Source: Podarcis vaucheri (Eukaryota). From it: a DNA stretch of 64,000 nt. This document shows positions 1-64,000 of this stretch, piece by piece. Location of the stretch: assembly GCA_965113315.1 (NCBI GenBank), contig OZ220373.1; one strand, 5' to 3'. Position 1 is the first letter of the stretch; each line of letters opens with the position of its first letter. Under the pieces are notes generated by a model, which saw nothing but the letters and a program-made list of their open reading frames with translations, was not told where the DNA came from and did not search any database. Made by a program: the position numbers and the translations under genes.

Positions 1-715
1 ATAACACTGTGAGATAAATCAGGCTGAACGAGACAGAGATTTGCTCAAAGCCACCAAGAGTTTTACACACAGCTAAGTAGGAATCTGAACCTGGAATACT
101 TACATCCAGTCCAGCCAGCACCACCAACGAGAAATTATTATGGGACATGATCTGTATGCTGCTGTTAAATATATAGAGGCTGGCATGGGTCAGTATAGAC
201 GTTGCCAAATCCATTTCCCCTGGCACCAATCACACAAGGATATAACCAGAATCTGGCCCTTTTAAAACAACTTTTTCATTATACAGTTATACACTAGATG
301 TCATTACTGCTGCACTAGATCTGTAATACACGAACAGTGCGCTCCACTATATGCAGTAATCTAATTTGGGCAGAAAGCCATTATTTTTAAAAGAAATAAA
401 TAAAGTGAATCTGAGTCATCCGAAGATTTCAAACATCTGTCTCAAACATTCCAGTTCAGAAATTTAACATAACCTACATTTATGTGTTTTGATCTTATGA
501 CTGGTCTGCCACATTAAAAGATGTGCAAGGGATTTCATTCTAATCTGCTAAATTCATCTCAGGAGAGCATGCATTTTACAACAGGAAGTTTAGCACAAAC
601 ACTGAAGTCATACAGAAGCTGTAACCTTGCCTACAAGCATAAACACGTGTCAGGGCTGCCACCCAGTCCCAGCTCACATAGGACCAAGTCCGCCAGCGTT
701 CACTTTATAAGAGTC

Positions 716-721
716 TTTATT
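716..721 (-). terminator. Polyadenylation signal AATAAA in the 3' LTR (copy at 6567-6572 in the 5' LTR)
   Basis: TTTATT on the plus strand, ~75 nt downstream of the predicted TSS-equivalent position. Confidence 0.7.
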
Positions 722-773
722 AAGTTACAGGTTTCATTTCCGAACTGCAGCGTGCAGCTCTACACCTTCTGCC

Positions 774-3700
774 CTAGGTCGGCGAAGACCCGTCTGAGTC
801 CCCGCCTCTTGCACACCAGCTTAATACCCTAGCCTTGCTCCACCTCCTTCGCCTCTCCCTACGTCTCTGGGTCCTTCTGCCCCCCTGGGCCTCCTCCCTT
901 CTACTCTCCTCTGACGCTGACCCCCCTGATCCTTCTGCCTCCTTGCGGCGGGCTTTAGGACCTGGCTCACTCTCCGGGCTGCTTACTGCTCCAGCTTCCG
1001 CTGCATTTGAACTTGGCGCGCGCGCCCAACTCTCTACTTTCCTCTTAACCGTTGCCTCGCTCTCTGAGGAGGGCGTGACCACCCCTGACTCGTGCCCTCC
1101 CTCCTGCTGACAGCCTCCGGAACCCGATGCCTGTCTACCTTCCTCCCTGCTGCTCTCAGTCTTGAGCGTGGGTCCCGATTTCCAGCTGCTGCCGCCCTCA
1201 GTTATGAGCGTGGGTCCCGACTTCCAGCTGCTACTCTCTGAATCTCCTCTGTTCCCTTCCTCCTGGGGTGTCCCCCCGGATCCCCCCCTTGCTCTGCTCA
1301 CTGGGGCTCCCTTTTGGGAGTCCTCTGACTCACTGCTTAGGCTTGGAGATCTCGGGTCGTCATCATCACTCATTTTCCCTTCGGATTCCTCCCCCTCGCT
1401 CTCTGCTTCCTCCCTTCTCTGCATCTCTGCTCCTGAACCCCTGACATCCATCCCCCCCTCGAAGCCCCCCCTTCCCCCCTCCCCGCTTTCAGGTGTGGGT
1501 GCTGGGTGCTCCATCATCACGGGAGGGAATGCCGGATACAGTTCGCTCCCCGTGGTTGGCCGCCAACTGAAGACCTCCGAGTCTTCCTCCTCGCGGTCGC
1601 CGACGTTGACCTGTTCCGCTTCCATCTCTGTACCGCCGTGCTCGAACCCAAGGTCCTCCCCGAACACGTCCATGTCAGTCTCTGCGTCGGTCGCTCGACC
1701 TGGCATCTCCAGCCACTTCCGGCGCCATTGCTCCTCCGGTCGATCGTCCCACCAATACGAGGTGTCTGACGCCGAACCCGCCGGCGATCCGTCTGGGGAA
1801 CGGGTGCTCAGTGCGGGTTCCCCGTCCGAGTCGAATCCATGGAACGTGCTGGAAGAAAGTGTGGGCGTGAACAACCAGTCGTCGAAGAAGCTCGCTGGCA
1901 TGGGTCTGTGTGGGAAAAGGGCATGAAACTCGTCCTTGAGCAGGGGTTCCTCCAAAGCGTAGTCTGGCACCCAGCTATTGGCGCTGGCCCGGGTGCCCTC
2001 TCTGGCTAGGAGGTATTCGACTCCCTCTTCCCCCCATCTGGAGTCCAAAATCTCCGTGACCTCGTTGATGGTGTCTTGCTGCGTCACCCCTCGCGTCTCC
2101 GTCCGCTCCCGGAACGGACTCGGTGCCGTCCCTGGCTCCTGGAATCTGTGAGGTGCCTTGTAGGGAGTGAGCACCGACCTGTGGAACACCGGATGCATTC
2201 TGGAACCCTCCGGCAGCGCCAGTCGGAAGGCTACCGGGTTGATCTGTGCTTCGACTTGGTACGGACCAATTTGCTTGTGCCCCAACTTCTTCTTGGCTAG
2301 TGACCTGGTCGGCACTGCGTGGGCTGCCAACCAGACCCAGTCTCCCACTTGGATCTCTTCGCCAACCCGCCTGTGCTTGTCAGCTTGCACCTTGTAGGCG
2401 TGCTTAGCTAGCTCCAGCTGCCGTCTGAGTTGATCGTGTACCGCCTGCAACTCTGACGCGAACGCGTCCGCCGTCTGTGGTTCTCCGTCCCCCACTCTCT
2501 CCCGTCCCGGGAAGGTTCTGGGATTCCTCCCATTGTTGGCGAAGAACGGCGTCACCCCTGTGGACACGTGCTTCGTGTTGTTGTAAGCGAACTCGGCGAG
2601 CGGCAGGTAATCCACCCAGGTCGCAGGTTGTTGATTGGCATAGCATCTCAGGTACTGCTGCATGATGGCATTGACCCTCTCTGCTTGCCCGTTGGTCTGC
2701 GGGTGTCTTGCTGATGCCAGATCGACCTTGACATTTAGAAAACTCATCAGCTTCTGCCAGAAATTCGAGACGAACTGGCGCCCGCGGTCGGACAGGATAG
2801 ACCGCGGCAGACCATGCACTTTGAACACGTGATCTATGAACAGTTTGGCGGTTTGTTCCGCCGTGGCCACCTTCGCACACGGAATGAAATGTGCCATCTT
2901 GGTGAACAAGTCCACCACCACTAGTACAGCTGTCTTGCCTCTCGAGCTGGGTAGATCCGTAACAAAGTCCAGGGCCACTCTCTCCCACGGTTCAAACGGC
3001 GTTTGCAGCGGTTCCAGCAGTCCCGCCGGTGGTTTGTGCACCGGTTTGGCCCTCTGGCAGGTGTCGCACCTCGCAACGTAGTCCGCGACTTCCCCTCTCA
3101 GTCTGGGCCACCAAAAGTCCCTTGCGACTAATTCCACCGTTTTTTCCGTGCCAAAGTGCCCGGCCGTGGGTGCGTCGTGCAGCTGCTGCAGTACCCTGGC
3201 GCGAAGTTCGTCTCCCGGCACGTAGATGGCCCCTTTACGTAAGAGCAAGCCGTCTCGTATCTGGAACTCGTCGCCCTTCGCCGTGCCCTTGTGCACCTCT
3301 GCCATCTTCGCCTGCGCGAAGGAGTCGTCCTGCAACGCCCGCCGCACCGCATCCAGGTCTACTGTGGCTGAAGCGCACGCCCACGCTGTTGGCGCGAAGA
3401 TGTGCATGGCTGCCGCTGGCGTCGCCTCTTCGAGGTATTGCGGTTTGCGGGACAGTGCATCCGCCATGACGTTGGTGTCGCCTGGGACGTACTCTATTCG
3501 GAAATTGAAGTCAGCAAAGAACTCCGCCCAACGTATCTGCCTCTGGTTCAGGAACTGAGCCGTGCGCCAGTGCTCCAGATTCTTGTGATCCGTGCAGACC
3601 TGCACCGTGTGCTTGGCGCCGATCAGGAAGTGCCTCCACGCCTTGAAAGCTGCATGAATGGCCAGCAACTCCCTGTCCCAGATGGTGTAGTTCTGCTCCG

Positions 3701-5372
3701 ACTTGCTGAGCTTTCTGGAGTAGAACGCTCCCGGCCTCCAGACCCCCTGTGGGTCCCTTTGCAGCAGGACAGCTCCCACTGCTCTATCGGACGCGTCTGT
3801 CTCTACCCGCATCGGTCTGCTGGGGTCGATATGCAGCAGTTGCTCTTCCGACGCGAAGAGACGCTTGAGTGCCTGAAAGGACTGCTCCGCCTGCTCCGTC
3901 CAGATGAATTTCTTTTTCTTGGAGCTTAGCGTGTCCGTAATGGCCGCCGTCTGCATCGCGAACCCCTTGATAAACTTGCGATAGAAGTTGGCGAAGCCGA
4001 CAAACCGCTGGACCTCCTTCCGGTTGCGCGGGCTCTTCCAATCCAACACCGCACGAACCTTGGCGCTGTCCATGGCTAGCCCCTTGTCCGACAACTTGTA
4101 ACCCAAGAAATCCACCTCCGTCGTGTCGAACTGGCACTTCTCCAGTTTGGCGTACAGTCTATGCTGCTGCAGCCTCTTCAGCACCTCCCGAACATCTTGG
4201 TCATGGGCTTGCTGCGATTCGGAGAATATCAGGATGTCATCCAGAAAGCAGACGCACTTCTTGTAAAGGAGTCCCGCCAACACATGATGCATGAAAGCTT
4301 GGAAACAGTGAGAACCGTTTTGCAATCCAAACGGCATCACTCTGTATTCGTAGGTGCCCAGAGGCGTGAACATGGCTGTCTTCCACTCATCGCCCTCCCT
4401 CATGCGGATGAGATTGTACGCACCTCGCAGGTCCAACTTGGTGAACACGCGTCCCTTGCGCACCGTCGCTAGTAGGTCGTCAATCCTGGGCATGGGGAAA
4501 TCAGAAGGCTTGGTCATCTTGTTTAAGAGGCGAAAATCCACCACCAGTCTTTTTTGGGGCGTGTCTTTCTTCTTCACGAAGAAAACAGGACTGCCCCCTA
4601 CTGCCCTGGACTCCCGGATGAAACCGCGCTGCAAATTGTGATCTATGAACTGTTTGAGTTCCTGTAATTCGTCCTCAGACATGGAATACAGCTTCCCTTT
4701 CGGCAGCGTCGCCCCTGGTAGGAGGTCAATCTTGCAGTCATATTGCCTGTGCGGTGGTAGCTTGTCAGCCTCTTTCTCGCAGAAGACCTCCAGAAAGTCT
4801 GCGTATTTGTGGGGGACTGCTTGCAACGTTCCCAACTGCAGTTGTGATTCCTCCTCCTCTCCCTCCTGTCTGGGCAGGATGCAGTGTTCTGCGCAATAAG
4901 AGGAGCCGAAGATCAGCTGTCTCTGGTACCAAGCCAGTGTCGGACTGTGCCTGTCCAGCCAACTCATGCCCAACACAATGGGCGTGTCCGACAGTTGGGT
5001 GACATTAAAACTGATGACTTCCCTGTGGTTGCCAAGGCGCATCACCATCGGTGGCGTTTGCTTCACCACCTGCCCCCCTAGCAACTCTCTGCCATCCACT
5101 GTGACGACTTGCAGGGGCAGAGTGGCAGGCAGTAGCTGTATAGCGTGCTGCTCCACAAAATCCTGCGCTATAAAGTCTGCGTTGCTTCCAGAATCCACAG
5201 AAAGCGGCACTTCGATAGTGACGCCATCGGGTAGCTGGAGAGACGCTGTGAGCTGCACTACTGGTTTGGGTGGGAGGGGGTCCGTGGGTTGCAAGATCGC
5301 TGGGGACTGCTTCACTGATGCGTCTGGCTGGGCCCCAGTGCCTCTGTCTCCAGCCAGACATCGTCGTTTCCC
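774..5372 (-). CDS. pol: Pol polyprotein (PR-RT-RNase H-IN-chromodomain-long C-terminal tail), predicted to be made as a ~1870 aa Gag-Pol by -1 frameshift
   Basis: DSG protease site (5187-5195). RT motifs LDLRGAY, MPFGL and FLDD (4236-4247). RNase H motifs TDASD, RELLAI, TDHKNL and ADALSR. Integrase HHCC zinc finger, D-D-E core and GPY motif. Chromodomain-like segment at ~1915-2069. No stops in the 1571-codon frame. Confidence 0.97.
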   Translation of the reverse strand, partial: GKRRCLAGDRGTGAQPDASVKQSPAILQPTDPLPPKPVVQLTASLQLPDGVTIEVPLSVDSGSNADFIAQDFVEQHAIQLLPATLPLQVVTVDGRELLGGQVVKQTPPMVMRLGNHREVISFNVTQLSDTPIVLGMSWLDRHSPTLAWYQRQLIFGSSYCAEHCILPRQEGEEEESQLQLGTLQAVPHKYADFLEVFCEKEADKLPPHRQYDCKIDLLPGATLPKGKLYSMSEDELQELKQFIDHNLQRGFIRESRAVGGSPVFFVKKKDTPQKRLVVDFRLLNKMTKPSDFPMPRIDDLLATVRKGRVFTKLDLRGAYNLIRMREGDEWKTAMFTPLGTYEYRVMPFGLQNGSHCFQAFMHHVLAGLLYKKCVCFLDDILIFSESQQAHDQDVREVLKRLQQHRLYAKLEKCQFDTTEVDFLGYKLSDKGLAMDSAKVRAVLDWKSPRNRKEVQRFVGFANFYRKFIKGFAMQTAAITDTLSSKKKKFIWTEQAEQSFQALKRLFASEEQLLHIDPSRPMRVETDASDRAVGAVLLQRDPQGVWRPGAFYSRKLSKSEQNYTIWDRELLAIHAAFKAWRHFLIGAKHTVQVCTDHKNLEHWRTAQFLNQRQIRWAEFFADFNFRIEYVPGDTNVMADALSRKPQYLEEATPAAAMHIFAPTAWACASATVDLDAVRRALQDDSFAQAKMAEVHKGTAKGDEFQIRDGLLLRKGAIYVPGDELRARVLQQLHDAPTAGHFGTEKTVELVARDFWWPRLRGEVADYVARCDTCQRAKPVHKPPAGLLEPLQTPFEPWERVALDFVTDLPSSRGKTAVLVVVDLFTKMAHFIPCAKVATAEQTAKLFIDHVFKVHGLPRSILSDRGRQFVSNFWQKLMSFLNVKVDLASARHPQTNGQAERVNAIMQQYLRCYANQQPATWVDYLPLAEFAYNNTKHVSTGVTPFFANNGRNPRTFPGRERVGDGEPQTADAFASELQAVHDQLRRQLELAKHAYKVQADKHRRVGEEIQVGDWVWLAAHAVPTRSLAKKKLGHKQIGPYQVEAQINPVAFRLALPEGSRMHPVFHRSVLTPYKAPHRFQEPGTAPSPFRERTETRGVTQQDTINEVTEILDSRWGEEGVEYLLAREGTRASANSWVPDYALEEPLLKDEFHALFPHRPMPASFFDDWLFTPTLSSSTFHGFDSDGEPALSTRSPDGSPAGSASDTSYWWDDRPEEQWRRKWLEMPGRATDAETDMDVFGEDLGFEHGGTEMEAEQVNVGDREEEDSEVFSWRPTTGSELYPAFPPVMMEHPAPTPESGEGGRGGFEGGMDVRGSGAEMQRREEAESEGEESEGKMSDDDDPRSPSLSSESEDSQKGAPVSRARGGSGGTPQEEGNRGDSESSSWKSGPTLITEGGSSWKSGPTLKTESSREEGRQASGSGGCQQEGGHESGVVTPSSESEATVKRKVESWARAPSSNAAEAGAVSSPESEPGPKARRKEAEGSGGSASEESRREEAQGGRRTQRRRERRRRWSKARVLSWCARGGDSDGSSPT
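1155..1232. repeat. 42-bp-period tandem duplication inside U3 (also at 7006-7083)
   Basis: TGAGCGTGGGTCCCGA(T/C)TTCCAGCTGCT occurs at 1163 and 1205; encodes SSWKSGPTL twice in the pol frame. Confidence 0.9.
1447..1484 (-). promoter_or_regulatory. Polypurine tract
   Basis: G-rich tract ending GAGGGGGGGATGGA directly abuts the TGTCA start of the 3' LTR on the minus strand. Confidence 0.9.
5300..5372 (-). promoter_or_regulatory. -1 programmed ribosomal frameshift signal (G GGA AAC + H-type pseudoknot)
   Basis: Heptamer at 5372-5366 is in the gag frame, and pol is in the -1 frame. After a 6-nt spacer come a perfect 10-bp stem (GTCTGGCTGG/CCAGCCAGAC) and a 6-bp stem 2 (CTGGGG/CCCCAG). Confidence 0.88.
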
Positions 5373-6388
5373 TGCTGTGGTTCTCCTTGCTGCGTTGCTG
5401 CAGTCACCATTGCTGAGGCTGCAGTGTGCTTGTGGAGCCTCCGGGGACACTCTTTCGCCAAATGGCCTGGATCCTCGCAGATGTAACACTTCCTGTTCCC
5501 TCTAGGAGGCTTCGCTTTCACTGCTGTCGGTGCTTGGGCTCTGGCTGCTGACTGAGCCCTTGCACCTCCAACCTCCATCGGTTCCCCTCCCCCTCCAGGC
5601 GGAGGTGTGGATTGCGCACGCGCTGCTTCTCTTGGAACGAAATAGAAACTTCTCGCTGCTTCGCGCCCTCCACGTCCTTCATCTCTGCACCATGGACGTT
5701 CTTCCAGCCTCACCCCCACAGTCAGCGCCCTTTGGACCACCTCCTGCGTGCTTCGGGGCCTCTCCCCCCTTGCAATTTCATCCTTGACCGCAGAGCTTAG
5801 ACCCTCCCAGAACAGGTCTCTGACAGGGGGCGAATCCCGGTCCCACTCTAAGGCACTGACCAGCGCAAAAAAGCGGGCGTGGTACTGCCGGACGCTTGCC
5901 CTCCCTTGTTTTAGTCCATGAATCTCCCGTCGGGCAAGATCCACATCAATAGTAGACAAAAAACACGCATCCATCGCTTTGATAAAGGCATCTGCATTCT
6001 GAAGCGCCGGATCTTTATCCCTCCACAAATTGCGTAGCCACGCTTTGGCATCCCCATGCAAATGGGATAGTATGAACCCCACTTTCTCTTCCTCATCTCT
6101 AAAGTCTTTTGCCAGCAGTTGCAGTGCGCACATTACGTCTGCTCGAAAATTGGGGTACTGTTGTAAATTCCCATCGAAGTGAGCCACAAGCCCTCCTGCT
6201 CTCCGTGCCAACCCAACCCCCTCCGGTCTGGGTCCTGGCTGCCCGTGTTTAACCCATGCTTCAAACCTGGCGTGGAGATCTCTGTAGGCGGCTGCCGCAT
6301 CCTCCTCCCTCTTCTTGGATGCCAGTACCTCCGCGTTCAATTGGGTAACTGCCTGTTGCAGCGCTGCAACTGTCTCTGCTTCCGTCAT
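5312..6388 (-). CDS. gag: Gag (retrotransposon capsid-type, with CCHC zinc knuckle), ~358 aa from ATG at 6388
   Basis: N-terminal coiled-coil-like segment, LKQGRASVRQYHARF major-homology-like region, EPMEVG motif and CYICEDPGHLAKEC knuckle. Confidence 0.95.
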   Translation of the reverse strand: MTEAETVAALQQAVTQLNAEVLASKKREEDAAAAYRDLHARFEAWVKHGQPGPRPEGVGLARRAGGLVAHFDGNLQQYPNFRADVMCALQLLAKDFRDEEEKVGFILSHLHGDAKAWLRNLWRDKDPALQNADAFIKAMDACFLSTIDVDLARREIHGLKQGRASVRQYHARFFALVSALEWDRDSPPVRDLFWEGLSSAVKDEIARGERPRSTQEVVQRALTVGVRLEERPWCRDEGRGGREAARSFYFVPREAARAQSTPPPGGGGEPMEVGGARAQSAARAQAPTAVKAKPPRGNRKCYICEDPGHLAKECPRRLHKHTAASAMVTAATQQGEPQQGNDDVWLETEALGPSQTHQ

Positions 6389-6485
6389 CTCTGCTAACCG
6401 TCGTGAGCTTGCTCCCAAACACCGATCCCCTCCTCCAGCTGCCTCTCTCTCCGCTGCGAGATATCAGGTGTCCGAAGCTTTTGAG

Positions 6486-6496
6486 AGACGGGTCTT
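6486..6496 (-). promoter_or_regulatory. Self-priming primer-binding site (AAGACCCGTCT)
   Basis: Lies 2 nt downstream of the 5' LTR and does not start with TGG. Exactly complementary to AGACGGGTCTT at 6646-6636 in the LTR. Confidence 0.85.
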
Positions 6497-6498
6497 AC

Positions 6499-7292
6499 TG
6501 TCAGGGCTGCCACCCAGTCCCAGCTCACATAGGACCAAGTCCGCCAGCGTTCACTTTATAAGAGTCTTTATTAAGTTACAGGTTTCATTTCCGAACTGCA
6601 GCGTGCAGCTCTACACCTTCTGCCCTAGGTCGGCGAAGACCCGTCTGAGTCCCCGCCTCTTGCACACCAGCTTAATACCCTAGCCTTGCTCCACCTCCTT
6701 CGCCTCTCCCTACGTCTCTGGGTCCTTCTGCCCCCCTGGGCCTCCTCCCTTCTACTCTCCTCTGACGCTGACCCCCCTGATCCTTCTGCCTCCTTGCGGC
6801 GGGCTTTAGGACCTGGCTCACTCTCCGGGCTGCTTACTGCTCCAGCTTCCGCTGCATTTGAACTTGGCGCGCGCGCCCAACTCTCTACTTTCCTCTTAAC
6901 CGTTGCCTCGCTCTCTGAGGAGGGCGTGACCACCCCTGACTCGTGCCCTCCCTCCTGCTGACAGCCTCCGGAACCCGATGCCTGTCTACCTTCCTCCCTG
7001 CTGCTCTCAGTCTTGAGCGTGGGTCCCGATTTCCAGCTGCTGCCGCCCTCAGTTATGAGCGTGGGTCCCGACTTCCAGCTGCTACTCTCTGAATCTCCTC
7101 TGTTCCCTTCCTCCTGGGGTGTCCCCCCGGATCCCCCCCTTGCTCTGCTCACTGGGGCTCCCTTTTGGGAGTCCTCTGACTCACTGCTTAGGCTTGGAGA
7201 TCTCGGGTCGTCATCATCACTCATTTTCCCTTCGGATTCCTCCCCCTCGCTCTCTGCTTCCTCCCTTCTCTGCGTCTCTGCTCCTGAACCCC
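6499..7292 (-). repeat. 5' LTR (794 bp, outer 5 bp missing)
   Basis: Matches 648-1441; by eye only one substitution (A1423 vs G7274). The expected terminal TGACA at 7293-7297 is replaced by AGATG. Confidence 0.95.
6646..6677 (-). promoter_or_regulatory. LTR promoter: TATA-like TATTAA (6677-6672) and predicted TSS near 6646
   Basis: TATTAA starts 31 nt upstream of the 11-mer complementary to the PBS, the expected transcript start. Confidence 0.7.
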
Positions 7293-7573
7293 AGATGATT
7301 TGCTGCTTGAGGCAAAAAAATCAAGATGCCTCCCTTCTCCCATTCCAAGTACAAAAACTGATCAAAGTGGCAATAACTGAATTCTACTTCAAAGCTGATG
7401 ATGGGACCCTGTCTTCCAGTGCAACTGAAGGCAGCAGGCTATCTTAGAGAGTGCAGGACAAACCATGTGTCACAGACACACAATATTGTTCTCCAACTGC
7501 TTCTGTTCACCATCCCACAATTTGAGCCAGCTGAGGCACCCACCTCCCTTGGCTAATGGTAGGGCCAGCCCTG
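7293..7573. mobile_element. Old non-autonomous DNA transposon remnant (hAT-like), left end missing
   Basis: Ends in AGGGCCAGCCCTG, a CAGGGC-type TIR. The matching left TIR is absent at the LTR junction. Confidence 0.45.
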
Positions 7574-7619
7574 AGTATAAACTACAAATTTGGGTTAGAC
7601 TTTGGTGGGCAAGTACTTA

Positions 7620-7788
7620 CCGTATTTTTTGCACCATAACACTCACTTTTTTCCTCCTAAAAAGTAAGGGAAAATGTATGTGCGTGTTATGGAGGGAATG
7701 CCTAGGGGTGGCATGCCTACGGATTTTCCTCCTCTAAAAACTACATGCGTGTTATGGTCGGGTGCGTGTTATAGAGCGAAAAATACGG
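7620..7788. mobile_element. Tc1/mariner (pogo/Tigger-like) MITE
   Basis: TIRs CCGTATTTTTTGCACCATAAC and GTTATAGAGCGAAAAATACGG, flanked by TA on both sides. Confidence 0.88.
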
Positions 7789-9356
7789 TATTTGATTTTA
7801 TCTACAGCATCCAATAACACTCTAAATATTAAATGATGAAGATGATGATTTCAACTTGTTATAAAGCTTTTGCGTGTGTTTGCTTTTATAGATTCTTCTA
7901 TGGATTACAGATGAGGTTTATTACATAGTAAAACTGTATTCCTTCTGGCAAAGGACTATTTCATCTTTCCATATCGCATTGCCAAAAGACATAAATTTTA
8001 TTCATTTATAGAAATTATTTTATAAACAAAATAGTGTGTCTGATCATCAATAAGGACAAACACTGATGTAGGCTGCTAGCAAAAGAGACACGGATCTGAT
8101 TATGTCCTGAATAATCAAAGCCTGAAATTACTCTAGACTTTCACAGCAGGCTCATCTTCCAGGGTTGTTCCTTGCATGGAGAAGCAATTGTAACAGAAAG
8201 CCTCCAAAATAAGAAGGAAAACTCTTATTCTAAACCTCCACTGCCTTACGGGACATCTTTGGGAGAAGAAAAGGCTAAGGAGCAAACTCTACACAAATCT
8301 GGAGTGGAGTCCTGAAGACGGTTGGATGGCTCCTTGTACATCTCCTTCCAACAACTCCTGCAGTCAAGCTGGCGCCAAACATATTGCTCAGCTTTCCTTT
8401 GGTCCACTTTAGTGAGGCCAAGGGGGGTCTTGCCATATGGGCAGCCCAGGACCTCCAACACATTGCCTAGACTTGTGCCCCGCAGAGGTCACTTCAATGC
8501 TGCAAATGCAGGCGTTTGATTTCACCCACAGAGGCAGACTCTATTGTCTCTCGAGACAGATATGAAGAACCATGCAGAGACACTTATAGGAGTGTACATA
8601 CAAACAGGAGATACTTTGACATTGTCCATAACTGCAGATGGATGGATGCATAGTTTGGCAGGGTTTCTCCTTGAAGGTCAGTATCAATTTGACACAAAAA
8701 TACAAATACACTTCATTTACATAGGTGAAATATTGCTGTCATGCTGATTTTTATTTTTTTTTAGCTTTTAGTAACCAAACACCCGTTCACTTAACAATCT
8801 CTGTTTCAGTGAGGGAAAGACTTTCTTTTTCCACTTCAGGATTATTGTCGATATTTTTCATTTTATTATTGTCATAATGAGTAAGCTGGAAAAAAAATAA
8901 ACAAAATCAATTGGAAGGTACATTAGCTAATCTTTCTCGTGGCCTTCAGTGTGCATTATGTTTTCTCAGAAATGGCTCTTTGTAACCTGTTAGTATACAG
9001 AGTGACAAAAGAATATTAAAAGCTGCAACCTGTGAGGGGAAAAAAATCACCATTCACTAACACGTATGGGAGCCACACCCAGTTGCAGTGGAACGCTTTC
9101 CAGTGTGAGAACTTTCGAGATCCAGCAAAATTCTGCATCTATTTCCAGCCTATTCCTCTCTGCCCCATGCAGCTACACAGAGAATGAAATAGTAGAGGGT
9201 AGCAACTACAGCTGCAATCCTAAGCCTACTTGGTGGGAGTATATTCCACTAAAATAAGAATGTAAAAGGATTGATGCAGGAGCAGGTCAAAGATCTATAT
9301 AGTCCAGATCATGTTCCCTACAGAAAGCCCAAGGAGGGACACAAGGGCAATGGACC

Positions 9357-9490
9357 CAGGTGTTTTTTTCTCCCAGAACTCACTGGAACTCAGTTCTGGC
9401 ACCTCTCAGATGGGCGCTATTGCCATTATGAAAGAACAAGGGAGGCGTTCATGGTGAATTCTGGCACTGAGTTCTAGAAAAATAGCACTG
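9357..9490. mobile_element. hAT-type MITE
   Basis: Imperfect TIR (CAGGTGTTTTTTTCT/AGAAAAATAGCACTG) with near-identical 8-bp flanks AATGGACC and AATGGCCC. Confidence 0.7.
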
Positions 9491-9549
9491 AATGGCCCTC
9501 ACTCCTTCTTGTTCTCCAGCAGCTCGTATTCACAGGCATCCTGCTGCTC

Positions 9550-9740
9550 CAGTGGCGTAGCATGGGTTGTCAGCACCCGGGGCAAGGCAAGTAATTTGCG
9601 CCCCCTAACCCGTGGATTTGCACCCCCTAACCCGTGGATTTGCGCCCCCTAACCCGTGGATTTGCGCCCCCTAACCCTAACCCCCAGATGTTGCGCCCGG
9701 TGCGGCCGGCCCCCCCTGCACCCCCCACACTACGCCACTG
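9550..9740. mobile_element. hAT-type MITE with internal 22-bp minisatellite
   Basis: TIR CAGTGGCGTAG/CTACGCCACTG, perfect 8-bp TSD TGCTGCTC, and ~3.7 copies of TTTGCGCCCCCTAACCCGTGGA. Confidence 0.9.
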
Positions 9741-9837
9741 TGCTGCTCTTCCTGGAAGCAGCCTCTGGCCACTATGACTAGTAGCCACAGAGAGCTTTGT
9801 CTTCCATGTGCTTGTCTAATCCCCCAATTGAGGCTTA

Positions 9838-10188
9838 AAAGGTAAAGGGACCCCTGACCATTAGGTCCAGTTGTGACCTACTCTGGGGTTGTGGTGCTCA
9901 TCTCGCTTTTTTGGCCGAGGGAGCCGGCGTACAGCTTCTGGGTCATGTGGCCAGCATGACTAAGCCGCTTCTGGCGAACCAGAGCAGCGCACGGAAATGC
10001 CATTTACCTTCCCGCCGGAGCGGTTCCTATTTATCTACTTGCACTTTTGACGTGCTTTCGAACTGCTAGGTTGGCAGGAGCAGGGACCAAGCAAGGGGAG
10101 CTCACCCCGTCGTGGGGATTCAAACCGCGACCTTCTGATTGGCAAGTCCTAGGCTCTGTGGTTTAACCCACAGCGCCACCCGCGTCCC
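9838..10188 (-). mobile_element. Sauria SINE
   Basis: Minus strand starts GGGACGCGGGTGGCGCTGTGG with a tRNA-like B box and ends in an ACCTTT tail. Similar to 43500-43846. Confidence 0.92.
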
Positions 10189-11444
10189 ACAACTGGATAA
10201 ATTTGCATAGGAACTGCACACTTCACAGACAAAGCAGGGCAAAATGGGTATCCTCTACATTTTTAGAGTGTGGATCATGTTGGACATTCCCCACTGAACT
10301 TGGACTGCTGTTTACACCTGTGCTAATTATTTTTGATGTAGCATTCACACAAACAATGTACATGTGAGCTCACACTACCCCCCAGGTCTGACAGCTTCTA
10401 CATTTAGAAGAGATGGAGTCCACCAAAGTTTCTGCAATTGAGAACAGCGAGTTTCCACAGCCCCAAGGTTAGAGGGAGCATTGAAGGAATATACGGTAAC
10501 AGGAAGACTTTCTATTGGCACAAATAGACTAGTCATTATTAAGCACATCACACAGATACACATTTATAGAATGAACATTAGTATAAAAATGTATAATATT
10601 TCATTCTGCTGTGGCCAGAAAACATAGAAGATGCCATTATGACAAAACACTGAATACTTCAATTTTTGCAATGCAATTCTATGCATATCTACGCAGGGGG
10701 GAAACCATATTTAGTAAAATGGGTTAATCTCAGGTAAGGTTGTAGTCAGCCCCATTTTACTTTGTGGTAAATGTGTGCTATAAGTGATTAATTTCCAGAA
10801 AATCTCCAATAACTTTAATAGTATGTAAAAGTTAACATACATGCAAAACAATGGATTTAAGCAAGCAAACAAAATAAATACAGAAATAAACGGCCTTGGA
10901 AGCTACTCTTGAAATGTAGCATATTAATAAATATTGATAAATAACATATACCAAACTGAAATAAAGGTATTTGATAATTCTGTCATATATGGCCCACATA
11001 TGGCTTATAGTAGATTCATCAATTGTCTGTATCTTTCCTCTTCCTTACAGTAGGCTAATCAACCTAATTAAAGCTTTGTTCATTTGAAACCTTGAATGAC
11101 AATTTGCTTAACTCCATCCCACTGTGGTATTTTTATAAAGAGAATTAAATCTGATCTTCTGACAGCAATTATTAAATGATCCCAACTGGCCCCAATTAAG
11201 ATTCATGGCTCACAGGGTCTTGAAATCCAATAAAGTGACGAATCCTCTCACTTGTACATCTCTCTTTACTTTGGTCTATTTTCTTAATGCCAATTAAGCT
11301 CCTCTGATCAAGTGCAATTGAAGGCTATTGTGAGTCCTAATTCATGATACAACGTATCAATTTGTAGCTCAGACATACCCAAGTAATGGACAAGGTCTTC
11401 TGCAAACATTTCCTCTCTTCTAATGAACCTATTATAATAAAGTG

Positions 11445-11446
<2 letters not shown>

Positions 11447-11483
<37 letters not shown>
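11447..11483. repeat. (GT)n microsatellite
   Basis: Direct reading. Confidence 0.95.
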
Positions 11484-11486
<3 letters not shown>

Positions 11487-12413
11487 AGAAAGTGAGGCTG
11501 ACTAATTTGTGCTTTACATGATCTAAACAATTATGCTTTCAAAATGATGGAAATGGATAAATACCTGAGAAGAGCCAACATACCAAATTGTGTTTGAGTT
11601 TATTGGCGCCCCTTATTTTTGATACTTTCTTTCTCTTGATATCATTTCCTATTTTTAATTTAGTTTTGTGAATATAAGTCCTGAACTGTATTTTTTTTAA
11701 AAAAAAGAAAGGAGAAAAGAAAGATCTATATTCTAGTGGAAGGCTATTGTGCTGTAATAGCTTGTTCCAGTTATTTCAAGGAGACTAAAGCATAATTTAC
11801 GTAATCTGGATCTAACCCATTATTTATATTTCATAAACTATTCTAAATGATATCTTACTCTTCCCACAACCAGAAGCGGCTTGCCAGGTGGAGCTAGCTT
11901 CTCAGCCAGGTGTGTTGCTCTTGCTGAACGGAAGGGAGAGGGGATGGGGGGAGACGGCAGGGCAGTCAGTGCAGTGCAAGCACACCAGCAGGAGTGCTAA
12001 ATTGGCTCTGCTAGGGTGTCTGGACTGTGCCAACCTATCCACCCGCTCCCAGTAAACAACAGCACCCCACCTGCTAGGAAACTAGTGTGACAGCTCCATC
12101 CTGCCTGGTGAACCACTTCTGGCCATGACTGTGACTTATAAGAGCTGCAGCCCATGCAAAAGGAAAGTGGGGTGTGTGTGAGGGGGTGAGTCCTGTTTTG
12201 CAAGCAGAAATGCTTGCAGTGATGGAACATGTTAGTTGGACACCACCCCACATTTGGAGTCTGTAACCATTGGAATTGTCAGCTTCTGAACTGGTTCTTG
12301 CTTCTACGTCTTTAGCAACAATTTGTAGGAATTAGCAGGCAATCATATTTATCGCCATACCCTTCCTGCTCATTTCTGGAGATCAAATGTCTGTTCACAC
12401 CAGGGCACGTAGC

Positions 12414-12450
<37 letters not shown>
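12414..12450. repeat. (TAT)n microsatellite
   Basis: Direct reading. Confidence 0.95.
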
Positions 12451-12452
<2 letters not shown>

Positions 12453-14299
12453 ATAGCATAGCAGCTATTCATGATTAGCAACCCTCTGTTGGTTTGGGGG
12501 CAAAACTAGCTGAAGACTGGAACAAATGATTTACTCTTTGTGGGGTACAGGAATGAAAGACACATGGAAAGTGCACTTGGAAGGGATGATGAGAACGCAT
12601 CTTTAATTTTCTGCTCTATTTTTTTCACACATGTTCATGTACAAAGCTTTGGAGGGACATTGCTGTGCCTCACTTGAAATGCATGTAGCCTCAGGATTTG
12701 GAGCTCCTTGATTGGGAAGTCTCCAGGGAAATGAATGAATGAAAACCATTCTCCGGAGACTTAAAAGTAGTTTCTAGACACATCTGGCTCATCTTAATCT
12801 AAACTGCTAACACCTGCCTGGGAATCTACCCTCCATCTTCTGCTTTGAAGAACAAACAGCAGAGATTTATCTCTAGTCATTTTCTGGAGGCCAAAGCGCA
12901 GGCACATGACCTTGTGCTACAATTATTGCGATATAAATTATGCCCTTCTTTGTTCATTTAAACTGCTAATGTTAAAAGAGGCTATCACTGTTCTTCCTTG
13001 GGTTATGGCATGCCATAAGACTGGATCCCCAGAATAAAAATGATAATTTTTTGATATTATCTTATTTTAATTAGCATAGAGCATGTTTAAGGCCACTAAC
13101 ATCTTGTCTTCACCCCATGTAGACACATGCTGTCATGATGGAAATCAACCACCCCATTGTTCAGAGGAAAAGAAGATTACAACCGTGTGGGTTTTTTTTA
13201 CACAGTGGTACATACAGACATCAGATCCTGTGCTTCCTAGTCCTAGTGTATATGTGTATGTTTGGTGGTGGGATGAGGATTTTTCAAGGTACACATAACG
13301 TTTCATCAGACAGATATGGAACAGGGGGATTAGTTCAGCTTCATGTTGCTAACCCAAATATTAAGGAATACTTCAGAGAGTGATTTATTTCCAACATTTT
13401 GTTCTTCTGCAGAAGCAGACCATGAAAGATACTACCCCTACATATGTTGTATTGCTCTTAAAAACATGACTTCTTACATTTCCATATACATATCTTCAGT
13501 ATGACAGTCACTACAGACAGTGCAGCTGTCAACGATAACACATAAAGTACATTGCCATATTTTTAATCAATGGCTCATTAAAGATAGGAGAATTATTCAA
13601 ACAGTCTCATCAAGATGCGACATTAAAAATGGCAGCTGAAAGAATATCTGCTATATTTCTTTACAACGATTAATACTGCTGGGTAGGTGGGGAAAGTGTT
13701 TTCTATTTGATGTTCCCCGTGTTGCAGGAATAATATAGTCAAACACAATGGCTTTCAGAACTGAAAGAGATAACAAAGGACCAGATAGTGCAAAACAGAC
13801 TTTCATCTAGTGATAGAAAAAGTACAAGGTTGCAAAGAAAAACGTCTCTCTTTTCTTTCTTTTTTCACTGTGAAGATCCACTCCACTCAAGTGTCTTTTG
13901 AGACTAGCATGTTTTCACAATGAAATAAAAAAAAAAGAGATACATTTTCCTTTGCAAACGTATGCTTTTTCTACCACTGAGTTTTATTCCGAGTTTAAAC
14001 CAATGGTTCATCTAGCTAAGGATTGTTAACCAATCTTCAAGGTCATAGGCAATAAAATATAGCAAAACCATTCTTACTTAGCTACTGCTTAAGTAGAAAT
14101 AATGGATGTCCAACTAGGAGTCTTATACACAATCAATTTTTAAAAAATAGTTCAGCATCACATGATCAAAAGAACTTCTGCAACAATTAAAAACAAAGAG
14201 AGTATTTAAAATAATTATTTGCTTAGCCAAGTTATCAACTGCCCAAAGATCTTAAAAGAGAGGCAAAAACATAAGGTGAGAGTCAGATGGATCGCCTGA

Positions 14300-14690
14300 G
14301 GCAGAGAGCTCCACAAACTGGCACAATTGTAGAGCAGGTCTCTCATATACTAGAACGGGGGACCATCCAATGAATGTTGGAAGACTCAAGACAGACAAAA
14401 GACAGTACTTCCTCACATAGCACATACGTAAAGTATAGAATTCTCTCTCAGAATATGTAAACATCATGGCCAGCAATTTGGACGGCTTTAAAAGAAGTCA
14501 AGTTCATGAAGGATAAGGCTGCTGGCTACCAGCTATGAGGGTGGTGATGTTCTACCTCTGCTATCTGAGGCAGTGAGTTTTTGAATGCCAGTTCCTGGTA
14601 ATTGCAGGTGGGGGACAGTATTGTTGTCCTGTTCATGGGTTTCCTAGAGGCCCCGACTGGTCTCTGTGAGGACAAGATGCAAGATGCCAA
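14300..14690 (+). mobile_element. Old degenerate CR1-like 3' fragment
   Basis: ATGGCCAGCAATTTGGACGGCTTTAAAAGA...AAGTTCATGAAGGATAAGGCT resembles the end of CR1 ORF2. Boundaries approximate. Confidence 0.5.
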
Positions 14691-16227
14691 ATGCACCTCA
14701 GATGAAGGAGGGGTGAGATGAAGGAGACATGCTTTCCACGGAAACGAACTGAATTCTGAAATGTTAGTCAATTCCTTATTTTGAAAACACATGCCTCAGA
14801 CACAACCAAAAGAAAGCCAGTGTCTGTCAAGTGGTCGTGTAAGAGAGGAGTTTGCTTGTTCTCTCCAGAGGAAGCAAAAGAAGGGAGAACAGTCAAGAGA
14901 ATCCAAAGGTGATTTATATTTCATGAAGTCAACCTTACAGTTTCACAGATTTCATCTGAAGATTTTAGTACCAAATTTACTCTGCTGGAATTTTAGATTT
15001 TTCTTTATGAAGAAAGGGAGATATGGAGTCATCATAAAGTTCAGGTTCTCCACAGTATTATTTATTAATTGGATAGATTTGTACCCTGCCTCTCCCTCTG
15101 AACTGGAGCACAGGGTGGCTTCACCTGGGAAATCATTAAAACAACCAATTAAATTAGTTCCTAGTTGCAAGGAGAATCTAATAGAGTAGGGACTTCCAAG
15201 TTGCACTCTAGATTCTGCTTAAGTTCTTGATGGTGTGTGCCTCTTATTTAGCAGTACATCAGTAGACTAAAAGGGAGTCTAACAGTGCAGTATGAAGCAT
15301 ATTTTCTCACAAGTAAATACCATTGAGTTCAATATTGGGGGGGGGGGAGTGTCCAGTTGTGAGATATTCCTCCAAGGCATGCAGAAAAATCGGGCAACTT
15401 CTGAAGCCCCAGGCAGTAGTCAGTGAACTGCCTTTGGCTTCATGGGTCATAGTTGTCAGGCCTGATCCAAATGCATTATTTTTGTATACTTTTTCTGACT
15501 GTGTTCTAGTAATAGGAAAAGATGGTAATTTTAGGGCACGCTTCTGCTATGAAGGACAAACCCTGTAACAGACTGAGTATACAGAGCAGAAAATATCCAG
15601 GGGGAGGGGGAGGAATCTCTAGGGAAATCAGACCAACACAAATCTCACCATTACTCAGCACTGCAGTAACATGCAGATGTTTGTAGTGGTTCGAGATGCA
15701 AGCAGAGACTGGAAACTTTACATCCTTGACTCCAGCATGATTGCAACTGAGCCTCGTCAAAGAAAGAGCCCATAATTTGTCAAAGAAAACAACCAATTAA
15801 CATATGCCAGGGAGGGGGACGCTCCAGAACTGCTAATATATGATTGAAGAGCCAAGACAAATCCAATATCCTGTATTTTAAGAAATAAACATTAGTCTTT
15901 TAGTATTGGATACTAGGGTTTTAAAACAGAAGAGAAATTGTAGTATTTCTTTTTGGAGTTACCACTGGTAGTTAGAATAGTAGCAAGACTTGCTAACACC
16001 ACAGCTGCTATTTTGTATTAAGGGCATCTGAAAATACAGACCACCCCCTAAGTTAGGGGAGCCTTCAGTGATACATTTTGGCTTGTCAGGTCGAAGTACA
16101 GTCCATTCTCATTCTTACAAACACATGTGCTTCAGGACTGCAATCCAAAATCCAGCTAAACTGTGCACCCCAAACCTCAGGAATCCAGATTCCTACACTA
16201 CTGTGAGATGACTCTAATGTGACCGTC

Positions 16228-16350
16228 ACCAACCTGCTGTCCTTCAGATGTTTCCAATTGCAACTCTCATCAAGCCCAACCAGTATGGCCAACAGTCAGG
16301 GATTATGGGTACTGTAGTCCAAAAGATCTAGAGAGCACCAGATTAGGGAA
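16228..16350. mobile_element. Degenerate palindromic MITE (CCAGATGTT...ACAACTCCCATCA family)
   Basis: Similar to 38147-38265 and 39921-40048; imperfect self-complementarity. Confidence 0.55.
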
Positions 16351-17029
16351 GAATGGGCTAATGTTTTGTTTTTGCTTTAAAATAGTGAATTTTGCCACCT
16401 GAATGCAAATTCTACTGAAAACTTACTGGATTTAAGACTAAGAAAGTTTACTTATGACAGATGTGGGCTGGGAATCTGATCATAGTTAAATATATGGCAT
16501 GATTCACAATTCTCCAAACTGTGTTGACATGACCCATCAAGCAATGATGGTGCTTGTGAATGAGTAGGGCAGTCACAGTAGCTCCTAGCTAGGAACAGAG
16601 TGCCATGAGTTTACAGTTCCGACCATGAACTGTTACAACTGATCATTTACAGCTTTGTTGAGAACTGTTGCAAGGTCTAAGGGCTATGAGGCAATCCTGG
16701 CATTCCCTAGACCTAATAGTGATGGGAGATGATGATGATGATGATGATTATGCAAAAGTTTAGTGAATAAATAAACACTATGTACAAAATACCAATTAAA
16801 TTCATTGGACTCCAAGAGGCATCTTCCAAAGAATTAAACTTTGGATAGATTTAGCTCAAATCAGGTGGGTGGACTGAAGGGAATGTAACAAACCATTAGC
16901 ATGCACAACAAATCCACAGATCCAAAGAATGATGAGCAGAACAAAAATAGCCACTAGCAAAAGAGTTCACACAAGCGGGGGGTGGGTGGGTTTCAAACTA
17001 GCCCAGTGGTTGCCATGAATTTGATTTTG

Positions 17030-17116
17030 AATTTATTTTCGAATGTTGTGTAACTTTTGTTGTTGTTAGCTGCTCTGAGCCTGGCTTTGGCTGGGGAGGG
17101 CGGGATATAAATAAGA

Positions 17117-17165
<49 letters not shown>

Positions 17166-17172
17166 TATTATT
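17030..17172 (+). mobile_element. LINE (L2-like) 3' terminus with (TTA)n tail
   Basis: GGGAGGGCGGGATATAAATAA followed by a long TTA microsatellite. Confidence 0.6.
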
Positions 17173-18115
17173 AAGTTTCCCTTTCCTCATTCAACTCCCA
17201 AGTGTGAGGTGTAACAGTCCTTGCATGAGCAGACAACACCTCAATATAGATGCAACCCATTCATCTACCTGCATTATATGCATTAATAATGGCTCTAAGT
17301 TCATTGTATATACAAACTGTTGTGAGGATAGGGCTCTTTCACCCCAAATATTGTGGAACATTAACATTATGCCTTTTGCATCTTTTTAAAATGTGCCATT
17401 CTGTTTTGCCATTCTGCTTGTGCATCTGTGTGGCTCTGAACGCATGTCTTCTCCTTTTTTCATTCTCTCCATTTTTGGAACAAATCCAAAGGTTTTAAAA
17501 CTTCTAAGTATGAATATTTATCAGTAAAAACCCAAACTTCTCTTGTTGAAGCCGAACAGCAGAATCTAATTTTATTTATCAATTGCAAAAGTTTTTATTG
17601 CAAAAACTTGCAGATGTCATCTGTGTCCACCAAGGGAACTAACTCCATGTGTACCATGAGGAGGAGGGCAAGGTCCAATTTTAATCAAACAAGTCAATAA
17701 GTAAATACATAAAAGAGTGCCCATTATGGAAGAGGTGTTTTCTTCTGCTCAAGTACTTGAACTGTATATCACTTCTATTTATATCGGATGTGCATGTATG
17801 AAATTCATTCCCTTGAAGATCATATCATACTGTTTATCCCTTCCTATTTCATCAGTCACATATCAGTTCCAGTTCAGCCACACCCTTGTTCCTGCAAATA
17901 CTTGTGCCCACGCTGTGCCATGAACACTTCTACCAAAGTCAGAAACCTTCTCGGTAATAAAAAGATGTGGAAATGGGAGAAAGTGAGTTGGGGTAACCTT
18001 GTGATTAAGACTGAAATCCTATGCACACTTACACGGGAGTAAGCTTCATTGAACAAAGCCAGATTGCACAGTTAGTCACAGATATCATGGGGTTTGCAGG
18101 AAACAGCAAGGATTC

Positions 18116-18260
18116 TTAGAATCATAGAATTGTAGAGCTGGAAGGGACAACAAGGGTCATCTAGTCCAACCCCCAGCAATGCAGGTAACTTTTGTCCAAC
18201 ATAGGGCTTAAACCCACCACCATGAGATGAAGAGCTTTGTGCTCTACTCACTGAGCTATC
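18116..18260 (-). mobile_element. tRNA-Lys-derived SINE with CR1-type 3' tail
   Basis: Minus strand GATAGCTCAGTGAGTAGAGCA...GTGGGTTTAAGCCCTATGTTGG aligns to tRNA-Lys(CTT). It is followed by the same GGGGTTGGACT...ATTCTATGATTCT tail as the CR1 copies. Confidence 0.8.
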
Positions 18261-21200
18261 TGATATGAAGGCTGCAGTGTGCACACCATTGGAGGAATGA
18301 TTTGCAGAATGAAATGAAGTATACTCACAAAATCAACAAATGATGAAGAGAAAGAGAAAAGTGTTGGGGGGGGGGTTATTTGGCACAGCACACAACAGAA
18401 CATAGATATGCAGAATTCAAGAGAAGAACGTAGGAGGGAAGATTAGTTTGGCCAAGTCCAGTCTATAGATTTGTCCATTTAAAACCTGTCAGCCTTAATT
18501 AAAAGGCCTCACATACTACTTAAACTGTGTGACATATGGCCAAACCATGTTAACGAGAAAGAGACACTTTCTGCCTCCCTGAATCCACATGAGCTCCTGA
18601 CATGATCCAATCAGGTCCAGGGCAGAGCAGTTACTGGGGGTGGGAGGGATTCAATGACAGCTTACACTGTTATAATCCCACTGACTTTAGTGGAACTTAC
18701 ACTGGTGTAATTGGTTGTGCAAATGCCTCTTTAAAATGTTAATTATTCATGCCAGTAACTGTGGTGTGTTCATGTTTGCATGGCAGGCGATGCCATACTC
18801 TGGGTCTACGTTCAGTTCTTATTCTGTAATGACAAGATTCATAAGAAACAAAAGCCAGTTTCAGTTCATAACACATTCTTGCTTGGGGAGTAGCAGAAAA
18901 GCCAGTGTAGGCTTAGTAAACCATAGAAACATAGATCAATTAACACAAAGTGCAGAATGAAGAAATTATTTACCATAGACTACACTCTGTAGTACACTCT
19001 GACGCTCACAGGAAGCAATCGTTCATATATTCCCATTTTGAATGATTTCGTGGAAAATAATTACTACTTTTTAGAAAATGATGTTTGTGATGGCACTTGC
19101 AGAATTGCTGGTGGAAGTTGCAAATGAGTTTGCATGGCTGGGTTTCCTCAGCTCATTTTCCACCACAATAAAACATAATCACTCTGCACTTTACCTTGTC
19201 GATGTTTTGCACAAACCAAGGCAAATTCAGACAACCTTTTAAACACCTGACATCATAGGATTACTCCATGCGCTCTAACTGACTAATTCAATGTGTAGTC
19301 AAATCACAGTTTATGCAAACACATTATATTCTGATCATGTGTGTACAGATACATTAACGGTGATTTGTCTATGATCAAATCTATGACAGGTTTCATCTAA
19401 CTGTGAACGGACAGAGAGGGGAGCAATTTTGGACAAGTTTTCCCTTTCTCCTAGAGCCCCCCCCCAAATACCTCCAATGATATTCCGAGGGAGCCCAGAG
19501 TCCCCTGGGGGAAGGGGGAATCAACAAAAAATTTCTTTCCCCCTTCCATTCATGGAAGCCTCCACTAGATCAAAGAGCCGTCTGAAAATAACACCACTGG
19601 ATATAGCCTGTTGTGCTTGCTTACTATACCTTCAAAGGTATTTGGTACAGTAAGTTTTACTTTCTGTTCTGAAATCACAAATTATGGTTACATTCTTAAA
19701 GAGGCCAACGGCTACATAGCAAGGAGGAAGACATACATCAAAGCAAGGCATAAACACATTAAGAGGAAGCGTAAGTTCGCTGGTTTCAACACAATTCACA
19801 GGACAAAAAGTACTAAACTTTTTGTTAATGTTACAAGGCAAGAGAATGAAGAAACACTAAGCTGCATTTTTACAGGCATTACAGCAAACAACCCTATCAC
19901 GCATTGTCAAGGTCCTCTTAACATTCTAAGAGACTGAGCTATGACTCAAGAGGTCCCTGGTCCAAAACTTGCCTCTGCCATTCTCTCAGACTCCGTATGG
20001 AGGTTAACAATACTTAATTAAATAACATTACAGTGTTGTTGGAAGGATTACTATTTACGTGAAGCACTTTGAAGTACCATACCAATGTCAAGTACTATTA
20101 TTTAAGAATAATTGTGGCTGAATATTAAGTCTGTTATCTCAGTGACAGCTACATCTCAGAAACCTATATACTGAATTGTTATTCCTGGCAGGAACCTTAT
20201 AAAGCCAACTGACTGAGCCACAAAGTAACAAAAATGCATAGATCTTTGATATGTCTGTTGAAGGTTGATATACATTTGTCTACTGGACTACTGAAAGTGG
20301 GGGGAAATTATCCAAGTATATGCATGTGACACAGAGAAAGAAATATGGCTGCATTATATCGCAGTGTTGTAGCTATTTCGAATGCAAAGGTATCTATCTT
20401 GACCTGCGAAGTCTGAAAGAAAAGCAGTATGATTTTCCAGACTAGTCTGTCCCTTGAATTTTAAACATTCTTGCTCACATTATAAGAAGTAATCATGGCC
20501 AAACTAGAAGACAGCTATGCAGACATTATTGGTAGCTCATGAAAGTCCCAACTTCCAGTATGTCATATGAACACTTGCTCATTAATCTGATGCAAAGAGA
20601 AAAGGAGGTGTAGATGTGGCTTGGGGGAAAAAAAACCTGTTTTCCTTTTTTCTTCGTCCCATAAATCAGACACAGATGTGTGGTATAGCACTGTAAAACC
20701 CTAAATAAAACATTGTCATGTGAAAGAGGAGGAGAAAACATCCTTTCTATGGTGTCTAGCTAGACAAAAATAAAATGCAGTTCAGATAAAGAGGAGACCT
20801 GATCGCAAACATGTGCCTAGTGCTGTTTACAACCCTTTCAAGGGCAAATCCCCCTCCAAGGCTGAGATGCAACCAACTGTTGCCAATTGCTGACACCGAC
20901 TTGAACTTTAATGCTCGCTGCCAATGCTAAGATATTTTTTTTCACTCATCTGATCTTATAAGCTTCTAATTGAAGCAACTTCATCTTAAAACACTCCCCG
21001 ATACTACACGGTAGCAGACCCAAACCACACTGTTGCTTTCAGAGCCCTGGAACTGCCAAGGTGTTTTAACACAGATGGATAAACACAATGTATTACTAGC
21101 ATGCAATGTGTTCGCTGTTCATGCCACTGTGTAGTGCTTTTCACACTAAAACCCAATGCCTTCCCTCAACCCCGCAAGCAGAAATGGCATTAGTCACCCA

Positions 21201-22084
21201 GTGATATTCTCTGCCAGGTACAACCAAATGAAAATTTCCCGGGATTAAATAGGTAGTATTTATAAAGTTTAGCCTTGATATTCCAAGGAAAAGACTGAAA
21301 TAAGTATTGAAAGTTTATCTTCAATTTTCACAGCTCAAGTAAGATTGCCAGACTCCATTTGGACAAAAGCCTATACACCCGTAATTATGCTTATTATTAA
21401 TGTGTGTTATTGGCTGCAGCTCCACAGGATGGAACAGCTTTCGAACTGCAGCAGCAGAACTTGCCCCAAGCGTGGTGGATTTAAAGGGGTGAGTCACCTG
21501 TCCAAAATGGAATCTGGCAACAAAGGAGTGAATCCAACGAGCATTTCTGCAGCTGGAATGCCATTCACTCCAAAAGATTGATCCAAACTAAAATTAAACA
21601 AAATTTTCTAGCATTACATAAATGTTTACTAGTAAACGTAATAGCAGTATGCTCTGGAATAAAGCCGCTTCTAAGGCTCCAAGTGATTGCTTTGAAGAAC
21701 TAGCGGAAGCCGGCAAAAGACCTCATGCTAGCACAACGAGGGTTCTCCCCACTCTCCTCTCACTGCATGCCCCTGGAGTTTCCCCCAAATCTGCTCTGGA
21801 GGCTCAGGAGTATCCCCATGGGGGAAGGAGGGCAGAGATGGTTCTATCTGGCAAGCAGAAACACTTGCAGTGATGTTGCAGTAGTGCAACATTCACTTCC
21901 ACCCTATGTATATTACGTTTGTTACAGTATTACAAAGCAAGTTCTAGCTCCCAGTACTAAATGAAGGAAACTGTATTGCACCTTCACAGATGCATACTCA
22001 TAGAACGAAACATGTTATGTTGCAAACCTGTCATTTCAGTTTCCTTTTCCCCAAGGAATTGGGACCTTTGATTTTTAAATTGTT

Positions 22085-22540
22085 CATAAGTGGTCCAGTT
22101 AGGGATGAGCAGTGTGGCAGTCAAGCTGGCTAATGATATCAGATTGTTCAGAATGGTTAAAACAAAACAAAAAAATGAATTGTGAGGAACTCCAAAACAA
22201 TCGCTTGAAACTGAGTGGATGGGCAGCAAAGATGGCAAATAAATTCAGTGTAAACAAGTGTAAAATAATGCACATTGGGGCAAAAGTATCCTAATTTCAC
22301 ATACACACCAAGTCAAGAGAAGCTGGGGTTGCAGTGGATAGATTGATTAAGATGCTGACCCAGTGTGTAGCAGTTGTGAAAAAGGTGAATTCTAGCAATC
22401 ATTCAGAAAGGGACTGAAAATAAAATGGCCAATATAATAATGCCATTCCACAAATCTATGGTGCTACCATACTTTGAATACGGGGTACAGTTCCAGTGAA
22501 ATCACCTTAAAAATTCTATCGTAGAGGTGGGAAAGGTTCA
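22085..22540 (+). mobile_element. Old CR1 ORF2 (RT) fragment, degenerate
   Basis: Translates in pieces to CR1-like CEELQ...KLSGWAAK...FSVNKCKIMHIG, with frameshifts and stops. Confidence 0.75.
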
Positions 22541-23204
22541 TATTTGAAATGCAGAAAGTTGCCCTGAATGTATGTACCACGTTTCATTATGATATCTTTG
22601 TCTCTAAAGCACATATCATAGTGCGTTATACCTTGTATTTTATCCCCTCATCCTCTGAAAATGGGTGCAAGGATCCAGCTGGTATTCCAATCTGAAGCAA
22701 ATAACAGTTGCCCTTAAGGTGTATACCAAATTTTATTCTGATATGTCAATATTCAATGGTGTTATCGCATTACAGACTGGCAAACAGATTTAAACAGAAC
22801 GATACACCGCTGAGTTAAACTGATGGCCTCACTTCACTTAGCCAATGATCTACAAGCAAAAGGAGAAAACACATCCTGACATTGTCCTCACCAATAAACC
22901 TAACATATGTTTTGAATATCTTCTTAAGCGTAACCCTTGAGTAAATATGTTGCTAAGGGCTGCAATTCATTCCCAGTCTCAGCTGCTGATTATGAACCAC
23001 TCAGTCTGAGATTATGATAGCAGCAGATCCCCTTGATTGGATTATAGCATTAAGGCTCTGTTCTGACTTTTGCATTCATGCACGTGTACTGTGGTGTCTC
23101 CCTGGCCCAAAACAGTGTGCAGTCACATGAATGGGTTCACTGCCAAGCATTTGACCACAAAGGAGCACGATGCACATAAAATATACACTACTGCTACTAC
23201 AGAT

Positions 23205-23597
23205 AAGAGGAGAGATTCAATTCAGTTTGTATCTAAACTTTCGGGAAAGACAGCTAGTCTTCAAAATTCATACATATCCAAATTTTGCAGTCTTCCAACC
23301 AATATTTACAAGAATGAAATGGAACACACAGATAAAGATATTAGTGAAAAAGAAATACAAAAATGCATTGCATTAGGGGAAATTGTTTGCAAAAATGTGT
23401 ACATTAATCAAAACTGTATATAAAAATGTGTTTATTGGGAGAAATTGACTTCAAAATGTTGATGAATGTTCAGGGGTGTGTGTTTTTTTAAGCATTACCT
23501 GCTGCAAAATGTGGAGAACTGTATTGAAGTGTTTTTTTGGGGTGGGGTGGGGCGTGAGAAATGAGAGAACCAAAACTGCCAGACCCTTCCATCCCTA
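23205..23597. mobile_element. Degenerate interspersed repeat (GAGAGATTCAATTCAGTT...CCATCCCTA type); related pieces near 31490-31590 and 62310-62525
   Basis: Shared A-rich GGGGAAATTG...AAAATGTGTATATTAGGAGA motifs among the copies. Confidence 0.45.
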
Positions 23598-23857
23598 ATT
23601 GCTATCTCCTTTGCACATGTAGGATCAAATAAAATTCTAACTGAAATAGAAGAAACCCCATGGTGCGTCTGCAGCAGCACAACCAAATGCCTTTATCTGC
23701 CCCAGCGGCAACAAAACATGCCTCTCCCATATTGGTCTCTACAGCAGGCACTGCAATCTGTGACCCCCTAAAGCTACACTCCTCCATTGTCTCCCAAGAA
23801 AGATGGGTGTCAACAACATCTATATGATATATAAAATAAACTTGTGACACTCTTTGC

Positions 23858-24212
23858 TTAAGGAGTGATATGATAGCCATGTTCAAATATATAAAAGGAT
23901 GTCACATAGAGGAGGGAGAAAGGTTGTTTTCTGCTGCTCCGGAGAAGCGGACACGGAGCAATGGATCCAAACTACAAGAAAGAAGATTCCACCTAAACAT
24001 TAGGAAGAACTTCCTGACAGTAAGAGCTGTTCGACAGTGGAATTTGCTGCCAAGGAGTGTGGTGGAGTCTCCTACTTTGGAGGTCTTTATGCAGAGGCTT
24101 GACAACCATATGTCAGGAGTGCTCTGATGGTGTTTCCTGCTTGGCAGGGGGTTGGACTCGATGGCCCTTGTGGTCTCTTCCAACTCTATGATTCTATGAT
24201 TCTATGATTCTA
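23858..24212 (+). mobile_element. 5'-truncated young CR1 LINE
   Basis: ORF2 C-terminus MIAMFKYIKG...RFHLNIRKNFLTVRAVRQWN and (ATTCTATG)n tail. Confidence 0.95.
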
Positions 24213-24499
24213 AGTTATATTAATCTAAAAATCTTTACAGCATCAGGGTCCCAGATTAATGATTATGAATTATTATCCTAAATAAATAATATTGCTTTGG
24301 AATTGTTGTCATGAGCAGTGCATACAAACTTGTGCTCTCCTTCCAAGCTGCATCCCTTCCCCATGTATTAAATTGGTGATATGTAAACTCAAAATATTTA
24401 TATGTCTCTATTCCCCACATCTGAGCTCCATGGAAGTTCAAGACACCATGCATGAGAAAAGAAACTACAAGGGAAGTAGAAAGCATGATTTTGTCAGTA

Positions 24500-24669
24500 C
24501 AGTAGTACCTCAGATTACAAACACCTCGGTTACAAACAGAAATCGCACGCTGGCGGTGCTGTGGCAGCAGGAAGCTCCATTAGGTAAAGTGGTACTTCAG
24601 GTTAAGAACAGTTTCAGGTTAAGAATGGACCTCTGGAACAAATTAAGCACGTAACCAGAGGTACCACTG
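24500..24669. mobile_element. Tc1/mariner-type MITE, internally deleted copy
   Basis: TIR CAGTAGTACCTC/GAGGTACCACTG with TA flanks. Same family as 34169-34410, in the opposite orientation. Confidence 0.85.
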
Positions 24670-25354
24670 TAGTCATTTCTTTACATCTGTACAAAAAATG
24701 AAGAAAAAGATATGCACTAGACTGAAGGGAAAACCTTTTGTACAATAGGCATTAGAAACTGTTCAAAGAACTGTTCGTCCCTATGCAAAGATTACTCATG
24801 TGATGCCAACAAGGTCAGACTCAGCTTGGTCATGTACTGTAAAGTGCTAGACATCATAAGTCAAAAGCTGTCTTTATTCCCATCCCACCACTGAGTACTG
24901 CCATGTTCTTAAATATAACACTGTGAAGTTCAGATAGGTGAATAAAATTCCAGCATCTTAAAAGAAAGTCGGCTACTTTTCTTCTTACACATGCTTATTA
25001 ATCTGTGCTGGGGATAAGATATAAAGACATTTTAGGATATTGTCAATATATAGGCAATGACCAGCTGACATGTGACTGTGCATGTGTGGATCACAGTGAC
25101 CGGGAAGTCACTGGAAAAGGGAGCAGAACAGGGGGCGGAGTGAAGGCACAATGGGGCATAACAGGACTGTAACCCCCATGCAAATTGGTCATTACCTGTA
25201 TTCTAGATGAGACTGCATGGTGTCGTGCAGGGCTAATAGTCACCAGGTTGCCCTCTAGATGTCTAATCTGCAAGTTTCATCAGCTGCTATCAGTATAGAT
25301 AACAATCAGGGATGATGAGAGATGCAGTCTGAAACCAACCACGTTGATTACCCC

Positions 25355-25560
25355 TGGTGTGGTGGTTGGAGTAGAAAAAGGGAGACCCAAATTCCAATTC
25401 CTACTCAGCCACGAGGCTCACCTTGGGCTGGTTGCCATCTTAGCTTATCTGATTTTGTGGGGTCGCTGTAAGGATAAAATGGGGGATGTGGGGAGAGAAT
25501 AATGTACATGGTCCTGAGCAACTGAGAAGAAAGGGGGGAAATAAATGTTACAAATAAACC
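25355..25560 (+). mobile_element. Degenerate tRNA-derived SINE (Squam3/MIR-like)
   Basis: TGGTGTGGTGGTT...GGGAGACCCAAATTCCAATTCC head and AAATAAA-rich tail. Confidence 0.5.
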
Positions 25561-28500
25561 TAAGTATGCTTTCTAAAGCCAAGTGAGGATTCTCAGGTAA
25601 GATCCTCCCTCTATTGTGTGGGCAGGTAATCACTCCCCTACCTGGCCTGATCTCCTTGGCAACGCTTCCCCCAGGTGGGATTGGACAACTGACTGGGGTA
25701 GGCGGAGACCTCCAGGTATCCCACCTGAGGGAAGGCAAAGCCAAGCCTATGCTGATGGAGCCGCTCTAGATCCAGGGGCTGCGCGCATCCACGCAAAGAT
25801 CGCCCGCCGTCTTATGCGGGGAGTGGTCATTGTTTCTGCCATTGATCCTGCTCTCTGCATTCAGAAGGCAAGGTGACAAGGATCCTTGCTGCATAATCCT
25901 ATACAGGTCTACCCACCCAGGATCAAAAGCAAGCCCTGTTGTGTTCTATGGGACTTATTCCCAGGGTAAGTATATATGAAAGGGTCACCTGTGTTGTGCC
26001 CATGTGCCCTCAAAGGCCATCCCTGGTGCCCACTGGGTCCCCCTCTCCCATTGAAATTATTCTTGAAAGAAGCATTCTATTGTCGCAGACAGCCTTGGTT
26101 GTGTGGTGTGTGCGGTGCCCACAATAGCTTTGGGCCCCCAAAGGTTGACAACTCTTGGGCATGGAAGCCTCAGTGACTCATTGTCTCCCTCCTCTCCCCA
26201 GAAAGAAAGACATTATGTCAGGAATGTGAATCCTGCTATGTCTACCCTGATTACTAAGCAAGGAGAGGGCTCCCTACATCAACACTCCCAAAAGATCCTC
26301 CTCTCCCATTAGGTTTACAGGAGGGACACTTCCAGCAAATCTGGGCCCAATTTGGGGCCACAAATTGCAACCTAGCTTGCCCCCTTCGCCGGGCCAGACA
26401 GCAGACAAAAATGAGTTATCACACCCCCTCCACACACAATCTTTCTTTCTCATGAACGAACAGCAGCTCAGTTGAAAATCTTCACTTAAAACAGGGCATG
26501 TTCTTGTCAGGCTAGTTCCTATACTCTTGTCAGTTGCTAATCCTGGGTTGCTTTTTTACAGTCAGAACCACTGAGCTGGGGACCTTGAGAGATCATTAAC
26601 ACTCATCCCCAAAGCCATAGCAAAACACTTTTGGGGACAAAGCCTGGGCCATTCACTGTTTCATGCATATGATCGACTAGTCTGTATTAAGGGACAGTCC
26701 CAATATTCTGGTAACCATCCCTGGGCAATCACACTGTATACAACCTATAGATGCACACAGACTGAAAAGCAGGGGACCTAAAACAGTGCGTGTGGGGAAT
26801 GATCCACATCCTCAAGCTGCCATTCCTGAGTGTGGTAAAGCGGGGGTATGGGGGTGTTGAAGAAACAAGCTGGCATGGCAGAATTGTGTTTTATGTTCCA
26901 AATGATTATTTTCACAAATGATCTGAGGTTTCAGTGTTTTTAAAGATAGTTCGGTTCAATGCAATTATGGGCTGCCAGATGCACTTACAATAAATTTAAT
27001 CAAAATGTCCATATTCACAAATCAGAAGCATAGCAATTTTGCAACTGTGAATCAAAACAGATGAGCACATATCTTTATTGACTTGTATCCAAAGATGATA
27101 TACCATCAAGGCATAGAAAATATTTCAGAATGCCATAATAAAAGCTTGCTCGCTATAAGCCTTTGCTATTAAAAATGCACCATGTTTTGTCTGGATGCTC
27201 AGGATGAAGATGAACAATACGATATGTCAAAACCTAATGTGACATAATCAGTGCCAGATCTAACGTATAATTCAAAAAGCCTAAATCAAAGCAGGCCTAT
27301 TACTCTCCCTCCCTCCCCATCGAGGTGTACCAGAAATTTTGCTAAATGACCTCCAACTTCCTTATTCCTTGTAATCTAGCAAAACAAAGTTGCCAATAGT
27401 AGGAAGCCAGACAACTAACCACGTAACTGCATTGTCCAACCCATGTGACCTGACCTGACCAGAACAATACACCAAAATATTTTTAGTTTCACAGGAACTA
27501 AATATAGTTCTGTCGAAATGTAGGTATTTACGTCAGCTTCCCCTGTTTCCTCCATTTTTTCTTTAAATAGCATGTTTGTAATATACATCGCTCACAACAA
27601 ACAGCAGCATGATTTGCTCGCCAGAGTACACAGCACCATCTACCCAGGAGTTGTGTGCCAATGCACAGAATACCCAAACTATCATATTAATTTACATTAA
27701 GTGGCAAATTTGATATGAAAAATGAGCTTCAAAAATTTTAGAAGCATGGCTTCTGCTAATACAAAACAGGGAAATCTCTATACAGCTTGAGCAAATCAGC
27801 CCGAAAGCACCGATTCCATGTGGATTCATTACTGTGCTTCTCATACATAGAAAGCACAGTCAAGTGGAAGTAGAAGAAAATCAGTTTTCTTTTGGTTCAG
27901 GGTTTACAACGTATGTATCAGGTTCCCCTGTAATATCACCCACACTAAGACTATGTACACATTACCAGCGGTTTGGGAGGGGTGGAGGAGTGCATCAAAG
28001 CACACTATTTCCTAAGAAACAACTGCAGAGATACAGGATAGACATGGATTGTGGCTAATGTTGTATGCACATCACTTCTCAAACTAGTAGTGGGACTGTA
28101 CTGGATACAGAGTAAGTGAGAGTGTGTACATCGCCTAAAAACCCTCCTATTTTGTGGGTATATGGCCCTCCTGCTGTCCCCAGCAAGTAACAATTAAATA
28201 AAACAAACCAGTGTAGATTGACAGAGCTACGGAAGACCGAACATAATAACCTTTTGACTTCCCTGAAATCCTTTGGTTCGGGACCTTAACATGTGATGCT
28301 CCATGTTGTAATACATCTGATAAAATCTGCAGTACAATAAAACAAATAATATTCCTTTTTTGTATCTGAAAACAAGATGTTAGGAGCAGTGGGCAGAGAT
28401 AGGAGATACGGAAGACTGTAAAGTCTTATGTCTGCTTTACAAAAAAATAAAATAAAATCATGGTGGGTGAGCACAGGCTTTTGTTATGCCAAAGGCTTGA

Positions 28501-29756
28501 TCACTTGCTTATCTCATATACAATGAAGAGATTCATAAAGGGAACATGGTGTGCTTGGGTTCACTTGCCTGCCAAAATGAAGTTCAAAGACAGCATCTTG
28601 AAAACATCCCAGATCCACATTGTTATAGGCCTTTGAATGCTGCAGTGTTGTCTAAAAATCAAACCCTTGCTTCAAAACGTCTGCAGCTAATTTGTTAAGC
28701 TGAATGTACTCTTGTTTGAGACGGTGAGCATTCTCAACAGCTTGAAAGTGACAGAGGAGCACTTCTAGAGGGAATTGCAATAATCCTTGTCCCACTTCTA
28801 AGAGGCCGTGTGTGGCATCATGAGGTCACAGCAGGATAAATAAGGACAGAATCTACACAAACTCCAAAAACAATTAACAACACCTTTCTAACTGATTCAG
28901 CTCTCAGACTGACACAGAAAAAATGAATATCAGGCCTGGGTCTTTTTGTTTTGGTTTGTTTTTTTTAAAAAAACCATTAATTTACTGATGAAGGTTTTCT
29001 TCTTACTGTGATGGTAATCCAACAGCTCTGAGATGTGCCACTTTGCACTGCTGGCGGCGGCGGCGGGGGGGGGGGGAGAGCATATAAAATTAAATATTGC
29101 TCCATACAAACCAACAAATAATCCTACACATGGAAAACAAGAGCATCAGAGAGAAGGATAGTCCAGAACTTTCCCCCCTGACATAAAGTTTATTTTCTGG
29201 GGTTACTTTATTCTTATGCTTTTGTATGGAGAATTGTTCCATTATGTGAGACCCACACAATTAGGTTTCATTTTCATTTTTTTAAAAAAATATTTATTTG
29301 GATATTATGGATAGCAATTCATAGCAACTGTTGCATGACTTATAAATGGATGTAAATGTTTCTACCAGATTTATTGCTTTTGGTGGAACTGTTGCCTTGG
29401 AATTGTTTAATTATAAATTAAAATATTTGTTGCTTATTTAAAGAAGTGCCTCAAATAAACTTATATATATATTTAAAAAGCATACAATACATGTGTGTGT
29501 GGTTTTTTATATTAAAAAAGTTATGAACTGAAAGTGTTGCAATCATATGAAAAGGGCACATCCAACCCCACCCAACTAAAAGATGAAAGCCAATTAAGAG
29601 TGAAATGTCTGGGTGAATAGGAACTTCTTCATGCATCTCTGTGGGGAATATGCTTCAGTTGGAAAGCCACCACTGAGATGGCCCAATCTCATGTTGCTAC
29701 CCTCTGAAGCTCCCTCAGAGGGGGCACATGAAGAAGAGTGTCAGATGATGAAATCA

Positions 29757-29950
29757 GTCAACAATCTGGCCCCTGAATTCTGCACTAGCTGGAGTTTCTG
29801 AACTGTCTTTGAGGTAATCTAATCTAGAGATTATCAGAGCACAGACAACGGAAACTAGGCTATCCCTGGCCAGGTAGGGTTGCAACTGACAGACCAGCCC
29901 AAGCTGATGGAAGGCACTCTGCACCAATGAGGGTTCTTCTGCCTGAGGCA
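29757..29950 (-). mobile_element. L2 LINE ORF2 fragment
   Basis: Translates SAFHQLGLVCQLQPYL...LVSVVCALIISRLDY, typical of the L2 ORF2 C-terminal region. Confidence 0.8.
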
Positions 29951-31336
29951 AAACGAATGGATCCAGAAATCCACTCAGGCCTCCAATGACGGTAATGATC
30001 CCAGAGGTCTCCCCAAACTGATTGCATATGAGCAGGAGCTCACACAGGCTTTCTTTTCACATATCCACATGTCACCTGAAGATATTGGGTGGGCAGTTAG
30101 GTTGGTAGAGTCTAAAAGCTTCTTGCTCTCCACACTTAGGTTGTGCATGTAAGTACCACATGAACAGGGTGAAGTATCATTACCTGCTTAATACCTATGT
30201 ATCAAGCAGCTGTTAAAGGCACAACTGCAGAGCCATTTCAAAAGCCGGCAACTCTGATCTTCAGCAACTGGCCTAGGACTTTGCTGCTTACAGATCATGC
30301 TACCCAGGGTCGGATGATGAGACTGTTATCTGCCAAGCAAATTTCAGCACGTCTGTGGTGCTTCAAATAGAACTGTTATTCACTCTATGCTTGACACAAT
30401 AAAATATAGTCAGCTAATAATTCTGGCATGAAGATAGGTAGCCAGTAACATATACCATGTGAACTTCTCAGACATGCATCAGGCTGACTTAACTCTGTAG
30501 TCCTGACAAAGAAAAAGACTTCTGCATGAATTTTCAGTTTGCCTGTTGAGTCCAACCACTTCTGAAGGGCACCATCATGGCTACCCCTGCACAGATACAG
30601 AATGCTGAATTGTGAATCAGGAAAATAGCATTCTTATCATGACTAAGTCATGGATTTGTACTGTGACTTTCGTTGCAAGACATTAAGCCCCCAGCTCTCT
30701 TCTGCAAATCTAGAAGAATAACTTCCCTCATAGGTTTGCTGTGATGATAACTATGAAAAGAACTGGAACGTACTTTAGAAATTATAAAAGTTGAAAATGA
30801 ATAACCTTCAAACAAATGCAAGTGCTAGCTCTGTTCAAATACTTCAGTGTTCTTACTGGATCTAAGAACATCAGCCATACTGGTCAGGGTAATTTAATCC
30901 CATATCTATCAATGACAAATGAAATAGTGATGCTACCCAGGAAGACTAAACTCTCTCTTCTTTTCCTTTTTCTGAGAGGGGAATTTCTCCCCCCCCCCAA
31001 CTCTCTGGCCCAAAATGGAGAAATTGGCCATTCTTCTATCTTTCTTCATCAAGTAAAATAAACTGAATTCACATGCGCAGTCAAGCAGTAATCTAACATG
31101 TGAAAGAGCAATAACTTTGGATCATGTTAATTTTCCTCCATGTTTATTGTTTACTGGGATGAAGCAAGCAAGCAAGAAAGCAAGAAAGGAAGTTTCAGCA
31201 AACTATAGTTAAAATAAACCACAGTTCAGAAATAATAGTAAACTAATTAACTGAAAGCAGAAGCAAAAAAATCCAAACTCCTCTTCTTAGCTTCAACATA
31301 GTTTGTCAACATCTAAACACTTACTGGGATAAAGCA

Positions 31337-31342
31337 AGAAAG

Positions 31343-31381
<39 letters not shown>

Positions 31382-31397
31382 AGAAAGAAAGAGAAAG
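31337..31397. repeat. (AAAG)n microsatellite
   Basis: Direct reading. Confidence 0.95.
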
Positions 31398-33290
31398 ACT
31401 ATTTCAACAAACAAATTTAAGAGTCTTTCTCTTAAATTACAATAATGCTTGCTGTCTGTTCGTATACATGTCTACCAGAAATAGGTGAATCTGTCACATT
31501 TTGGTTTCTCGGTTTCTCTTTTTTCAATCTTACATTCAGTTCTTAACATTTCTGCATCAATTTTAAAGTCCTCATGAAAACCCACCAGTGCAAATTTAAC
31601 AGTGAGTTGGTGCAGAAAGAATTGAACTGGATGGGCAAAACTTTCGACTCAGTAGAAGGAAACCTCTTATTCGGTTTGCAATCTCTGTCTTCAGACTCAG
31701 TCTAAATACAGACCTGAAGCCTAATTTTGGAAAGGGCTTTGCAGGCAGTTGGTCGCAGCTTCGGTGCCAAGGATTTCCAAGTATGCCTGGGAGAAAACCA
31801 TCCCTGAAACCCTGGAGATCCACTACCAGGCAGTGTGGACAATGCTGAGCTAGAGGGATCAATGGACTGACTCAGTATAGGAAACCTCTTATGCTCCTAA
31901 TTGGCTTTAAAAACTCCCCTGTTTTAATGTGAAGCAGGAGGGGCTCCTGTTTGAGAGAGCCAAATATCCTCCTTAGGTCTGTGGATGTAGTTGTGTGGTT
32001 CTTCATTCCAGGACACTCTTGCTATAGGCCTGATAATAAAGCCTTCCTTCTGTTCATTGCAGTGAGACCAGTTTGTATTTTTAATTTGTATTTTATACCT
32101 ATTTTCCTTGATTTGCAAACACTAGGCTATCCTAAGTTATCTTGGGACATGAATCAGTTTGCCGCTCTATTTCTAACATTAGGTGCATTTGCGATGATGG
32201 CTTGAATAAAAATATATATAAGACATTAGCATACCAAATCGTACAATTTCATCCACTACACATCACATTTCAGTAGTAAATGATGGATAGGTTTGATAAG
32301 TAAGTATTGGATATATTTCCACTTCCTCCAAATACTTAAACTCCTGTTTCCCCCATATGGCGTCAAACTTTCTGAAAACATAATACCCCTAGCCAGACAG
32401 GCGTTAAAGATGAGAACATATAGAAACTAGTGGATCATTTAATTCTTTCTGGACATTTTCCATCTGGTTGCTTAAGGTTGCTTTACTTTAAGAAAAATTG
32501 CCACCGACAGATGGAACAAGATGTTGAAGCACCAAAATTCATTAACAAATTTCTCAAGGTTAGAATAAGGCCCAAGGGGATTTCTCACTGTCTTTCTCCT
32601 TTCGTTATGTGATATTCTATAGATGTTGTTTTGCATCCATGCTTTGAGGTTCCAGTGAATGCATATGTTAGGAGAGCTCCCAACCATTATTTTATTTTAT
32701 TATTTAAAATATTTGTTAACCCCTTTTTGCCCTCATTTTCTCAATTTACCTTTTTATGTAATCCAGAGAAAAATTGCATTTGTGTCTCAATCCATCAATC
32801 TTTATCATGGTCAAAGACCAGGCAAAAGAAATAACAACAATGACATGTATAACTACATCAGCTCCAAGGGGTAGAAGCAGTAGACAAAATCAAAAATTTC
32901 ATGTATACTTATTTACATTAAAAGGAACACTCCATCTTTTGAGGTGGCTGGGGTCATGTATACCCCTTTCCCACCATTCTATACATCATCTCAACCATGG
33001 TCCACACCCTGAAGCATTCTGGATACATGCTTCATGGGGCAACTCCTCCCATGATGATATTTCCAGATCAGGAAGCACAGCCAGCCAGGGATAAATGCTG
33101 ACCACTCCATTTAGCAGATTACAACAGCTGAAGTTTCAAAACAGCTAGAAAAGCAAAGATTTCTCTGTGAAGTTGCCGACTAAGACATAAAAAATGCTGA
33201 AATAGGCTTCAAACAATACTTTGCAGGACCACACACCATGCTGTGTCCCTATACACTCAAATGTGCTTGGGAGCTATGGAGATCAGATCA

Positions 33291-33292
<2 letters not shown>

Positions 33293-33330
<38 letters not shown>
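33293..33330. repeat. (AC)n microsatellite
   Basis: Direct reading. Confidence 0.95.
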
Positions 33331-33332
<2 letters not shown>

Positions 33333-34168
33333 CAGGGAGAAATCTGACACAGTCAGGGAGAGGGGGATCACGTTCAGGTGGACTCACACCTTGAACAGCA
33401 AACTCAGAATTGGTGAACACTACAATGAACACCACACAGCAAGCACATGTAGACATGGGTAAAGAAATGTCAAGATAAATGCTTTCCCCGCTCTACTTGA
33501 AACAGAGTCTGAAGAAGAGCATGAACTGGACTGGCAAAGTTCTAACCTATCATTACAACTGTACCAAGTCTCCTTGGTGGGCCACCATCCATGAATAATA
33601 CATATTTTGGGACAGCTTCACAAAACAAGCTGTCTGTTCCCAAGAAAGGCATGACTAAAGAGTTGCATTTCACCACTAAAGAGGGTGGTCCTTCCCTTTC
33701 GGAAACAGAGGCTGCTGGCAAAGGCTTTGCAGGGTATTTTTAAGTGCAAAATGCCCACGCTCGTCATATCTTGTCTGCACCAAGAGATTTTATATATATA
33801 TATTTCTGCCTCTAATGCCGTTTCCTTAATTTCCCATGGTATAACCGCAGGGAAGAAATTGTTTTCCATTCCAGTTTTATAAAAGCTATCTTTGTCTAAA
33901 TGAAAATCATAAGTGATGAATGATAAGGTGATTTTTTTTCCTTTTCTTTTTTTAAAAAATGAATAGATTACATGGGAAGTATTTTGCTGCTGTGAGTTAT
34001 ACAACAGTGTTTACTACCACTGGAAGACGGAAGATAGATATACCAAGAGCAATTGCCTAGCTGAAGTGTGGAATGTATTTACTTTTATTTATTGTATTGC
34101 TATTCTATTCTACCTTTTCTTCAAGGAAATACACGTGTGGGATACATGTGATCAAGCCCTGTCTACTA

Positions 34169-34410
34169 CAGTGGTACCTCAGGTTAAGTACTTAATTCGT
34201 TCCGGAGGTCTGTTCTTAACCTGAAACTGTTCTTAACCTGAAGCACCACTTTAGCCTATGGGGCCTCCTGCTGCCGCCGCGCCGCCGGACCACGATTTCT
34301 GTTCTCATCCTGAAGCAAAGTTCTTAACCTGAAACACTATTTCTGGGTTAGCGGAGTCTATAACCTGAAGTGTATGTAACCTGAAGCGTATGTAACCCGA
34401 GGTACCACTG
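34169..34410. mobile_element. Tc1/mariner-type MITE (242 bp)
   Basis: Perfect TIR CAGTGGTACCTC/GAGGTACCACTG, TA TSD, and internal repeated TAACCTGAA motifs. Confidence 0.92.
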
Positions 34411-34686
34411 TACTGCCTTTTGCCACACCCACTGCCGGCATGCAGCCCTCGATTCATTACCTTCAAGAGATTCAAAACAGATTTCCCATCCCTAATATAG
34501 GGTATAAACTTGCAGTCAGTTGGTCATCTTGAGTTCAATAAGATAGATAAGTATGTTTAAGAATACAGTCCAAGAACTAATAACCAATATTCAGACACTC
34601 CATGAGGTATGCCTTTTGCTGGGTTGGACTATTTCTGACTGTAGATAAACTACTAAATGTTTGATGTTTAAGGCAAAGTTGTCTTA

Positions 34687-34872
34687 GGTTGCAATCCTAT
34701 ACATACTTACGTAACTGGGGGGATAATCCCCAGTGAACACAATGGAAAATACTTTGAAGTAAGCATGCAAAGGATTACACTGTAAGGCTTCAATCAAATG
34801 CACTCATTTTGGGAGCAAGCTCCACTTAGTTCAATGGGGTTTATTCCTGAGTAAACATGTGTAGGACTGCAC
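34687..34872. repeat. Two tandem copies of a ~90-bp palindromic repeat (GCAATCCTAT...CTTAC...GTAA...AGGATTGC)
   Basis: Imperfect hairpin units; related copies near 9210, 18010, 25890, 35430-35567, 49650 and 51190. Confidence 0.6.
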
Positions 34873-37669
34873 AGTAAGATTTTAGTGTATATACATTCTC
34901 CTTTCCAGGTAGTTTATCCTGAAGGGGTAATTCAGATATTCACAAATGTTGATTCAGAATTCACATAAGGAACAGATATCAAAAAGAACCAGGCACACAG
35001 ACGTCCAGAAATAACAGAAGCATTATGCAGGCTTTTAGTCCATTAGTGGTTGAAAATACCACACTCTCTCCCACATATCTCCACTTCTTCCACTGAGGAG
35101 GCAGCTAATTTTGTTCTGAAAGGCTGGGGAAGGCATGTCAGAGTTATTTTGTTGGGTGGCAAGAGGTTGCTGGCCCAGTCTTCTCTGGCTTTCAGGAGAC
35201 TAGCAGCACACTTGTCCTCAGAGTGTGGACACCAGCAACCTAACACAATATATATATATGTATGAATATATACAGTGTGCGCACCCCCGCGCGCGCGCAC
35301 ACACACACACACACACACAGATATGCTATCATTGGACATTGTCCAGTGCCACAGCTTTAATTGGGTCCAGGAAGGAATTTTCCTATTTCAGACTACCAGC
35401 ACTAGAATTCTAGCTGGAGTTTTTTAGATCGCAATCCTGCACACAGGTAGGTCACTCATATCCTACCGAAATGAATGAAATTTACAGTGCAACCTTAATA
35501 TATCCCTCTCAGCAGTAGATGAATTCACAGACTTACTCCCAAGTAAATGGGTCTAGGATTGCAGCCTTAACTGTATACAGCTCTAATATGGAAACTGTCA
35601 ATTTGAAATACTACTTTGATATTATTATGGCTAACATTTTTGGTGCTGCTGCTTTTTACTTCTAGGACAACTGCACAGCCAGTGTACTAACTGAGGTGCC
35701 CATTCCAAAATATATTAATTGGCTTTCAGTTGGCAACCGGAAGGCTCTAGTAACACCACATCCATGGGGGAGGGCCTCAAGTACTGCCATGCAACAGACA
35801 GCATGAAGAAGAGGAAACCTGGCTCTTTGTGGCTCAGGTACAGATTGCTGTGTTTTTCACAGCATTTTAAACCAACCACGGTTCTTTTAGCCATTTGTAT
35901 AGAAAGTAAAGTATATATAAAGTAATGTTAAGATGTCTTAGACTTATCCGTTCATTAACTCTGCTGAAGTAGCATACAGGAAGTTGTGTTTTTAGACTTC
36001 AGACTAAAAGTATCACTTCACATCTTGAAATAATGTTTCACATTGCTGTTTCTGGATCCATTTTTAAAAAACAGAAGGCTAGTGTCACCAACAGTACACT
36101 ACAGATATGACTGTCTTCATTGAATAATTTTTATTAATATATCACCTGAGCTTGTTTAAAGAAACACATAGTAGGGGTTTTTTTCTTGACTCAAGAACCA
36201 TGAATAATTTGGGCTTTAAATTCATGGCAACCAGCCCTAAAGTAGAACAGATTTTTTGTTTTAAAAAACCCACTAAAAATAGAGATCAAATTCTTTAAAT
36301 ATATTTAATTTATGTAAATGTATATTGCAGCTACTTTAAATTCAGTCAAGTCACTAAGCTCATTAAAACAGTCTTTGATTTTGGGAATTAATGGAGCTTT
36401 CCACTGTTGAAGAATTAATTTTTTAGCTATCGAAAAAGCCCAAAGAAATCAACTCCTCTGAAAAGAGGGCAATTCAAAGATAGAAGTTTTATCGTTAAGA
36501 ATGGGAATAATAGGATGATGGATGACATTAACTTGTAACACAAATTCTGTTCTTTGGTATGAATGCATTGTGTCTACACATTTTTAATGTTAACACACAT
36601 CTTTTAAAAAACTGCTATGCTTGTTCTAGTAGTTCATTTCAAGATCTCAGGATAGCACTGCATGTGTGTAAATATATTTAAAGAGTTCCATGAAGTTTTA
36701 ACAGTTGTGTAAAATGAATAGCACCCTATTCTGCTTCATTTGCCACAAAACAACAGCCTGGAGTTTGCTTACAATTATATTTAAATTGACTACCTTTGAC
36801 AAGAGCTCTGTTTTCAGGCCAGGTAGGCTGCTGGAAAGAAAGGCAGGTAGCCAATGACACCTCCCTTCTCCTTATTAAGATTTGTGTAGACTTTCATGAT
36901 GGTGAGAAAGTTAAAAAGGTGTGTGTTTGTTTATTGAATGTATAGCCACCTTTTGACCAGAGTCATTAAAGCACTGATATGGAAGTTTGCACAGTTAGAC
37001 GAGCAAGAATGTGGTAAAATAGCAAGAGTTATGTGCATGCAACTTCCATCTGGATTGCTCTTTCTGAATTCCATTCTTCCTTATCACACTGGGTGTGCCA
37101 ATGAAATCCAATGTGTATATCAAAATATATATCAGTCCTGGTCCACTGACAGTGGGCATCTTATCCACCAAGCTTCTGTACCATAGTCCATAACATTGCA
37201 ACGCATTCCTCAGAGCCGTGTATGATACAGACCTTTCTTTCCACAGAGGAACAACTGCTACCTTCTGCCTCATATAGCAAGTTGGGTTCTCAGAGCACAC
37301 TGAGATATGCACCTTTTTATTGGTGGTGGTGAGAAAAATAAATAAATCACCACAAATAATGCCCAATACGTTTCAGAGAAACTTCCTCTCATAAGTAACA
37401 GGACATTTATGCAATAGAACATCTACAGCAAGAGTGGGGAATTGTTGTACGTCTGAGAGTTACAAACTCACTTAGCCAATTTTCCTGGGGCCACATGTCA
37501 GTCAGTCAAGAATCATATACGCACACATATATATCTCTCTCCATTCCAACCCAGCAAAAAGGCCTAAAGAGGTTGAAAGGTGGCCTGGGAAGGGGCATGG
37601 ATGGCAGGGGGAGATTCTACCCCATGAGTTGGAAAGCACCCACCCGCCATCAGCAGTTGGGCCCTAAAG

Positions 37670-37927
37670 CAGGGGTCAGCAAACTTTTTCAGCAGGAGGC
37701 TGGTCCACTGTCCCTCAGACCTTGGGGGGGGCAGGACTATATTTTTTTTTTTGGGGGGGGGAAATGAACCAATTCCTATGCCCCACAAAAAACCCAGAGA
37801 TGCATTTTAAATAAAAGGACACATTCTACTCATGTAAAAACATGCTGATTCCCGGACCGTCGGAGGGCTGGATTTAGAAGGCGATTGGGCCGGATCCAGC
37901 CCCCGGGTCTTAGTTTGCCTACCCATG
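37670..37927. mobile_element. hAT-type MITE
   Basis: TIR CAGGGGTCAGCAAACT/AGTTTGCCTACCCATG with perfect 8-bp TSD CCCTAAAG. Confidence 0.9.
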
Positions 37928-38146
37928 CCCTAAAGCATCCACTCACAATGTAAAAGAACAAGTCACAATGAATGCTATTGGTATTCTGGATTTTTCCTCT
38001 TCATCAAATGTAGTGAAACAGGAAACAGTAGTACCCATGATGGTGATGATGTGAAAATGCCAGAAATGCCTACAGACCCACAAGGAAACCTTCATCCACT
38101 CTGAGCAGTCATCATACAACATTCCCCCCCCCCCGCAGCAATAGCA

Positions 38147-38265
38147 ACAGGTGGGGGGAGCCTTTGGGCCTCCAGATGTGGCTGAACTCCCATCAGCCCC
38201 AGTATGCAAGGCCAGTGGCTGGGGATGATGGGAGTTGCAGTCTTGCCACATCTGGAGGGACGTAG
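38147..38265. mobile_element. Palindromic MITE
   Basis: CCTCCAGATGTGGC...CTCCCATCA pairs with TGATGGGAG...GCCACATCTGGAGG. Confidence 0.75.
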
Positions 38266-38332
38266 GCTATAATATAATGTATAAGCATGAGGATGATGAC
38301 CTGTGCATGCTAAAAATAAGAAGTGGGCTTAA

Positions 38333-38489
38333 TAAAAATAAAAAAATTCCTTCCAGTAGCAGTGTATCTGAAGAAGTGTGAATGCACACGAAAGCTCATA
38401 CCAAGAACTAACTTAGTTGGTCTTTAAGGTGCTACTGGAAGGAATTTTTTTATTTTGACTATGGCAGACCAACACCACTACCTACCTGT
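38333..38489. mobile_element. Penelope-like element remnant with inverted terminal segment
   Basis: CTGAAGAAG...CGAAAGCT and GTTGGTCTTTAAGGTGCTACTGG motifs. 38340-38361 is the inverted copy of 38430-38452. Flanked by 12-bp direct repeat AAGTGGGCTTAA. Confidence 0.75.
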
Positions 38490-39541
38490 AAGTGGGCTTA
38501 AGTGAGAATAAGTGACTGAAGGCTGAAGCCTGTCTCCTGGAAGGCCCCTTGTTCAACTCCTCCTGAAGTAAGACATTTTTCCTGCTTATGGGTATCACTG
38601 CACCTTGAGCAATTGCACTTCAGCAAAGAAGCAGCTATAGCTCAGTAGTAAAACTTTTGCTGCACATGCAGAAGGTTCGACGTTCAGTCTTCAAGTTAGG
38701 CTTGGTGAAAACCCTCCTGACACCCTCTTCCTGTCAGTGCAGAAAATGCTGAGCTGGATAGTCTAATGGCTTGGTTTCGTATAAAGCAGCTTCCTTATTT
38801 AATTGTTTTACTACCCTCCGCGCAAGAAAAGATTCACGCATTAACTACAGCTACACCAGCAGCACGTTCTAACATCTTCAAGATGAGCAGATTGCACGCA
38901 TCTGCTAGGAACAAGGCAGGTGACCACCGAAGAAACACACACGGATAGCTTGGCACAACTACTGAAAAAGAAACACAAATCCCCCCTCCCTTCACACAAT
39001 TAAATAATCAGAGAGACACGTTTAAATTCTAATTAAATAAATTCAGCAGCATATTGTAGACTGAATGTCCACACATGTTATATTCTGAAGTTTTTCTTTT
39101 TAAGGTAAAGACTTTATAATGAATGTTTTTTGTTATTCCTTCTACTATCCATTTAATGATGACTCGGCCCAACTAAACACAATGCCATTGAAAGAGATAC
39201 ATTTAACATGCCTAAACAAGCATGTTCTGTTATATAGCATCCTTTCTCTTTTCCCGCTATTGAGTTCCATATCTTGTATGTATAGAAAAGTATTTTCTCT
39301 TTTCTTTCTTTCTTTCTGGGTAGCAAATAAAACCGAAGACAAAGTTTTGCAACGTTGTTTGCTTCTCTTGAGCAGCTGCAGCAAAAAGGGGAACATTACA
39401 ACTGGTGATTAAGATCCATTTCTCACTAATCATAACCTTGCAACAAGGTTACTGAATGGAAGTAGAGGAAGGACAGATGGGAATAATTCTGAGTACATGG
39501 GCTTTAAAAGGAGAGCTACGACTCCCTTGTAAGACGTTAAG

Positions 39542-39544
<3 letters not shown>

Positions 39545-39620
<76 letters not shown>
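39545..39620. repeat. Compound (TC)n(GT)n microsatellite
   Basis: Direct reading. Confidence 0.95.
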
Positions 39621-39623
<3 letters not shown>

Positions 39624-39659
39624 TTTGAAACTGGCTCTTTTTACACATCTTTTGCCATA

Positions 39660-39917
39660 TAGTGGTACTTCGGGTTAAGAACTTAATTTGTTCTGGAGGT
39701 CCGTTCTTAACCTGAAACTGTTTTTAACCTGAAGCACCACTTTAGCTAATGGGGCCTCCCACTGCCACTGCACCACCGCCACGTGATTTCTGTTCTCATC
39801 CTGAAGCAAAATTCTTAACCCGAGGTACTATTTCTCGGTTAGCGGAGTCTGTAACCTGAAGCGTCTGTAACCTGAAGCATCTGTAACCTGAAGCGTCTGT
39901 AACCCAAGGTACTGCTG
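39660..39917. mobile_element. Tc1/mariner-type MITE (same family as 34169-34410)
   Basis: Degenerate TIRs, TA flanks, and 16-bp TGTAACCTGAAGCGTC tandem units. Confidence 0.88.
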
Positions 39918-39920
39918 TAA

Positions 39921-40048
39921 TAGGTATGGGGAAACTTCAGCCCTCCAGATGTTGCCAGACTACAACTTCTATCATCCCTGCCACTTGTTGGTGCTGCTGG
40001 GAGCTGAGGTTCAACAACATCTATAGAGCCCACATCTTCCCACCCCTG
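39921..40048. mobile_element. Palindromic MITE
   Basis: TAGGTATGGGGAA...CCCTCCAGATGTTG...CAACATCTATAGAG...TTCCCACCCCTG. Confidence 0.7.
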
Positions 40049-40310
40049 AGCTATAGTACTAGAAGTGGTCTAAACTGAATACTGCCCCCCCCTTTAATGT
40101 TCTACTTGCTGAAATGTACCCAAGGAGAAAAAAACAATGGTCACCAGACATATTATTCAGGGCTTTACCCATGAAGCTCATGAGCATTCATCTAAGTGTC
40201 CCTCTTATGCCTGATTATCCCTCTGGTTAACTATGGGGCCACATTGCCAGAGGTTGGTGGGACAATGGATGTGTCTCTTATCTTTTAAAAGTAGGGTACA
40301 GTCTACCCTT

Positions 40311-40314
<4 letters not shown>

Positions 40315-40359
<45 letters not shown>
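40315..40359. repeat. (TC)n microsatellite
   Basis: Direct reading. Confidence 0.95.
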
Positions 40360-40364
<5 letters not shown>

Positions 40365-43300
40365 TCTGCATGCACATCTTTCCATCCAGGCAAGCAAGAG
40401 GCATTATTCCAGTTCAAAGACATAAAAGTACTGCAGGAGGGTGTGGCATGGGGCCAGGGAAGGGTGTGGTCTCTGGGCAGAGATCTGGGGCCCAGATTAG
40501 GAGAGCTGAACTCAGCCATTGGGCCTGAGGTTAAACACCCGTGCTTTTGCTCTATGCAAGGCATTTCACAACCATGTCACAAGTGGCAGGTCAGTCAGCT
40601 GGCAGCCATTCCTAATAATTCATGCCTGTTTGTTTTTCACATTTTTTCCCTTCTTGTTGGGATGTCTGAGTAGCAGCGCTAATATTTCTGCCTTTCAACT
40701 CATGGAAATTTACTTGAAGCTTATCCTATACCTCCAAGGGCTATGTTCTACACCGAGGTATGTTGCATGCAGGATAAACTCTCTGCAAGGGTTTGAAGTG
40801 CAGAGTTCAACTTCCATTCACAGTTAAGGAACAAATTCAGCCCACAGACTACAACAGCTAAAGTCCTACACCAAATAAGTATTCTGCTCATGGACAGAAG
40901 TGGGAATCCTGAGCACTTGCTGAAATGTAGGACACTTTCATGATGCTACAAATTTACTCTGCCGCTACACTAATTGTGTTTATTGTTCCAATATAGTTGA
41001 AATCAGTAGACAAAAAGGAGGTACTCCCCCTCTCCCATTCTGTAATGAAATCATTCCTGAATCTTCCCACCAATGCACAACTCTAGCACACTGCTTAAGG
41101 CACATGACAAAATATCCATCTGAGAAAAATTAGCATAGTGCATCCTGGCCAAAACCTTCTCTGGAAACCACCTGGGTTTTTTTACACAAGTACAAAAGAT
41201 TCCTCTTCTTTGTCTGCTGCTATGATCTGTATTTTCCACATCCAGTTTAATTCTTAACATCTTCATTTGTGTATTTGTAAACAAATAAACAAACAGGGGG
41301 AAAGAGAGAGACTTGCAACATGTCATGCTGCATCCTACATTTACAGTATCTGATACTCCCAAATTCCTGCATCTCATGACATTCTATACCTAACAACTCT
41401 AAGAGATAAAGTTATAGACACTTCTGGTTTTGCAGCCAGCAAAAAGCCCTGCTTTATCTCACCGTCACTGCATCTCCTTATGCTCAGGCTTCAGAATATG
41501 AGAGAGTGACAGATAGATAACGAAAGCAGCAGCAGGATGAGGATTTGCTAACTTCTTACATCTGCTTGGAATGCCCGGCCACTGGGAGCCACAAACAGAT
41601 ACACTCGCAACTCTGAGCTAGAGTCCACAAAGGTACAGTAGCAGAGAAAATAAGAATTAGTAAGCACAATGTTGCATTTCAGTGAATTCCTTGTTGCAGC
41701 AGCATTCTGACGGGAATGGCTGCAAGGGGGAACGCTGCATGTTTCAGAGGTTTAGCAGTACAACGCAGGCTGCCATCCCATGTGAGCCCCAGTGAGGGCA
41801 GTGAGACAAGCCTCCACATAAAAACATGTAGTATTGTATTGCCAATCTCCACTTAAGACAAAAGTAGACCAGTGATAAATCTGGCCTTCAGCTCATCTTC
41901 ACACTACAAGTTGTTTTTTTTATCAGATGCATCTATATGTGTAAATATTGTACCGCCTTAAAATAAAAATAAAAAATAATAATTTTCAGTTGCAAGCCAA
42001 CTGTTTTCAAGTTGAAATTACTTTTAGATAAATGCCTGGCGGGAATAAATATGTGCTTGGATGTTCTAGCCCAGTTTGTTGGTATTCTTCTTTCAGGCAA
42101 CATAATAAAATCAAATGCAGATTCACAGCCATTCAGTCAGCACAGTAAATATTAACAGTTCCAGAAATGGGACATTTACTACCATTTACTCCCCACTACA
42201 TGAACTGCTCACCACTGTATGTGTACATAGGAACATGAAAAAGCAACCTTATATTAGGCGGTTTTCAACTAAGTTTTATTCAGAGTAGACCCACTGAAAT
42301 TAATAGAGATAACTTAGGAATGTTCATTAATTTCCATGGATGTACTCTGAATATAACTTAGTTGATTGACACTGACTGCCAGCAGCTCTTTCAACTTTCA
42401 GACAAGGAGTCTTTCACAGCCTTAGCAGGAGATGCTGGGGACTGAAGCTGGGACCATCTGGATACAGAGCAGATGATCTAACACGGAGTTACAGCCCTTT
42501 CCCCAAGTATTATGGTACTGCAGTAGACTGGCTATTCTATTACAGCGATTTCCCTAAATTACAGGCAGCAATCTGAAATGGGTTGCAGGGTTTAAAGCCT
42601 CACACAGCATGTGCCCAGAGATCTCAGCTATAATTTTTTTCACAGCAGTAGGACCAGGGATGACTCTTAAGAATGCCCATTAAAATCAAGTCCCAAAGTT
42701 TCACACCTTCCATATCTTGCTTGCCCCAAACCCATTCACTGCTACAACTATTGCAAACTCAGGCCACCAGTTCTCACTCATCTTGGTCTAAGCAACACCA
42801 AAGCTTCCCATTCTTCGCCTTCTCAGCTCTTTCGCAAGGTTAGCACTTTCCCTTGCAAATCCTCACAAACCCAAAGACCTGTGTCCCTCACCAATCCTGC
42901 CAACATAAGCACCCATGCACTGTCAGCCTTCTACATCCTTCACTATTCATTGCAAATTCTGACTTTAGTAAAGCACACACTCCTTTTTCTATGACTGTGT
43001 TCCAATCAGATTCAATCTGGATGAGGCTGAAGGAGAGGTACACACTAGCACCCACTGGGCTGCTTTGTATAGATTGTCTTAGGAGTGCTATGGGTTGTAT
43101 TCATGAGCCTGTGAAGGCCCTCCAGGCCTTATGCTTGTTAGCTCCATCCTAAACAAAAAATCATTCAGTTGATTCCTTCGATAGATCTCACTACACAATT
43201 GTTCCATTGGGTTATTTCATTAGGAACCAAAGCAATGCAGCATATTTTGATAGTGACCTAAACCTCCATACTGTGGGAAAGCACAATATAAGTATTTCCA

Positions 43301-43499
43301 CTGCAAGAGGCCCATATTAATGGGCTTTCTGGTGTGGATGTTAGTGAGTAGGGGGTGGGTTCTGAGCTTGTATAATCACATAATTGCACAAGTTGTCCTC
43401 CTCACAGCTGAGAAGGGGAGGGGCAGCTGATAAGCTATTTTGATCGTGGCAATACTTCAAAATGCAACTACTGGCTAGTTTGAGTCAGCATTATTATAG

Positions 43500-43846
43500 G
43501 TAAAGGTAAAGGGACTCCTGACCATTAGGTCCAGTCGTGGCCAACTCTGGGGTTGCAGAGCTCATCTCATTTTATTGGCCAAGGGAGCCAGTGTACAGCT
43601 TCCGGGTCATGTGGCCAGCATGACTAAGCCGCTTCTGGCGAACCAGAGTAGCACACAGAAACGCTGTTTACCTTCCCGCTGTTTACCTTCTACTTGCACT
43701 TTGACGTGCTTTCAAACTGCTAGGTTGACAAAAGCTGGGACCGAGCAACGGGAGCTCACCCCATTGTAGGGATTCGAACCGCCGACCTTCTGATTGTTAA
43801 GTCCTAGGCTCTGTGGTTTAACCCACAGCACCACCCGTGTCCCTTT
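43500..43846 (-). mobile_element. Sauria SINE with 13-bp TSD
   Basis: Similar to 9838-10188. TSD AGCATTATTATAG at 43487-43499 and 43847-43859. Confidence 0.93.
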
Positions 43847-44900
43847 AGCATTATTATAGTGGTACCACAATCCTCCCCACCTCATATTGTGCCATTTGAC
43901 TGTCCCGTTCTATCCCCAGACTCTCATTTTTGCCCAGGTAACTCAAGAAAAATGATCCTCTGTCATTCTCATCCAATAGCCTCTTGTGACACATTTCACA
44001 TATATTTTGAATATCTATTTAAGGTAATTACAAAAACAAAGAAAAACATAACTCTTGTGGTCAAAGTCAGCAAGCCCTCCATCGTAATATACCATTGCAA
44101 AATCACCATTTAAATATACTAGGTGAGACATTATATACATATCTTAGCTTGCAATCAGAGAGCAAATTTATTTTTCAGTGCTGAAGGCTAACTAAAAAGC
44201 CCCCCAACTTCATGCAGCAATAAGTTCTGTAGCAGACCACTTTAGGGTGGCTTGAGACTCTTCTGAAACAAAAAAGCTATAAGAAATCTGCAGTCCATAA
44301 AGCATACAGGTCAGCCATTCAAAATAATGAAAGGTACAGTTTAAAGAAGTTTGGCAAAGGTTTCTTGCATTCAGCAAAACTCAAAAGACAGAATCAAAAT
44401 TGAAAATTTGCTTCAAAATAGTTCAAATTTCTGTTGTTGAGAAATAATTGACAAATAAAGTAATTGTTCATTGGGAACAATTGCTAAGAAATTTTTTCCT
44501 GCTGGACTGATCCCACTAAGTTGATGGCCTCATGGCATCAATTCCACATATATGTTAAAGTACTTTAGTCGTTGCACATTCAATCACTTTTTTAAAAATG
44601 TCGGGTTTCCAGCGACTAATTAGTGCTTTCCCTTTAAAATACAATATTAAATTATCTTCCACTGTCGGCACTGCCATGCTTTTAAATTTAATCACAGTAT
44701 CCATGATCTGATATCACTAGGTTACAAAATTCTTTTTAAACAAAATGTTTACACTTTAAGCAGTTTTAATGAAATACAGTTTCATTCTCTTTGGTAGTTA
44801 ATGAGTCTATCAGGTTACCGTACCTCATTAACATTAACGATCATATTACTGTGATGTGAATTTATACATAAATGTATTTTTGGTTAAGTTCAATAGCTAC

Positions 44901-45200
44901 ATAGAATCATAGAATCATAGAGTTGGAATAGACCACAAGGGCCATCGAGTCCAACCCCCTGCCAAGCAGGAAACACCATCAGAACACTCCTGACATATGG
45001 TTGTCAAGCCTCTGCTTAAAGACCTCCAAAGAAGGAGACTCCACCACACTCCTTGGCAGCAAATTCCACTGTCGAACAGCTCTTACTGTCAGGAAGTTCT
45101 TCCTAATGTTTAGGTGGGATCTTCTTTCTTGTAGTTTGGATCCATTGCTCCGTGTCCGCTTCTCTAGAGCAGCAGAAAACAACCTTTCTCCCTCCTCTAT
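44901..45200 (-). mobile_element. 5'-truncated young CR1 LINE
   Basis: Reverse complement is near-identical to 23905-24212. Confidence 0.95.
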
Positions 45201-45398
45201 ATATACATATATATATACTCTATATATACATGCTACAGTAGTGGCAAGGATGCATATTCTAGACTGCATTTTAAGCTGTGTGATGTACAGAATGTCTAAG
45301 GCTCCTATGAACATTCCAGTTCACATTTTGAACACTGTAAACTGGGGTTGACAACTTATTTTGCCGTGGACAGCAAAATTGCTGCAAGTAATGTGTGT

Positions 45399-46442
45399 GA
45401 CCACAGCAAACTATGGCAAGTTCTTAAAGAAATGGGAGTGCCTGACCACCTCATCTGTCTCCTGTGAAATCTCTATGTGGGACAAGAAGCTACAGTTAGA
45501 ACTGGATATGGAACAACTGATTGGTTCCAAATTGGGAAAGGAGTACGGCAAGGCTGTATATTGTCTCCCTGCTTATTTAACTTATATGCAGAATTCATCA
45601 TGCGAAAGGCTGGGCTGGATGAATCCCAAGCCGGAATTAAGATTGCCGGAAGAAATATCAACAACCTCAGATATGCAGATGACACAACCTTGATGGCAGA
45701 AAGTGAAGAGGAATTAAAGAACCTTTTAATGAGGGTGAAAGAGGAGAGCGCAAAATATGGTCTGAAGCTCAACATCAAAAAAACGAAGATCATGGCCACT
45801 GGGCCCATCACCTCCTGGCAAATAGATGGGGAAGAAATGGAGGCAGTGAGAGATTTTACTTTCTTGGGCTCCATGATCAGTGCAGATGGTGACAGCAGTC
45901 ACGAAATTAAAAGACGCCTGCTCCTTGGGAGAAAGGCGATGGCAAACCTAGACAACATCTTAAAAAGCAGAGACATCACCTTGCCAACAAAGGTCCGTAT
46001 AGTAAAAGCCATGGTTTTCCCAGTAGTGATGTATGGAAGTGAGAGCTGGACCATAAAGAAGGCTGATCGCCGAAGAATTGATGCTTTTGAATTATGGTGC
46101 TGGAGAAGACTCTTGAGAGTCCCATGGACTGCAAGAAGATCAAACCTCTCCATTCTGAAGGAAATCAGCCCTGAGTGCTCACTGGAAGGACAGATCGTGA
46201 AACTGAGGCTCCAATACTTTGGCCACCTCATGAGAAGAGAGGACTCCCCGGAAAAGACCCTGATGTTGGGAAAGATGGAGGGCACAAGGAGAAGGGGACG
46301 ACAGAGAATGAGATGGTTGGATGGTGTTCTTGAAGCTACTAGCTTGAGTTTGATCAAACTGCGGGAGGCAGTGGAGGACAGAAGTGCCTGGCGTGCTCTG
46401 GTCCATGGGGTCACGAAGAGTCGGACACGACTAAACGACTAA
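45399..46442 (+). pseudogene. Truncated BovB reverse transcriptase C-terminal half
   Basis: 321-codon open frame from 45477. One upstream in-frame TGA (LL*NLY). No endonuclease or N-terminal RT. Confidence 0.9.
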
Positions 46443-46457
46443 ACAACAACAACAACA
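45399..46457 (+). mobile_element. 5'-truncated BovB (RTE clade) LINE
   Basis: RT motifs GVRQGCILSP and YADD, ORF end HGVTKSRTRLND, (CAA)n tail, and 9-bp TSD AATGTGTGT (45390-45398 and 46458-46466). Confidence 0.96.
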
Positions 46458-49400
46458 AATGTGTGTCAGTTCTTTTTTTCCAGACAAGCATGAACAATGT
46501 GACCAAAAAATGCTACAAAATACCTTTCAATCAAAACAAACACTTAAAAAATATTAGTGATAACATTATCCTGTTTATTTATCAATTAAATTTAATCTTC
46601 TGCCCATGACTTTTGAAGCAATTTTTTCGGGGGGGGGGGGACCCCTGAAATGGTTAAGGGAAACTGCTAAACCAGATTCATCTGGCTCTCCCTCCTCACT
46701 GGTCTAGCTTGCCTAACCCCTTAAAACCAAATGCACGGGTGTCTCCTTTATAAAAGGACAGTATTTTGTTGAAAAATTATTTTATTAGCTACAACCCACC
46801 TGCAAATTTCTCTGTACAATAGGTAATGAGAAAGGAATATGGAATTGGAGCAATAAAATCAAAGAGATGAAGAATTTATTTTGGAAATCATCATCCCCGA
46901 TCTTCTTGGCATTATCTAGCCAAACAAAGTAGCATATCCACAGTGGGATTCCAAGCATGTTTTAGCCCGAAGTAACAACCACAAGTTCAATGGGACTTAC
47001 TTCATAGTAAATTGTGCTTAGGGCTTCAGAATTAAACCCACTGTTTGGCTCCGGAGGTTCTCCACCACCAGAAGCAAAAACGTTGTCATTCTGGGAGTCC
47101 ACAGTGTTAACATGGACACGAAGACTTGGCCTCCTAAAATGTGGTTTAGGGTAGCGAAACCAAAGGAGAAACAGGACCACCCAAATCCTCGCTCTGATGT
47201 GACTGTTTAGACCACATTGGGCTTCCTTTTTAAATCAGGAAGTTCTCTTGCTGTCACCAATTGTGCAGGAACAACTTTGTCCATTTCACTATCCGGAACA
47301 AAAATCTGCTTTTCATCAAAACTGAAGCAGTTATTGCAGTTGCATTGTCTTTAACTGCACTGATAGTTTATATTTTCAGACAATTAAAATTAAGAAAACA
47401 TTGACAATAGCTACATCATTTCACTGTTAAAAGGCAACATTTCCTCAGGATTGTTTGATCTGCTAACTTTGCTTCTATAGAAGTTGTCTCTAAGCAATTA
47501 GTCCTCTCAGCCCTTTGTACAAAGTCTTTCCTTTTTAAACAGGCATTGATTGAATATTTAAAAGCAAATACTGCAGTTTAACCCAGGCAATAGTTGCATA
47601 CCGCAAGCGTCACTCATCCTGCTATGTTTACAAACTCAGCCACTGTCTTTAACTGAGTTTATCTCACTCTACATCTCTGGCTTAAAGCACTAAAAGATAA
47701 AAAATTAAAACATATATTAAATAGATTCCTAGGCCAGCATATAAATTTAGCATTGACTTCAATCATATTGCAAATAATAGGGTCAAGTGAATGCTGTCAG
47801 CAATCAACATTAAACACTGGTAATATTAGCCCCTCTCTGCCCCACTGAGAAATAAAGCAACATTTCACATATAACTATCTTTTCTTTTTGTTATCTTTTT
47901 TAACTGCAGAGGAGGGAGCACACATTTAACTCATTCCCTGATCACATTTTTCTCCATTTCAAATCACTGTCCAAGTGTCATTTTCTCTAAAAGGTTTGCT
48001 TCAAGTGTTAGTTTAATCATACTTTGAACTTCATTGTTTTGCTTGCTGCAAATTTTCCCCTCCCAAAGTAATTTTTTGTTGTTGTTGTCAAAATAAGCAC
48101 TGGGGCATAGCGAAGTGAGTGAGCATGTAACATATAGTTTACTCTTTATATTCTGGCATGCCCACATAGCTGGGTCTGCCAAAACAACTGTTTATTCTAA
48201 AGGTAGCGTCAATTCTTTTGTAACATCTCCACCACAAAGAATTTTTAAGAATAAGTTCCAGAGCTCAGAGCTCTACAGTGGTCTTAATTTATCAGCTATA
48301 ATCCGGGAATTGCTATAGACAGAACTTGCTAACATCAGCGGACGGTGTAAGTCTGACATACCCAGAATGTCACCAGAGTACCAAGGCAGCACCACACATG
48401 GCTCTGTTGCCTACGAGAAAACTCTTTAGCTCTTTTCATTAGGCAATTATTCTTGCTGTTTGTCAGGACCTGCCAGGAATAGCACTGGGAACCTTCATTT
48501 CTGCATGGCTGCCCTGTGTGGTCTGCTACCCAACCAGGCACCTTCCTGGCAACAAAGTGTTCTCAGGTCCCAGACTTGTTCCTTAGATCCATGTTGGCTG
48601 TTGGGTCCTCCAGGACATGAAATACTATGAAGGCTTCCTGTTTTGACTTCCTGAACAAGATCTTCCTTGCTCTGGTGTATTCCTGTGCATTCTTCAGCTC
48701 CGATTCCCACTATGGTCTCTCTGAGCTACTCCTTGGCTCAGCTCCTAGTTCCCAGCCTCCTCTGACAGCTGACTCTGTTGTGACACTGTGATACAGTGGC
48801 GTCCAGCCTGTGGCCTATGCAGTCCCTTCCATTTCCTGTTCTTTACTCCCATCCTTGAAATCCCTCCTTGACAGTGATGTGACAGAACATGGGCACTGGC
48901 TTAAATCATTCTGGCATACCAAGATGTTCTCATTCATTCAGCACTGATGTCTTGAATTGCTATGATAGCTTTATGGACAGGGGGAACCTGTAGGAACTGG
49001 GGGAGAGGGTCAAGACTTATGGATGTGAGAGATGGAGAACAGTAGAAATAACTAAATCTCTTAACTGCAGCAGTAGTGCATTTAATTATTCCAATCCAGC
49101 ACACTTACTTTACTCTTAGTTGCAGAGCTGCTACTATGATCTCGTTTAGAAAGAAATTATACATTTGTCTTTAAGGACTCCCACCCACCCCACTCCTTGC
49201 CACAATAGTTTACAAGATCTTCTAGGCACACTTACTTAACAGGATTGCCCAATAAAATCCAGGTCCTTCTTTGATTCAATGTACGCAAGCTTCAAAAGTT
49301 GCCTACTGTTTTCCAGGAAAAAGAAAAGCTTGTCTTTTCATGGGAAAGTTTGCAATCTGTTTTGCTTGTTTGCTTTCCTGGCTAAAGGGTGAAAACCTCT

Positions 49401-52400
49401 CATGTATTTTGACATTTCCAGCATGTACATATTTAACTAACCATTTGGGAATTGCCACATTCCCCCCCCCCTCAAACCTACTCAGTTCTATAGCACCTTT
49501 CTGGAGTGTTCTGGAGTACACACTCATGTGAATATGCATGTACACTTACTAATCTGTTGTCTACCGGAATGTTATGTTTCATTCATTCTTATACATTCAG
49601 TACAGCTTGCAGTATACCCCCTCCCCTGAAGAAAAGACATTTCCAGGTGCAATCCTGTGCACAATCAATCTATTTAAATTCCACTGGCTCCAGAGAAATT
49701 TAAACAGCCTAACTATGTGCAGGATTGCAGCCAAAGTATCCTGTGGCACCTGAGCAACTGATAAATAGTAGCCCAAGAGCTCACATCAAGAGCCTAATTC
49801 ATTAGATGCCTTTGTTAAAATCACTTAACTTGATAGCAAGAATCTGTAAGGTGACAAATGACATGAATAAGTGGCAGATTCCAGAATTGTTCTTTTTCTA
49901 CTGCACAGACATTTGAAATACAGCTAATTGTGTGGAAGCATTTTAGCCTAAAGATTTGCCACACTTGATAAAAAATAATAACAACAAATTTCAGCATGTC
50001 AGCAAGAACTACACACCCAGAAAATTGTTTTAATTAATCGTTATATGAAATTGAGTGTATATTAACATGCATATTCAGCTGTGGGTTGTAGTGGGGAGGG
50101 GACCAGTTTCTTTCAGATGCTTTTAGTCTATAGTGTAAATTCTAGACAGAATGAGGCTAAGTGTCTTATCACCTCTGTATTTGCAGTCTAGGCCATAAAC
50201 CACATTTATGGCACCTTATGACATCTTGGTCTTGTGTCAGAAAGAAAATACATTTCATTGCTGAGGATGTTCATATCCCAATACTTTCTCCAAAAGTTGA
50301 GATTTGTGAAAAATGGTTTAAAGCCACCTAGACATACTTTCACGATTACATACACACACACAACAAAAACACAGCTGGTGACCCATAAAAGACCATCTCG
50401 CAACTTTTTGTTATAACAATAAGAAAAAGTTGCTAAATTCTGATAAGCAAGTTTCTCCCTTCCTAATACACCCCTCTACTGCTAGATGATATTCACTTCA
50501 TTAAGTTATTCAGAATCCATTGCGACCACACAAAACATGGGAAAACTAAGAGATTTTTGTTTGGTGGCTCAGCCCCCACTGAAAATAATCACTACCAGAG
50601 ATATTTACAGATTGAAATCATAATCTGTACGCTGAAAATGCTGCTTACAAACACAGACATATCCAGATTTTATAAAAAACATGTAACACAAACATAAACC
50701 AGAGCAGTTGTGAGCTTCCACTCTATTCTTGACACTTGAGAGTAAGTTGAAAGAATACATTTAATTCCCAGCAGCATCTACACATTCTATTATTATACTT
50801 TATTATTAATAATGCTTCATGAAGTATAACAACATGCCTTAAAACAGTTTCTTGCCACTTAAACTTCTACTTTATAGTGCTATGAAATGCTCGGGGTAGG
50901 TTAAACGCTCTATTACACTGTTTATATATTTTCGCAGCCTCAAAGTAAGACGGCAATCTTGCCACTGTTCGTTTTCAATGCTTATACACTCCAGTCCACA
51001 ATCTAGTTAAACCAGAGTGCTTTGATTTAAGTTGACTGGCACCCTAGTCCTAACACATCATTTAAAAACAAATCCCACTAGTTTTAGAAGAGCTTTATTT
51101 CCAAGTAAACATGCTTGGGGACATAGCTTTGGGTGAGTCCTTTCTCTCTAGTGACTGGCTCTTCATCTCTATAAGCATTTATTTTAAGCCCCACTGATTT
51201 CAGTGGAACTTACTTCCGAGTAAGTGTGCTTAGGATCACAGTCCAAATCTGCTTATTAACATGTACTGCGCCTTAACCAAGCAATGAATCCTACAAATAA
51301 GGTCATGTGGAATGAAAAGGTGGGGGCGGGCAGGATGAGGGCAAGAGAGAAACGCATAGGAAATGAAATTTCCTATATGACAAATAGGGGGGAAATCTAT
51401 AGCTAAATGAGTGTTACCCATTTTAATTATATTATTTTAAATTCTAAAAATACAAACCACCAGTAAACAAAAGTAAGCATATCAGTATTAATTTTATAGA
51501 TCACCTTTACCTCTGCCAAAGGCAATGGAATGGAATGTTTATATTTATGGCTAACTCATTGGGGTCACACCGCGTAAGACACTGAGGGGTATCCATTGGG
51601 TTTTATTAGGTTTTAATAAAAGGGGAGAAACTAGACAATTAGTCAGCTAGAACGTTCAGTGCTTCCAAAGTTTAATTCAAAAAATATTAGTTAACCCTCC
51701 AGAGATGCAAATACAAAAAACACAACTGAGTATTCCATTCTAAAAGTTAGCCAAAAGCTTCCAGGAGGAAGAGAGTTTAAAAGCCTTGCACACATAAAAA
51801 ATAAATAAATTATAAACTGAGGCAAATAGCTGCCATCCTGAATTTATTCAATAGCGATCTCCATGATTCCAACAGAAATCCTCCAAAATAAACTGGTTAG
51901 AGGATTCACTGTGCTTTTATGTTGCATTTTGCTATAGAGGTACAGGAAGAAATAGGTGTAGTCTTTGACTTTCTCAACGATTACTTGGGAAGAAGGTTCA
52001 TATAACCAGGTAGTGCATTTACATAAAACTTTAAGGTTCTATAGTAATTGCACAGCCACTGAGCTCTCAAAGCATTAGAATACCATTAAGCTGCAATTTT
52101 TGAATGATCACATTGCAATCCCCCTCCATTTTTTTTAAAAAAATGATTTCCCCATGCTTCCAATTGCACTTAACAATGACTAAGCAATCATGCTATAGTA
52201 GCCCTTATGTAATAAATAACCAATTGAAAATGAAGTGTGCCTTGCCACGCAGCAGCAATCAGCTTTTATCTCTGTCCAATCAAGTTGACATCTGAACTGC
52301 CTAATCCTCCTTTTGTAAGGCACATAAGACTTTGTTGTCACTGTTGGTTTTGTGAATTGTCTCTATAAGCTGCTCTGATTTCCTAAAGATGACAAATCCC

Positions 52401-55061
52401 AGCGAACAGCCAAGCTCTACTGCACTGCAGTCAATGCGACAGTTGAGATTAAGGTACAGAACTGAAGATACTGGGATTTAATCACCTGTCCGCATGTAAC
52501 ATATTGACCGTCAGCTCTCAGGAGATTAACTTAAATCTGTTCAGAGCAGCAAACCAATTACTATATTCAAAAAGCAAGGAGATGTGCCTGAATATCTGCA
52601 GATTTCACTTGCAACTTCTGCAGTCTGCGTCAACTACCGGTAGTTCTAAAGTATATACATTGTACTTTACAAACATAAATGCGGCAGACCTATGCCATCA
52701 GTCATTTAAAGCCACAACTTGCTACACTTCAGTTAGTTAACAAACTTTTTAGCAAGATGTATACTTTTTCTGAATTTCATTTATAACATTTAACTTGCCG
52801 GGTAGCCAGGAATGTACATTTACATAAAACTTGAATTTAACATGGGGAAAGAACCCACATTACACAAAATACAACATGATGTGTAGAAATGGTGAAGATG
52901 CTATTTTTATTTCCATGAATAGAACTTTGTGAACCTCATATAGAAATAATCAGAGAGTTTAAAACCACTCAGATCCATGTTATTCTAATTTTGGTTAGGC
53001 TACATAGCTAAGAAGTTGGTCTATGTCCAACAGGTTAAAGTCTGAAAGTTATTAAAGTGATCATTCTCTCTGGCATCTGACATGAAATCATGACTTGCTG
53101 AAAACATTTAAAAAAGGCTGCTTGTCTTGTAGAGATAGTATGCCCTTGATTAGTGTGTCAAACTTCTGAAAAATTTACTTCTTAGAAATAAGACATTTTA
53201 AAAGCAAAATAATTGTGAACAAATTCTATTAAATACAACAACACTGGCAAATAACTTTCCTTTAGAAGCAAGTTCCATAGATTTCAACAGAACTTACAAC
53301 TTAGTAAATGCGTTTTGGAGTGCGGTGTTACCCATTTTTATCCACGTAATAAATGGAAAATATAGAACTTAATTAGTTTTCAGCTCAGAACTGGTAGGAA
53401 TATTTCTGTCCTCCTAAGAGTTACTTAATATTTTTAAATCACAAGACAAAAATATTTTTACATATTTGAATATATGCTTTAGGTATATAAATGTATATAG
53501 TTTAGGTATATTAAGACAGGTACCTGCTTACATGATGGTTTATGAAAAGTCATCCATCTGCCCTATTATCATAAGAATTTATCAACAAGCGAGTTATTTG
53601 CCTACAACTTCTTTTCCAAGTAAACATCTTTACCATGCAGGTACACCATTGTCATTATTACACACATTAAGGATTCCAGAACAGGCAACCCAAACAAGTA
53701 ACTTTAACTGCATTCTGTACAATGATATTTGTAATGCAATCCCAGGTACACATTTCTGAGACAACCTCGCTATAGGTGCAGTGTTTATAATTTAGCACAC
53801 TTTAGAGAAAAGCGAAACTCATATATTCCAACTATATGCAGTTATCAGCGAGGATAAAATGGCTATCTATCCATTTATGTCATATCTGGAACCTGTCAAA
53901 AAGATATTTCTTTCTGTTTATTAGCTTCATTTTACTCATTCCTATGAGTTGTCTATTGTCACCCAAGCAGTTTTGTGAAATCTAACTCATAGAAAGATGT
54001 GCAGGATCAAATCATAGAACTGCCCCCCCCCGAAACTAATATCATAACATACAATAACAATTCATATACATATGTTTTGCTAGATTGCAGGCAATGCTTT
54101 CCAAATCTTGAGGATTTTAGCTAGTGAAATATGTTCCAGTGCTTCCAGTGTATAATATTAAGAATAGATACAATGTGCACTGAAGCATAGGGGGGACATA
54201 TAAATGCTTCCTTCAAAAGATGCTCATTTTATTGACTATAACTTCCTTAAAACATAAGTAACACATTATGATAAAGGATTCCTTGAACCTTATTTGGGAC
54301 TGAAGTAGCATCCTGAAATTATTCTGTAAAAAATAGGTCTTGGTTCACAGGTGATTATATTCCTATGCCCTGCCTCTATTATGCCTTAGGGTTTGGCATT
54401 ATTATATTACATATAAATATGTATACTCTATAACGACAATGCCACTGCTAAGTGCCACCGGGAAAGGGGGGGAAAACCAGACTTCACATATCTGTCTAAT
54501 GTAATTGGCCAACTGGACACTTTTATATCCTCTAGTAAAGCAAATGTAAGGTACTGATATATATTTAAGACAATGGCCTTCATGTTTCATTTTATATACG
54601 CTACTAAAAAGCATTTTGTCTTGAGCTAGGAATCTATAGACCACCACTGAAATATTGGCTGAATGCCCTTCTTCCGCTTAATCACTTTAAAACAGTAGCA
54701 GGTATGAGGTGTGTACCATAAGCATTTAATTTTAAAAGACCTATCTTGGTTACTCTAAAGATGAGACACTACAAGCTTGGCCAGCTACGTAAATATGAAA
54801 ACAATAAGTTCTACAATTCAGACAAACAGCATTATTAAAGTAACACTATTCTCACATGATCTCCCGAATCAAGTCTATTGAGCTACTCCAAAATATAACT
54901 ATTTTCAAATAATGAAACACTATCTTCTATAGATTTCTGTTCCTCCTCCACACAAAACTAAAACCGGGTGAAAATAAGATAAATAATGAAGTTAGACAGC
55001 TTGCCAGGGAGCAATCTAGCTTTGCTTAACTTACAGCTAAAGTTGGAAAGGCTGGGGGGGG

Positions 55062-55102
<41 letters not shown>

Positions 55103-55640
55103 TTCCCCATTTGGATCTCCCAGATTCCCCCATCTCAAAGCAAAGTGTGCAAATGAAAAAGATGCTCTGGGAGGGATGCTGTGTCGAAAACCGAGGCATT
55201 AAAACAAAAGTGACGTGCTGCACACAGCCGAGTTGAAAAGGCCATTTGCACTTATGCCAGCTTATTTCTTCACTGCACTGTTTGATAACTCGCAGGGCAA
55301 GTACTCCAAGGTCAGACAAACAAACCTGAGTGCACTTCACAATATCAAAACACACCAATGACGTGAACTAACTTCATGAAAGTTTAAATACTCATGCAGC
55401 TGATGGAGGATGGGGAAGGGAGGGGGGGGGGGAAGAAGAGACACAATTTCTCTGCAACTTTTAACTATGTTGGGTTTGAGTGCAAAGTTACTTTAAAGCC
55501 ACCCGATTACGCTATGTCTGCGCCACGCACGTTCCCAGTACATGCTAAGTCTCCTGCCATACAAAACATTGCAATGCCTCCACGAGAGGCTGAAGGAGCA
55601 AGTCTATACTACTTCGGGATGAAATCGCACGTGTACTTAC

Positions 55641-56090
55641 ATTGCAAAGGGCTGGATGATCAGGCTAGTCCTTGAGATATTTCCCCCTTCTTGGGAGCAA
55701 CGGAGGGAGAAGAAGAGACAAGAGACCGAGGAGAGTGGTGGGGAGGAGGAGGAGGAGAAGGAAGCAGGGGTGGGGGGAGCCGTTAGTTCTTCCAGCCTTG
55801 TAAGATGTTCACCACCTGGTTCAACATGCAGCCTCCTTTAACCGCACATACGCGCGCGCGCAACGCACACGCGCGCACACACACAACCTTGCAAAGCAAT
55901 CCAATGAGCAGCCAGCAGCTCTCTGGCGATGGTGGCGGCGTATGTGCGTGTGTATCTGAGGATCCGGGAGGCGAAAGTGCCCGTGCTGCTGGCCGGATTA
56001 AAAGTAAGCAGGAATCGTCCTGAGAGCGTCTAGGAAGGAAGTGACAGGAGGCGAGTGGGGGAAAAGAACAGCTCACAGGCTTTGTAACAT
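55641..56090 (-). other. Putative non-coding first exon of a minus-strand host gene (5' boundary uncertain)
   Basis: Consensus donor AAT|GTAAGT at 55641/55640, at the edge of the CpG-rich region and followed by intron-like DNA. Confidence 0.5.
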
Positions 56091-56098
56091 CACGGATG

Positions 56099-56100
<2 letters not shown>

Positions 56101-56154
<54 letters not shown>
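56101..56154. repeat. (GA)n tract in the promoter region (another at 55064-55099)
   Basis: Direct reading. Confidence 0.95.
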
Positions 56155-56155
<1 letters not shown>

Positions 56156-57014
56156 CAGGGAAAGGAAGCTTCACAACTACACGCCCGGCGAAGCTTCTCT
56201 TGCTTGTGTCCTCCCTCCTCCTCCTCCCTTCTTCTTCCTCCTCCTCCTCTTCTTCTCCCCTCTCTCTCCCACAATCCCAAACGAATGACTCTCTCCTGCC
56301 GAGCTGGAGAAATAATCAGTTTCACTCTTGAAAAAAGGGGGCGGGATCACATCCCGAAAGCGTTTTAATAAAACAAACACAGCGAGAGTGAGGCGAGAGA
56401 CCAGCTAGGAGTCTAGAAGGGGAGGAAGAGGCAATGGCAAAGCGCTCTCGCTCTCTCTTTCTCTCTCGCCCCTCTCTAGTCTCAACGAGATTGATAAATT
56501 ACTCCACTACCCTACTTTAATTATGTATATGGTATGCAGAATAAATCACCCAACATCAGGCACCTCAATCAAGCACTTTTTAAATGATAATTGCATCTTG
56601 GCTGAATCAATCTTGCCATGCCTGACATTTTGCTAATTTTAGTTTTTTACCAGGGGGGGGGGGGGGTAGGGAGAGCGCGAGCGCGCAATAGTGGGGGGGG
56701 GCACGTCTTGGTTAGTGGATATGGGGAGTCGAAGGACTTGGTATATGCCACGGAACAAGCCTTGGTGACAATCCTTATTATTATTACTATTATTATTCAC
56801 GAGCAAAGCGATCGCGCGGCAGAGAGGCGGAGAACACCGCCCCGCAGATGCCGGTCCCCCTCCTGATCAGGTCTGTCTGTGTCCCCAGAAGATTTTGGAC
56901 AGGGGCGGGTGGGGGCGAGGAGGAGAGGACGCGCGAGATCGTGGTTGGAGTCGTCTGGGCCAGCGAAGTGGTCTCGGCCAGAGGCGACCCCGGCAGCTCC
57001 CCAGGCGCGCGTGG

Positions 57015-57150
57015 NNNNNNNNNNNNNNNNNNNNNNNNNNNNNNNNNNNNNNNNNNNNNNNNNNNNNNNNNNNNNNNNNNNNNNNNNNNNNNNNNNNNNN
57101 NNNNNNNNNNNNNNNNNNNNNNNNNNNNNNNNNNNNNNNNNNNNNNNNNN
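57015..57150. other. Assembly gap (136 N)
   Basis: Run of N within the GC-rich island. Confidence 1.
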
Positions 57151-57809
57151 CAGCGGCAACACTTCTTTTTTAAACCGGTGGGTCGGTGGGCTGGCTGGCT
57201 GGGATGGGATGGATGTGGAGCCAGGAGGGCGAGGTGACGGAGCTGGGGTGGGGGAGCTGCTTAAATGCTTAGGAAGCGTGGCGTCTTCGTTTGCCCATTG
57301 AGGTCAATAAAGACAGATGAGGCTAAAGCAGGGAATCGACCGGAAGATAAACGCGAGGTGTGTGTCCGGATGGGCTCCGATCCGAGCCCCCCGGCTCAAC
57401 GGGATAGCAGATCGGAGGAGCGGCGAGGCTCACGGAGGAAGCAGCAGAGGAAGTCCCGCTTGCACTGCAAGGGAAAGTCCGCCGCTAGCGGCGGCAGCAC
57501 CATCTCGTCGACATTGGAGGCGGCAGCGCTCGCTCCACGCTGTCCAGCCAGCCTAACTTTCCAACGTGCTCTGAAAACATTGCTCTGCCCGAAAGCCTTC
57601 GCCCAGCTGGGGTGGAAGGCGAGAGGCAGGCTGCTGTTGTCGTTTCGTTTCTCGCAGCGCGCTGACCTTTCCTCTGCCCCCCTCCTCCCTCCACCTCTGC
57701 TGCGCCTTCCTCGCGGACCCTCCGCTCCGCTCTCTCCAAAGTGGAGCAGCCCCACTTCCCAAACTCGGGAGGCTTTTCCGTCTCCCCGCGCCAGCGGGAC
57801 TTCACTTAC

Positions 57810-57900
57810 CCGGGACGTCTCCAAACAAACTGCACAGGAAACAGGCGCGCGGGCTCCGGGGGAACAAGCGGGATGCTCCTACGATTTGGGGAGGGGGGTG
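57810..57900 (-). other. Putative alternative upstream first exon (5' boundary uncertain)
   Basis: Strong donor CGG|GTAAGT at 57810/57809 inside the CpG island. Confidence 0.4.
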
Positions 57901-58462
57901 AGCCAGATAAAACTCGCCAGGCTTTGCTAGTAGGGCAGCTGGGTCGGGGTGGCTGGAAGATTAAATAACGGTTCCTTCCCTTCCTCGGGGGAAGCCTAGG
58001 CGTGCTCGCTCGTCTGGCAGCAGCTCGCGTTTCCTGGTGCCCCGTCTGAACAGATCCTCACTTGGCCTCCGCAAACTCCGCTGTGCCAGCTCACCAGCTC
58101 AGCTCTGCGAGAGCATCGCCCGGGAAGAGCTTGAGAGCAAGCAACCTTGCCCCTTTGCCTGGCGACCGCAGCGCGGCCAAGAAGCGCTCCCTGGGCCCTA
58201 AAGTGGCCGCTCTCGGAAAGGGGACAGGCTGACTTGCTGACCTTCCTCCTTGTTTCTCTAGGGCGGTAAATCACTTGTGAAACTCCACGACGGTCTGCTT
58301 TCTGGGTTCGTCGTAGTTTGGGCACTTGCCTTCTGATCTGTACATGGAGGGCTGTGTTTTCATTGTGAAGGGGGTGGGAATAGAGGAAAGGTGTTCATTG
58401 CGTTCAAATACAGAATAAAACATGACTTTTACAGAGGTGATAAATTAAGGGCATGGAGCATG

Positions 58463-58727
58463 TATTATTATTATTATTATTATTATTATTCTACCCATCT
58501 GTCTTGGTTGCCCAAACCACTCTGGGCGGCTCCCAACAAAAAACAGTAAAAACATAATATAGCATCAAACACTAAGAAATTCCCTGTACAGGGCTGCCTT
58601 CAGATGTCTTTCAAAAATCACATAGCAGCTTATCTGTTTGACATCTGCTGGGAGGGTGTTCCACAGCGCAAGAGTGACTACCGAAAAGGCCCTCTGCCTG
58701 GTTCCCTGCAGCCTCACCTCTCACAAT
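58463..58727 (-). mobile_element. L2-like LINE 3' fragment with (TAA)n tail
   Basis: (TTA)n followed by CACTCTGGGCGGCTCCCAACA...GGGAGGGTGTTCCACAG...GAAAAGGCCCTCTGCCTGG, the reverse complement of an L2 3' end. Confidence 0.7.
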
Positions 58728-58819
58728 GAATATTCAGATATATGAATATTGCTTAAAACATTCACACCACTTCACAATCTGAAGAGGCCCCGAAAACAAG
58801 AGACAAACCAGGTTAAATC

Positions 58820-58930
58820 CAAAATCAAGAGCAGGATAATCCTTTTAATTAAGACCAACTGAAATGTCACACAACAGAGAGCAAGCTTTGAAGTTCCACA
58901 GAATGCTTCTTCAGGCTGGATGTAAAGCAA
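58820..58930. mobile_element. Penelope-like remnant
   Basis: TTAAGACCAAC...AAGCTTTGAAG...TTCTTCAGG resembles the reverse complement of the 38333-38489 motifs. Confidence 0.45.
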
Positions 58931-59618
58931 AACAAAAAACAGAATGTGGACAAATGGATAGATAGACAGATAGATAGATAGATACCCAAGACCATCTTTT
59001 TTCTTTCCTCCTCTCTTTTTCTGCTTGTTGTTTAACAAGAGTGCTGGGGTACTTTGAAGCTTGCTCAGTACATGGAGACATTTACATTTCTCCTACTGTG
59101 CATATCACCATATTGTTGACTTTTAGATTCCCCCAACCCCATGAACCAATGCAGCCACTTGTATTTTTTTTAAAGAAAACATAAAAGTATATATTTAATT
59201 AAATATCCCTATTGCCAAAAGAAAAGGGAAAGTATTTGTACTTTGGAATTCAGTGGCTTTCTTTAAAAAGAAAAGGAATGGAAAGGTATCTAATCATTTA
59301 TATGGGATAAGGGACTGAACTTCTGTTCCCTGCAAGGGTGGCTGAGAAGTTGTTGGGTGGTGTAGACCTCCCTCTCTGCAGGCAGAGGCTTTCTGGGTGT
59401 GGGACCAGGTTGTGCTGCTGTCAGAGTTTACCAGTAGTAACTCTGAAAGGAGCAAGGCCAGAAACAGGGTGTTCAAGAATGCTGGAGAGGGCAGGTCTTG
59501 GATCCAAGGCCCTCTCATTCACCGAACACACTCCCCAAAATAGAATATCAGTGTCATCGGGAGGGGAAAATTTGGAAGGCTGAACAGTGGTGGGTCTTGG
59601 GAATGGAAAACCCGTCTC

Positions 59619-59652
<34 letters not shown>

Positions 59653-59759
59653 CTTGCCTGTGAAAGGTGGCAGAACTTATAAAGTTGCAGTTTCTCTGCC
59701 ACAGAGTCCTCTACCACCTATGATTGCTCTGCCCACTTACCAATTCAACATAATTTGCT

Positions 59760-60115
59760 GCTCCACCTTAGAGCAGATTTATGCCACAAGGTGCCATAGG
59801 AAGGCACTGGACATAGTAAAAGATCCATCACATCCTGGTCACTGTCTCTTCGAGCTCCTGCCGTCGGGACGGAGATACAGGACGATGAAGACAAGAACGA
59901 GCCGTCTTAAGAACAGCTTCTTCCCCAGAGCGATCTCGGCCCTGAATGGGAAGCCTGGACTTTGAAAGTCATCTAATCTTCCTTGCTGTTTTATACTGTA
60001 TTGTTTTAATTAGTGTTTTTATAGTTGTTTTGATTTTGTGTGGAGTGCCCTACCTGGGTGGATGGAGCAGCCAAGTAATTTCGTTGTCCCCGAGAGGGGG
60101 CAATGACAATAAAGA

Positions 60116-60170
<55 letters not shown>
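59760..60170 (+). mobile_element. 5'-truncated Rex1/Babar-type LINE
   Basis: ORF end LEQIYATRCHRKALDIVKDPSHPGHCLFELLPSGRRYR...RTSRLKNSFFPRAI, then a 3' UTR with AATAAA and a (TTA)n tail. Confidence 0.88.
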
Positions 60171-63100
60171 TTCTAGGTGTTAGGCTTTATGCCACTGAAG
60201 AGTGAACCTTCCAGCATTTTGTATGATATCTGAACCCTTCCTTACATTGTTTGGTGTATCACTGTGATAGGAATGTTTAAGATAAGTTCTAAGTTCTGAT
60301 CACACCTTTTATACATATTACGTAATTCAAATGCTGCCAAGTCCTCTCGGCCAGACTTCAGTGTTTTGTCCAGCACCTGGCACACAGATGACACTATAAT
60401 AGCATAATAGCATAAGGAAGAGATAGACGAAGGAATCTATAGCTGAACAGGAGGGGAGCAGGAGGTGTCCATGAAGCACACAACTTTGTTTCAGAGGGAA
60501 TCCAGTTTCAGCCATTCATCTACAATTGCTATCATTCCCATCAGATACTGCACTTTATTTTTGCTAAAGGGGAGCTTTATTCAAGCACTGCACAATGATG
60601 GTGCTGGGCAGATTTAAACTTAAGGTTCTCATGTTCTCAGGTTCTCATCCAACAATCTGGCCGTGGCATGACTCCTCTTTTGTGATGGAGGAATGGATGA
60701 TGTGATGCCATCTCAGATGGTCAAGTGCCTATTGGTTTGGATGCACCACAAAAGAATGGTTTCTTACATATTCAGGGTATATGTATGCAGACATATTGAA
60801 GTTTATAAATGATTTTTTAAATAAATAAATAAATGCCCGAAAAGGACCTGTGAACTTCCAGAGTTGAGGGAATAAAGACCAGAAAATGTAGAATAACTTC
60901 TTTTTATTGCCTGGAGAAGGAACCTCCAGGTTCCCATTGATGACCAAAGACAAAACTCTTGCACATCATAGTGGCAATCATCATAGCACACAATACAAGC
61001 TAAGGCTGTAAATTAAGAGCAACGTGTTATTGTTTTATTGCTTCACTGTGTTATTGGAAAGACTTGATATTCTACTATTTCAACAGGCAGACACATCTCT
61101 GTCATGGGTATAAGAGAGGCACACCATAAATGGCTGAGGAGCAATTTTACCATAGTTCAGTATTTTGGATTTTTTAGATTACATTTTGAATGGGAACTGG
61201 TTTTGAAACAATGTAGAAACTGTTCAGGATTGAAATCCACAGCATCAAATAGTATCCAGGACAATGTGGGCCTGTTGATAACTGCCACACGTTCAGTCAT
61301 ACAGCACTAGCATTTTCTTTTCAGCACCAACCCTGCTCTTTCTTCCACAGTGACAAACAAAACAAACACCTTTAACGTGATAATGGTGCAGACAACAGGA
61401 AAAATTTAGTTACCCCAGACAGATGACATGCTGCAAAGCACTATGAAGGTTGATACGCTATAACTCCTCTGTGGTTTCAAGATTCGATGTATACCTATTA
61501 TTGGGACCAAGCTCTAGAGGAAGTTCACAATACTGGCAATGGCTGCTTAAGATGTATCCAAAAGATGCATGAAAGCACATGTGTGCACAGCACCAAACCC
61601 AGAAATGACTGAAAATGTCAGAAAACACGTCACTGAAAGGGCGGAACAGGAGCAGAGCAGAATGGGGTGTGCTGTGCTTATACGTTCTCCACTAACACGC
61701 ATGGGGTCCAAGAATGGAACCCCTGTGCAAATTGCTCGTTGACTGTATATCACTTCGTCACTATGCAGCCACATTCCTGACACATGCATGTATGAATGCC
61801 CACCACTCAATAATGCATCACACAGTGACTTACCACTGATTGTGGTGAGCTGCCTCACTTGAAAATCATTGGGCTTGACATGGTGTGAGATGGTGTTTGA
61901 TTTATGATGGCTGTTTCACATATGGAAAAAACTACTTGCTGTTGCAGCCATCAAAAAGTTCAAATGCATGGAGAAACTTCTGCTAACCTGCGTTGATTTC
62001 AACGGGAGAGTTAATCTCTCCTTTTGAAAGCAACAGAGCTTGAAAGTGCTTAAAGGTTTGATGAAATGTGCACATCGTTTTCTCCTCAGCTTTCAGGTTT
62101 AGGTGGTCCCTTTGGATCTGGACTACGGGCTTTAAGGTAGATCATGTAACTTTTTGTAGGATATGTCTTGAATTACAGTAACACCAAGAATTCCTTTCAA
62201 GATACCTGGCTGTTCAAAGTCACAGAAGAAGAAGGGAACACATAATGTTGTCTAACCTCACAGCCCCCTAAATTGGATCAAGGACCATGATGCACCATTC
62301 TTGTAAATAAACATGCACATATTAGTGAAAATAGCATTAAAAATTGTATTACATTACAGGAAAGCTTTTTTTGCAAAAATGTTTTCATACAGGGAAATTG
62401 TATTAAAAATGTGTATATTAGGAGATATTTATAGTGAAATGCTTATGAATTTTCATGAGGACTTCATTCTTCAAAGCAACAACAACAATGAATTTAAGAC
62501 TGGAGAAATTAGAAATGAGAGAAACATTGCTTTTACAATTGCTTGCGGGGGGAACGGCTGCATGGTCATGGGGTATGGCTCAATTCTTTTCAGAGTCACC
62601 AGCCTGCACTAGGAGAGAGGGCACTCCCTCTTTCACTCTCACAGGCCCATCTGCCCCTTTACACCCTGGTTGTCTCCAAGGAGACAAACAAGGCATGAAT
62701 GGAGGCAGAGGCTGGGCTTTTCCATGGAGAGAAAACTTCTCTTTCATCACTTGCAGCACCACCTGACCCTTGAAGCCAGCTTGCCCCCAAGGAAAGAAGT
62801 CATGCACATAGAGAAACAGAGACCTATGAGCCTACCATAACTTGACTTCATATAGAGTTCAGTAATGAATATGACTATAAACAAAGATCTATGGTCCCCA
62901 CAATTTCTTCGTCATTTCAGATTTCTAGCATGTGCTAGAAGGGCAGTAGAGTGCTCAGTAGGACAAAACTTGCTTCCAGGTGACCTACTGAGCATTCATC
63001 CCAATTTCTCTTCACAAAGTTTGCAGGGAGGTTGTACAATGTTGGCTGTTTGTTGCACACTCATCCCGATTTGTTTGTGGGGGGTCTGTATAACTTTGTA

Positions 63101-64000
63101 TCAAAATATTGTTTTCTCATACTTTCCAGTCATTTTCCCTACTGAAAATGTCCAATTTTGGGGGGAAGTGGATTTGCTGTGCAAGAAGGCTAATCCACTT
63201 TCATTTTGCAAAGTGAATTTGCAGATCTGCAACTGAATTCTTATCCACAGGAGAGAAACAGTCTGGTAGTGGCTCTGAGATGGGATTTAGGAACTGGATC
63301 TCATAGATATCTTGATAGTAGATGTAGGACTAGAGAAGCTATTGCTTGTTCAAAGTGTCTATTTTTTGTGCACAAAAATAGGGTGATCAAAATTCAACCT
63401 ACAGGCTATCAGCTGCTGTTTAGACAGAGAAAGAAATACATTCCAAAATCCTTACCTATGGTTACCCAGGAACTGTATGTTCACATAGCCCAAACTGGTC
63501 TGAAATTATTCAAAGCAAAGCTGGGGGCATTGAAAAAAATGCAGGAAATTATATGCACCAAGATGGTTGTCTCTTGGACAAGGGGTGACAAAACTCAACA
63601 GTGTCTGTCATCTTGGGATGTTGCTAAACACACAACACAAAATCACTTGGGAGAGGGTGAAACAAGGGGAAGGGGAATTATATGAAGCCAACCCAAGTGT
63701 AGTGAGCAAAATTCTATAATTTCTTGCATTTCTTTGGGGGGAAGCTGCTGTAAAGTGTTGAAATGTCTCAAAGGCAAGGCTCTCAGCTTGACAGGGCAAA
63801 GGTCAGCACTACTTTGGCTCAATAGCCCGAAATCAGAGAATGACACCACTGAAAGAAATATATGCAGTGGCTTCATATGTCCTGTGCATCGTCTACATAT
63901 TTAGGTTATTAGGGCCCAGTTTTTAAATAGACATGACCTTATCCTGGGGACTGATACTCAGTGGTTTGTGCCAACATTATTTTTCAGTCAGAGCAAAGAT

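Follow-up and report, generated by a model that had tools for sequence, protein, structure and literature searches.

A clade of Ty3/gypsy chromoviruses in lizards carries, in the tail of its integrase, a short linear motif resembling the TND-interacting motifs (TIMs) of host proteins. The motif has a single origin within these lizard elements, and the methyl-lysine cage of the neighbouring chromodomain eroded after this gain. The window, i.e. the whole 64,000-nucleotide stretch of Podarcis vaucheri DNA analysed here (contig OZ220373.1, assembly GCA_965113315.1), contains an element of a sub-lineage that has retained the motif, has lost the cage entirely and is enriched near chromosome ends.

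The window element, an LTR retrotransposon of the Ty3/gypsy chromovirus group with an open Pol frame, occupies positions 648-7293 on the minus strand and is organized as follows.

6499..7293, minus strand: 5' LTR, in which a few terminal bases seen in the 3' LTR are absent; no target-site duplication at the window copy
6486..6496, minus strand: self-priming primer-binding site, complementary to 11 bases within the LTR
5312..6463, minus strand: gag frame, with capsid and CCHC zinc knuckle
5366..5372, minus strand: heptamer G-GGA-AAC within the gag frame, with a predicted hairpin downstream
774..5501, minus strand: pol frame, 1575 aa from stop to stop, encoding protease, RT, RNase H, integrase, SH3, chromodomain and a long acidic tail that runs through the 3' LTR
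2160..2345, minus strand: Tf2-1-like SH3 (GPY/F) domain of the integrase (E 1.3e-15)
1447..1470, minus strand: polypurine tract
648..1446, minus strand: 3' LTR, 799 bases, TGTCAGGG...CCCTGACA, which also encodes the end of Pol

The PR-RT-RH-IN order between the LTRs is that of a Ty3/gypsy chromovirus of the Tf1/sushi type, and the C-terminal chromodomain on the integrase identifies the element as a chromovirus. It also shares with Tf1/sushi-type chromoviruses the gag-pol order, the combination of SH3 and chromodomain, the 5-base target-site duplication of its family and the self-priming site complementary to the LTR transcript, a mark of this type. The heptamer and its hairpin are likely to serve as a -1 frameshift site from gag to pol. 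Approximately 220 Pol codons lie inside the 3' LTR (774-1446, minus strand), and a basic stretch near the Pol end (899-822, minus strand) resembles a nuclear signal; in the sister families, Pol likewise ends in a basic LxW[KR]-type motif. At 7293-7300, the terminal bases of the 5' LTR and the target-site duplication are both missing, which suggests a small deletion in the flank. An antisense open frame of 271 aa (1111-1926, plus strand), rich in Ser, Pro and Leu, lies over the LTR and the tail and is probably a by-product of the coding strand.

The two LTRs differ by a single mismatch across 794 bases. In the search of the same genome, 150 of 6219 candidates were scored, and all of these showed 99-100% identity across 167 aa and contained no stop; the copies of the window family are 99.7% alike. 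The family is very young and active. The named close relatives all come from Podarcis muralis or P. lilfordi. Tandem elements with a common LTR, as well as internally deleted family copies, were observed at L011, L027-L029, L048 and L056-L057.

The region downstream of the SH3 domain contains five further features.

1911..2069, minus strand: chromodomain, with cage positions N at 2066, R at 2003 and T at 1994
1821..1892, minus strand: motif 1 (FFDDWLF-x8-FxGF), TIM-like, comprising a short helix (predicted), the anchor Phe at 1871-1869, a Ser/Thr linker of 8 residues, FxGF (1844-1833) and an acidic tail
1713..1757, minus strand: Trp-rich block YWWDD..EEQW..W
1638..1670, minus strand: motif 3 (GEDxGF[EH]), containing DVFGEDLGF at 1670-1644
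1527..1565, minus strand: motif 2 (W-RPTTGSEL-YPAF)

The chromodomain is genuine. Its Pfam Chromo match is weak (E 0.019), but its best PDB matches, in both sequence and fold, are HP1 chromodomains, and an AlphaFold2 model folds it; a protein atlas look-up returned generic chromodomain clusters only. The cage positions are occupied by N, R and T instead of the Y, W and F of HP1alpha, and this loss is common to the sub-lineage, so that the description of the domain as cage-dead proved accurate. The cage aromatics of group I, the methyl-lysine-reading chromodomains (Y24, W45 and Y48), are thus all absent, whereas in 107 other chromovirus rows the three aromatics are kept in 104, 107 and 103, respectively. 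PMC3350952, in the part available, assigns group I cages to the elements of vertebrates and reports loss of the first and usually the third aromatic from group II (plant) chromodomains; the window element has lost all three and carries a long motif-bearing tail. Selection was measured among six subfamily representatives (protein 66-89% alike) from older subfamilies, because the youngest copies, at 99.7% identity, are uninformative. The cage-less chromodomain is still under strong purifying selection, its dN/dS (0.045) being similar to that of the SH3 domain (0.044).

Motif 1 is likewise constrained. SFFDDWLF (1892-1869) and FHGF (1844-1833) both lie in the 1575-aa Pol frame, and the residues and coordinates originally given for all three motifs are correct and in this frame. 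Among the same six representatives, dN/dS is 0.078 in the motif 1 core, 0.36 in the following 24 residues and 0.29 in the linker ahead of the chromodomain; motif 1 is therefore more conserved than the flanking tail, as the original prediction required. The motif exceeds chance expectation, since shuffling yields a strict F-x8-FxGF at a frequency of 0.08% for the 383-aa tail and 1.1% for whole Pol. Of 33 copies examined, 27 (window included) could be aligned over the region, and the anchor Phe and FxGF are invariant in all 27. Their codons vary silently, which indicates selection on the protein and rules out constraint at the DNA level. An FFAT-like reading of FFDD was rejected because the sister families do not retain the pattern.

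The claim of repeated FxGF-like motifs failed, with one motif of three confirmed. Motif 2 is unconserved (dN/dS 0.66, 43% gaps) and deleted in several subfamilies, and motif 3, though moderately conserved (dN/dS 0.20), lacks the first Phe of FxGF; neither was retained as a TIM. The Trp-rich block, overlooked in the original prediction, is as conserved as the chromodomain (dN/dS 0.045) and specific to the window sub-lineage. It sits where sister families have the helix of a second motif, with uncertain homology.

According to the available text of PMC9987994, a TIM consists of a helix, an acidic or phosphorylated linker of 8-16 residues and an optional FxGF that is particularly important for LEDGF and HRP2. 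The linker comprises 8 residues in the window and 8-9 in the sister families. The helix is predicted at modest confidence and stops just before the anchor Phe (AlphaFold2 pLDDT <=64 there); a hydrophobic anchor (F) is present in 25 of 27 families, FxGF in 27 of 27 sub-lineage copies, and the linker and FxGF are predicted to be disordered (pLDDT <50). Spacings taken from human fusion constructs are F-x8 and F-x10 in JPO2, F-x8 in POGZ and F-x14 in MLL1, and the eight residues of the window thus agree, as originally stated, with JPO2 motif 1 and POGZ. With the TIMs of JPO2/CDCA7L, POGZ and MLL1 (KMT2A), the clade motif shares a helix ending in Phe, a linker (8-9 residues), FxGF and acidic residues after it and, in sister families, Ser/Thr followed by acidic residues. 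The sisters carry near-textbook acidic versions, and the proposed resemblance to a host LEDGF-docking motif is supported. The differences are that the motif is located in a retrotransposon integrase, that the window linker contains no acidic residue and that binding to LEDGF/HRP2, known for the host motifs, is putative here.

A profile of 21 sister motifs, run against 177,635 PDB sequences, gave six matches at E <=10. The first-ranked match and two others are the LEDGF-binding segment of MLL1, with a best E of 0.099, which is not significant. On a scoring matrix built from the sister motifs, four human motifs score 22.8-27.4. The window motif scores 15.0, the best site in Pol, a value that shuffled tails also reach (mean best 11.3, sd 3.0, maximum 22.0 in 300 shuffles), and as a lone peptide searched against the PDB it found no known motif. 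The window linker contains no Asp/Glu, in comparison with 4-6 in the human motifs, and six of its eight residues are Ser/Thr. On paper, the clade motif works like a TIM, and the window version reads as TIM-derived and atypical, because the acidic linker has been swapped for Ser/Thr. The genome encodes the PSIP1 and HDGFL2 domains (LEDGF and HRP2). A complex prediction for the Podarcis LEDGF domain (P0016, 400-495) and a 34-residue window peptide, with alignments unused, gave 0.23 against a mark of 0.34 and is uninformative either way.

Sister families were gathered by a profile search of 1.84 billion representatives, from a second database and by searches of the same genome. At the positional equivalent of motif 1, most of them carry helix-F-[acidic 8-9]-FxGF. 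Many have a second copy 30-45 residues downstream, and family P0138 has the distal copy only. Of the 27 representatives, one per family, 25 have the anchor F and 24 a T at +3; the F, G and F of FxGF are present in 23, 27 and 24, respectively, with the x alike in at most 8. The pattern occurs in 59 of 71 Podarcis and own-genome rows (a redundant set), the misses being mostly broken copies or basal families. It was found in none of the 107 other chromovirus rows (fish, frog, a few other squamates and other sources), in part owing to short comparison tails, as only 65 of them have tails of at least 30 aa. Acidic tails are also present in motif-less relatives.

In a tree of the SH3 domain and chromodomain, from which the motif was excluded and five outgroup rows were skipped, 19 motif-bearing rows and L101 form one 20-row clade (support 98/95). 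L101 is motif-less within this clade, and cage-intact, motif-less families fall outside it. A quick-method integrase tree of 94 rows is compatible. Cage and motif occur together in L096 and L098, which, along with the tree, place the gain of the motif in an ancestor whose cage was intact, with erosion of the cage to follow. The original prediction that the motif had replaced methyl-lysine reading is partly supported: the gain preceded the decay of the cage, but the chromodomain is still selected. Along a long branch (0.6-0.66), the window sub-lineage lost the last cage Trp, the linker acidity and the second motif, and the new state was then strongly conserved.

The distribution of copies was examined on seven chromosome-scale contigs, with positions from search tables, top-scoring copies only and families of different ages. 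In the window family, 55 of 143 copies among the matches listed are located at most 3 Mb from chromosome ends (5% expected, ~7-fold), and 88 are interior. The older sister subfamilies have 18 of 37 copies near ends, and family B, which carries two acidic motifs, 4 of 71, in both cases among the matches listed. Kinase loci, with the exons of one gene merged, gave 1 of 65 near ends. The other control, a young RTE LINE with 0 of 18 near ends among the matches listed, is represented in the window by a fragment (45468-46442, plus strand) that has near-identical copies genome-wide and that we take to be of the RTE/BovB type. The lack of end bias in family B indicates that the motif does not predict one distribution. 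End copies of the L109 family were left out of the count because they share long flanks or breakpoints and look like duplications.

Telomere-like satellite (degenerate TTAGGG arrays) was found in 8 of 52 3' flanks of the window family, but in none of 30 family B flanks. Of 18 pairs, 16 have matching target-site duplications (two further pairs had no LTR at the expected place), and seven of the eight array copies have their own; the array copies are thus separate insertions. Among sister copies in arrays, three of four share one junction, which shows that arrays can multiply copies. Within terminal zones, arrays occur in 709 of 2000 sampled bins and in 8 of 19 terminal flanks; the bias is therefore regional and not for the repeat, and telomere-repeat specificity was rejected as its cause. 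A 5-base site preference does not account for it either (1.15 vs 1.09). At the L001-L059 junctions, a weak palindromic 5-base target preference, roughly G-Y-W-R-C, was seen. Long degenerate TTAGGG satellite blocks mixed with nested gypsy copies (L205-L244) are found in the terminal 2-3 Mb of C1, C17, C18, C19 (high end) and C25 (low end) of the same genome. In lacertid acrocentrics, telomere-like arrays are centromeric or pericentromeric, according to the part of PMC7290949 available, and the terminal blocks are likely pericentromeric ends.

We favour, with modest confidence, the explanation that motif 1 docks the integrase on a host TND-type domain, most likely the IBD of LEDGF/p75 or HRP2 (HDGFL2), and so would tether integration via a host chromatin reader. 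The helix and the anchor Phe would fill the first pocket of the host domain and FxGF the second, and the linker, Asp/Glu-rich in the sisters, would meet a basic patch; the Ser/Thr linker of the window sub-lineage would need phosphorylation. With the host reader supplying the chromatin contact, the methyl-lysine cage would become dispensable, and the fold might be kept for another job. The destination in the window sub-lineage is probably not gene bodies, and HRP2 or a retargeted interface would fit a satellite-rich bias towards chromosome ends better than LEDGF/H3K36me3. The accessible portions of PMC4797281 and PMC9856275 report a preference of HRP2 for H3K9me3/H3K27me3 peptides and its association with HP1 and POGZ. 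Reduced purging near chromosome ends could likewise account for the end bias, as could HRP2 or a retargeted interface. The fuller history that we tentatively propose, and regard as nearly as plausible as not, is that a vertebrate LTR-retrotransposon clade evolved a single or doubled linear TIM mimic to reach LEDGF/HRP2, that the cage then decayed stepwise and that the window sub-lineage made its motif phospho-dependent and moved to pericentromeric/subtelomeric chromatin.

The alternatives that follow partly overlap with one another and with the favoured explanation. A somewhat unlikely one is that the ancestral docking motif, the cage-less chromodomain and the Trp-rich block have together been re-tooled into a new interface that favours pericentromeric/subtelomeric chromatin, in the manner of the CR motif of plant centromeric retrotransposons. 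The changes on the long branch and their subsequent conservation would suit such an interface, as would an end bias common to the sister subfamilies but not to family B or the RTE LINE, the failure of the 5-base preference to explain it and the telomere-like arrays of lacertid centromeric regions. Plant CRM group A elements offer a parallel by description: in the available text of PMC3059260, the targeting region at the integrase end has changed, the frame enters the 3' LTR and the elements are concentrated near centromeres. In these elements, however, the CR motif replaces the chromodomain, whereas the window element retains the domain and has gained a short motif. Moreover, the exact F-x8-FxGF has been preserved, although a new partner would have no need of it, and weaker purging in gene-poor regions, or multiplication of copies by arrays, could yield the end bias.

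It is unlikely that, as originally proposed, the motif binds LEDGF and steers the family into H3K36me3-marked transcribed gene bodies in a lentivirus-like manner. The form and conservation of the motif agree with this proposal, the interior copies among the matches listed are consistent with it, and the even spread of family B would be allowed. A CpG island lies ~49 kb away from the window copy, and the sequence around the copy shows T>A skew on the strand of the element, a setting compatible with an intron, although weak and a single case. The island (55500-58500) surrounds a masked stretch; below it, the minus strand has T>A skew, and a minus-strand gene that perhaps extends across the element may have its promoter there. 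The enrichment near ends among the matches listed, set against the kinase loci, points away from transcribed chromatin, as do the satellite flanks, in which nearly all copies have their own target-site duplication.

Quite improbable, in our judgement, is a purely structural role, in which the motif packs on its own chromodomain or integrase and its likeness to host motifs is a chance product of an acidic tail. The motif directly follows the chromodomain and is as conserved, and motif-less relatives also have acidic tails; against this stand the free-standing second copies, the distal-only copy of P0138, the predicted disorder of linker and FxGF and the match to all parts of the published motif class. 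Docking on TRF1/TRF2 to target telomere repeats is hardly credible: W-L-F-T-P resembles the shelterin docking pattern [FY]xLxP, and the degenerate TTAGGG flanks were absent from family B, but the window motif has Phe in place of the pattern's key Leu, and there is no extra repeat preference within terminal zones.

Among the closest known systems is lentiviral integrase-LEDGF tethering (PMC9987994, in the part available), with which, under the favoured docking explanation, the element would share the use of the same host domain to place integration; the only examples of viral mimicry named there are lentiviral integrases. Lentiviruses favour gene bodies, whereas the window family is enriched at chromosome ends. 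HIV integrase binds LEDGF via a folded pocket of its catalytic dimer, not via a linear motif. A linear motif of the TIM kind (F-x8) occurs in the transposase-derived host protein POGZ. Pogo transposases may carry a TIM, which would be a DNA-transposon precedent. A full-text literature search, covering few subscription papers and no supplements, returned no FxGF or TND-interacting motif in a retrotransposon, and, among the papers listed on FxGF with LEDGF, none concerned mobile elements, judged by titles and the opening lines of abstracts. The known hijackers of LEDGF/HRP2 are lentiviral integrases. If the docking explanation is true, a retrotransposon with the host's own linear docking motif would represent an independent route to the lentiviral cofactor in a non-mammalian vertebrate.

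A single genome contains a natural series of chromoviruses, i.e. cage without motif, cage with motif, eroded cage with one or two motifs, and no cage with a Ser/Thr motif; two families of this series have hundreds of young insertions and differ in their chromosomal distributions. The role of a cage-less chromodomain and target switching by integrase tails are thereby directly testable. In the same genome, C41 (41.3 Mb) contains a large share of the old copies from all these families and is, we infer, a W-chromosome-like refuge.
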